Origin: Octopus vulgaris | Taxonomy: Eukaryota | Direction of reading: 5' to 3' | NCBI GenBank assembly: GCA_951406725.2 | Contig: OX597827.1 | Coordinates: 62,992,001-63,056,000 of the forward strand | Length of the DNA stretch: 64,000 nt | In this document: one piece after another, positions 1-64,000 of the stretch | Layout: the number at the start of each line of letters is the position of its first letter | How positions within the stretch are numbered: position 1 is the stretch's first letter | Position numbers and translations under genes: made by a program | Notes under the pieces: generated by a model | Database searches by the model: none | What the model was told of the DNA's origin: nothing | The model's input: the letters and a program-made list of their open reading frames with translations, nothing else

Positions 1-125
1 CAAGGCATTTGTCGGCCCGGGGCTATAGCAGAAGACACTTGCCCAAGATGCCACGCAGTGGGACTGAACCCGGAACCATGTGGTTGGTTAGCAAGCTACT
101 TACCACACAGCCACTCCTGCGCCTA
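1..125 (-). mobile_element. SINE family A, tRNA-like 5' head (cut by window edge)
   Basis: Reverse complement of AGGAGTGGCTGTGTGGTAAGTAGCTTGC...GGTTCCGGGTTCAGTCCCACTGCGTGGCA, as in the copies at 2659, 16751, 22226, 24792 and 48208. Confidence 0.9.
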
Positions 126-264
126 GGATAAATCCCAGAGGAATTTCAAGATTACTCATACCGTATTTAAACATTTTGTGCAAAGAAGATTTTATTTGAA
201 GATTTTTGGCAAATTTTACCATGAATATTAGAAGTTACTCTACTATCATTCTTGAATCTTATAT

Positions 265-479
265 TATTTTCTACTCAAGGCATAAGGCGCGAAATGTTTG
301 GGGAGGGGGGCAGTCGATTAAATCGACCCCAGTACGTAACTGATACTTAATTTATCGACCCCGAAAGGATGAACGGCAAAATCGATCTTCGGCGGAACTT
401 GAACTCAGAACGTAAAGATAGATGAAATACTGCTAAGCATTTCGCCCAGTGTGCTAACGTTTCTGCCAGCTCACCGCCT
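265..479 (-). mobile_element. SINE family B (tRNA head plus Meta-domain-like core)
   Basis: Core CATCCTTTCGGGGTCGATAAATTAAGTA; imperfect ~22 bp TSD TAT(C/T)ATTCTTGAAT(C/T)TTATATTA at 244-266 and 480-502. Confidence 0.85.
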
Positions 480-537
480 TATTATTCTTGAATTTTATAT
501 TAGAATATCATTCCTCGAGTTTTTATATTTACAAATA

Positions 538-865
538 GTGAAGGCGCATGGCTTAGTGGTTAGGGCATTCGGCTGACGATTGTAAGGTCGTGAGTTCGAT
601 TCCCGGCGATGCGTTGTGTCCTTGAGCAAGACACTTTATTTCACGTTGCTCCAGTCCACTCAGCTGGCAAAAATGAGTTGTACCTGTATTTCAAGGGGCC
701 GGCCTTGTCACACTCTGTGTCACGCTGAATCTCCCTGAGAACTACGTTATGGGTACACGTGTCTGTGGAGTGCTCAGCCACTTATACGATAATTTCACGA
801 GCAGGCTGTTCCGTTGATCGTATCAACCGGAACCCTCGTCGTCGTAACCGACGGAGTGCTTCCAT
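538..865 (+). mobile_element. SINE family C (tRNA head, GTGTCCTTGAGCAAGACAC core, tail Z)
   Basis: A box TGGCTTAGTGG, B box GAGTTCGATTCC; TSD ATATTT(A/G)CAAATA at 525-537 and 873-885. Confidence 0.85.
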
Positions 866-1153
866 TATTACCATATTTGCAAATATAGACTTGTTCAAAA
901 TTTGCATCGAAGAAAAGAGCAGTAATTAGTGTCAACTTTGCACGAAGCAAGGGAATAACGACACGTAGTTGAATGTTACATTACCGATCCAAGGATTAAA
1001 GTGTTTCAAATCAGATTTTAGTCGGAAATATATATTCAACACCGGAGGATTAAACATCAAAGAAAATAATATCTCCAAGGATCAGCGTCTTATTAATACT
1101 TAATGAAGAATTGTTGGCGAAATAGCTTCATACCTAAGTATCTTACGCTTATA

Positions 1154-1720
1154 CTAGTACTATGACCCGACATTGCCGGGTCTGGTGCTAGTCAAGTACA
1201 TTCGGTCTTTCATGAAAATCCTGCTCTCTTGTCATTCACTTGGTCTAACTCGCTAATTATTCCCTACATTTCTCAAATCAGAAAAGCACGCACGTTTGAA
1301 AGCCAAAACGCATGATAACGCGTCTTCACAAAACACAAAAATGCGCTGAGCCATAAAGACTGTCTGTAAATGCACACGAGCATTCAACTGCCAAGGTTAA
1401 AATTATCTCCGTCCAATCAGAAAACAGGTGGCAGTCTATTGTCGTATCTAGCTGTACGCACGCACCGCGTGCAAATTTGTATGTTTTAGCGATTTTGAAT
1501 GGATATGCCCATAACTTATGGGCATAAGGGATCGCTGTATCGATTTTTGAAATGGCTTTCTGGGGTGACTGGGGAAATGAAAAGATCTTCACCACCACCC
1601 TCAGACATTTTTGAAAGCCCATAGAAAATGCGAGCCTTTTACGTGAAGGACTGTGGATTTGTATAAAGGACACACAGACACACAGATACACAGACATTTT
1701 GCCGTTTATAGATATAGAGA
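1154..1720 (-). mobile_element. Non-autonomous Helitron
   Basis: On the minus strand: 5' A|TCTCTATATCTATAAACGG followed by (CTGT)-type microrepeats; 3' hairpin GACCCGGCAATGTCGGGTC a few bases before terminal CTAG|T; inserted between A and T without TSD. Confidence 0.75.
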
Positions 1721-1761
1721 TATATAAACTTTTTACTGTTATACATATATTTGTCCTGTAT

Positions 1762-1802
<41 letters not shown>

Positions 1803-2149
1803 ATTGCTTACTTACCACATCGCCTACTTTGCTTACTTACCACATCACCACCGCTTGATAGACGGTCTTGCTTTGTTTACGTCCCCTTAACTTAGCGGTG
1901 TATACAACGAGAACAAAGAGAACAAGTAGCATCTTGAACATAAAACATGAGTACTGGGGTCGACTTTTTCAACTAAACCTTTTCAAGGCATTGCTCCACA
2001 ATGGCCACAGTCCAATGACTGAAGGAAGTAAGAGAAAGCTTTGTGTATTTCAAGAGACAGGTCATAGTTTGTTTGTCAATCTGGCAGTAGGAAGAATCGT
2101 ATCGAAAGACAGAATTTCTCTGGAAGAATATATTGGTGACATGTGGAAA

Positions 2150-2445
2150 CTGGCATTCCGACGGTTACGAGGATTCCAGTTGATCCGATCAACGAACAGC
2201 CTGTTCGTGAAGTTAATGTGCAAGTGGTTGAGTACTCCACAGATACGTGTACCCTTAGCGTAATTCTCAACGAAGTTCAGCGTGACAAAGATTGTGACAA
2301 GGTTGGCAGTTTAAAATACAGCTGAGTGGACTGAAGCAACGTGAAATAAATTGTCTTGCTCAAGGACACAACGCGTCGCCGGGAATTGAACTCGCGACCT
2401 TATTGTGTGCCGAATATACTGGCCAAATAGCCATGCGCATTCATG
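2150..2445 (-). mobile_element. SINE family C, diverged copy
   Basis: Reverse-complement match to 538-865 along head, core and tail. Confidence 0.8.
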
Positions 2446-2623
2446 TGGAAGATGTTCCAAAAAGTTGCTAGATAAGTAATTGATAATTGAGTAGCCCTTA
2501 TCCGAAATTTGTTTATATTAATATGCTAGAGATATTTTCAAATATTCTATAAGCATTCAGACAAATTCGAAACAATATATATGGCCGCAGTCAAATGACT
2601 GAAACAAGTAAAAGAGTAAAAGA

Positions 2624-2658
<35 letters not shown>

Positions 2659-2659
<1 letters not shown>

Positions 2660-3069
2660 TCTTTACTCTTTACTCTTTTACTTGTTTCAGTCATTTGACT
2701 GCGGCCATGCTGGAGCACCGCCTTTAGTCGAGCAAATCGACCCCGGGACTTATTCTTTGTAAGCCCAGTACTTATTTTATCGGTCTCTTTTGCCGAACCG
2801 CTAAGTGACGGGGACGTAAACACACCAGCAGCTGGTTGTCAAGCAATGCTAGGGGGACAAACACAGACACACAAACACACACACATATATATAAATACAT
2901 ATATACGACAGGCTTCTTTCAGTTTCCGTCTACCAAATCCACTCTCAAGGCATTGGTCGGCCCGGGGCTATAGAAGAAGACATTTGCCCAAGATGCCACG
3001 CAGTGGGATTGAACCCGGAACCACGTGGTTGGTTAGCCAGCTACTTACCACACAGCCACTCCTGCGCCT
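2659..3069 (-). mobile_element. SINE family A, full length with internal (TA)/(CA) tract
   Basis: Head, CTTGGGCAAGTGTCTTC-type core, internal microsatellite, 3' module and (AAAGAGTA)n tail. Confidence 0.9.
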
Positions 3070-3350
3070 ATATATATATATATATATATAAACAATAATA
3101 AATCTCTGAGCGAGGTATAAACAGTAGCTGCACGACTGCGTAAAGTATATTGCAACTTAAATGTGGCTAACCCTTAAGGGTGGATGGTAGTGTAGCTTGT
3201 AGCCTTAGGAAGAAACCTCCTCCAGCTGGCTATTTACAAACTTTCTGTGCCCTATCGGCATTTGCAAAGAGAAGCCATCCATCCAATCTTCCCATCTCCA
3301 ACCTGTATGATACACATGGACTCGAGTTTCTGAGTATTGACCTGTCATCA

Positions 3351-3396
<46 letters not shown>

Positions 3397-3403
<7 letters not shown>

Positions 3404-3690
3404 ATCACGTGACCGACCAGACCATCAGATGTTGTTACACATCGCTGGTCACAATGCGTTCGCATTGTTTTAGCCCACGAAGGACACCACCCCGCTGGCT
3501 AAGCGAGCAGGCCAACTGAAGAAAGAGTGAGAGAAAGAGTGGTGAAGGAGTACAGCAGGGATCACCATCCCCTGCCGGAGCTTCGTGGAGCTTTTTAGGT
3601 GTTTTCGCTCAATAAACACACAACGCCCGGTCTGGGAATCGAAACCGCGATCCTACGACCGCAAGTCCGCTGCCCTAACCACTAGGCCAT
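3397..3690 (-). mobile_element. SINE family D (tail Y)
   Basis: Head GGCCTAGTGGTTAGGGCAGCGGAC...GGTTTCGATTCCCAGACCGGGCG shared with 34200, 38378 and 42018. Confidence 0.85.
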
Positions 3691-4171
3691 ATATATATAT
3701 ATGTATGTATTTTACGATAGATTTATTACGTTTAATGTAAGGTACAAAAGCAAAGCAATGTGCATAATGACAAGTATCCTCCATTTGCGGCATGTCATAT
3801 TCGGTTTCAAAACAATACCGGATAAAAGATTTTAATTCTATATGTCCCAACTTGTATCTACCACCGCCCTATTTTGTCTGGAAGTGATTATCTCCCTTAC
3901 AATAAATTTTTCCCTAGTGTATACATCATGTAGTAGTATTCAGATTTTAAAATATAACAATACATATAAAATACATGTCAATGTAAGAATATATGTCTTA
4001 AATTACGATTATTGCCCTACAAGTATACTATTCGTTTCGGTTTGAATAACATAACCCGAGATGAAATTATATAGATTCAAATACAACATATAAAGATTTC
4101 CCAGAGTAGCAATCAACAGATACAAACTTACATACTTACAAACAAACGCACGCACGCACGCACAATATATA

Positions 4172-4228
<57 letters not shown>

Positions 4229-4262
4229 ACATACATACACACACATATGTATGTGTACATAT

Positions 4263-4358
<96 letters not shown>

Positions 4359-4617
4359 TATACACATACATGCACACATAAATACATTCTTATATACTTA
4401 CATACATATATGTGTGTGCGTGTTTGTGTATATACGTGTGTATGGGTGTGTGTACGTAAGGATACGTGTATGTATATATATATATATATATATATATACA
4501 TACATACATATATATATGTATACATACATATATAGACACACACACATATATATGTATGTGTGTGTATGCATATATATATATATATATATATATGTATACA
4601 TATGTACCTATATATAC

Positions 4618-4656
<39 letters not shown>

Positions 4657-5082
4657 CGCACGTATACACAGACCCACGCACATACCCATATACAGACACG
4701 TGTGTGTGTGTGTGTGTGTGTGTGTTTAAAGAGAGGGAGTGATAGTGAGAGAAATGATACAAGTGCTTGAATGAAAAATGTTAACTATCAACGGAATAAC
4801 AATTGGTCTGTTGGGATAAGAATATAGAAAACAATGGCGATGATAGTCGCGCCATCTGAGTGATATATGGTGGAAAATTGTAAAATAATATATCGGGTGA
4901 TAGAAACAAAAAAATGAAAATAAGAGACCAGAGCATAGATAATAAAAAGGAAAATGAAAACAACGCAAAAATGTAATACAATCGGTAGTCGCCTACACAA
5001 AAATCACTCATAGAGCAACTTATAATTATGCACACATATATACATATACAGACACAGATGCACTCACACACAGACGAAGTCA

Positions 5083-5132
<50 letters not shown>

Positions 5133-5535
5133 AATAGACATTCAGGTACAGAAATACGAACATACACACACACAAATTTGAGGAGGCGTACAAAGGTCAT
5201 GCGTACTGTCCCTTCCTCCGTATTCGGTAATTAAACCACACACACACACACAAACGTACACACACAAACGTACACACACACACACGCGCGCACACACATT
5301 TTATGTAGTTTTTAATTGTGTCACTCGTTGTACTACGGCCATGCTGGAGTAGAGCCTTCGTCGGTTTAGTCGACACCGGTGCATATTTTCTATATTAATT
5401 CTCATTCTATCAGTCTTTATTCTCGAAACCGCTAAGCTTAGGGAACGTAAACAAACCAACACTGGTTGTGAAGCAGTCGGAGAACACACAAACACACGCG
5501 CACACACACGCATATACACACACATATACACATGC

Positions 5536-5925
5536 ATAGTGTGTGATGAATAAAGTGTCGTCTAAATTACACAAAAATGAAAATAACACTGACATCTCAT
5601 GTTAACCAATATTACATATATTTACCAAAGTTACATAAAAATATCTTGAAGTACTAAAGAAGAAATATAGGCAATAAAATCGCTTTTGGTTTCAACCACG
5701 GCCTCCACACGACTTCGGAATCTTCTGTAACTCTTCTGGACGGTCTCCTTGGTAAATTTCGTCAATGCTACAATAATTCTTGCCTTCAGTTAATCTTTGG
5801 TACTACAAGGAGTTTTATTTGCCTCTCACTCAACTGCGCCCACCATACAATAACCAAGTAGTGCTGCAATCTGGGGAGTTAAGTGGCCAAATCTTAGCGG
5901 TGATGTGATCGCAGAAATTGTTTAA
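5536..5925 (-). pseudogene. maT/DD37D transposon 3' fragment
   Basis: Homologous to 55536-55920; minus strand encodes a WPLNSPDC motif. Confidence 0.75.
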
Positions 5926-6372
5926 CACGTAGGACAGACACAGAAGGACCTTACTTTTTCATCAGTTATCGACTAATTCTCAGTTTCATACCTTTAACGG
6001 TAAGACTGAAAACTTCGTATATCGGCGGCACCCTTAAGATTTGTGGAGAATTAGGGCTCGAGCATACATGATGATACAGCGTGGCCGTACGAAAGTAAAC
6101 AAATGTAATTTGAAACGATTGGCGAAGACAGAATAAGTACACCATTTCGGCCAAACATGAGGTTGATGGGCAACGCCTAGAAGAAATCCTCAATGGATAT
6201 GAAAGAAGAGATATAGCAAGAGAAGAGATAAATGTTGACCGGCAAGCTAAGCGTCCGGTAGCGAAAAGGCAGAGAGATGACAAAATTAGTCACGGGTCAC
6301 GTGTGGGTAGTAATATATACATATGGTGAGATTCAACACGGGTTCACTCACAAGGCATTAGACGGTCCGGGG

Positions 6373-6456
<84 letters not shown>

Positions 6457-6475
6457 CTTAGTAATTTCTTTTAGG

Positions 6476-6680
6476 AAAGGCAGTGAGCTGGTGTAGAATC
6501 GCTAGCACATAGAGTAAAACGCCTCGCGGCATTTCATTCGCTTTCACGTTCTGAGTTCAAATTTCACCGAAATCCACTGTCGCATTCATCGTTTCGGGGT
6601 TGATAAAATAAGTAGTAGATAGACACTGGGGTCGATGTAATCGAGAACCCTAAAACTGCTGGTCTTGTGCCAAAATTTTA
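6476..6680 (+). mobile_element. SINE family B, diverged
   Basis: GGCAGTGAGCTGG...GTTCTGAGTTCAAATT...TTTCGGGGTTGATAAAATAAGTA. Confidence 0.75.
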
Positions 6681-6900
6681 AATCAGTAGTTCTCTTAGGC
6701 ACAGTAATATTAATAACCTGTTATCAGAACTCAATATACTGCGGATTGAGTTTATATATATATATATACATATATGCATATATATATGTATGTATATACC
6801 TATGTATATATGTATATACATATATATATCTAACTACACACGTGTGTATACGGAGGTAAATACATACATGCATACATACGTATATTTTCTTGTGTGTATG

Positions 6901-6941
<41 letters not shown>

Positions 6942-7212
6942 TAAAGTGTGCACCGATCAACGCCTTGTTTACCCTCCGTCCTCTTTCCCTTTCTTTCTTT
7001 CTTCTTCTCTTTCTTCCTGTCTCCCCACTCTCTTTCTCCAACGGTCATATTCGTGACCGTGGTGTATGTCAAGTGTGGAGGGCCAAGAATGTGTCCACAC
7101 TTTCTCAAGACTACGCAGGTTTCTAAAACCGTTGTTGAATACACTGTATCAAATGCCACAACATACATTCTTTAAAGCGCTCGCACACACACATACACAC
7201 ACACACACACGC

Positions 7213-7302
<90 letters not shown>

Positions 7303-8039
7303 GTGTGTATGTATACATGCAGATATATATGTGCATGTATGTTTATATGCATAGTTTAAACAAACAAAAACTAACTTAAAAACCTAGAGAAATAACTCAC
7401 AATGGCCAATGTCATATGTATGAAGATCACAAACAAACGCAAATATAACAAATACCATAAAATATAAATTTTAATTTTATTTAAATTATTTTAATTACCA
7501 AATGAGTCATAATTACCAAATGTCAATGAACTCCCGTTCCATATGAGAAAGGGAGATAACCGCAAGAATCAAGATTTCCTCCATAGCTGGCATGTCATTT
7601 AGGAAAAGAACTGGCTTATTGTTGGCAAATATGAATGCATGTATGTATATATGCATGCATGTATATATATATTTGTGTATGCGTGCATGTGTGTGCTAAC
7701 AAGGAGGAAAGAAGAGTACTTCCTAGAAAATATATAATTATATGTAAAGCAGGATTCTTCGTTGATCGTTGCATAGAATTCCATTTTTTCCATTTATGGT
7801 CGATTGCTCGTTACTCTCCAAAGGGATTTATAATTTTACACACATGCATACACACACGCATGCGAACACAAGCACATACACACATACACGTTCACATACA
7901 CGTACAACATACACATGGCTACATACCCGTGTATATATATGATTTTTGTTGTTGTATATGTACATATATATGTATATAATTATATCTTGCATGTATGTGT
8001 GTGCTTGTATACATATATGTATATATATATGTATATGTG

Positions 8040-8107
<68 letters not shown>

Positions 8108-8150
8108 CACTTCGGTATTTATGCAATTATATATATACACATATATATTT

Positions 8151-8220
<70 letters not shown>

Positions 8221-9174
8221 GAGTATATATACACATACACACACAGACACATATTCTCTCTCCCTCTCTTTCTTTCTCTCTCACCCACAGACACACACGC
8301 GCGCACATTCACACCCACACCCGCACTTATATACATACATATATATATATATATACACCTACACGCACATATCCATAAGACCACACATTCTAAATCACAT
8401 ATTCATGTACCGATGCAGAAAAATCACGACCATAAACCTATACGCATTTTCCATTCACTTCGCAGAACTTTTGAACATTAGGCACCCTGTCTCCACTGTC
8501 AGGTGAAAGAAACTTAGGCAGGTGTAAAGTCTAGCCCATTGATTATTATAATACAAAAAAAATGCTTTATTGGAAGTCAATTCATGTTATGTTTTATGCG
8601 TTAATTTTTCTATATTTCTATTCATGCCTGACGTTCGGTTCTCTTTGTAATATATTATAACTCCAGTGTTCTTATGAATTTGGCGTCATTATTATTACGT
8701 TTGGGAGTCAATTCTCCTTGTTCAAGCGAAAATATGATGAAAAGAGGTGCAACCTATGACTATTTAGGGCCTCAATTTTAGGCCTTGTGCGTATCAGTCA
8801 CTGCATTATCGTATTTGTGTTTTTATGCAATTTAGAAAAAAAGGTTCGGCTTGCTTTATGCAAATCAATTGCTGTCTGTTATGGAACTTGTGGCCGCGGC
8901 CTTTATTCTGCTGTTGCTATAAGAGTGCAGTTCTGTCTTTGAATATGTATGTGTCTCAGTTATGCTTTTTCTTCTTTTTCTTTTATTTTAACTCCCTATT
9001 CTAACTATTGCCCCTTGGACAGCGTATTCCCGCCACCTTCATATCTACTTTCATCTCATATTGATATTGTCATATACATTATATGTCTACACACACACAC
9101 ACACACACACATGCACACAAACAAACACATATACGCACACGCACACACATATACATACACACACACACACACAT

Positions 9175-9230
<56 letters not shown>

Positions 9231-10666
9231 GAATATAAAAATGGAACAAAAACGCAATAGAGGGCATCAAAACGTTCGGACAGATAGACGATACAAAGGC
9301 AGCCAAAGAAACTACAATTAGAAGGACAGGCAAATAAAGGCGGATAATTCTTTGCTTTCTTTCATCAGTCAAGTTCCAGAAATCACGACCATTTCGGACA
9401 GTTACACTTGAGATGGTTCGATCTGGTTGTCCCCATAACCTAAGAGCATTAGACCACTGTGTGCATGTATATTACATACACATGCTCACACACATATACA
9501 TACACACATATCTATCACTTCATTATACATCCTGATCACAATGCGCTTTGTCGTTGTGGGTAACTAAACATTGCAAAGACCAGCATCCTATAGTAAGCAA
9601 AGTTAACTGTCAATCTGCACCAACAACCAGAACTCTCTTTTGGCTCATTTGAAACTATTCACCGTTAGTATTCTTCCTTAATTTTACCCCTAATATGCGA
9701 GCACCTCACGGCTTTCCTTAAGCGTGTAAAATGGATTATGATATTAATTATAAATCTGTGCCCGTTAAATCTTTTCTGTAAGCATACACTGATTCTTCTA
9801 AGAAAAACACTTCATTTAACGAGAATCCGATATCGCTAAGCACAGTAAAACTTCAGTAAAAGCACTGCTCCTAGTGATTTTACTGACGTTGCCTTCGAAC
9901 AAATAGTAATAATAATCACTGATTCTACCACCCATCAGTATCAGTCTCACTTAATAACACTCAACGGTTCGTAGCAGTCATCAGGAAACGCCAAGAAGAG
10001 GTTCAAACACGGTATATGGATCAAACCAATGAAAACGAGATTCAGATCGCCATTATCAGCTAATGACAACAAATGTAACATAGAAGCTCTGAAAGTCTTG
10101 TCAATCAGAACCAACTATGAAAAGAGTCAAGAGTCCTCATCTTAAAAAATGTTGAAGGATGATACCTTTAGAATATGTGAACCACGAGCAAATTATACAG
10201 ACCAGATAAACTTTATTGTTGATATATGCGCTCCAGCGTAGTTTGTAGGCCAAAGATACATTTAGGTCGCTGACGATCATGCCCTTTGACACTATCAAGA
10301 GCTCGCACGAGGGAAGAGACTACTGTTGTTTAAGTATATTTTGAAGTATATTTGTCACCTAAATGTGGCAAATATACTTCGCGATGTCGTGCTGCTACTG
10401 TTTACATCTCGCTCAGAGATTTATTATGGCTGAAGTATAATCTCTTTCCCAAATTGGTTGATCTCGCTGTTTCTCTCGTTGAACAGCACGTCTTTTCCTA
10501 CTTTTTATTTTTCGGGCATCAAATCACAGTTATGGATCAGATTGAAGTCTTGCTGGATCATATGACATTCTGAAGCTTAAAGTCACTGGCAAAGATTTTT
10601 TTTATTATACTACGTTTAATGATAATTCCAATATCATTTACCCAAATAAAAGAAGTGAGCCCACAA

Positions 10667-10897
10667 GGCGGCGAGCTGGCAGAAACGTTAGCACGCCGGG
10701 CGAAATGCTTCGCGGTATTTCGTCTGTCTTTATGTTCTGAGTTCAAATTCCGCCGAGGTCGACTTTGCCTTTCATCCTTTCGGGGTCGATTAAATAAGTA
10801 CCAGTTACGCTCTGGGGTCGATATTATCGACTCAATCCGTTTGTCTGTCCTTGTTTGTCCTCTCCGTGTTTAGCTCCTTGTGGGTAGTAAAAAAATA
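10667..10897 (+). mobile_element. SINE family B, full length
   Basis: Near-identical to the copies at 12109, 33181 and 62214. Confidence 0.9.
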
Positions 10898-10939
10898 GGT
10901 ATTACCATGGGGAATATCACCAATGAAATTTGCAGGGTT

Positions 10940-11340
10940 TGAGTAAATTCCATTGATCACATGTTGCCTTGTGTTTGTCAGAAAACATTTAATCCACTTC
11001 AGTAATTTAACAGATTCCAGTGATGGGTAATTCCTTCAGCAGAGTTTTGTGGTCAAGTTTTGCTAAGTCAAAAAAAGTAACTTCAGTGTTGTAACCCTCT
11101 CCTAGAGTATTAAACACATCATCAAATTTACTGTGAAACTGTCTTTAGGTGTCTGTACGTCCACTGAAACCAGGTTGATCGGTATTAAGGTGTTGATTTT
11201 TCTACAGAAAGGCAATTAATTTCGATTTCACCATCCTCTCCAATAATTTAATTGAGTTCAGGCGATAATTCATTGAAAGCAGCTTATTTCCCCTTTTTAA
11301 AAAAACTGGGGTGAAAGACTGGAAGAGAAAATGTTCATGA
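10940..11340 (-). pseudogene. CR1/L2-type LINE reverse transcriptase remnant
   Basis: Minus-strand reading gives KLLERMVKSKL, DQPGF, FDDVFNTLGEGYNTEVTFFDLAKLDHKTLLKEL and LLKWIK, i.e. a decayed xxYLDFxKAFDxVxH region. Confidence 0.65.
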
Positions 11341-11760
11341 ATAAAATCTGAGCCCTGAAAATCCCTCCAGAGATTAGTAAAGGGATATGCAAGTTTTTCT
11401 TAACTTGACATTCAATTTTAATGATCTGAAAATAAACAAAATATTAACTAAAATTAACTAGTAAAAAAAAAAAAGATTCCAAGATGATTTAAAAATAGAA
11501 TTCTCGAAAAAAAATAGATTCCAAAATTTAAAAACGCATTAAATTCCAAAATTTAGAAAAAACTGTGGGAACTTAGTTGCCAACCCAATAATTAATTGGC
11601 GCAAGAATTTCAGCCAGGCAGGTTCACAGAAACAGACAAGCAGACAGACACACAGACAAATAGAGGAGTAAACAGACCGACAGACAGTCAGCGATAGAGA
11701 GAGAGAGATAGAAAACTAGGTTATAATGACTGAAATATCTTCAAACGAATGACAGCATTA

Positions 11761-12022
11761 AGCAAATAAATAAATGCGCCCTTTTAAAGCCTAGCCAAGC
11801 TCATGGGCCTGGTTTCCTGGTTACTATGGCGTATGTATTCCCCACCTGGATGGGACGCTAGTCCATTGCAGCGTTACTCATTTTTGCCAGCTGCGTGGAC
11901 TGGAGCAACGTGAAATGAAATGTTTTGCTCAAGAACACAACGCGTCGCTCGGTCCAAGAATCGAAACCACAATCTTACGATCATGATGCTGACACCCTAA
12001 CCACTAAGCCACTCGCCTCCAC
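11761..12022 (-). mobile_element. SINE family C head with V-domain-like tail X
   Basis: 12 bp TSD ATGACAGCATTA at 11749-11760 and 12023-12034; GCAATGGACTAGCGTCCCATCCAGG module. Confidence 0.85.
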
Positions 12023-12108
12023 ATGACAGCATTAGCCTGGGGGGTTAAATAACAACAATGAGGAGAATTTTTACACACTATTTTGCTTAGCTATGACGAT
12101 CAAACTAT

Positions 12109-12335
12109 CGGCGAGCTGGCTGAAACGTTAGCACGCCGGACGAAATGCATAGCCGTATTTCGTCTGCCGTTACGTTCTGGGTTCAAATTCCGCCGAGGTC
12201 GACAGCCTTTCATCCTTTCGGGGTCGATAAATTAAGTACCAGTTACGCACTGGGGTTGATGTAATCGACTTAATCCGTTTGTCTGTCCTTGTTTGTCCCC
12301 TCTGTGTTTCGCCCCTTGTGGGTAGTAAAGAAATA
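12109..12335 (+). mobile_element. SINE family B
   Basis: Perfect 17 bp TSD TATGACGATCAAACTAT at 12092-12108 and 12336-12352. Confidence 0.9.
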
Positions 12336-12859
12336 TATGACGATCAAACTATGACCAGTGGTTCAGTATGATGAAATGGGGCTTCAACATGGTCGCTCAA
12401 CCTGCTCGATATAGCAACGAAATTCCCTCAAACCACAATCTAACTTCTAAAATATAAAAAAAAAGTAATGAGGTTAAGGGCATATTGGAAAAAGGTTGTT
12501 CGGGGTTAATATGTCCTAAAGCAAAAACATTAGATTGTCATGGCAAGCATGCATCTAATCACAGTTCTAATCGATGAGGGTCAACTTCAGACTGTTATAA
12601 CAGTAAAAATATCATTCTGAATCGTGATAGTTCGCGATCACGTAACAACGGCGTCGTGCGAGCTAAACGTTAGTTACTAAAGATGGTTTTTCTAGAGTTT
12701 AGAATACGGAGTCCTTGCAGTTTCTCATTATTTCTCTCTCTCTCCCACTCTCTCTCTCACTCTCTCTCTCTCTCTCTCTCTCTTACTTACACACACCCTG
12801 TCGTATATAACTGTGGTGAAAGATCTGGCTATTATTACATTCAATCAATAATTCTCCGC

Positions 12860-13464
<605 letters not shown>

Positions 13465-14134
13465 TTTTTCTTTGCTTTATGGCTGTCTCTGTACTTCACT
13501 CTGATTCTAAGACTCCCTCTATCTATTTGCCTCCTCTCTGTCCAGCCCTCTTCTTCCTTCTTTCTCACTTTCACTCCCTCTCTCTCTCTCTCTCTCTGTC
13601 TTCCAGTTTCTCTTACCTCCTTCTTTGATTGTACCAAAGTCTTTTTTCTCTCTATCTCACACTACCTCTCTCTCTCGCTGTTTTTCTATCACTTTCTCTG
13701 TCTCTGATTATATTTTATACTCATGTCAGTCTTTTCCCCCTCCCCCTCTCTCTCTCTCTCAGCCTCTTTCCAAAATACCTGAGACTCATCTCCAGCTGCA
13801 CATCGTTAACCTTACTCTCTCCCCCCCACCCTTCCACACATTCGCCAGTTTCTCCGCTCAAGTCACGTTCTCATTGAAACCGAAAAGATGAATAACTAAA
13901 ACCATAATGACTATTATTATATGGCTTCGGCATTTTCTTGTAAATTATATATAAGGTACCAAAATGTCTGGAGACAGCTAGATATATGGATGCACACACA
14001 CGCACACACACGCATACACATGCCCATACACAAAACACCACATAGCTACACATATATGTATATATTATATATAGTATATATATACTATATATAATATATA
14101 CATATATGTATTCATATACATATGAATACATATA

Positions 14135-14179
<45 letters not shown>

Positions 14180-14255
14180 AAATAGATAGATAGATATAGA
14201 TATAGATATATACGTATATGTATGATTTTATATATACATACATACCTACAACTCC

Positions 14256-14300
<45 letters not shown>

Positions 14301-14389
14301 CTTATATATATAAGTTATACATATATATATAAGTTATACTTATATATATATATGTGTGTGTGTGTGTATATATATATTGATAGATAGAC

Positions 14390-14439
<50 letters not shown>

Positions 14440-14676
14440 GTATACGTATATGTATGATTTTATATATACATACATACATACACCTCCCTATATATATATA
14501 TACATACAAATACATATATGTATAAATAAACATGAGAGTGCACGTATGTGCGTATATGTGTATGTGTGTGTATGTGTTTGTGTGCATGCATGTGTGTTTG
14601 TGTGTGGGGGGGGTGAAAAGAGACGGGAAAGAAATTGTAGAGCACCTACAATCAGCATGAGAAACTCGAGTCTTAC

Positions 14677-14736
14677 TTGATATATCGGAATAACTTGGTG
14701 TCCTCCACACTCCAGGATGTCTTAGATTGTTCCATG
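14677..14736 (-). CDS. Candidate 60 nt host exon (unverified)
   Basis: Acceptor ACATTTTTGCCAG, donor CAA|GTAAGA; open as (A)WNNLRHPGVWRTPSYSDIS or MEQSKTSWSVEDTKLFRYI; no recognised homology. Confidence 0.2.
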
Positions 14737-15204
14737 CTGGCAAAAATGTGCAGGTAGGAATTTTGCATTATTGCGGCTTGTTACGTATGTCGTTTGATCT
14801 GACCATATGTGGAGTTGTGGAATTTCAGAAACATTAGAATTTCAGACTGAATGTCAAAATACGCGAGGAACTAAAAATATGGATATTCAAATAAAAACGG
14901 ATTTGCTCCGGACATTGATGTAGTTGTTTCCATGGTTACCTTAACATCATCATCAGAGGAAAGGGAGTGAATGTGAATATCAATCTTTTATTCTTTTACT
15001 CGTTTCAGTCATCTGACTGCGGCCATGCTGAAGCACCACCTTAAAGGGTTTTCGTCGAAGAAATTGACCCTGGGATTCTTCTTTGTAAGTCTAATACTTA
15101 TTCTGTCGGAATCTTTTACTGAACCGCTAAATTACATGGACATAAACTTACCTATCAGTTGTCAAGCGATGGTGGAGAAGTCACAGATACAAAGACGCAC
15201 ATAC

Positions 15205-15254
<50 letters not shown>

Positions 15255-15256
<2 letters not shown>

Positions 15257-15985
15257 CTTCAAGAGAGTTAGGGGTTGTGAGTCCAACCCACTAAGGGATA
15301 ATACCTATCCAATATACTGTTAATAGAATACCCAATTATTAAATAAACGAGTGTTTTTTATTGCATTGCAATTACATTATATAGTGTATTAAATGGCAGA
15401 AAGTAAAGAGATATTTTACCATTAAGTTATATTGGCAATAAGAAAATGGAGAAAAATTGTTGGTTCATCCACTTTAGGACATTAAAAATGTTAACTTATT
15501 TATTTATTAAACCGATAATTATAATAACATACATACATATAAGATGTAGATATGTATGTATATTTCAGTATATATAATTAATTATCTATAACCATATATG
15601 TATGTAAGTATATATATATATATATATATTCAAATGTGTGTGTATTTTGTTTCATACTTATATTTATATTTATTATTATTGTACTTTATAACTCCTGACG
15701 AAGCCTTGAGATATATACAAGTACCTCATTTTCAACTGCCTATTACCTCAATACACTTGACTAGGCAGAATGAGATGCTTTTATCTATGGGCTGAAACAG
15801 CTGTAAGTTATTTTAATAAATTATATTCATGTTTTTTTAATAATTACTTGTATTCTTATCTTATATGCATAGAATAATATGCTATATGTATGTATGTTAT
15901 TATAATTATCAGTTTAATAAATAAATAAGTTAACATGTTTAATGTCCTAAAGATGATAAACCAACTATTGTTCTCCTCCAATATA
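15255..15985. mobile_element. Penelope-like terminal remnant with inverted segment
   Basis: Starts at (TA)n; inverted repeat ~15455-15541 vs ~15883-15970; contains a hammerhead motif followed by AATAAA. Confidence 0.6.
15688..15811 (+). ncRNA. Minimal type-I hammerhead ribozyme motif
   Basis: AUAACU-C-CUGACGA-AGCC...GGCU-GAAAC-AGCU-GUA-AGUUAU; helix I AUAACU/AGUUAU, long helix II. Confidence 0.7.
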
Positions 15986-16750
15986 TTATATATATTGGGA
16001 AGCTTTATGAAAATAAACAAAAGACGAAGGCAGGTGGAAAACAAACGAACAATTGTATTAGTATGGCGCTCATATATAAAACAAGTAACGTATACGCTCT
16101 TCAACAGAAAGATACACAGAGAGAGAAAAACACAGAAAGAAGGAGAGAAAAAAATGCGTGCAGTAGCTAACGAATCAACATATATTTCGGCCAGAGGTCA
16201 TCAAACATATAAGGGGAGATAATAGGGTTGATAAGTGGGTGTGTGTGTGTGTGTGTGTGTGTATGAGAGAGTATTAGTGCGTAAGATTGGTCTGGACGTG
16301 CGTATGTATGGGGTTGGTGTATGTATTAGTATGTATTAGTATGTATTAGTACGTATTGGTATGTATAGGTGTGTGTGTGTGTGTGAGAGAGAGTATAAGT
16401 GCGTATATATATATATATTTATACGACGGGCTTCATTCAGTTTCTTTCTACCAACTCCACTCACATATAATAATCTTTCAGATAAACTTTTGGATCATAT
16501 CAGTAATTTGCATTGAGTATTTAAGACTGCAGTACAGTAATTATGTTAATTTAAGTTTAATTTAGACCTTTCAGGCGTTTGTATCTATTACGTAGAGAAA
16601 TATATATATTAAGTTGCTTTTTTTGAAACCGGTAGATCAAACTTTATTTATATCAAGCATAAAAGATATCCTTGTTGCTATGATTCATTTATCACGGAAC
16701 TACCACGGTAGTATAATAACAGCCTTACTACTTTGCCGTTAATAACCCGT

Positions 16751-17184
16751 AGGGGAAGGAGCGGCTGTGTGGTAAGTAGCTTTCTTACCAACCACATAGC
16801 TCCAGGTTCAGTCCCAATGCGTGGCATCTTGGGCAAGTGTCTTCTACTATAGCTTCGGGCCGACCAAAGCCTTGTGAGTGGATTTGGTAGACGGAAACTG
16901 AAAGAAGCCCGTCGTATATATGCATATATATATATGCATGTATGTGTTTGTGCATATGTTCGTGTGTCTGTGTTTGTCCCCCCAACATCGTTTGACAACC
17001 GATGCTGGTGTGTTTATGTCCCCGTTACTTAGCGGTTCGGCAAAGGAGACCGAATGAAAAAGTATTAGGCGTACAAATAATAAGTCCTGGAGTCGATTTG
17101 CTCGACTAAAGGCAGGGCTCCAGCATGGCCACAGTCAAATGACTGAAACAACTAAAAGAGTAAAAGACTAAAGAGTAAAGAGTA
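16751..17184 (+). mobile_element. SINE family A, full length
   Basis: Complete head-core-microsatellite-tail match to the other copies. Confidence 0.9.
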
Positions 17185-17949
17185 ACCCGCGTATTATTAG
17201 AAGACCAATTTACAACACTGATGAAGCTGGATTAGCAATCGAAACACGGTACCATGTTAGAGCTTCATACATCTTAGAGTAATTTGTATATGTTACATTT
17301 CGTATAAACATAAATACACACGCAGAAACGCATGCACTCTCATATGTATGTGGCTCGACGGGGTTTCTATTGATTATGTCTACACAATTTCACTGACGAG
17401 GCAATTGATAAAATGGATACCGTAGTATATATAAGACGCTGTGCTATGGTTCACCGCAATGGGATCGAACACTTTAACAACATAACGATTTTTGAGCCAC
17501 AAATGAATATATTATCTATTGATCTAGTTATGAAGTGCATTTATCTATTTATCTATTTCGTTTGTCTGTTGTATATAATCTTTTTATCTATTTATGAATT
17601 ACATTTCTCTATTTATCTGTTGCATGTATCAGTTATATACATTATTTAATTATGTATTTATGAATTACTTCTCTTTCTGTGTGTAAGCAATATATAATAT
17701 CTATCAATTGAATGGTGTTTAAACGATGTATAATGTGTGTGTGTGTGTGTGTGTCTGTGTGTGTTGTGTAATGGCTATCATGTATATATGCTATGTATGT
17801 GTCTAATGTCTTCCGATCTCTTTGTCTATCTATATTTTAACCTATTACTTATGGCAAAATTCTCTTCGAGATATTGCGTTTAATGGCATACACACATACA
17901 CATACACACACACAGATAGACAGACAGATAGATAGACAGACAGACAGAC

Positions 17950-18035
<86 letters not shown>

Positions 18036-18057
18036 TCAAATAGACAGACAAACGGAC

Positions 18058-18139
<82 letters not shown>

Positions 18140-18458
18140 GTAGAATTATAGGATAGACAAGGAAACAAGTGGTATAGTGTCACATTATCGTATATTTATA
18201 TTTATACATCATATACAGAAAAACCAATGCATAAAGGGATATAAATCACTGGAGAAATATTAAAAGTTCCACTATGAATAACTCCTGATATTTGGGATGT
18301 CTGCTGGTAGACTGAGAGAAGGGGCCTCGAAATAAGTCCACACTAGTGATATGACACAGCGTTGTAGGTAGAAGACCATCATCACAGGTGGGTACACAGA
18401 TTTGACCGGACAACTAAATGTATGCACCTGACATCGTATTATTCGTTATATGTGTGTA

Positions 18459-18528
<70 letters not shown>

Positions 18529-18529
18529 C

Positions 18530-18590
<61 letters not shown>

Positions 18591-18665
18591 GGTACAATAA
18601 ACTCAGGGTGAATACTTGATAAATGTAAGCACCTGTATATGCCAGCTAGTAGCATAGGTGATAGG

Positions 18666-18982
18666 ATATATGCATCAAATGAAATAAATGAAAAACAGGA
18701 CACAAAGGATGTTGCGGTACATATGTTTCGGGCTTTATAGAACAACTTATTCTTACATCAATGCATAATCGACATAACAGATAGTTCAAAAGCCCTCTTC
18801 AGCCGCGTGCAATTGCTACACCAAAGACTTAGCAATTGCACGCGGCTGAAGAGGGCTTTTGAACTATCTGTTATGTCGATTATGCATTAATGTAAGAATA
18901 ATTTGTTCTATAAAGCCCGAAACATATGTACCTCAACATCCTTTGTGTCCTGTTTTTCATTTATTTTATTTGATACATATAT
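18666..18982. repeat. Long foldback (153 bp arms, 11 nt spacer), PLE-like
   Basis: 18666-18818 is the reverse complement of 18830-18982 with 5 mismatches by eye; right arm abuts (TA)n. Confidence 0.95.
18714..18806 (-). ncRNA. Minimal type-I hammerhead ribozyme motif (mirror copy at 18842-18934, +)
   Basis: GCGG-CUGAAGA-GGGCUUU...AAAGCCC-GAAAC-AUAU-GUA-CCGC. Confidence 0.8.
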
Positions 18983-19272
18983 ATATATATATATATCAAA
19001 AGTGAGTGTAAAGGGCTATATTATTCTGGCGCTTACCGTATTTTCTCTCAAGTTGATTTCAGATGCCGTCTAACCACACCGGTCCGTATATAGTACTCGA
19101 GCTACAAATGAGTTATTAGGCCCGGGTAACCTCTCTCGTTCGGTAATTCCATGTCTCCTGATCAACACTGCATGTGTTCCGTAGAGAAATTAATAACATT
19201 AATAATGATAAATACAATGGACATTTTTCATATCCGTAATTTTATTTAACACTTACTTGGAGCATATTTTCC

Positions 19273-19358
19273 AGACCTACATGTGTTTCAACTGCAGCAA
19301 CTGCACACTGTTGGATATGCAACCTAGCATCATGGTCGCTGCAGTTTCCTCAGTGTCC
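19273..19358 (-). ncRNA. Minimal type-I hammerhead ribozyme motif
   Basis: GGACA-CUGAGGA-AACUGCAGCGAC...GUUGCUGCAGUU-GAAAC-ACAU-GUA-GGUCU; 12 bp helix II; lies in a TA-flanked insert ~18997-19465. Confidence 0.7.
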
Positions 19359-19463
19359 TTCACTATAGACCGTTTCGAAATAAACTGAAGAAAACAATGA
19401 GCTCTTGATTTCTGCTTATAATTATATATGTTATTTTCTCCATGCTTCTAATAATTAGTAATG

Positions 19464-19534
<71 letters not shown>

Positions 19535-19677
19535 AAATAGAAAGATGAATAATCTTGTAGCAGATTAATCAAAAGTTTAACCGATACCTTGGTAGCAAAA
19601 ATCACAGCAGAAGACAGCACGGTTGGAGGTACAACCATATGGTGTTGCAACCGTGCGTTGGTGCGGATAATTGAAAT

Positions 19678-20131
19678 TAAAATATTATTGGTGAATTGAA
19701 GAAATGGAGCTGAACGAAGATTGAACAGAAATCGTTTTATTTCATTCTACACGTGTTTCGAAAGGCACAATTTACCAAAATCCGATTGAATAATGAGACC
19801 ATATTGTGTCTTTCTCTTCAGGAAGAAATAGGAAATCCGTTGGAAAAAACAAAAACAGAACAGAGGCGGAGCAAAACAAATCGAACTAGGCTCCTAAGTT
19901 TTGCCATGGGCTCTTAGGAGCCTACTTCGATTTGTTTTGCTCCGCCTCTGTTCTGTTTTTGTTTTTCCAACGGATTTCCTATTTCTTCCTGAAGAGAAAG
20001 ACACAATATGGTCTCATTATTCAATCGGATTTTGGTAAATTGTGCCTTTCGAAACACGTGTAGAATGAAATAAAACGATTTCTGTTCAATCTTCGTTCAG
20101 CTCCATTTCTTCAATTCACCAATAATATTTT

Positions 20132-20132
<1 letters not shown>
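19678..20132. repeat. Long foldback (~220 bp arms, 14 nt spacer), PLE-like
   Basis: 19678-19898 vs 19913-20132; about one mismatch and one indel by eye; flanked by (TA)n. Confidence 0.95.
19982..20070 (+). ncRNA. Minimal type-I hammerhead ribozyme motif (mirror copy at 19740-19828, -)
   Basis: UUUCUUC-CUGAAGA-GAAAGACACAAU...AUUGUGCCUUUC-GAAAC-ACGU-GUA-GAAUGAAA, immediately followed by AAUAAA. Confidence 0.8.
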
Positions 20133-20211
<79 letters not shown>

Positions 20212-20364
20212 TTTATATACAAAGAGAGAGGTTATGAGAGGTAATGGTGTCAATAAGACCCAAAGGTGTCAGGTAATGCTGAGTAAGTACTATGGATAGA
20301 GCATAGTTAACCTCCAGGTTCGGTGATTATGCCAACGTAGGTCATATATCAGCATGTGTATATA

Positions 20365-20775
20365 TAATTTTTTTACAAAATGGGATATAAAAACCAAGAC
20401 TGTGAAGATTTTAGAACATTTATAAATAGGTCTTTCAGCTGTTTCCTGAATATTTATTATATCCCTTCATCGGAGACGGTATGAGAAAATGGTTAAGCAA
20501 TAGTTAATTCAGATAAGATACGAAATAGAGAGTGAAGTGGAGGAATGAAAATAGATGTGAGATATGCGGGGATACTGCTTTTGTAGATCCATTATTTAGG
20601 CAAAATGGTATACATATAAGATTCCAATACTTTGTGAGTAAAATCCAATAGTATTTAAAATTGTCATTGTAAATTCCAATAGTATTGAAAGTTGGTTACT
20701 CCAAGTATAGAGTTTGTACATAGTGCTATTGAATCGAGGGTTTTAGTTAAATAAAACCCTCGATTCAATAGCACA
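20365..20775 (-). mobile_element. PLE-like terminal repeat family E, copy 1, with variant hammerhead (20430-20477)
   Basis: Homologous to 28115-28285 and 61155-61510; ends in a 23 bp perfect hairpin at 20723-20774. Confidence 0.7.
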
Positions 20776-20884
20776 ATATAGCAGGATGTCATAGCATCGA
20801 AATCAAAGATTTCCTTACGGAGACAGTGGTCATTAAAAAGCTGTCGAATTGGATTCCATCTTACTTTTGGCTATTTATTCTTTC

Positions 20885-20939
<55 letters not shown>

Positions 20940-21000
20940 CATATATATATATGTGTGTGTGTGTATATATATATATACATACAATTATATATAAACACAT

Positions 21001-21043
<43 letters not shown>

Positions 21044-21962
21044 GTATCATATGTTGTGCAAATATACCTATGGCAGTTTGTGAGACTCCCTAAATGCGTG
21101 TTTGTGTGTGCGTATATAAGTGTATGCGGTTGCATATATTTTATGTATAAGTATGCATGCATGAGCATATATATATACGTGTGCGTATACATATTTATTT
21201 GCACACAATCTCAATAAAACACGTATGAGTCACTATGAATTCGATGTTTATTGTCACAACGTCCAATTGCTTTAATCTAAAATTTGCATTTAAATATACA
21301 TTTATATGCCATAATCAATAACGGTCGATAAGTAAGTTTTACTAGATATGCATTATAAAGGCTATTTTTCAAATTTCCATCTATCCTCCATCGTGATCAT
21401 GTGATATATGTATCTCTCACTAAACCAGCAAGTATAATCCATAGGTTTTATTTTAAGTCTATTTTATTTATTGTATTTTATTTTATATTATTTTCTATTT
21501 TATCTTTTAATGTTTTTACTGTCATTATAATTTTAGTTTATCTTTAGCTTGATTTAAATTTCTATGCATACTTTATCTATTTATTTATCTGTTTTCAAAA
21601 TATAATATATAGTATATAGTATATTCACAAATATCTAAAACCCATCAATCAAATACACTTTCAATATATAACTTTAAAATTTTAATACTTAATACTTTAT
21701 ACTTCCTTCGAAAGAAAAAATGATTACCTAAGTCACACGAGCTCTATATTAACTCTGAAATAATCCTACCACCATATAGTTAGAAAGTGGAAATTTTTCT
21801 TAGAATTAAAACAAATGCTTTGAAATTTCCACCAACTAGATGGTAGGACTGAAACATATATGTAGGGCCTTTTTTATTTTAACTTATTTCTCTTTGGGAT
21901 CTTAACTTCTAATCAATTTATTTATAGTGTTATTTTAAAAAACGTTATCTTTTTCTAACATA

Positions 21963-22089
21963 CTAGGTTGAGGAAAAAGTTCGTGCACCGTGTTAGAATA
22001 ACGAACATAATGAACACACCACACACACCACAAAAATATATTAAAAAGCATTACTTTAACATGGCACACGGACTCTTTCCTCAACATAA
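21963..22089. mobile_element. Mariner-type MITE
   Basis: ~33 bp imperfect TIRs (CTAGGTTGAGGAAAAAGTTCGTGCACCGTGTTA vs reverse complement TTATGTTGAGGAAAGAGTCCGTGTGCCATGTTA), TA on both sides. Confidence 0.75.
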
Positions 22090-22225
22090 TACAAATAAAT
22101 AATTATTCTCTATTTTCCCCTACTATTGATAATTTCAATAATCCTGATTACATATATCAATGAATATCGCGTTATATGATACGGATTAAACCAGTCGAAT
22201 ATACATATATATAAATATGTATATA

Positions 22226-22645
22226 TTACTCTTTTGCTCTTTTATTTGTTTCAGTCAATCGACTGCGGCCATACTGGAGCACCGCCTTTAATCGAGCAAC
22301 TCTACCCCGGGACTTATTCTTTGTAAGCCCAGTACTTATTCTATCGGTCTCTTTTGCCGAATCGCTAAGTGACGGGGACATAAAGACACCAGCATCGGTT
22401 GTCAAGCGATGTTGGATGGGACAAACACAGACACACAAACAAACACTCATATATATATATATATACATACATACATATATACGACAGGCTTCTTTCAGTT
22501 TCCATCTACCAAATCCACTCACAAGGCTTTGGTCGGCCCGAGGCTATAGTAGAAGACACTTGCCCAAGGTGCCACGCAGTGGGACTGAACCCGGAACCAT
22601 GTGGTTCGCAAACAAGCTACTTACCACACAGCCACTCCTGCACCT
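22226..22645 (-). mobile_element. SINE family A, full length
   Basis: Full-length match to the family. Confidence 0.9.
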
Positions 22646-22675
<30 letters not shown>

Positions 22676-22680
<5 letters not shown>

Positions 22681-23480
22681 CGATCGTACTTTCTAAACAT
22701 ACGTGCTTTGTTTCTTCATCTGGTTCGCAGCGAGAGAGCACTTGGAGCAACCATTGTTATCGCTTAGTGTTAAAACAACTGAAAGTCATAGACAGACAAG
22801 TGCGGCACCTAGTTCCGAATTGAACTCAGGAGTAAAGGGTACCGATATTTCGCCATTTTTATAGCTTATCCACATCAAGTGGATCGAACTCGGAGACGAA
22901 TCGAATCGCCAGCCTATGTCGATATATAAATAGTATAAAGACTATTTGCTGATGTGCCACTTTTGACACACATGTAAGATCAAATTCAATAACGGTATTA
23001 AAACACTTTCAGGTATTTTAATACCCAGTATTAACAAGGGTCATCCCCTAGCGCTATCTCACAGCAAATCCAGCAAATAAACAATACACATACATTATAC
23101 ATTGAGTATGTGTGATCGATGTTTACACTGCTAACACCGCATTTAATTCATTATTGAATTTAATCTTACAAGTGCATCTATATTTATGTCTGATCATAGA
23201 CTGGCGATTCGTCTCTGGTTCGATTCTGGTACGTGTTGGTGATAAACTATAAAAATGGCGAAATGTCGGTATCCAACACTCTTGAACTCGATCCGTAGCG
23301 AGGTCACTCACCTTTCCTGTCTATGACTTTTATGTGTTTTACCCTACAGTAGGGGTCATCCCAAATTGAGCTATTTCGCTGTGAATCCGGTGACAAAACA
23401 GACAAAACACATATTGAGTATGTGCCATCGATAATTGTGAATACCGCTAGTGCTGCATTTAATCCATTATTGAATATATA
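22676..23480. repeat. Old tandem-plus-inverted array of a ~315 bp unit
   Basis: 22676-23005 is a diverged reverse complement of ~23140-23435; 23030-23165 directly repeats 23345-23480. Confidence 0.75.
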
Positions 23481-23495
23481 TTTATTAGCATACAC

Positions 23496-23568
<73 letters not shown>

Positions 23569-23598
23569 CACATATATATACATGTATGCACCCCCACC

Positions 23599-23632
<34 letters not shown>

Positions 23633-23773
23633 ATTATTAGATTATAGGGAGTGTTTGTCCACGATAGGACTACACAGCCACAGCAGGAAATGTATCAGGG
23701 CATGAAATGTAAAAGCCGGACTAGACTACTTTATGCGCAACTCCATTGTCTCCCGAGACAAAAAGGATGCCAA

Positions 23774-23841
<68 letters not shown>

Positions 23842-24791
23842 AATGGGACAAGAACGCAAAATATCCAGACAGTTAGTTGAAACAAAAAAGGGACAACAAA
23901 ACATCCAGACAGACGATACAAAAAAAACACAAGGACGGGTCATTCGGAGTTTTCTTTCTACAGTCGAGTTCCAGATATTATCTTTGCAATTTCGGCCTGT
24001 TATACTCGAGATCAACATCGCCCTTTTTTTTATCATTTCGGTATGTACTAGGCTGAGTAATAAACTACCAGTTAAGTACTGGAACTTTATTCATCTACAA
24101 GTCTAGTACTGGTGTCGATTCTTCCTTTGCTATCTTGAATATACCTGTAACAAAAGGGTCTCTCCTTTGTTGTATCGGTTATTACTTTGTGAATGCCTCG
24201 TGGAATACTCAACCACTTAGACGTCAATTTCATGAGTAAGAGATTTTGATATTCAGTATGGAATGGGGTTAAAACCACTAACACTAGGTCTTTTAACTGA
24301 CGTTCTCATAACACTGCCAAATTCGTCACTTTCACTTTCATTGTGAAATTGCGTTTAACATATGCCTGAGACAAAATTTGATATATTTAAATGAATAAAG
24401 ATATATTGCGTATAACACAGATATATTTATGGTCAATACAGTAACATAATAAATGGCAGAGACAGGTTTGATATTAGAAAGACCAAAAAAAAAACAAAAG
24501 GCAAAAGAATGAAACAGACACCAAAAGCGTAATTACAATTGAGATAATGGTAATGTAATAACGATATTGCTTCTGAAGAATACATATCTCTATAGGGAAA
24601 TGCTATATGTTATATTTCAAAAATAAAAAAAATCACGACATCATAGACATTATAGAATATATAGTACATTGTTTTATTATTTGTCATGTAAAGAATAGTT
24701 CTTAAAAACAACAATTAATATGAATCGAATAGAGCTAAAAAGTTAAAAAAAAAAAGAAAATTTCAAAAATGTTGTTATTTGATACATATAT

Positions 24792-24958
24792 AGGTGCAGG
24801 AGTGGCTGTGTGGTAAGTAGCTTGCTAACCAACCACATCGTTCCGGGTTCAGTCCCACTGCGTGGCATCTTGGGCAAGTGTCTTCTGCTATAGCCCCCGG
24901 GCCGACCAATGCCTTGTGAATGGATTTGGTAGACGGAAACTGAAAGAAGCCTGTCGTA

Positions 24959-24997
<39 letters not shown>

Positions 24998-25214
24998 ATA
25001 TGTTTGTGTGTCTGTGTTTGTCCCCCTAGTATTGCTTGACAACCGATGCTGGTGTGTTTACGTCCCCGTCACTTAGCGGTTCGGCAAAAGAGACCGATAG
25101 AATAAGCACTGGGCTTACAAAGAATAAGTCCCGGGGTCGATTTGCTCGACTAAAGGCGGTGCTCCAGCATGGCCGTAGTAAAATGACTGAAACAAGTAAA
25201 AGAGTAAAAGAGTA
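24792..25214 (+). mobile_element. SINE family A, full length
   Basis: Full-length match to the family. Confidence 0.9.
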
Positions 25215-25521
25215 TATATAAAACAAACGATGGTTCTCGGAAGTGGGGAAAAGTAGATTTCTAAAACAAAGCTTGTGTGTGAATTAGAATCTGTAGTTGC
25301 AAGGGTATAAGAACACGAAGATCTCCAATTTCTCGTAGGTAGTAAGTTTGTTGTGTTATTTTGTTGTGTGACGCACTCTGCAAAGTGCATTACACGGAAA
25401 GTGTATGGAAGGTGTGGCTATGTTATAGGAAGTTTGTTTCTCGTCCACACGGTTCTGGTTTCAGTCCCACTGCGTGATACCTTAGGCAAGTGTATTCTAC
25501 GGAAAGTGAAAGAAGCCCGTC

Positions 25522-25558
<37 letters not shown>

Positions 25559-25664
25559 TGTGAAGTCAAAATAAGGGTGAAAAAATTGAATATTAATTAT
25601 TAACATCAAATTAAACACCAAGTGGCCTAGCGTATAAAATACTGGAATACAGTAAAAATTATTA

Positions 25665-25810
25665 ATACAAAACAATAACAGAGAGTCCACTATGTGGACG
25701 CTCTAACGCTCTAACGCTTGAGAACAATTCCTTGGTGGCGGATTCCCTTTGCGGATCTATATCTAGCGTTAGAGCGTCCCCATAGTGGACTCTCTCTTAT
25801 TGTTTTGTGT
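25665..25810. repeat. Foldback with ~45 bp arms inside a (TA)n-flanked insert (25558-25810)
   Basis: ACAAAACAATAACAGAGAGTCCACTATGTGGACGCTCTAACGCT vs AGCGTTAGAGCGTCCCCATAGTGGACTCTCTCTTATTGTTTTGT. Confidence 0.85.
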
Positions 25811-25924
25811 ATATATATATATATAAGCAATTATTGAAATAAGCACTACTAAGTATTTTCTATACAAATAATACCTGGTTCTCATCTGTGAACTATATGT
25901 GTGTGTGTTTGATGTATCAGCGTG

Positions 25925-25956
<32 letters not shown>

Positions 25957-25976
25957 TGTATGTATGTATGTATGTA

Positions 25977-26012
<36 letters not shown>

Positions 26013-26036
26013 TGTATGTATGTATGTATGTATGTA

Positions 26037-26072
<36 letters not shown>

Positions 26073-26288
26073 TGTATGTATGTATGTGTGTGTGTGTGTG
26101 TATGTATATGCTTGTGTGTATGTAAGCAGACAAGTGATCGTTTGAACGTTAGAGAGATTACTTTGCATTAATCATTTTAGCATTCTTCTCAAATTAAAAT
26201 TAACTTTGTGTTTCTTCATCCAGTGTCGGTAAATGAAATACTATTCTTACATTGGCCTCAAATCTTCTCTTTTCCCCCTCTCTCTCTC

Positions 26289-26329
<41 letters not shown>

Positions 26330-26497
26330 TTCTGCTACTAATTCTCTTCTTTCGGAAGAAATCACTCTTACTAAGTCCTGGAGAATCATGGGCCCCAACA
26401 GTGCTAAAAATAATTCCCAAAGTCGCGCTTATAATAATTCCCAAAGTCCTAAGGCAACCCAAAGCATCTTTGTAGATTTATATATTTGTCATTGCTA

Positions 26498-27990
26498 GCA
26501 AGGTAGCTATGAGCACCGAGGCCCCAACTACGTCTGCCTCAATGAAGGCCTTACTGAAGCCGTCATATTAGGCTGAGTTCAAAGCTGCCATGGCGCTGTT
26601 TGCGACCACATTGTTACCACCATCTTTGGCCAGAGATTAACGAAACTAATTTATCTGTTTTACCATCGCTTTCCACCTTGCATGGAATTCACTCCCAATA
26701 TATCTAATGTTGCTGTTAGCTTTCTAAATATCTTTGTTGCTATTTACATCCACCTATATACTTCCATACACTGTAAATCGAATGCTTTCTACTTGTTCCA
26801 ATATCCTTTCTCTCACACTTCACGCCCCAACTCTTCTATCATTTTCTATATTTTCATTCGTCACAGAAACCGACAAAAAAACCAAATTAACGTCTGAATT
26901 GGACATGATACACTTTCTGGATTTTGAATATTTGCGTTGTATATTGACGCTACACTCTCGTACATCATCCAGACTACCGTTGTCGAAGTAGTTGGCAAGC
27001 ATACCTCTGTCGATACGATTCCCATTCCTTTTAATTTTAAATTGGTCACGCTTATAGTAAAACACACATTCCTCCATATCTGTTATTATCTATTCTTCAA
27101 CTCTATTGGCTTGCTGTTTTTATCGGAACGCTGTTTAGTTAGTAGTTCACTTCAGATACATATTGGTGTCTTCAAAATCAATTGTTTCTTCATCTCAAAC
27201 ATCAAAAATACAAGTGCACTTCTTTCAGTAGCATATGGATTATGTGTCAAATGTAATCTCGAAAAATCAGGCATGAGTTTCAATGATATATGCAGAAAGA
27301 ATATTAACTGAAGTGGCACTAACTTTAAGAACGTCGGTTAAGAGATCGTTCGTACGGATACTTTAAAAGCATTTTCCACCTTACTCTATGCAGACCATAG
27401 ACCCAATTTCCAACTCTACTGGCTACTCTACTGACCTTCTCTATGGTGTTTCTAAACGCTATAGTCAGTCTCCCCAATTTCCGCCAGCATAAAGAGAAGC
27501 AACTGATCTTCCCACTTGTCACAGCCGCACCAACATGTTTTAACGATTGTTTCTTTCTTGACATCCATAACAAGTGTACAACACGTACGTAATCACAATC
27601 TTGTTATTTGTGTACTTACATCACTGCCTTCAAAGCCATACAATCAGCTTGATCACGTTTTATATACTCATATAAAATTTCATACTCGTGTCCGTTGACA
27701 TCTTCTTACACATTCATAAAGCTGTAATGACCGCTCTCAAAAATAGTAATTTCTCATATACACACACACACCATACAATCACATACTCGATTCTGTTATA
27801 TGATTACACAAACTGAGCCATACCGACTTCGTATGGCTACACCTCTTTGCAACTCACGCGGTATCTTTATATATTCGTCATGCATATTTAGTTGAAAATA
27901 TCACCATTCTCAGATGAGGTATTTGCCCTGAAACTTCAGACATTTCCGCAACACACGATATAAGTTATAATAAATAACTGAAGATCACGA
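26498..27990 (+). pseudogene. Penelope-like (Neptune-like) retroelement RT remnant
   Basis: Frameshifted VAMST.GPNYVCLNEGLTE (PLE RT motif GVAMGTxMGPxYACLF) near 26500; EFTPNISNVAVSFLNIFVAI...TSIHCKS...YPFSH (26682-26897) matches PLE RT/thumb; SCYLCTYI near 27600; decayed hammerhead CAGAUGA...GAAAC at 27911-27934. Confidence 0.65.
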
Positions 27991-28067
27991 AATTTATTGT
28001 TTCTTTATATGAGGTTTTTATATGATAACGCATAAATGTATCAACACATATCATACGCACACATACA

Positions 28068-28114
<47 letters not shown>

Positions 28115-28119
<5 letters not shown>

Positions 28120-28285
28120 AATTCTTTGCGTAATGAGATAAAAAACCAAGTTTTTGTAGATATTAGAGCATTTATAGATAGAAGGTCTTACAGCTGTTTC
28201 CAGGATATTTATTAATTATATCTCTTCATCGGAGACGGAGTGAGAGGATGGTTAAGTCATAGTTAGTTTAGATGTGATACAAAAT
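28115..28285 (-). mobile_element. PLE-like family E, copy 2, variant hammerhead 28185-28236
   Basis: GUCU-CCGAUGA-AGAGAUAU...AUAUCCUG-GAAAC-AGCU-GUA-AGAC; begins at (TA)n. Confidence 0.7.
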
Positions 28286-28290
28286 ATTTC

Positions 28291-28354
28291 GTAAACACAC
28301 CAGCATCGATTGTCAAGCGATGTTGGGGGGACAAAATCATACTCACAAACATAT

Positions 28355-28427
<73 letters not shown>

Positions 28428-28590
28428 TACTACTGGATTCTTTCTCTTTCCGTCTACCAAATCCACTCACAAGGCTTTCGTCGACGCGAAGCCATAGTAG
28501 CAAACACTTGTCCAAGGTGCCACGCAGTGGGACTGAACCCGGAACCATGTGGTTGGTAAGCAAGCTACATACCACACATCCACTCCTACC
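28291..28590 (-). mobile_element. SINE family A, 3'-truncated
   Basis: Head and core match the family. Confidence 0.85.
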
Positions 28591-29911
28591 TGTCGAAGTT
28601 TGTTAAATCTTGGTTTGTATTTTTGTATGAAAGTATTTTCTTTGTTTATTCGTGCTTCACCTGTGGTATTCGCTGAACACAAGCAGAATGGGAAGACCTG
28701 GAATTTCAGGGACTTATTTTCTACATATATCTGTTACCACACAGCCTATTCTTTATCTTTTTTCATTTGTCTCATTTATCGTGCTGCAGCAATGGTGAGG
28801 CGTTGTTTTGTTGGGTCTGGTCGAGCGTATCGAACGTATTAATCATATTTCTAATCTGGTACATATGCTATTGGTCATTTTTGCTGATACATTAGATTAA
28901 AAGGGCGTAAGCAAAAAAAAAACACAAAAAAACACCGGTTATCAAGCAGAGGGGGCAATTACACACACACACACACACTCACACATACACAAACAAACAG
29001 AGACACACATATATAAACATACATGATGGGCTTCTTTCAGTTTCCCTCCCCCAAATTCACTCACAAATCATTGCTTGGTCTGGGGCTATAGTAGAAATAA
29101 CTTTTGCTCAACAGGCCTACCGGTAGGACTAAACCAGAAACAACGTGGTTGCAGAGGGAGCCTCTTAAACATTCACAGACGTCCACACACAGATATTACA
29201 CACATGTAAAGATACACGCACAAACATACACATTATTCATATATATATGTGTGTGTGTGTGTGATGGTCTAAAACAAGTGGTAAATTTTAAAACAATCAA
29301 TCACAATCGGACTCGAATGAAAAAGAAACCATCGCTAAGACATTCAGGAAGAAAGATGGCGGCTAAAATCTGCTGTTTGGTTGAAGCTGTATAAACTTTC
29401 ATTTATTACAGTTCTACTCTTTTGTTTATTATTAACTATAAAGATTTTTTATTCTATTTTTTATCTGTATATTTGTTATTTGTCAAAGCATTGATTTCTA
29501 TTAAGCTTTTACGCCCAGTCATCTCACGTCTCTACATATATTTATTAATAACAAACATGGACGAAATATTTGTCGTTGTTGATGTTGTTTAGCTCTGTAT
29601 CAGCCCCAGTGGAGCTATCGTAATATTTCATCATTTATTTGTTTCAGCCATTAGCTTGTAGCCATGCTCTGGTACAATTTGGAAGGGTTAGTCGAACAAA
29701 TCAACTCTAGTACTTTTTTTAAAGTTGGTAATTATGTTACGTATCATATCAGTTGTTTTACCAAACCGCTAGGTTGCGAGGAATTGATAAATTCGACACC
29801 GGGTGTCACGCAGCAGAGGAGAGGCACAAAAATGCACACACATACATACATGCGTAAAAACGTGTGTGTGTTTGTGTATATGTATATGTGTGTATATATA
29901 CATACATACTT

Positions 29912-29984
<73 letters not shown>

Positions 29985-30004
29985 CATTTTTTTTCATTTT
30001 ACCT

Positions 30005-30309
30005 AGTTGCTGGGGCACCGCCATTCGATGTTGCTACATGATTTTACTTCACGAATGCTTTTTAGCAATTGACATTTGGTGCATGAGAGACTTTGATGCA
30101 GCTGCCCTCATCTGCACCTCCTGCCGTGAAGTTGGTTCATCTGGGACACCTGACAGGAAGAGGTCCAGCTTTATTTCAAAGACATCTGCATCCACTCCAT
30201 GCAGGTCTCTCAGGTCCTTCGGGAGGATATTGAAGAGCTGTCGACCTCTGAAGCCCAGGCTATCATAGTAACTTGTCCTACATCTTGATGGCAAATTTGG
30301 AGTCCTTGG

Positions 30310-30313
<4 letters not shown>
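30005..30313 (-). pseudogene. CR1-type LINE ORF2 C-terminal fragment
   Basis: SLGFRGRQLFNILPKDLRDLHGVDADVFEIKLDLFLSGVPDEP...RAAASKSL, a typical CR1/L2 ORF2 end; lies between (TA)n tracts. Confidence 0.8.
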
Positions 30314-30374
<61 letters not shown>

Positions 30375-30379
30375 TAGAT

Positions 30380-31370
30380 AGATGTATGTATTTTGCCTTG
30401 TTAACAATTAATACGGAAAAATGTATAAATAGATACCAAGGTAGCAAAAAATCAGACGAGTAAAAAGGTTGTAAATCCTTGTTTTGAAAGGTAGAAACTT
30501 CGGGTTTACGAGAAATATTTTGTATAATATATATTTATTAATAACAAACATGGGCAAAAAAAATCTCTTGTAAATTATCTCTTCATATAATATTAACCTG
30601 TTAAATATTGATACATTTACTAATACTAACATTAATTTAGCTAATGCCATCCATCCCTCTAGAAACATTAACAACAAGGTTATTGTATCTAAAGTCAATT
30701 ACAATAGAATCAAGTTTATGTCAAGTAACTTTAAAATTGAAGTTCTATATACCAGTGTAAAATTACTACTGGTAATGAAGTATTTTTTTCTATAGGAAGC
30801 ACATCTTCTCAGTTATCTAAAAGAATTTCTAATCATTACTCTATATTTAGGAACAAGAATAAACGTAACAGTACAGGGCTTAATTAATTAGGGAACTAAA
30901 AGACCACCACAATAAACGATTTGATTTAGATTGGTTGATTCTCTCAATCTCAATACCTTATGACAAAAGCAAGGAATTATGTCTTCTCTGTAATTCTGAA
31001 CTATTTTTTATTCTTGTTTCTAAAAATCCCCTTGTAAACATTGGCAGAAACACACCTTTAATTCATATAAGTGATACCTATCATTATATATAATTTAAAC
31101 ATTAATTTTCTTTTTACATTTCACATTCACTGGATATATATTTTTCCTAGTCTATAATTTTTTATTTAATATACATATAGTCATATACCTCTCATTTATT
31201 TAGGTTTTCTTTACTTTATCCCTCCTCTTTCTATAGGTTACCTCTGACATTATATCCTATAAGGTTCTTTTGAAACAATATCAATAACGTTCAGTTAAAC
31301 ACTATACATATCCATCATTTTCTGTTAAAATGTCTTATTGACGAGTTTCATGTCTTCACTTCCTCGAAGA
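30380..31370 (+). pseudogene. Penelope-like GIY-YIG endonuclease remnant and 3' region
   Basis: IYQCKITTGNEVFFSIGSTSSQLSKRISNHYSIFRNKNKRNSTGL (from 30747), then DWLILSISIPYDKSKELCLLCNSELFFI (~30930-31015), matching the VY..YIG.T...R..NH..F...ST.L and W.I...PY...CxLCxxE pattern. Confidence 0.7.
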
Positions 31371-31453
31371 GAAGATTACATTGTTTTACACCATTTTATT
31401 CTTTTGGAATAATACCAGTGATATCTTGAATGACACCTGCGTTTAACTCCATG

Positions 31454-31558
<105 letters not shown>

Positions 31559-32643
31559 CACACACATAAATCTATAGTGGAATTACGTTGTGTAAATTAA
31601 GAGTTTGATCTCCCAGCTTGCATCTCATGCAATTTAGTCCACAGCATAAGTCGTTGTATGTCATCGTTATCTGCAGATGAAGCCATATTTGCCAGTGCGT
31701 CTCATTACTATAATGACACAGTGTATATTCCGAATGTAATTAGCTTTGAATTCAGGTTAAATTACAGTAATTAAATTAGCAAAAGAAATTCTTAACTCCA
31801 TGAAACATTTTCCAACGAGCTGCCCATACCATGATATTTTCAACTTAAATTGTATTAACATAAGCTATTCTGCATGTAAAAACTTTGATAATTCCATTAG
31901 CTGCTAAACACTTTAAAACAAAATGTTTCCAATCCTGCTCCTAGCTGAATTTTATCTGCCAGGTAAATTCTTTGTCGCAGTCATCAAAATATTTCATTAA
32001 GTTGTATTTGAGTGGAACTTGAGAATGAAATTTTTACATTATGTTGACTGGACAGAGTTTTAAAACATGGATTTATCAGCACTGTTATTCCCTAGTTGAT
32101 TGTGTAAATTTTCAACTACTTCGTCGAAGTTTATCCGGTTTCTAAGTAAAAAATACTATTTATGCATCACTTGATATATGTTGGATAAAAGGCTGAGCGT
32201 GTGCTTACCAGCTTCCTTTCGTAGAAAAATTGGTATTTTACACGAATTGTTAAAGGATGGCTTCATGTACAGCACGAACTGGAAGTGAAAAAAAAGTTTT
32301 CGCAAAGCGAGTAACCTTGTGCCACCTTCAGACATTTCAGATTAGAAATCTAATATAAAAGAAGGCACTAATGGTGGAAGCAATTCGGGAACGGCAAGCG
32401 GTTACAATTTCAGGTTTAAACTCACTTTATTCACAGCTCTGTTACAAATGGGAACTTCATGAATACCCCTTTCCACTTCTCCTCTTCTAAAATGGGAACC
32501 CATTTTGCGTAGCCACAAACTATAATTTACGTAAACATAAAAATAACTAAGGGCAATCAATACAGAGGCCTGCTTTAATTTTTTGTGTGTAATGGCTCAA
32601 AAGCAATTTAAATTCGCAACTGGCCAAGTAGAATTACTCTTAC

Positions 32644-32730
32644 AATAATTCTTTAATTTAGCTATTTGCCCGCAGAGGGGAACAGTTGATGAAATAACCT
32701 CAAGTTCATCACTTAGTTTATTTAATCCGT
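32644..32730 (-). CDS. Candidate 87 nt phase1-phase1 host exon (unverified)
   Basis: Acceptor TCTTCCATATTTACAG, donor ATT|GTAAGA; only one frame open: (D)GLNKLSDELEVISSTVPLCGQIAKLKNY; lies in non-repetitive DNA. Confidence 0.25.
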
Positions 32731-33138
32731 CTGTAAATATGGAAGACAATGTCGCTTACGGCGAGACTTAAACACACAATATAATAAAATAAAAACCAAT
32801 CCATCCACGTAAACGGTGAAAACATAAACAGATAAAAAGCAATCAAAAATCAATATAAAAGCATAAAAATACATGTTTTGATAACGGTATGCAGAACCAT
32901 ACAAAAATATAATAATTTCTGTCATCAAATCAAAGCAAGGATGGGTGACTAAGAAGCCGCAGGTCGATACATAGAATTGCAGTTAACCATTTAGCATTCA
33001 GATTACTTTATCAAATATGCAATGCTCATTTATTTACATTGTATTGAAGTAATTATTGAAGTAATCTCATAGTGTCAAGATTTCGATAATGTAATTGTTT
33101 ATTTTTAGAACGACATTATAGGTTAAGTATGAAAGGTC

Positions 33139-33795
33139 GTAGGAGTGGCTGTGTGATAGGTAAGTTGATTGCTTACCTTAAGGCGGCGAGCTGACACAAA
33201 CGTTAGCATGTCGGGCGAAATGCGTAACCGTATTTCGTCTGCCGCTACGTTCTGAGTTCAAATTCCGCCGAGGTCAACTTTGCCTTTCATCCTTTCGGGG
33301 TCGATTAAATAAGTACCAGTTGCGCACTGGGGGTCGATATAATCGACTTAATGCATTTGTCTGTCCTTGTTTGTCCTCTCTGTGTTTAGCCCCTTGTGGG
33401 TAGTAAAGAAATAGGTAAGTTGATTGCTTACCAACCACATGGCTCCGGGTTCAGTCCCACTGCGTGGCACCTTGGGCAAGTGTCTTCTACTATAGCCTCG
33501 GGGCGACCAAAGCCTTGTGAGTAGATTTGGTAGACGGAAAGAGAAAGAAGCCTGTCGTATATATGTATGTATATATATGTGTATGTGTGTGTGTGTGTCT
33601 GTATTTGCCCCTCCCCCAACATCGCTTGACAACCGATGGTGGTATGTTTACCTCCCCGTAACTTAGCAGTTCGACAAAAGGGGCTGATAGAATAAATACT
33701 ATGCTTACAAAGAATAAGTTCTGGGGCGGATTTGCTCGAATGAAGGTGATGCTCCAGCATGGCCGCGCTGAAAGGACTGAAACAAGTAATAGAAA
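33139..33795 (+). mobile_element. SINE family A interrupted by SINE family B (33181-33410)
   Basis: 22 bp duplication ATAGGTAAGTTGATTGCTTACC at 33156-33177 and 33411-33432 brackets the B copy. Confidence 0.9.
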
Positions 33796-34199
33796 AAAAA
33801 ATATCTACAGGAAACGGGCTACTCGACCCGATGAAAATTCTAACAGGGTCCTACCTATAAGGTCATGGGCACTTTATCTTGGCATGAGATCATCACATCG
33901 CGCTACATGCATGACAGCCACAACAACACATTTTTCAGATGTCTTAAAATTTATGAAATTTTACTCAAAACTTTTAGTATTTCCTAGAAAGATTTAGAGT
34001 TAGCCTCGCTGCGTAGAGGATAAACTTGTAGGAAATAAGACCCTCACCTGTCTACTTTCTCGTATCAATTTCATTTATACTGAGAATGAAAAGGAAGCCT
34101 TATTCTTATCACGTGACCTGTTAAACCTAACAGTTTAACTATTCCCCAAGTCACATCCTATTTACTGCCTTAGAAAAAAGCATTTTCAATTATGCTGTT

Positions 34200-34497
34200 T
34201 GTTCCTTCTCAAGCCATGCCTGGCTCATAGGGCCGGTTTCCCGATTTCTTTGGTGTATAGTTTCCCCATCTGGACAGGACGACGGTCCGTCGCAGGTGAG
34301 CTACAAGATGCAGGAAGAAAGAGTGAGAGAAATTTGTAGGGAAAGTGCCACAAGAATTTCGCCTTTACTTTCTGCCGGAGTCGCGTGGAGCTTAAGTGTT
34401 TCGCTCATAAACACACACATTGCCCGGTCTGACGTTCGAACCCGCGATCCCTCGACCGCGAGTCCGCTTCTCTAACCCCTAGGCCACGTGCCTCCAC
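34200..34497 (-). mobile_element. SINE family D-related with tail X
   Basis: tRNA-like head and similarity to 38378-38678. Confidence 0.75.
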
Positions 34498-35227
34498 TTC
34501 AATTATGCAGTCTACAATAAAAAAGGATTCTCATAACAGAATTACAGCAGGGAGAAGTCGGGACATCCATGAAGTTACGACCGGCGTTAGAGGTCCAAGA
34601 AGAGTGATTGAAATGCGTTCAACCAGATGGTCAAGACTGGAAAGATTTTGCTTTGATCATAGCATCTACGCGTTCAGTGCCACGACCTGTGGAACAAAGA
34701 AAACAGAAGCAGCAACTACGATTGCAACGCAATTTATTCTTCTTTTTTTTTTTATTCAGCTGTCCTAAGCCGTTCAAGATGTTTCATTTAAAGTTATGCT
34801 GTTTACGTCCTTGAGACAAGAAGGAAGGACGACACATTCCGATAATTTTCATTCCAGTTAAATTACCGAGCGACTATTTCTACATGCGTAGAGAAAAAAA
34901 GAAAAGAAAAACAAAATTGAAAAAAAAATTGAAAAAAAAATTAATAAAAAACAAAAGAAAATACAAAAGACACAAATCAAAAATAAAAAGCAAAAAAAAT
35001 TGTATTCAACAGAAACAGGGTTGTTCCATTCTTTTTTATATTTTTTAAACATCTTGTACAATGAATTTAATTGCATTGAAGTTGAGAGAGACATTACGAG
35101 ACTCTATTGATTTCGTCTTCACTCTGTGCTGTGTTGATTTGGTTTATAACGTCCTCTCTTTTGTGTTATTTCTGGAAAAAAAAAAACTTGATTAGTTTCC
35201 TACACAACATTTTACACTCTCGGTTGT

Positions 35228-35264
35228 TAATGATGATAATAATAATAATAATAACGATAATAAC

Positions 35265-35299
<35 letters not shown>

Positions 35300-35364
35300 G
35301 AATAATAATAATAAAAATAATAAGAATAATAAAAATAATAAGAATAATAATAAAAATGATAATC

Positions 35365-35400
<36 letters not shown>

Positions 35401-35451
35401 GTAATAATAATAATAATAAAGATGATGATAATAATAATAATAATAATAATA

Positions 35452-35496
<45 letters not shown>

Positions 35497-35503
35497 GATG
35501 ATG

Positions 35504-35534
<31 letters not shown>

Positions 35535-35596
35535 GAAGAAGATAATGATAATAATAATAATAGATGATAGTAATAATAATAATAATAAAGATGATG

Positions 35597-35642
<46 letters not shown>

Positions 35643-35680
35643 GAAGAAGAATAAGAAGAAGAATGATAATAATAATAATG
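35228..35680. repeat. (AAT)n degenerate microsatellite
   Basis: Direct inspection. Confidence 0.95.
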
Positions 35681-36419
35681 GTGTAATTTTCCAGCTTCAT
35701 AATAGAAACTTTTTCGAATGCTTGCTTTAGTGAAAATTTCGGGTCTAGATTTCAGAAGGTCGGTGGACTTCTTACATTTAAAAGAAATTTAAAGTCTTTC
35801 GTTTATTCAAAACCTTCAACTCATTGTTCTACTAACGTGTGACGTGGATCATGCTACGTCGCTCCATATGATTCTTCGTGGGATATTGTTGGCCTATAGG
35901 TCCTCTAGCTAAATTAATGTTTTCTTCTCGTCTACGTGTCGGAAAGAAGACTGGTTGTTGGCATATATTTTATAAAGTTCTATTTATGTAGACCGATAGA
36001 CTTTATCTTTTGAGTTCTGTCATGTTGAAGAAATGATGTGGATTCAGTCTCATAAAACGCAGAGATAACCGAACCGAGTGCGTGTCTGGGTCTCTGATAT
36101 ATTTTTGAATAGATGCGTGGTATGCTCTGCACTCCTTTGGACTATGTCAGCAAGGTCGAGAGAGGAATCCTGATGATTGGGCTACCCTGGATTTTCTTAC
36201 ATCTAGTCCAGGCCTGCGCAAAACTGAAGAGGAAACTGGAGAAGACATGAAATGCAAAAACCAGACTGGATTACATTTAGTACTCAAATGACACCGAGGT
36301 CAACTTTGCATTTCATCCTTTCGGATTCAACAAAGCAAATACCCATTAAATATTGGGGGTCGATCACATCGACTTATGACACTCGTAAAAATGCACCATA
36401 ATTAAAATGCATTATTATT

Positions 36420-36640
36420 ATATTTCTTTATTGCCCACAAGGGGCTAAACACAGAGAGGACAAACAAAAACAGACGAAGGGATAAAGCCGATAACATCGA
36501 CCCCAGTGCGTAACTGGTACTTAATTTATCGACCCCGAAAGGATGAAAGGCAAAGTCGACCTCGGCGGAGTTTGAACCCAGAACGTAACGGCAGACGAAA
36601 TACGGCTACGTATTTCGCCCAGCGTGCTAACGTTTCTGCC
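36420..36640 (-). mobile_element. SINE family B
   Basis: Reverse-complement match to the family; a diverged + fragment lies at 36290-36380. Confidence 0.85.
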
Positions 36641-37144
36641 ATTATAATTCTCATTATTGCTATTGTTATTGTTGTTGCTGCTGCTATCTTTAATTGCTGT
36701 AGTGATGGCGTTAGTGGTAGTCGTAGGAGCAGCACCATTACTAATTGTAGTATACGATTTTTTTCTGCTTTCAGTCCAACCACGTTTTAGATATTTCTAT
36801 TTTCAGATCTTTATAATTGGATAATTTGTCTATTTCTATAGGAATTTCATAATCGGTTGACTGAACTGATACCTCTACTGAGAGGTACATCCTTTTATTG
36901 GTAGTTTTTCACGACAATATCCTGCCGATTTTCCTTAATTTCCTTCTCTATATGGATCGGCATAAAGCCATATGTAGTTACCGTGTCACTCCTTGAGACC
37001 GTTTCTATTGTATATTGTATACCTCTTCTTTAGTGTCGGTATTTCATAATCATGATTCTATGTTCTGTATCTGAAAGCCTCAACGTTCTCATGTATATGT
37101 GTGAATTTGGGAGCGGAGTGTAAAAGATATGAATAAAAATGTTA

Positions 37145-37249
37145 TTCAAATTATACTACGTATGTTTCTATTGCGTGGTTGTTTATTTGTTCATTAATAT
37201 ATTACATTAGATGATTTCGTAACCAGACCATTTCATCAGGCAGTTTGAA
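37145..37249 (-). ncRNA. Degenerate hammerhead ribozyme motif
   Basis: UUCAAACUGC-CUGAUGA-AAUGGUCUGGUU...AACCACGCAAUA-GAAAC-AUAC-GUA-GUAUAAUUUGAA; helices imperfect. Confidence 0.5.
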
Positions 37250-38377
37250 CAGTTGACGGGTAAGATTGACCGAAATGCGATATATTATTGAACTATATAC
37301 GTAAATGTAGATTATTCTTTAAGGCTCTTAATTTCTAGTACTCTTTCTAGCGTTCTTAAAGTCTCATAGTTTCTAGTACTCCAAAATTCAAGTTTCCGAT
37401 CGATCTTTCAACTTATAATTGCATAATGTGTTCCATTGTTTCAATATGTTTGTATATATATAACGATCACGCTAGTAAAAATAAAGTTTCTAGAACTGAT
37501 AGACATATTTGAAGGATTGCTATGGTCCCGTGATATTGCGGGAGATGCTGGTTTGAATCCCTGGGAAGCCTTCGACTTAACGTAATATTTACACAACATT
37601 ATACATAGCTTTATCTGCTTCAAGATTCACTGTTCCAGATAAGAATAATTTTATGTTCTCTTAAAGTTTATAAATTCTTTTGATGTCGAGAGTTTATATT
37701 TATCTTTTCAAAAACATCGGATGGGTCACAGAGTAAAATATTCTAAATGCACTCAACCAGGAAGTGACGGTTTTAAATGTATCAAGGGATCAGATCTCCC
37801 ACAATGAAATGTACAAGTTATTCGACGGCCCTCTGCATTATTATCGTTACATTTGATAAATGTCATTGATAAAACCTGCGTCGACCCGAGGTTTTGGTTG
37901 AGGGTGCTATTTCAGTAGGCACTTAAATAGAACTTTAGATACATATCAAACGTTTTCAACCACAAACGAAGGAAGACATCACTGCAGGAAGGTGTGATGT
38001 GATTTATAATATCGCTTGTTTGAAGAGAAAGGAGAATTTCAAACCTGCATCAAAGATTTTGGGGGACATATTCGATGCTACTATATAAAACTGTGAGGAT
38101 TGGTTTGCAATGAATCTAAATTTTCAAACGGCGGTTGATATATTCCCCACTAAAAGTTAAGAGACGAAACATTCATGAATAGTGTTAAACACTAGAATCA
38201 GTGGATGGAGATGTCGTCAAACTGAAAACGTAAAAAACAAAAATAAATGTTCGGTGTGGTGAATCGAGTAGATGGTAGCAAAATAGTCAAATCTCCTGAC
38301 GCGATCAACGGAATTAGTCACCAGAAGTGAGACGAGGAAGAGAATTACAAAGAAAATATTTTCTGTAGAAAATTAGT

Positions 38378-38678
38378 GTAGACGCGCAATGGTCCAGTGG
38401 TTAGGGCAGCGGACTCACGGTCGGAGGATCGAGGTTTCGATTCTCAGACCGGGCTTTCTGTATGTTTATTGAGCGAAAACACGAGGCTCCGGCAGGGGGT
38501 GGTGGCGACCCCTGTTGTACTCTTTCGCCCCAACTTTCTCTCACTCTCTCTTCCTGTTTCTTGAGTAACGCTGCAATGGACTGGCGTCCCGTCCAGCTGG
38601 GGGGAACGCATACACCATCTATGGGAAATCGGGCCCATGAGCCTGGCTAGGCTTGAAAAGGGCACATAAATAAATAAA
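38378..38678 (+). mobile_element. SINE family D head with V-domain-like tail X
   Basis: 11 bp TSD AGAAAATTAGT at 38367-38377 and 38679-38689; GCAATGGACTGGCGTCCCGTCCAG module. Confidence 0.85.
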
Positions 38679-40829
38679 AGAAAATTAGTACTTCGTTCTT
38701 TTACTTAATGGATATGAGGCTTGGAATAAAAAGAAGAAATTCCTCGGTCATTTACAGCTTGCAATGCAGATTGAAACGGTAAGAAGCGGGGACGGAACAT
38801 ATTCTGCAAAATTCGTCATTTTACTTTAAATTCAGCCATGATTGATTAATTCGGAAGCTAGTCTTATCTGGATAAAATTGTCCAAGCTCATTTCTGTGGA
38901 CGCCTGAAATATTTTGTATTGTGAGAAAAGTGTATAATTAACGTGTCAATGTGTTGAGCGCTCTTTTAAAAAAGTAGAAGAGGATACGTTGATGGTTTTT
39001 TTTCACGCTTTATAGGAATGAGGCAGTATACTGGGAAGGTCGATATTACGGAAATCTTCCTCGTAAGGGTGTCTGATCAGAAAATCTCCATCATAATAAT
39101 AAGTACTAAAATATTTCCGATGTGAGCTTTTTTATTGGAAAATGTTATTTGAAACGATAAACAGAGGAAATAGAAGGCTACTTATGAAGACTACCATTTC
39201 CTCAGTTTAACATTTCAAATAATTTCTGTCAGCTGCAATGGAGATATTTTTATTGAAAATATTTCAACGGTTACTGCTCTATATTCAGCTGTTGGCTTTC
39301 TACGTGACCCGTCTATAAAACAGAATACTGAACATATGCAAACGCTGAAAGGAGAAAAACAAAAAGAGTAAAAAAACGAGGAAAATTATTTTACTTAAGT
39401 GTGAACTAATTTTTTTTTTAAATCGTTGTTCCGAGCTTCTCGCAACGAAATAATTAAAATTAATCTTCAAATATTTATTCGTAATTTAAAACATTGTGCC
39501 CGATTTCTCACTCCTAAATATTTATATTGTAATTTTCTCCCCATCCTCATCCTGTCCTAATAACTAGTCTTAATTATTTTAGCGCAAAAATGAATATTAA
39601 TTTAAAAATTTATTTCTATACTGAAGAAATAACAAAAATGTCTTTCCATAAAAGCGTAGGAAATATGAATGTGTGGGCTCATTCAAGAACGCTGAAAATT
39701 ATCGAAAACGTGCAAAAAGATTTTGTTTTCGTTCTAACCAAAACAAGCGAACAATTGAAATCTAGAATTTTTCAATTTAATAACATTAAAAAAATAAGAT
39801 CAAACAGAGTGTGAGTGCATTATTACATTTAGACTTAAAAACGGTTCGAGTAAGCTTTGATGTGTGAGAGTGTAAGTCGATTTAAGTAGATTTAAAATCC
39901 TGATATTTTCTTTGAAGGCTTAACCGCAGCGATATGATCTTCGACAATTGCATAGGAATAAACTTAGGTTTAAATTCTGTTATCTATACCGTTTTCAGTG
40001 ACGTTTTCCATGAAAAAATCGGTCTTTGTTACAGTGAATAGGTGGACACTTGAAGTGGATAGCACCCGCTATATGTTCGGATAAATGTTTACTTTGCAAG
40101 AAATTCAGGTTTTAAAATATTTAATAACACAATTGAACGTTTCCAAAAATGTATAATTGGAGACGTAGAAGTTTACTGACCGGTAGCTGAAAGGGTTCAG
40201 TTTTATTGAGATGCCTGAAATTTTATGAAACTAAAATAGTCTGAAAAGAATCTGGGTTTAGATTATTTGAATGGCCTTAATTGATAAAGGTTAAAAAGAC
40301 TCTAGGATAAAGCTTGTGATTACTGAATAATAGACGGCAATTTATTTTGTGACATAATTATTTCGTCACATTAAAGAAATAGCTAATTGAAATTTTAAGA
40401 GATTGTCTCATTAAAATAACGCTGAAAAACAAGATATTAGTTATACGTTGAAGATCTTTAAATGTTAGTGTATAAAGTATGTACCCTGGTATTGAAAACA
40501 CATTAGGGACCTGTATATATTTAAACCAAAATAGTCTGAGGTTTTCCTGATATTTACTTCATTGATAAAGATATAAAAAATTACCACCGTCGGTTAATAT
40601 AATTTTAGTCATCACCCTGCTTTGACACGAAATGTACCCTAAGAGGCGATTCAGTCACAGATAGGCTGTACCATTATAAACATTTCTGTATAAATACGTG
40701 TATGGTTGAATGGAGATATAGTCAGTTAGGCAGTGGTAGTGAGCGTTAGTTGCATAACAGATGATTCTCGAAATGTTTATATTTTCTTATATTTTGCATT
40801 TCATACTTAAATATAGTTCAGCATTACGC

Positions 40830-41600
40830 AGTTTTTAAAGAAGATGCCATCATTTGCTATGTAACGCTCACATCTTTATTTCTGCTCGTATATGGTCTTG
40901 ATTTTTTAGCAAGTTTTCATTTAGTATAATTAGTATTGGTATCATTTTCTTGTAATTTGACAAGTTTATTCATATAAATGAAGAACGGTGGATTTATCCT
41001 TGGTTATGTCTGTGTAGTATACGTATATAATATTAAGATTTGGTCTGGTTTCGTTTAGTTCGGTGGGGATAAATGTAAATCTATATGTTATGGCTTCTGC
41101 ATTATAGAAGACGTTTATAGCGGTCAGGCATAGCGATTCTACATAAGTAACTGTTCCCAGTCCTTTTTCGTGTTATATTGGAAATGATATTCTTCATATT
41201 GGTGATCCAACTGTAATTTAATGCAAGACTATAATTATTAAATAATTTTATATATTTATTGCTAATGGGGGAGTGATTACAGATAGTGCTTGTTAGGTTT
41301 CAGCGATAATAAGCTTAACATTTAGCGTCAAGAGACGTGTAACCTAAAGGATATTTAGTCACTTACTCCTAGTTTGGAAAACTGAGGGATTAAGAGACTT
41401 ATACTTTTATATCCGGTATCTGGCAAGATACTATTTTGGAGTAAGAGGTTACGCTATCGACTATTTAGTTGGTAACACTTCTACTTATGATATTTAGGAT
41501 TTCATTAAAATGTATGAACTAAAGTTGGCATAAGAATTTCATTAGCTATATTAAATGTTTAATGTATGTTGGTAGGGAAATTAAGAGGAGATCCGAGGAT
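40830..41600 (-). pseudogene. Possible heavily decayed Penelope-like ORF
   Basis: Scattered minus-strand peptides CLTAINVFYNAE, KSTVL, K*KLAKKSRPYTSRNK and DTGYK, in the order expected for a PLE thumb/GIY-YIG. Confidence 0.35.
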
Positions 41601-41912
41601 CGTAACTATAGTTCAGTTTATAAGTTATTCATATTTTACACCGAAAGTACTGCATCTACCGTGTGTCAGTTGGCATTTTCAGCTATGGCTAACCCATTAT
41701 ATTTGGCTAATATTAGAGAATACGGTTATTAGAAAAATATTCGTCTGCAAGATTTTCAGCTTCAAAGGGATTCTAATTTCACAAACATAAGTAGTTGTTG
41801 ATTTTATACGTCTAGATGTATATTTGCTTGTACTTCTGTGTCTGTGTGTATGTATGGGTATGCATGTGTCGGTTATGTATACATGTATGATGACAGTATC
41901 AATATGATCGTG

Positions 41913-42253
<341 letters not shown>

Positions 42254-42944
42254 ATGTGTGTATGTGTGTGTAGAACTAGCTCTCTAACGCACATATTTAT
42301 ACATATATATATATTATATATATATGTACGTATGCATATATACATACACACATACACACCCACGCACACCTACTCACACCCACGCACACACACGCTGTCA
42401 CACACGCTCTCACACACACGCACGCACACATAATTCATTTAAGTAGAGGCAGCAAGGATATAACATACATGTAAGAAAGTAAGAGCTAGATCCATTAATA
42501 CTAAGATCAAATATTCTACGTAACAAAAATATTTAAATATATTCTGAACTAATAAAAAAAATAATAAAAGATCTCATCCTTCAGGAGCTTGATAACAAAA
42601 TTATTCTATTTTATATAAATTATTCCAGCAGGTTTTCAAACTCAAAGACGATCCTATGTCAGAAATTTACTTGTAGGTGATGAAAGTTAGCGAAATTACA
42701 TCTTCAACGCCTACTAGTATGTTTATATATGTGACTTTTTTATGCATGTGAGAATGATAGCATTTTTGGGCTTTGTATATTGGATAAGTTAGTTTTTATT
42801 TTTATTTTTTGCCGTCTGACTTCGATTATCGATTTATTTCCCAAAGATTTTACATCATGAAACCATATTTTGATCCATAATATTTTTTCCTATTTCACTT
42901 GCAAAGAAAACTTATTAAATGCGTGTAATGTTAGAGCTAACACG

Positions 42945-44010
42945 TTCAGTAGATTCGAAGTGGAAAGATCTTTCGCTGCAACTGTAGACTCGGTAGAAAA
43001 TTTTCTTACTAGACGGTATCTGTGACAAATGTGCATTAAAAAAAAATTATTGCTATTCAGCTTTTTGAATTTAAGTTGGGGCTATCTACCCAACAAAAAG
43101 CTGAATAAAATCATAAACCGTATTTTTTCCCGTTTATTTCTTACTGAAAATAAAGTTTGATCGATGATGCTTTTGTTATAAAGAATATTCGCCATATTCA
43201 TGTAAAATGATACACAAAATGCTTGATCACACACGGACGAGAAAAGGCCTTTCGGCGTAGAAATAATCTCGGAAAAAAAACTTCCTCGGAAACAACAGGT
43301 GCGAAAACACTTTGGACTATCTATGATGTTATTGGATCGTAGGATGCAGTCATCATTGAGTTATTTCGTGTTGTCAACTACAACCACTGTCATGCACAAC
43401 CCGATAACTACAAATCAATGATATTGGACATTAGCTGATGCTTGCAAAGCTTGATCAAGCTAGGATTAAATACTAAAGTTGCACAAAATAGCTTTCAATA
43501 AAATATAATTCATATAAAACAATGTTTACCACGCTTGAGTACACTCGGACGTAATAAGACCTTTCACTGCTGAAATAGTCTCAGGAGAAGACTCTTCTCC
43601 AAGACATGTATGAGAAAATTTGGCTGTAAATGACGTCACTAGATTTTAAGAAGCATGCATTTTATTTCTCTGTTCTTTCACATCGTCACATACGGACGCC
43701 AAATATTTCCTTAGCTTGGCCAAGCTTAATGCTCATCAATAGAAGTACTCTTTGCTTTTCTAATGTGGTGGAATCGTACTTTTTGGGTTGTGAAAGTTAG
43801 ACCTGGTTTTCGGAGCTGAAGACACGAAAGAATGCAGAAACCTGTGCGTTCTACGATCTAATAACGCCGTTTACAATGTGTTTGTACATATGTCTAGAAG
43901 GAAAGTCCCTCCCAAGACTATTTCTGCAGTAAAATTCTTCTCACGTCTAAGTATATTTGAACTTGTAAAATATGATTTTACTTTAATATAGTTTATTAAA
44001 GCTGCTTCGT
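42945..44010. repeat. Diverged ~300 bp-period direct repeats plus one inverted copy
   Basis: Motif ACTCGGACGTAATAAGACCTTTCACTGCTGAAATAGTCTCAGGAGAAGACTCTTCTCCAAGAC at ~43545; similar at ~43230 and ~42955 (+) and ~43880-44010 (-). Confidence 0.6.
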
Positions 44011-44039
44011 CGGAATTTAATACTTATCATATAATAGAG

Positions 44040-44270
44040 GGCGGCGAGCTGATAGAATCACTAGACAGAAAAACTTGGAACAGAAAGACGGTCAAAATAC
44101 TTAACGGCATTTCACCCGTTTTTGTGTTCTGAGATCAAATTTCACCGAGGTCGACTTTGCCTCTCCTCCATTGCAGAATGATAAAATAAGTACTAGTTGA
44201 GCACTTGGGGCCAATGTAATTGACTTACTCCCTCGCACAAGAATGGTGGCCTTGTGCCAAAATTTGAAAT
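44040..44270 (+). mobile_element. SINE family B, diverged
   Basis: GGCGGCGAGCTG...CCGAGGTCGACTTTGCC...GGCCTTGTGCC. Confidence 0.8.
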
Positions 44271-44320
44271 CAATATTTATTATATAATTAAAAGCATCGG
44301 GAGCGTTCGCTTTCTTATAT

Positions 44321-44449
<129 letters not shown>

Positions 44450-44534
44450 AAAAAAGGGGTAGAATTAATTAATTGTTAATCAATTCGACCAAGCAGTATT
44501 CGGTATGTAAAAGGACCATTTACGGTATATTTGA

Positions 44535-44997
44535 AGTATTAATTTATAAAAATATGGTAAAGTAAAAAAATTCACTTTACCGCACACCGAACTTTTCACA
44601 AATAGCAGCCAAAAATTTGGCTATTTCTTCAACTGCAAGTAAAAGTCTCCAGACAATGCATACTCAGAAAATAACTCACATAGGTATAAGGGAAAAACAA
44701 TGAAAGATCACATCCATATAAGATACCCGAGAACAGCCTGTTTCTGGATTCGTGGGTTAAACGCCACTTTTCCTTCTAACCCACGAATCCAGAAACAGGC
44801 TGTTCTCGGGTATCTTATATGGATGTGATCTTTCATTGTTTTTCCCTTATACCTATGTGAGTTATTTTCTGAGTATGCATTGTCTGGAGACTTTTACTTG
44901 CAGTTGAAGAAATAGCCAAATTTTTGGCTGCTATTTCTGAAAAAGTTCGGTGTGCGGATAAAGTGAATTTTTACTTTACCATATTTTTATAAATTAA

Positions 44998-45001
<4 letters not shown>
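44535..45001. repeat. Long foldback (~225 bp arms, 17 nt spacer), PLE-like
   Basis: 44535-44759 vs 44777-45001 with few differences; the insert 44447-45001 lies between (TA)n tracts. Confidence 0.95.
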
Positions 45002-45051
<50 letters not shown>

Positions 45052-45055
45052 TTAC

Positions 45056-45088
<33 letters not shown>

Positions 45089-45096
45089 CACATATT

Positions 45097-45142
<46 letters not shown>

Positions 45143-45998
45143 CACATATTTACATACATATATATATATATACTAGAGTACCCGTGACCTGTTGGGGCAC
45201 CGGGAAACTATGAGTTTCCCAGCAATGGAGTTTTGTTTTTCATTTCCAGGTTATTTCGCATGCTTTCAAAGAATATGAGATCAAAATCACGCGTAAACGG
45301 CTCCTTTCACCAGAAAATAAAAATATTGGCTGCTATTTCTTGCAAGCTCTGCTAACACGTAACAGGTATTTCGAGTCTTTTATCGCAAGTAGCTGTTATG
45401 TGGTAGTAGGGCGTGCTAGAAATGGCAGCCAAATGTTTTGAGCTGAGATACGTTGAATGCACTCGAAAAAATCCTATTGAAAAAAGCTATTTCACACCTA
45501 GGTTACGAACGGGTCTTTTAGGAAATATTCACCGTAGTTTTAAAGTCATTTTCACTTTAAAATATTTTTTAGATATGCCAAAAAGAAAAAAAAATATATA
45601 TGTATAAGTGAATTCCTTGAATTATATTATCCGGACGGATACCGTATTAGCTCTTAGTTCAGTTCCAGTTAACGGCTGTGACTACAATTTGTAGCAAATC
45701 ACACCGTGAATTCTTCCGATGGTTAAGTCCATGTACGCTTTACTGGACGATAAAAGTTTCTGGAGCATATATGATTATTAATAATAAAGAGTATGGAGAC
45801 TTGTACATCCACAAAATTTATTCTATTAATTTATACAGCATATTATAATGACCTATAATGACGTGTATGTCATCGTATGCTGCATAAGATTATCACATAA
45901 ATATTGGGGATGTAGAAATCTCTATACTCTTCATTACTTGATATATGTGTTTGTGTGTGTGTGTGTATGTACACATACACACACATATCTAGTATATA

Positions 45999-46076
<78 letters not shown>

Positions 46077-46552
46077 CACACACAAGCATGAATTTCAAAG
46101 AGTAAAATAACGAACAGATACTAAAAAACAAGGCGATAGAAAAAGACTAAGACAGTAAGAATTAGAAGCGATGAGATGCTTCGAGAGTGAAGTCGATCTA
46201 TATTGTACATAAGTAAAATATTTAGTATATTCCATTTCGCCTACGAATTTGAACGTACTCATCGAAGCATATCTTGGAATTGCTCTATGTATGCGTGTAT
46301 GTATGTATGTATGTATGTATGTATGTATGTATGTATGTATGTATGTATGTATGTATGTATGTATGTATGTATGTATGTATGTATGTATGTATGCACGTAT
46401 CTGTCTATCTATCAGTCTATCCATATATATATATGTATGTGTGTGTGTGTATGTAAATATGTATATTTATACATGTATAAATGAATATATTTACATACAT
46501 TTATCTATGCACAAATATAAATATGTGCATATATATGTATATATCAATATAC

Positions 46553-46584
<32 letters not shown>

Positions 46585-47195
46585 ATATATGTATGTATAT
46601 ATATATACATAAACTATGCATAAATGTATATATGTGTATATATATATGTATACATCAATATATATATATATATATATACATATGTGTATGTATGTACATA
46701 TATATATGTAAATGGAAATATATATGTATATACATAAATATATATGTACATATGTTTATACATATATACACATGTATACACCCACACTCACAAGTACACA
46801 CATATTGGAAGTGTTGTCTTAAATACTTTAAGTTATTTTTTCAAGCATTATACATTGGACTGCAGCGATATTGGGGGACTGTCAGGAACAGTTTTAGTCA
46901 AATATATCGATCCACAATCCTTGTTTCCTTACGATACTTATTTTATTGATCTCAGCTAAAACTTCGAATGTAAAGCAAAGCAACTCGACGTAACACTTTG
47001 CAGCAATGTACACAGTTTCACACAAGACTATCCACATACGCAAACACATAAGTACATCCAGATTCGTACAAACACAAAGACATACACACACACGCACTAA
47101 TACATACACACAAACATGTACATAGACAGAAACATAAATATATACACAAATAGCTAGCTAGATAGATAGAAAGACAGACAGACAGATAGATAGAT

Positions 47196-47349
<154 letters not shown>

Positions 47350-47350
47350 G

Positions 47351-47449
<99 letters not shown>

Positions 47450-47758
47450 GTAGGTAGGTAAACAGAGAGAGAATGATATAAAAATTTAAATATAAATATA
47501 TACATATATTTCTACAAAAAACGATAATTACTTTTCGGAGACATCATTTCTATAGTCATCTATATTGACGTTCTCAACGATAATACCGTTCCCAACTATA
47601 TTCTTTCCCAGATAAGTTGCAATTCATATCCGACGTTCCTATGAAGCTGTAGGCTGTTACACAGGCACACAACCACAATAGCAGAAACAGCCGTAAGCTA
47701 ATGAAGTTCATGGGAAAATCATTTATCCTTTATTCATTTCTTTTTCTTTATATACACA

Positions 47759-47825
<67 letters not shown>

Positions 47826-47827
47826 AC

Positions 47828-47874
<47 letters not shown>

Positions 47875-48094
47875 CATATGTATATATATGCACATATATA
47901 TATACATATACATATATATACGTATATATACATATATATACATATGTGTATGTGTGTGTGTGTGTTTGTGTGTGTAAAGCATAATATATATGTATGTATA
48001 TTCTTGTAATTGTCATTTTAGAAATTAATAAATTGACATAATATAATGTATAAAAGTTGATGAACCACCTATTGATCCCCTCCATTTCCTTGTT

Positions 48095-48176
<82 letters not shown>

Positions 48177-48207
48177 CACGGTTTGGACAAAATAATGGAA
48201 ACACCTA

Positions 48208-48630
48208 CTCTTTTTACTCTTCTACTCTTTTACTTGTTTCAGTCATTTGACTGCGGCCATGCTGGAGCACCGCCTTTAATCGAGCAACTCGACCCCAGGA
48301 CTTATTCTTTTGGAAGCCCAGTACTTATTCTATCGGTCTCTTTTGCCGAACCGCTAAGTAACGGGGACATAAACACACCAGCATCGGTTATCAAGCGATG
48401 CTATAGGGGGACAAACACAGACACACGAACACACACACACACACACATATATATATACACATATATACGACGGGCTTCTTTCAGTTTCCGTCTACCAAAT
48501 CCACTCACAAGGCTTTGGTCAGCCCGAGGCTATAGTAGAAGACACTTGCCCAATGTGCTACGCAGTGGGACTGAACCCGGAACCATGTGGTTGGTAAACA
48601 AGCTACTTACCACACAGCCACTCCTGCACC
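48208..48630 (-). mobile_element. SINE family A nested in the Tc1 5' region
   Basis: Full-length family match directly after the left TIR. Confidence 0.9.
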
Positions 48631-48716
48631 TAGTTTCAAAATTTTGAAATATGTTTTGCTAAAATTGCTGTTTCTTTTCAGATATCACCAGAAAAAGGTA
48701 ATTAAAATCCATTAAA

Positions 48717-49690
48717 ATGACAGATACATCTGACTTTCATAGAGGTCAAATTGTAGGTGCTCATATGGTAGGCGTTAGCATAACAAAAACAGCCGAAATA
48801 TTTAGTGTATCAAGAAGTACTGTCTCGAAAGTAATGACAGCCTTTGAGAAAGAGGGAAAAACCTCCTCGTCGAAACAAAACTACGGAAGCAAACCAAAAC
48901 GGTCAGATAGAGATCGTTGGACTCTTACGCAAATTGTTTGAAAGGTTCACAAAAATACAGCTCCCAAAATTACTGCAGAACTTAAGGACCACCTCTAGAA
49001 CTCAGTTTCCACAAAAACTGTTCGCCAGGAGCTGCACAAACAATCGTTGCAGTGTATAGAGTGGAGTAAAAACCTACAGAATTGGTTCCTAGAGTAGTGG
49101 AAGAATGTTATATTCTCGGACGAGTCCTCCTTTACCTTATTTCCGACCACCGGCCGAGTATATGTATGGAGAAAACCAAAAGAAGCATTTGACCCAGACT
49201 GCCTTCTTCCAATTGTTAAACATGGAGGAGGATCTGTGATGATCTGGGTGGGGGCTATATCATGAAAATTTGCCGGCCCATTCGTTTGACTTCATGGCAG
49301 AATTAATAATCAAGACTACTTATGCATTTTATGCCATAAAATTCTTTCTATGGTTGCGGAACTCTTTCCGGAGGGAAATGCAATCTTTCAGGATTATAAT
49401 GCAACAATTCACACAGCTCAATTTAGTACTGAATGGCACGAGGAATATTCTAGTGAAGTTGAACACAATAACTGGCCACTACAAGCCCCAGATCTCAATA
49501 TTGTTGAACATTTATGGTGTATTTTTGAAAAACGATTAAGGAGTCGATATCTTCTACCACAACACTGGAAACTGTTTTAGCAGAAAAATGGACTAAAGTT
49601 CCTTTGGAAACAATTCAAACTTTGTACGAGTCCATACCTAGCAGAATTCAAGCCGTAAATACTACCAAAGGCGGTCCTACCCCAAATCAA
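48717..49690 (+). pseudogene. Tc1-family transposase pseudogene (DD36E spacing)
   Basis: HTH (RGQIVGA...TAEIFSVSRSTVSKV), VIFSDES, VKHGGGSVMIW, FQDYNATIH, WPLQAPDLNIVEHLW; stops and frameshifts. Confidence 0.9.
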
Positions 49691-50139
49691 AATAAACCTG
49701 TTTGAAATGTTAAGATGTTTCCATTATTTTGTCCCACCCCTGTATGTATTTATGACAACTGTTCGTCGAACGGGAACAGTAATAGTTCTACGATCATTTT
49801 GCAGCTTTAATAAAAAGTATATAACTCTACATTTGTTATTCGAGTACCAGTTATTCCACCTTTTTTGTACTTATGTGGATCCTTTTATATATTTTTATAT
49901 TTCTAATATTTTCTGTCGTGGGACACGAAATGCTTGCGAAACCTACCTCCAACTTATCGAATATGTGAAACGAAGGCATTTCTCTTCCACATTTTCTATT
50001 TGGTTTCCACGTATTTTCAACTATTTCTTGTTACCACCTTCACCCTCCGCAAAAAATCCCAAATTTTATTTAATTTGCTTTGCTGGAAAGACTGTTTCAA
50101 CGAAGTCGCGTATTGTCCTTACCTTCGTAACGCGGTGTA

Positions 50140-50340
50140 GATGAAACAGGGACAACTGATGAAGGGGAATATTCTTTATGTTGCATGTCTCGTTTCTCTG
50201 GTTTTTTTCGTTGTTCGAAAAAAATTTCGTTTTCTATGTTTTTGTTTTTATGTTTTCGTTTTTTTTAATGTCCTGTACCCATATATGCATGTATATATAC
50301 ATACATATGTATGTATATAAGCAGATATGCATATATTATT

Positions 50341-50345
<5 letters not shown>
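50140..50345 (+). repeat. Dispersed TA-associated repeat family F (also 53470-53765, 60830-61120)
   Basis: Shared GGACAACTGATGAAGGGGAATATTCTTT...GTCCTGTACCCATATATGCATGTATATA. Confidence 0.75.
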
Positions 50346-50393
<48 letters not shown>

Positions 50394-50849
50394 GACAGAT
50401 AGGAAGATATAATTATAAATATACGAAAAAATGACAGGTTTCCAAATAGTTCCAATTTAAGAAACTTGCATCACGAGACTTTGGTCAAATCCAACGTTTT
50501 TAGTGGAAGACAGCTGCCCAAAATGCCGCGCAATCATTTTGAACAACGAGTGCGCGGAAGAAACGTCTTAATCACATGATTGTGTTTGAAACAATATATA
50601 CCAGTTTTACTATAAAGATAAAATACATATTCTACATGTGTATTATAGCTGTTTGCATGATTAGCTTTTGCATGATATTTGTCGTAGGGGAGAGAGAGAG
50701 GGGTGGAAGGAAGGAGGGAGAGAGAGACTGGGGGAAGAGAGAGACAAGGAAAAGTACTGAACAGGAGTTAGGGACAGGTGAAAGAGAAAGAGAAGTATTA
50801 ATAGCCGTACAAGGGTATCGATCATAATACGTACACTGTATATGTAGGC

Positions 50850-53165
<2,316 letters not shown>

Positions 53166-53423
53166 AGCCATTTTGTGTACATTTATATGCAAAAAGTATT
53201 CGATACTTCACGGTGGGCGTAAGTAGATTTTATTGAGGGTGAATGATTCGTGAATCGTTACCCGGAGTTTCCTGCTGTGACATTGTGACTCGCCAAGATT
53301 TAGCCCCGTATAAAAATCATATATTTTGCTTTCCTGTCGCCCTCTCTTTCTCCGTCTATCCACATATCTGTATATATAGAGTTAAGAAACACATACATAC
53401 ATTTGACTCTCTCTCTCTCTCTC

Positions 53424-53468
<45 letters not shown>

Positions 53469-53792
53469 CCTTCGGAACGTGGAGTAGATGAGACAGGGGC
53501 AACTGAAGAAGGGGAAAATTCTTTGTTGCATGTCTCGTTTCTTTGTTTTTTTCGTTGTTCGAAAAAAAGTTCGTTTTTCATGTTTTTGTTTTTATGTTTT
53601 CGTTTCTCATTGTGTTCAACGTTTTTTTGTTGTCCAGTATCCATATATGCATGTATATACACATATATATGTAGGTATGTACATATATGTATGTATATAT
53701 GCATATATTTATACATTATTTATATTATCATATGATCGAACGCCACGCATCCTTTTCCAAGTAAGTTTTAACTATCTATCTATATATACATG

Positions 53793-53847
<55 letters not shown>

Positions 53848-53909
53848 ATACATACATATATACATATATACATATATACATATATATATGTGTGTGTGTG
53901 TGTATGACG

Positions 53910-55358
53910 AGATAAACTACCTGTATCAACTTGCTATAAAAGCAGGTAGTAATCTTGTACTTATCCTTAGTTTTAGTTTTGAAAATTACAGTTCGATTTT
54001 AACAGAATTTTTTCAAAGCTATAATAGAAGTGACAAAGCAGCATATTCGGAATATTTTGCTTTATGAGTACAACAAAAGTAGCAATGGAACGGAATGTGT
54101 GAGGAATATTAAATGCAGAATATGGGGATTGGACAATAAGGGTAAGCCAGCGTCAAGGGTGGTTCCAGAAATTTCGAGCCGGAAACTACAGCCTAGAAAA
54201 CGAGCCTCGTGCTAGATCTGTAGAGCTTGACGACCACGTTCTGCAAATCCTGGTGGAATAAAGCCCCGTCGTAACTTGTTTCTTTACTATCCACAAGGGG
54301 CTAAACAGAGGAGACAAACAAGGACAGACAGACGGTTTAAGTCGATTATATCGACCCCAGTGCGTAACTGGTACTTAATTTACCGACCCCGAAAGGATGA
54401 AAGGCAAAGTCGACCACGGCGGTATTTGAGCCCAGAACGTAACGGCAGACGAAATAGCGCTCAGCATTTCGCCCAGCGTGCTAACGTTTCTGTCAGCCTC
54501 GTCGTAACTGTTGAGGAACTAGCAGAGAAGCTTGGATTTCGTCATTCAACTATTCATCGACACCTGTGTACCATCGGAAAAGTCAGTAAATTGGGTCAAT
54601 ACATTCCTTACAAACTTTCCGAATCTAATGGCGCGCAGAGAGTGAATGTGTGCTCTTCTGTGTTCACGTCTCATGAATGCACCATTTCTGAACCCAATAG
54701 TGACTGGTGGTGAGAAAAGCATTCTCTATAAAAATATGAAGTACCGAAGACAGTGGGTAGGGAAAGGAAAAAGACCCACACCCTAGGCTACAGAAGGTCT
54801 TCACCCAAGTAAGGTGTTCTTACCTCTTTGGTGGCATATGAAAAGTTTAGTCGACTTTGAACTTTTAAACCCAAATCAAACGATAACAAAGAAGATCTAC
54901 TTTGAGCATTTTAGCAGCTAAAGTCAGCGCTAGAAGAAAAACGACCATCTTTGGCTTCAAGACAAAAGGTGTCCTTCCATCAGGATAATGCTTGGCCACA
55001 TACACTGACGATGCCATTCCAAAGGCTTGAGCAGTTTGAATGGGAAACAATGCTCGACCCACCATATTCACTGGACATTGCCCCATCAGATTATCATTTA
55101 TTCTGCAATCGGCAAAATTATTTGGTCGGAAAAAATACAGATTCTGTCGATGAGGTAAGAACAATGCTGCAGGAGTATTTTTCCTCACTGAGAAGTGAAT
55201 TTTGGAAGAGGGGCCTTGCAAGTCTACCAGATAGATGGAAGAGCGTGGTAGAATGTGAAGGAGAGTATATTTTGGACTAAAAATGAACTTTATTTACCTT
55301 AATTTTGAAAAATAAAAGAAGAATAAAGAAAACCGCATTATTTATAGGATGACCCAAT
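53910..55358 (+). pseudogene. Mariner (DD34D) transposon remnant
   Basis: HIRNILLYEY, TVEELAEKLGFRHSTIHRHL, HQDNAWPHT...PPYSLDIAPSDYHLF (34-residue spacing); right end CCGCATTATTTATAGGATGACCCAA|TA; left TIR not found. Confidence 0.9.
54277..54499 (-). mobile_element. SINE family B inserted in the mariner transposase
   Basis: TSD CGTCGTAACT at 54267-54276 and 54500-54509. Confidence 0.9.
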
Positions 55359-55365
55359 ATATACT

Positions 55366-55530
55366 CTCAAGAATGGCTGTGTGGTAAGATGCTTGCTTCC
55401 CATCCGCATGATTCCGGGTTCTGTCGCACTGCGTGACACCTTGAGCAAGTGTCTTCTACTATAGCGTTGGGAAGACCAACGCCTTGTGAGTACATATCTT
55501 TGACAGAAACTGAAAGAAGTCTTATTCGTC
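55366..55530 (+). mobile_element. SINE family A 5' half, diverged
   Basis: Head and core match; followed directly by the maT element. Confidence 0.75.
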
Positions 55531-55535
55531 TTATA

Positions 55536-56410
55536 CAGGGATGCCGTGAATAAACTGTCGTCTAAATTACGCAAAAACGAAAATAACTCTGAATCTCACC
55601 TTAACAGATATATTTACCAAAATTACATCAAAAATATTTTGAAATACTAAAGAGTAAATTTATTCAATATAATCGCTATTGGTTTCAAACACGGACTCCA
55701 GACAACTTCGGAATCTCCTGCAACTCTTCTGGACGGTCTCCTTGTTTAAGTTGATCAATGCTGCCATAATCCTTGCCTTTAATTCATTTTTGGTGTTACA
55801 AGGAGTTTTATTGGTCTTTCGCTCAGCTGCGCCCCGCACATAATAATCAAGGGAGTTGCAGTGTGGGGAATTAGGTGACCAGATGCAAAGGGTGATGTGG
55901 TAGCAGAAATTGTCTGACGGCCACGACTAGGTTCTCCTGGTTGTGTGGCATGGTGCAGAATCCTGTTGCCAGACATAGAGTTTTCAGCAACCACCCTCTT
56001 GACCCAGAGCAGCATTACCTTCTCCAGGCACTTAATGTAGACCACCGTGTTGTGTGCGAGGCCGTGTATGAAGATTAATGGAGGCATAACGCCACCACCA
56101 CTAGTGATCTCTCCTAAACATCATGATGTTGACTGAATGTTTGATATTTATCACTTTCGGTACCTGTCCTCAGATTGCACTGTCCTCAGATTGATACCCA
56201 AACACTCTGAGATATTCGTATCTGAAATATTTGCAGTATAGCATGTCGTTTCCAAATTTCTGGCAGAGTGAATTGCATTACGGTGATATTTTTCTCACAG
56301 ACGGTGCCCAAATGACCCTACTATACTGTGTAGTTGAGAAAATCAGAAACAAACAATGCGCATGCGCGAAACTATTATTATAGAATGCTGACAATTTACC
56401 TGTCGCACCT

Positions 56411-56412
<2 letters not shown>
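55536..56412 (-). mobile_element. maT (DD37D) transposon, internally deleted
   Basis: YVWQQDSAPCHT...WSPNSPHCNSLDYYV with 37 residues between the aspartates; CAGGG/CAAGGTG-type imperfect TIRs, TA flanks. Confidence 0.85.
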
Positions 56413-56469
<57 letters not shown>

Positions 56470-57119
56470 GTTATTATATATATATATTGGAAATGTTGAG
56501 CTCTCAGTCATATGTACACCACGGAAACCCGGTAGCCGGCCCAATATGCCCTAATACTCGAGACAGAAATATCCATGGCTCGTCGTCATCGTTGTTGTTA
56601 TTGTTGTTGTTGTTGCTGATGACGACGACGACGACTATGATGATGTTTTAGTACGGCTTGTTTATTCTGTGGTCCTATCTCAAACAATCTACATCCTTTC
56701 TTAACGCATTTACTTAGGTATTATTCGATTTCTTATATTAATCCCTGGTTATTACGCTTTTGCATCCTGTATTTTTACGGTATCCATACGTCATCATAGA
56801 TTTAGTATGTGGAAGGTTTCCAGTTTCCAGTTTTCCGTTTACAGTTTATCGAACATAAACTCTACTGAGGACGACTCATGTTTGGGGCCCATACAACGTG
56901 TCATACCCGAGCATTTGCCAAGCGATAAACTGTGATTCACGTTGCTCCAGTCCACCCAGCCGGAAAAAAAAAATTGACTAATCCTACGACGGATTAGCGT
57001 CCCGTTCAGGTAGGAATATATATACCCAAGACAAACCAGAAAAAACGGTCACATGATCCATATGGTGTAATGTGGGCTTCTTTACAAAGCACTCCTAAAA
57101 TATAAGAATGTATCCACCA

Positions 57120-58030
<911 letters not shown>

Positions 58031-58179
58031 GGGAAGCTTTGAGCGCTTCCCACACACAAATCGTTTAGGTTTCAGGCCCCTAGGCAAATATCTTCTAATA
58101 TATTCACGAGCAGACCAAAGACTTGTACGAAGATTTGGTAGATGGAAACTGAAAGAAGCCCGTCGTACATATATATATA

Positions 58180-58328
58180 TCTCTCCGTGTATCTTTCTGT
58201 TGAAGAGCGTAGGCTCGAAACGTTAAAGACTTGTTTTATTTATATTTCCTGAGCGCCATACTAATACAATTGTTCGTTTGTTTTCCACCTGCCTTCGTCT
58301 TTTGTTTATTTTCATAAAGCTTCCCGTT
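58180..58328 (+). repeat. TA-embedded repeat family G with hammerhead-like motif (homologue 15995-16190, -)
   Basis: UCUUU-CUGUUGA-A-GAGC-GUAG-GCUC-GAAACGUU-AAAGA; shared GAGCGCCATACTAATACAATTGTTCGTTTGTTTTCCACCTGCC. Confidence 0.65.
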
Positions 58329-58516
58329 ATATATATATATATATATGTAGGGATAATTCACAAAAAATGGACTGCCATGTTAGCTTGGCGATAACTATTA
58401 ATATCCAGTACCGTTACTGTAGTCTCCTTTAGAGAGATTTAGAAATATTAATATTTCGATTTATATACATATATATATGTATACATGTATATATGCATAT
58501 ATATATATATATATAT

Positions 58517-58617
<101 letters not shown>

Positions 58618-58694
58618 GAAAGTTTGGAGATGATGTACATGGTATTTTATATTAAAAGAAATGAGGTACTCAGAAATTCGGATGGTTTTATATT

Positions 58695-58920
58695 TACAGA
58701 TATTTATTTGTATAATACATGTTTTTATACATCATATAACTTATATCATATATCATATATCATATATCATATATCATTTCGTCCATTCTGGTGGATTTTT
58801 CATATGAAAAATCCACCAGAATGACACAATTTGAAAATCCACCAGAATGAACGAAAGCGTTAATATATGATATATGATATATGATATGATGTATAAAAAC
58901 ATGTAATATACAAATAAATA

Positions 58921-58926
<6 letters not shown>
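58695..58926. repeat. Foldback in a (TA)n-flanked insert (58612-58926)
   Basis: TACAGATATTTATTTGTATAATACATGTTTTTATACATCATA pairs with the right end; inner CATTCTGGTGGATTTT pairs with two copies of AAAATCCACCAGAATG. Confidence 0.85.
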
Positions 58927-58977
<51 letters not shown>

Positions 58978-60470
58978 TTGTGTGTGTGTGTGTATGTGTG
59001 TGTAAATATATATATATATATATATATATGCATGTATTTATGCATATATGTGTATGTGCATTAGATAATATTATTGTCTTTACGTTGCCTATTCATGTTC
59101 AAACTTGGTTGAGACTTTTCTTACAGAATACAATATGGCTGACTATTTCCTCATCGCCCTCACTTAGTCTTTAATTACTTTCCCACTTTCGTTGAATATG
59201 CCTTTGTTAATGTCCAAAAGGAAGTCTTCATTATTTTTATTTCTCTTTTTATTTGTTATTTTTACTTATTTATTTAATTATTCTAGCTGCCTTCAAATTT
59301 CTCCATCTCGAATTTTAGTTCTGTGCTTCCCAGCCAATGCTGAATAATTCTTGAAGGTTTCTCTTTTTCTTTCCTGCCTTGTCTTTCTGCATTCTTGTCG
59401 GGTATCGACCACGGAGGATCTGTTCTAGCTAAAGTCTTAGTACGATATTTTGTATTAGTTCAGCTTTTAATTTAGTTTCTTAATACATCATATTATCGTT
59501 TCTTCATCATCTTCACAGCAGTCTGCTACCCTCGCTGATGTCTTATATTTATTAGGCTCCCCGGAGAGCGAAAGCAAATTGAGTTTTAGTTCACGCTATA
59601 AAGCTCTTTCCGTTAGTTTGTTTCTTTATTCTTCAGCAGACAATTTCGTACTATAACAGGAGAGATATTTTATAATAGATTTTCTAGATGGAGAAGACCA
59701 CCCTAACACCATTTGTTCGCAGTCAATATAATCGCATATCGACTTTTTGGTGATGTATTCGAAATTGCACTTGTTTTTTTCTTATGTTCCCTTTTAGTCC
59801 TGCTAATTCACTTAACTTGAAATTGGAAATATTATAACTACAAGTTATTCAATATAATGCTTCTATGATATTCCTCCATGACATTTCCTTTCATTTTCAT
59901 CTGTTGCACTCATTAATTCCTTCTATTTGTAAGAGTACACGCGGTGTAATTCTGTTATATCGGTCTTTTTCTATGTAATATGTTATCACGCGTTTATACT
60001 AATTTTCACTTTTGTACAGTATTCTTGGCGCTTTTTTCAAAGCGGAATTCTACATCAATTTCCCACCTGAATCTTACTTGTACCCTGTGTAACACACAAC
60101 GTGTCAACTTGCATAGAATCTGCAGTGTTCCCGTTTACTCCACCTTTTAGTTGTAAGATATCGTTCATCACAATTGTATACTATAATCCATCGTACACAG
60201 TCTGGTTTGGGTTTGATAACAAAAAAAAAAATACCAGTGAAGTACTGGAGTCGATATAACCAGCAAAACCTATACTCTACAATTTTGGTCAAGGCGACGA
60301 GCTGACAGAATCGTTAGCACGCTCTACGTTTTGAGTTCAAATTTCACTGAGGTCGGCTTAGCTTTTCTTCCTAACGTGGTCGATAAAATAAGTTCCAGTC
60401 GAGTCCTGGGGATAATGTAATCGACTTTCCCATTACCAACAATTTCAAGACTTATGCTTAAGAATAAACG

Positions 60471-60569
<99 letters not shown>

Positions 60570-60743
60570 ATCATTATCATTATCGGTATTACTATTATTA
60601 AGTATTGGAGACGATCTAATCGGCTGGCCCCCTTCCCAAAGTGTCAGGCCTTGTAGCTATATATATGCCTCTCTCATTGGAGTACTCTTTTTTCCACCCC
60701 ACCTTGTTTCACATTTATGTGCTTCCTCCAGTATATGTATTAT

Positions 60744-60810
<67 letters not shown>

Positions 60811-61123
60811 TATGTACGTATATCTACATGTATATATACATGCATATATGGGTACAGGACATTTTCCTTGTTTTGTATGTCCTGTACTCTATTTTTTCGT
60901 TGTTTAAGAAAAATGTCCATTTCCTTGGTTTTGTGTTTATGTTTTCGTTTCTTATTGTGTTCGACGTTTTTTTTGGGGGGTGTCCTGTACCCATATATGC
61001 ATGTATATATACATGTAGAGGTATGTACGTACATATATGTATGTATGTATATATGCATATGTTTTATTTATTTATTAATTTATTATATGACGGAACGCAC
61101 GCATCCTTTTCTAAGTAAGATTG

Positions 61124-61154
<31 letters not shown>

Positions 61155-61158
<4 letters not shown>

Positions 61159-61510
61159 TTTTTTTTTCAGAATGAGAAAAATATCCAAGGCTGTGAAGTA
61201 TTTTAGAACATTTATAAATAGAAGGTCTTACAGCTGTTTCCGGGATATTTATTATATCCCTTCATCGGAGACGGTGTGTGAAAATAGTTAAGCAGTAGTT
61301 AATTTAGATAAGATATGAAATAGAGAGTGAAGTGGAGGAATGAAAATAGATGTGAGATATGCAGGGATATTGCATTTGTAGATCCATTATTTAGGCAGAA
61401 TTGTATACATATAAGATTCCAATACCTTGTGAGTAAATTCCAATAGTATTTAAAATTGGTCATTCCAAGTATAGTGTTTGTACAAAGTGCTATTGAATCG
61501 AGGGTTTATC
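61155..61510 (-). mobile_element. PLE-like family E, copy 3, variant hammerhead 61225-61272
   Basis: GUCU-CCGAUGA-A-GGGAUAU-AAUAA-AUAUCCC-G-GAAAC-AGCU-GUA-AGAC; begins at (TA)n. Confidence 0.75.
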
Positions 61511-61624
61511 TAAAGTGACCTAAAAGTAGGGAATGTATTTGTAGGGTCAAATCAAAATCAGAAAGAGAGGAATAAAGAAGAAAAAAAAGAAAAAAGAAAG
61601 GAAATAAGAAAAGCAAGGTGAGAG

Positions 61625-61690
<66 letters not shown>

Positions 61691-61711
61691 TAATATATAT
61701 ATAATAATAAT

Positions 61712-61794
<83 letters not shown>

Positions 61795-62213
61795 AACGTG
61801 TGAAATAGAATATACTGTTTGTGCCATTTGTTCCCTGTGGCTGTTTTGCCATTGTGGATATTTGCATCCCCAGCAGTAGGTATTCCTAAACAAATTGGAA
61901 ACAAATTCACAACGGTTCTCTTCAGGGGAACACTTTATTACATTATGTGAACAGAAAGCAAACACACACACACATATGAACACGCGCATACATTTGCGTA
62001 TGTACGTACGTGTACATATATATATCTAAACAGAGAGAGAGAGAGAGAGAGTGAGTAATCGGGAGAGAGAGAGAGAGAGATTTGTAGATATTATACATGC
62101 ATAATACATATATATTTTTATGTAGGTTTTTGCGCTTAAGCACATACATATATGTGTGCGTGGATATTTATGCGTGCATGTATAAATCCCTTTTTCTATT
62201 AGAGTAAATACAA

Positions 62214-63050
62214 GGCGGCGAGCTGGCAGAAACGTTAGCACGCCGGGCGAAATGCTTATCGGTATTTCGTTTGCCGCTACGTTCTGAGTTCAAATTCCGC
62301 CGAGGTCGACTTTGCCTTTCATCCTTTCGGGGTCGATTAAATAAGTACCAGTTGCGCACTGGGGTCGATATAATCGACTTAATCCGTTTGTCTGTCCTTG
62401 TTTGTCCTCTCTGTGTGTAGCCCCTTGTGGGTAGTAAAGAAATAGGTATTTCATATCCCTTACGTTCTGAGTTCAAATTCCGCCAAGGTCGACTTTACCT
62501 TTCATCCTTTCGGAGTCGATTAATTAAGTACCAGTGGAAAACTAAGATCGATCTAATCAACTGGCCACTTCGCCAAAATTGTAGGGCCTTGTGCGTAGTG
62601 TAGAAATGAATATCTATAAGGCGTCGAGCTAGCAGAAACGTTAGCATACCAGGCGAAATACTTGGCGGTATTTCAAGTCTTTACCTTCTGAGTTCAAATT
62701 CCGCCGAAGTTGGCTTTGCCTCTTATCCTTTCGGGGTCGATGAATTATGTACCAGTTACGCACTGGAGTCGATGCAATCGACTTAATCCCTTTGTTTGTC
62801 CTTGTTTGTACCTTCTTTGTTTAACCCCTTGTGGGCAATAAAGAAATAAGAAACTTTAACATGCCAGGCGAAATACTTTGCGGTATTTCATCATCTTTAC
62901 GTTCTGAATTCAAATTCCGCCGAGGTCGACTTTGCCTTTCATCCTTTCGGGGTCAATAAAGTAAGTACCAGTTGCATACTGGGGTCGATCATAATCGACT
63001 GGTCCCTTTCCCAAAATTTCGGGCCTTGTGCCTAGAGTAGGAAAGATTAT
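62214..63050 (+). mobile_element. Tandem cluster of four SINE family B units
   Basis: Units start at ~62214, ~62447, ~62619 and ~62849, alternating two different tails. Confidence 0.9.
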
Positions 63051-63814
63051 TATAGTGAGTCGAACAAATGTCAGTTTGTGTCATTCACTAATATTTTAGG
63101 GGCTTCTCACACTTATAACACGAATACTCTATTCTTCTCCAGACTTAATGCAATGCTTACCAAGACTTCTACATTTCATCTGTTATCCACTAAGTTCTAA
63201 GAAACTGGTCTATGTTACTAATTATTTCACTTTCAAGAGAAATATTTATATTTTATATTTTCTTGCACATTAACATCATAGTAACATATGAGCATAGGAT
63301 TATATCAGCGAATTCCCATCTCTCAAAAATAAAATAAAAAGCCAACTCTAAAAATACCTTGATCATGTATACAAATATGAAAATGGAATCATTAATAGAA
63401 ATATGAAGAGAAACATGAAATAAAATCGGACATTGACCTCTTCCCAAAGGGTATTGAAAATTCAAATTTACGAAGAAAAGTTCTACATGGGTATTATTTG
63501 AAATGAGAAACCCGGAACATAAAATAAATTACAATAAAAGCTTGTTGTGGAGGAGTAACAAATTCAAGTATAACCTTACGTTGAAGGTTATTTCGATGCC
63601 ATCGGAGATTAATTAGTTAACCCTTTACCAAGGAACTTTTGCGTACAGAAGTTATAAGCACCAGCTGACAATAAAATTACAGCTATGTAAAATGAATACT
63701 ATATACAGTATTCACATTGTTTTCAATAGTCAGAATATGGTCTGCTGATATTCCCAAGCCATAAACTATAACGACCAGTCACAACAAAGTGGAACCAAAT
63801 ATAAAATGATATTT

Positions 63815-63950
63815 TCAAATTTTGGTACGGAGCCAGGAATTGTTGAGAGGCGGGGGTAAGTCGATTTTATCGATCACAGTGCTTTATTGGTAATTGTATT
63901 TATGGACCCCAAAATAATGAAAGGCATAGTCTACCCCGAGGGAATTCGAA
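63815..63950 (-). mobile_element. SINE family B, diverged fragment (another at 60290-60470, +)
   Basis: GACCCC...ATGAAAGGCATAGTC core remnant. Confidence 0.6.
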
Positions 63951-64000
63951 CGACGATTACATCGGCATTAGCTTTCAACCGGTACTTCTTTTATCGCACC

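Follow-up and report, generated by a model that had tools for sequence, protein, structure and literature searches.

Why should a foldback in the Octopus vulgaris genome carry one hammerhead motif on each of its strands, and is such a structure a built RNA switch or the trace of another process? We analyzed this foldback (E1) together with two neighboring hammerhead repeats (E2 and E3) in the same window, the term used here for the whole 64 kb stretch of DNA under analysis. E1 is, with high probability, one insertion of a Penelope-like element (PLE), in which two 5′-truncated, hammerhead-bearing 3′ ends are joined head-to-head in a (TA)n microsatellite. All features open to testing agree with a PLE end, with formal membership awaiting an ORF, and a known PLE process rather than a built RNA switch is the most likely explanation of the locus.

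An inverted-repeat search returned two arms of 153 nt (18666-18818 and 18830-18982) that are 97% complementary and 11 nt apart, and self-BLAST placed the arm differences at 5 of the 153 positions (18889, 18902, 18933, 18967, and 18975). The first-pass annotation had described 153-bp foldback arms with one hammerhead motif per strand, and both were recovered. Its extent for the foldback, 18666 to 18982, is correct for the arms, but E1 starts further left, at about 18587, and (TA)n makes up the final 6 bp of the arms. The additional left-hand sequence is a one-sided extension of 79 nt, which we assign to the left copy because sequencing depth stays high across 18590-18665; in the bin 18590-18644, the summed depth equals that of the arm in each of three public runs (X1, X3, and X4). 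Self-BLAST showed that the right copy lacks this tail. TA tracts adjoin both outer ends of E1, as they do for both E2 and E3, and of the window positions outside TA, about 1.2% are no more than 3 nt away from such an edge.

Table. Positions of E1, its parts, and its neighbors within the window, with the strand on which each is read
Feature	Positions	Strand	Remarks
(TA)17 tract	18553..18586		3′ end of E1 left copy; likely insertion target
E1 left-copy tail, 79 nt, one-sided, at its 3′ end	18587..18665	-	member of repeat family
E1 left arm, putative 5′-truncated element end	18666..18818	-	sense on minus strand; inverted-repeat search and self-BLAST
Type I hammerhead motif, intact	18714..18806	-	helix I GCGG/CCGC; core CUGAAGA from 18802; helix II 7 bp; loop II 52 nt; loop III AUAU; H17 at 18718, predicted cut after it
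E1 spacer, 11 nt	18819..18829	-	likely extra 5′ bases of left copy; junction at about 18829/18830
E1 right arm, inverted, putatively more 5′-truncated, tail-less	18830..18976	+	match carries on into TA tract to 18982
Type I hammerhead motif, helix I mismatch	18842..18934	+	core CUGAAGA from 18846; T at 18933; inner stem of loop II weakened; H17 at 18930, predicted cut after it
(AT)10 tract	18977..18996		3′ end of E1 right copy; likely insertion target
E2, lower-copy repeat unlike E1	18997..19464	-	single long-loop hammerhead motif, core 19353; flanked by two TA tracts
E3, foldback of the same plan as E1	19532..20135		177-nt arms with 2 mismatches; cores 19821 (-) and 19989 (+); loop III ACGU

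Both strands of E1 contain CUGAAGA, GAAAC, and GUA, in agreement with the hammerhead core of CUGANGA, GAAA, and UH. Helix II is formed by GGGCUUU and AAAGCCC, followed downstream by GAAAC-AUAU-GUA, and the long loop II is itself structured. Helices I, II, and III of the minus motif, which is open at helix I, comprise 4, 7, and 2 bp, whereas helix I of the plus motif reads GCGG/CCUC and retains three of its four pairs. The loop III region, ACAUAUGU, pairs with itself over 8 bp (-7.0 kcal/mol). These readings match what had been noted at first pass: helix I intact on the minus strand and mismatched on the plus strand, a self-complementary loop III region, and a predicted plus-strand cut after 18930. 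The hammerhead sits near the 3′ end, its predicted cut site being 131 nt from the TA boundary in the tailed copy and 47 nt from it in the untailed one. Among the 40 variant rows listed of 246, none falls in the E1 hammerhead helices.

A hammerhead descriptor found five motifs in the 64 kb window vs. a mean of 0.04 (maximum 1) in 100 dinucleotide shuffles, and a strict descriptor found four vs. none in 100 shuffles. Rfam gave no hits in the window at the gathering score, and its 37 matches with E ≤ 10 in 18500-20300 contained no hammerhead, only a generic hairpin and other sub-threshold matches. Rfam is blind to the E1 hammerheads probably because their loop II is so long.

Four of 24 public runs (X1, X3, X4, and X8) were compared with 18590-20230, the summed depths being read as orders of magnitude only and not as copy numbers. 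The left copy of E1 reached a summed depth of 68,000-259,000 in X1, vs. 29-71 for the eight long pieces listed, and the depth ratios in X3 and X4 were similar; with this thousand-fold excess, the E1 family is therefore a high-copy repeat. Right-arm bins containing mismatches were about 15- to 200-fold lower in depth, whereas the near-identical arms of E3 were similar to each other. Because depth favors the left arm in E1 but neither arm in E3, we infer that the right copy alone acquired most of the arm differences, among them the helix I break at 18933. At position 18673, it is the left copy, and not the right, that departs from the family.

The same runs bear on the center of the foldback. 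Two X1 contigs leave the left arm and enter the spacer, reaching 18820 and 18830, and one X8 contig continues 27 nt past 18830 with letters that do not come from the window. Since these contigs read from the left arm through the spacer, the spacer is likely 5′ sequence of the left copy, and since the X8 contig continues with other letters, the E1 family appears to be longer than the insert. A 148-nt contig in X8 matches the left arm with one difference; X8 is an RNA run by guess, and the contig is not counted as expression. Among the rows listed, E1 is represented by one joint and by one row with inserted letters, the latter resembling another head-to-head junction at the core.

E1, E2, and E3 follow one another, set off by four TA tracts. 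Helix II of the E2 hammerhead has 9 Watson-Crick pairs, or 12 with G-U; downstream of the hammerhead come a donor-like site, GTAAGT, and a broken frame, which we take to resemble the start of a Penelope ORF. E3 is unrelated to E1 in sequence (self-BLAST) and belongs to a family of even higher copy number; its tail is likewise one-sided (about 145 nt), with TA tracts on both sides, and at the tail-less end, copies seen as loose ends in X3 and X4 run out into (TA)n at 19678/19682. Sequence continues upstream of the junction for E3 in X1 and X8 and for the left copy of E1 in X8, and E1 and E3 are on this account read as truncated pieces of longer elements.

An upstream loose end of E3 carries a frame that, by eye, closes some 100 nt ahead of the core in PPVLNIH-stop-stop, a P-x-LN form that we presume to be the end of a PLE endonuclease. 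By eye, it also resembles the endonuclease ends (..LN..) aligned for PLEs in the accessible part of the supplement of PMC8557442. The sequence of this loose end suggests that it may be a PLE endonuclease C-terminus.

The E3 family further shows how its arms are joined. Among the 15 joints listed of 39, 11 connect E3 arms at varied points, and 1 of these 11 retains both hammerhead cores (coordinates read by hand). Nearly all joints concern E3, and each is weak alone because its short side measures only 24-29 nt, below the cautionary 30.

Four families in the window have GAAAC-NNNN-GUA in common, and their helix II sequences differ yet pair; three of their loops III are palindromic (AUAU, ACGU, and AGCU) and the fourth is ACAU. 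Pairing maintained across different helix II sequences, together with the palindromic loops, lends cross-family support to a real ribozyme fold.

The window contains further repeats. A sixth hammerhead-like motif at 15688-15810 on the plus strand (core 15695) has 92 nt between its core halves and a palindromic loop III, AGCU; it sits in 15448-15976, a segment bounded by 94-nt inverted repeats (93%). Another foldback at about 44500-45000 has perfect 160-bp arms (44600-44759 and 44777-44936) around a 17-nt spacer, near TA tracts, and contains only a degenerate core-like sequence, UUGAAGA...GAAA, at 44904. Broken remnants of Tc1/mariner-type transposases lie at 48702-49577 and 54003-55277 (Pfam HTH, DDE_3, and HTH_48). 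Two dispersed SINE-like families, presumably typical of octopus genomes, measure about 430 bp (2632-3090, 16750-17175, 22199-22666, 24782-25220, 33414-33809, and 48210-48632) and about 230 bp (10663-10903, 12109-12335, 33180-33417, 36419-36641, 54279-54497, and 62210-62450).

Searches for the parent element were negative within their scope. No RT or GIY-YIG ORF for the E1 family was found at the locus or in a Pfam search of 93 of the 294 candidate frames of the window, which returned transposase-type matches and one weak match only. Protein searches with the tail frames of E1 and E3 and with the frame downstream of E2 (X at stops) were empty. Exact-pattern scans gave no match to the E1 or E3 motif in metagenome_contigs and none in viral_contigs; the nine 18-mer matches in genome_contigs, none longer than 21 nt, compare with about 17 expected by chance and were rejected. 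A candidate intron, drawn by eye with GTAAG in loop II and TACAG in the tail as its two ends, was dropped because the spliced frames tried ran into stops. In the accessible part of the Craig supplement (PMC8557442), five of six hammerhead 11-12-mers from the window had no match and the sixth stood, by eye, in an unlike context. The published octopus Naiad ends and the Hydra consensus, in their accessible form, gave no match to exact short words or by eye, a comparison in which line breaks can hide hits. Searches of the openly accessible literature on octopus hammerheads and on hammerhead inverted repeats and ADAR, with Repbase/Dfam outside their scope, listed no account of the hammerhead families of the window.

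Without an ORF linked to its family in the 93 Pfam frames or in the E1 tail-frame protein search, and with long inverted arms, TA-rich flanks, and a high copy number, E1 could be taken for a palindrome that is itself mobile, a MITE-like or non-autonomous foldback element with a fixed junction and an incidental hammerhead. Its ends, however, are asymmetric and are not the fixed terminal inverted repeats of such an element: the 79-nt extension is one-sided, and the family sequence runs past the junction in another contig. The junctions of E3 also vary, and the inverted repeat meets at its center and frames no interior. We therefore regard a mobile palindrome as unlikely.

What the hammerheads could do was assessed by fold prediction. 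Taken alone, the minus copy of E1 forms helix I with a probability of about 0.76 and helix II with a probability above 0.8, its hammerhead state lying 0.5 kcal/mol above the minimum; in the plus copy, helix I is not formed, and the hammerhead state lies 3.9 kcal/mol above the minimum. In an unconstrained cofold, two minus copies are predicted to adopt a double hammerhead (-57.8 kcal/mol vs. -47.0 kcal/mol for two monomers), consistent with the minimal, dimer-type anatomy proposed at first pass, and the cofold of the plus homodimer yields no double hammerhead. Decay appears to be under way in the plus copy.

The outcome differs for an RNA that reads through the whole foldback. On either strand, the full 317-nt transcript is predicted to form a hairpin of -246 to -251 kcal/mol, about 133 kcal/mol below the best fold that keeps a hammerhead, with a hammerhead pair probability of 0.00. 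Because both motifs point outward from the center, the antisense arm would always be transcribed first, whichever strand is read. E1 read-through RNA is thus predicted to zip into a duplex of about 150 bp that hides the ribozyme. The first-pass annotation had expected long dsRNA to compete with cleavage; the prediction supports the dsRNA but not a balanced competition.

These energies weigh on the idea of a selected ribozyme/antisense switch, a hairpin retained for the control that it exerts, through duplex formation, editing, or dicing, over the cleavage of a host transcript. Its attraction is that folding is predicted for the intact minus motif, and that, in the accessible text of PMC5625713, lizard Penelope is heavily A-to-I edited and octopus hyper-editing is very high, with octopus transcripts heavily edited overall. 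However, a predicted hairpin advantage of this size leaves no switchable balance; helix I is broken in the plus copy, where the depth in favor of the left arm suggests private decay; most of the E3 junctions listed lose one core; and the 93 window frames tested with Pfam yielded no host exon. A selected switch is accordingly a very unlikely account of E1.

Slighter still is the chance of an assembly or library artefact, that is, one repeat copy turned into a fold-back chimera. It would explain why, among the contigs listed, none bridges the junction of E1 itself at 18830 with 31 nt on each side, but the two arms differ from each other, each end has a TA flank of its own, and inverted junctions of these families are seen in independent runs. 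Least probable of all is that E1 is a fragment of a metazoan non-LTR retrozyme, which is likewise non-coding, high-copy, and equipped with a type I hammerhead (in E1 with a palindromic loop III), and which the accessible part of 10.64898/2026.07.22.740005 proposes as a PLE derivative, because retrozymes are head-to-tail tandems, whereas E1 is a head-to-head pair whose sole other copy in the window is inverted (self-BLAST).

A PLE insertion thus remains the preferred reading, and its steps can be proposed by analogy. The PLE endonuclease, judging from the PLE literature, would nick AT-rich DNA at a TA tract. Reverse transcription could then start at either of two internal sites, leaving one tailed and one tail-less copy, and the inverted junction would arise when synthesis terminates early and either primes itself or jumps template. 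The hammerhead may serve the RNA of the parent element as a ribozyme that is weak and assisted by dimer formation or by protein; at the E1 locus, it is likely a passenger, and the foldback passive.

As a single locus, E1 is typical retroelement debris and of little weight. Foldbacks of its type nevertheless amount to ready-made duplex RNA if transcribed, and ADAR editing of E1 duplex RNA is plausible as a by-product. Hammerheads with loops II of 33-84 nt occur in four unrelated repeats of one 64 kb window and escape Rfam, which means that surveys of such genomes may fall well short of the true number of hammerheads. A broader conjecture, which we hold only tentatively and think doubtful as a whole, is that the genome contains several Penelope-like families of high copy number whose hammerheads, with their long loop II, are missed by Rfam and by short-spacer descriptors; that the many head-to-head insertions of these families would be a large source of near-perfect duplex for ADAR hyper-editing; and that transcripts started at the junctions could release sense ribozymes from both strands, cutting each other as trans dimers.

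The first-pass annotation missed that E1 is the usual inverted-end structure of PLE insertions, which is already in print. In the accessible parts of the papers concerned, PLE insertions are described with an inverted 5′-truncated copy, a tail of 30-40 bp, and a (TA)n bias, octopus PLEs with (TA)n preference are listed, and an identical hammerhead is tabulated on both strands of Penelope-13_HM (PMC8557442 and its supplement); the head-to-head arrangement is the most frequent one, with self-priming proposed (PMC3846280); and the tail is tied to two RT start sites, cleavage is AT-rich, and the hammerhead is protein-assisted and dispensable for insertion in vitro (PMC11167929). E1 accordingly resembles the inverted pLTRs of EN+ PLEs (Penelope/Poseidon, Neptune, and Hydra clades; Penelope-13_HM and Adineta Pen2a_Av), sharing with them, as far as the accessible descriptions go, a 3′-end hammerhead, a head-to-head 5′-truncated copy, an optional one-sided tail, a (TA)n target, and hammerheads on both strands. 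It differs in that its copies are too truncated to leave an ORF, and the tails of E1 (79 nt) and E3 (about 145 nt) are longer than the 30-40 bp in print (PMC8557442, accessible part).

The hammerhead itself is close to the minimal type I hammerheads of metazoan PLEs. These sit in PLE pLTRs and cleave at a low, dimer-dependent level, and opposite-strand pairs of them, 100-700 bp apart, are already described (Cervera and de la Pena 2014, PMC4209133, accessible part). With them, and within the same portion of that source, E1 shares a 4-bp helix I, a 7-bp helix II with G10.1-C11.1, a short palindromic helix III region, a predicted dimer fold, and the opposite-strand pairing, but it has no extra base before helix II. 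Its structured loop II of 52 nt contrasts with the 3-10 nt of the Hydra/Repbase rows in the accessible part of Craig File S2 (PMC8557442), where loops of 29 and 35 nt occur in two plant PLE-X1 rows alone, flagged as non-canonical. The recurring long loop II is the only step beyond print that the literature searches made have left open.

Follow-up and report, generated by a model that had tools for sequence, protein, structure and literature searches.

Head-to-head hammerhead repeats in an Octopus vulgaris foldback: anatomy, repeat family and candidate route of insertion

Within a window of 64,000 nucleotides of Octopus vulgaris DNA (contig OX597827.1), we analyzed a foldback with a hammerhead motif in each arm. 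Our preferred reading, held with good though not high confidence, is that it consists of two head-to-head fragments of a high-copy hammerhead repeat that likely corresponds to a Penelope-like element (PLE) terminal repeat (pLTR), and likely arose from two reverse transcription (RT) events primed on opposite strands of the target. We observed the foldback anatomy, the high copy number, a start shared by sibling copies at +1 (position 19897), and two 3' ends, one at +236 that recurs in the family and, in this copy, a longer one at +382. An insertion of PLE type is highly probable and, granted such an insertion, a two-primer route is slightly favored over other routes. The class assignment, likely on the anatomy of the repeat ends, has no RT or GIY-YIG gene linked to it, and we withhold assignment to a named clade. 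This insertion type is already known, and a single locus of this kind is ordinary for a PLE-rich animal genome.

Anatomy and age of the foldback

The inverted arm (19678 to 19898) and the direct arm (19913 to 20132) match at 219 of 221 positions. The near-perfect 220-bp foldback proposed in the initial annotation was thus confirmed, as were its roughly two differences between arms, which are one mismatch (19886 versus 19925) and one indel (A6 at 19844 to 19849 versus T5). The extent given there, 19678 to 20132, describes a real foldback but falls short of the full unit, which spans 19532 to 20132, the left arm being 146 nt longer owing to a tail that runs up to a (TA)n tract. Tracts of (TA)n abut both ends of this unit (Table 1), and a target-site duplication is unreadable within such flanks. 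The window as a whole is microsatellite-rich animal DNA containing 77 (TA)n tracts and SINE-like repeats of octopus appearance. We number the unit from A19897 as +1. A 7-bp hairpin lies at 19907 to 19924 (+11 to +28), and the inverted arm stops at +17, at the hairpin loop.

Table 1. Features of the foldback unit and its flanks
Feature	Coordinates	Strand	Remarks
(TA)n tract, left target	19465..19530		
Tail, inverted arm only, +237 to +382; repeat-family sequence	19532..19677	-	Family contigs cover the tail in 4/4 runs; no protein match
Inverted arm, 5'-truncated at +17	19678..19898	-	
Type I hammerhead, minus copy	19739..19829	-	Core box 19821-19815; predicted cut after 19748
AGTTC at +28..+32, left-arm allele	19883..19887	-	Fits Drosophila DPE consensus RGWYV (consensus from PMC5580651)
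Apparent spacer, +1..+16 of direct arm	19897..19912	+	5' start common to sibling copies (junction tables)
AG common to both arms	19897..19898	+	2-nt microhomology (junction tables)
Direct arm, +17..+236	19913..20132	+	ACTTC at +28..+32, a DPE mismatch
Type I hammerhead, plus copy; palindromic ACACGUGU	19981..20071	+	12-bp helix II, 31-nt loop; predicted cut after 20062; predicted dimer-dependent
AATAAA	20069..20074	+	6 nt behind predicted cut
(TA)n tract, right target	20136..20203		

Each arm carries sequence that is absent from the other, +1 to +16 in the right arm and +237 to +382 in the left. Since neither arm simply duplicates the other, we regard a library chimera as unlikely, and a foldback artifact of library or assembly as very improbable overall. 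Such a chimera would copy one arm together with its flank, whereas here each arm has family sequence missing from the other, the spacer is family sequence in right-arm orientation, and two sites distinguish the arms. Comparable junctions, at least 14 of them from sibling copies, are also listed among contigs of three of four public sequencing runs (X1, X3, and X9, with none among those listed for X7). The one point in favor of a chimera is that the exact junction of this copy is bridged by none of the 32 contig pieces listed (3565 further pieces lie outside that list).

The insertion had been described as young or homogenized. Its youth is supported by the 2 differences in 221 positions and by the similarity of family copies, with 1115 of 1331 aligned X1 contigs at least 95% alike. 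Homogenization, by contrast, is not needed, because a PLE-type insertion makes the arms near-identical from the start. Under a published O. vulgaris calibration (JC 0.09 equals 25 My; PMC13282606), the two differences would correspond to an age of roughly 1 My, provided that the arms started out identical and that the calibration holds for them. The A6/T5 indel is a common variant of the family, at 22 to 59% of depth in DNA-type runs, and therefore may predate the insertion.

The repeat family in public sequencing runs

The stretch occurs, whole or in part, in 20 of the 24 runs listed, drawn from 8 studies and three organism labels plus one small-share row; a wastewater-metagenome row (share 0.14) was left out of the evidence. 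Contigs of four runs (X1, X3, X7, and X9) were aligned to positions 19532 to 19940. Three DNA-type runs of three organism labels gave 1331, 1246, and 914 aligned contigs, and 47 aligned in the run guessed to be RNA (X9). That RNA label is a guess and contigs carry no information on ends, strand, or level; we did not take them as expression. Summed depth reached 0.5 to 1.4 million, versus 22 to 49 for single-junction contigs in the same DNA-type runs. On this contrast we place the family, roughly, at thousands of copies or more, although depth does not equal copy number.

Fourteen distinct junctions were listed. Their inverted arms end at 19578, 19582, 19609, 19617, 19653, 19716 (twice), 19740, 19749, 19753, 19829, 19832, 19848, and 19854. 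Five of these breaks fall within the tail (19578 to 19653), and the inverted arms concerned therefore began beyond +236. The direct arms start at 19896 to 19898 in 12 of the 14 listed and at 19903 and 19909 in the other two, a clustering with a binomial p of 6e-8 if starts were uniform over the 17 visible positions; only junctions whose direct arm begins close to the spacer are readily detectable, and strand-changing joints lie outside the listing. A start near +39 is seen in at least one sibling (X3, loose end at 19876). Loose ends also revealed non-inverted copies in which a conserved stretch, with AAAC as its last letters, precedes 19897, and the apparent spacer is therefore the 5' end of the right arm. 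These genomic upstream letters of the family are absent from all eight start-cluster junctions, among those listed, for which the letters between the arms are known. At the other end of the direct arm, the boundary with (TA)n is a recurrent end of the family (TA loose ends before 19678/19682 in runs X7 and X3). Contigs are mostly 60 to 100 nt, which puts the 3' ends of sibling direct arms out of reach.

The scatter of these junctions largely refutes the reading of the foldback as a MITE or other DNA-transposon palindrome with a chance hammerhead-like motif, to which we give very little weight. Such an element would be compatible with the long inverted repeats, the flanking TA, and the high copy number, and terminal repeats alone can constitute MITEs (PMC8969392). 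The arms are unequal, however, in place of the fixed, symmetric terminal inverted repeats and constant interior of a MITE, and 13 different inverted-arm breakpoints occur among the 14 junctions listed. Nor does the hammerhead look accidental, as its descriptor is rarely matched by chance and unrelated families in the window have the same motif and anatomy.

Neither this repeat family nor a fixed promoter-start junction in PLE inversions was described in the open literature consulted, as judged from listings and selected passages. Among the hammerhead and octopus papers listed, PMC8557442 was the only one on PLEs, and its accessible text held none of the motifs searched for the foldback family. 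Exact searches of its supplement with motifs of 10 to 15 nt gave no match to the foldback or to neighboring families, although line breaks in that file could hide matches; the foldback repeat was absent from the consensus sequences searched there, and its hammerhead differs from the Hydra-1_oBim hammerhead listed. There was no match among the published Naiad, Chlamys, and Hydra consensus files, and exact pattern scans returned nothing from metagenome, viral, or genome contig collections.

Element class and route of insertion

In published PLE insertions, the 5' end bears an inverted copy that is itself 5'-truncated, only one end has a tail, the targets are (TA)n, and a hammerhead lies close to the 3' end (PMC8557442, PMC3846280); such features, with hammerheads on both strands, are described as standard for the group (PMC8557442, PMC8969392). 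Truncated PLEs have opposite-strand hammerheads 100 to 700 bp apart, and PLE hammerheads have a palindromic helix III (PMC4209133, published in 2014). The foldback has a type I hammerhead in a terminal repeat, an inverted copy, 5'-truncated and attached at the 5' end, a 146-nt tail confined to one end, and an AT-rich/(TA)n target. One-arm-only tails recur in all three such foldbacks of the window, at 80, 146, and about 194 nt. The closest parallel is with EN+ PLEs (Penelope/Poseidon, Neptune, and Hydra; e.g., Pen2a_Av and Penelope-13_HM), which share the head-to-head inverted copy, a terminal repeat of about 200 bp, the one-sided tail, the (TA)n target, and hammerheads on both strands near the ends. 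Unlike them, the foldback has no ORF between its repeats, and we count its tail of 146 nt, versus 30 to 40 nt published, against the PLE assignment.

Pfam searches of 149 window frames (146 of 214 filtered open frames plus three added) gave no RT or GIY-YIG match; the only matches above threshold were transposase-type DDE/HTH domains at 48702 to 49577 and 54003 to 54212. Sub-threshold matches to Steroid_dh and KwaB (tail frame, E 0.009) were taken as chance. For a 70-amino-acid open frame across the tail, no homolog appeared among longer proteins, a weak test, and the best Atlas score was 0.78.

Since no RT or endonuclease gene was found linked to the repeat, a non-autonomous, retrozyme-like unit is a serious though less probable alternative. 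On this reading the repeat is a monomer of about 396 nt, akin to non-LTR retrozymes, that would also form head-to-tail arrays, pass through circular RNA by way of the hammerhead, and use a PLE enzyme in trans, the tail being the rest of the monomer and not the start of an ORF. Where the far end of the tail overlaps the 5'-most sequence seen upstream of +1 (X1), 11 of 13 letters match, including the TA target, a score reached by 66 to 283 of 5000 controls. This overlap is weak (p 0.013 to 0.057), however, and depends on the end of a three-contig consensus. The tail shows no coding signal and carries family indels, mussel retrozymes measure 350 to 390 bp (PMC7229834), and animal retrozymes derive from pLTRs (10.64898/2026.07.22.740005). 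Like the retrozymes of mussel, coral, axolotl, and Xenopus, the family has a type I hammerhead, low GC content, a possible unit of about 400 nt, and contigs in runs guessed to be RNA. Unlike them, the foldback is arranged head to head and not head to tail, no tandem copy or array was found in the window, the unit is weakly self-paired (linear +17 to +382, z -1.24), and the hammerhead is of PLE type, with a long helix II and a weak helix I, not canonical.

Returning to the two-primer route, its steps would run as follows. An internal Pol II promoter (initiator-like CAGTT with a DPE-like motif at +28) would give a capped RNA from +1, and the PLE RT-endonuclease would nick both strands of the TA tract. 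One strand would prime cDNA at +236 and be extended to the 5' end of the RNA; the other would prime at the distal site, +382, and stop variably, in this copy at +17. The two cDNA 3' ends would then anneal through AG/CT and be filled in. Both arms carry sequence on either side of the hammerhead cut site, and the templates were therefore uncut or religated; cleavage by the ribozyme would require two RNAs in a dimer, perhaps assisted by protein. In an anole PLE, both strands are cleaved and extended, RT begins at two internal sites that set the limits of the tail, and uncleaved RNA is preferred (PMC11167929). The foldback resembles this Anolis Poseidon element (PAc), as studied in vitro, in having two 3' ends behind the hammerhead, an AT-rich target, and copies spanning the cut site. 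It differs in that the PAc ORF starts inside the hammerhead and the PAc tail is short, whereas the foldback has no established ORF start. Two-primer synthesis appears to be the simplest route, consistent with the anole element and with the 5 of 14 inverted arms that end in the tail.

The start common to sibling copies likely marks the 5' end of an RNA. Its context, C-A+1-GTT, is close to the initiator (Inr) TCA+1GTY, a Drosophila consensus (PMC5580651). The pLTR of D. virilis Penelope contains an internal promoter of Inr/DPE type (PMC2377424), and the repeat here combines an Inr-like start with RGWYV at +28 in the allele of one arm only, AGTTC at +28 to +32 on the left versus ACTTC on the right. 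In the window, RGWYV follows at exactly +28 after only 3 of 595 CAKTY sites, although the match was noticed after the fact. We count it against a promoter that the arm bearing +1 carries the DPE-breaking allele ACTTC, and the promoter of this copy may be weakened. Among the listed junctions whose letters are known, 7 of 8 have a G just before the start, and an extra G is expected from copying of the cap (PMC9341517). We nevertheless downgraded this as a strong sign of a cap, since four of the seven (starts at 19898) are explicable by snap-back on the nearby CCATGG; for starts at A, a G precedes in 3 of 4 (p 0.02 to 0.11). The extra G is best called suggestive.

According to PMC8557442, PMC11167929, and PMC3846280, how inverted PLE structures originate has yet to be settled. 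Self-priming within the same element class is the published hypothesis for head-to-head PLE repeats, with an antisense template (Arkhipova et al. 2013, PMC3846280), and has also been published for PLE tails (PMC8557442). Here a single cDNA, or an antisense template, would fold back or jump to form a hairpin, and an endonuclease would trim one arm at +236 on integration. We think this less probable but well worth weighing. Only one of the listed variable sites of the family distinguishes the two arms, and a single arm haplotype fits one template as well as two, so that self-priming accounts for it equally well; CATG or ATG letters at three junctions also resemble short snap-back synthesis on CCATGG. 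On the other hand, self-priming requires the extra trimming step, as the arm with +1 lacks the tail present on the inverted arm. An antisense template would leave it unexplained that the start coincides with sense-strand Inr/DPE spacing, and two RT start sites alone account for the tail in vitro (PMC11167929).

The two-primer route has a precedent of sorts outside the PLEs. In L1 twin priming, a second primer from the other target strand yields an inverted segment joined by microhomology. The foldback would share the opposite-strand second primer, the inverted segment, and the microhomology joint, but here both priming sites would be fixed and internal, and the duplicated overlap would produce a palindrome. 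Papers listed for Penelope and twin priming included none on a PLE mechanism, as judged by title or the start of the abstract. A broader and more tentative proposal, less probable than the reading of this single copy, is that twin priming on a capped sense RNA, from two fixed internal sites, gives rise to head-to-head Penelope palindromes in general. One of the cDNAs would reach the cap at the Inr/DPE promoter, the cap being copied as an extra G, and the other would start from the tail and stop anywhere. The family, with thousands of such junctions, would then perhaps be a promoter-bearing monomer of about 396 nt linking retrozymes to PLE insertion. If true, twin priming on capped RNA would replace the antisense self-priming hypothesis and explain the polarity of the tail. 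A young and very abundant family offers many natural junctions that can be counted to address the origin of PLE inversions, and its common start, two 3' ends, and tail polarity yield predictions that separate two-primer synthesis from self-priming by means of the host assembly alone.

Hammerhead folding and neighboring elements

The hammerhead of the direct arm comprises CTGAAGA at 19989 to 19995, GAAA, CACGTG, and TA, with A20062 as H17. It has the core CUGANGA/GAAA/NUH and helices I to III of a type I hammerhead; the A.C mismatch in helix II pairs 20001 with 20045, and helix I consists of UUC/GAA, a U bulge, and UUUC/GAAA (3+5-bp, bulged). Its mirror on the minus strand has H17 at 19748, and the two hammerheads point outward. 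The initial annotation, which named no element class, had described this anatomy correctly, from the intact core and the 12-bp helix II with one mismatch to the large loop, the palindrome, and the bulged helix I, and AATAAA does stand directly behind the predicted cut. No AATAAA was found behind the cut on the sense strand of the family at 18666 to 18982. A strict descriptor with a palindromic helix III gave five matches in the window versus two in total in 200 block shuffles. The hammerhead region alone folds no better than shuffles (z 0.23). Rfam reported no hammerhead at gathering score in the whole window, and at E of 10 or less between 18580 and 20900 it returned generic hairpins below gathering scores and no hammerhead family; long-loop hammerheads of the foldback kind are thus missed by Rfam. 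Relaxed matches at 19158, 39184, 43144, 50156, 37239, and 3428 were set aside as weak, as was one at 12093 that coincides in part with the end of a repeat present many times in the window.

The motif is close to the PLE hammerhead variants of Cervera and de la Pena (2014, PMC4209133), which are likewise type I with a large helix II, a short helix I, a G10.1-C11.1 pair, a palindromic 15.2-16.2/loop 3, a predicted dimer, and opposite-strand pairs 100 to 700 bp apart. It differs from those variants, as far as the accessible text describes them, in its helix II (12 bp and a 31-nt loop versus 6 to 8 bp), in having no extra nucleotide between A9 and G10.1, and in being missed by the Rfam models.

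Helix III has only 2 bp in the monomer. When two copies were co-folded without constraints, the minimum-energy form was a double hammerhead (-40.1 versus 2 x -14.8 kcal/mol), with a predicted 8-bp intermolecular helix III. The two copies of the foldback are unable to form this dimer within one RNA, because they lie on opposite strands. Folding predictions for a read-through RNA give a 222-bp hairpin (-383.7 kcal/mol) with both hammerheads buried inside it, and in a transcript of +1 to +236 the hammerhead helices have pairing probabilities of about 0.01 or less, which predicts misfolding. Metazoan PLE hammerheads cleave weakly, as dimers (PMC4209133). Dimeric cleavage in vitro is plausible from these predictions, and in vivo ribozyme activity of this copy appears doubtful. 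The suggestion that this copy is the best candidate for an active ribozyme in the window is doubtful and, as stated, unsupported, given the opposite strands, the 222-bp hairpin, the presence in both arms of sequence across the cut site, and other hammerheads nearby that are just as intact. Four neighboring hammerheads are likewise predicted to form dimers; the same palindromic 8-bp dimer helix is seen in three hammerheads of the window (18802, minus; 15695, plus; and the core variant at 61268, minus), and one of the four has a 6-bp helix.

Between 18586 and 20886, four different hammerhead families adjoin one another with (TA)n between each, and this side-by-side arrangement suggests repeated insertion into one microsatellite. 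The first, at 18586 to 18982, is an unrelated head-to-head hammerhead pair whose arms (18666 to 18818 and 18830 to 18982) match at 148 of 153 positions; it has the palindrome ACATATGT, an 80-nt tail on one arm, and a (TA)n setting, an anatomy like that of the 19532 to 20132 unit. A further family on the minus strand at 18998 to 19465 has CTGAGGA at 19353, a 9-bp helix II, and GAAA-CACATG-TA. Its palindrome has likely been lost to decay at CpG, and an initiator-like TCAGTT lies about 30 nt upstream. Another family, with the core variant CCGAUGA (C at position 4) in all three of its copies, lies on the minus strand at 20204 to 20886, 28109 to 28286, and 61151 to 61507. Its palindrome ACAGCTGT is intact in two of the three; two copies end near a common 3' point at (TA)n, and the third is about 155 nt longer. 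A small foldback at 20717 to 20780 lies within the copy at 20204 to 20886.

Farther away, 15254 to 15976 holds an older head-to-head insertion with a plus-strand hammerhead at 15695 (a 90-nt helix II region), an inverted arm at 15448 to 15541 (87 of 94 matches), and a tail of about 194 nt. Upstream of its ribozyme stand TCAGT and a GTAAGT donor-like site, which would suggest a promoter and an intron. At 2581 to 2708, a 128-bp imperfect foldback centered on a (TA)n tract, with TAAAAGAG repeats, resembles a different repeat end, and no hammerhead was found in it. The transposase-type domains noted above mark Tc1/mariner remnants (HTH_23 and DDE_3 in the first, HTH_48 in the second), and a further transposase-like frame, judged by eye, occupies 54915 to 55277.
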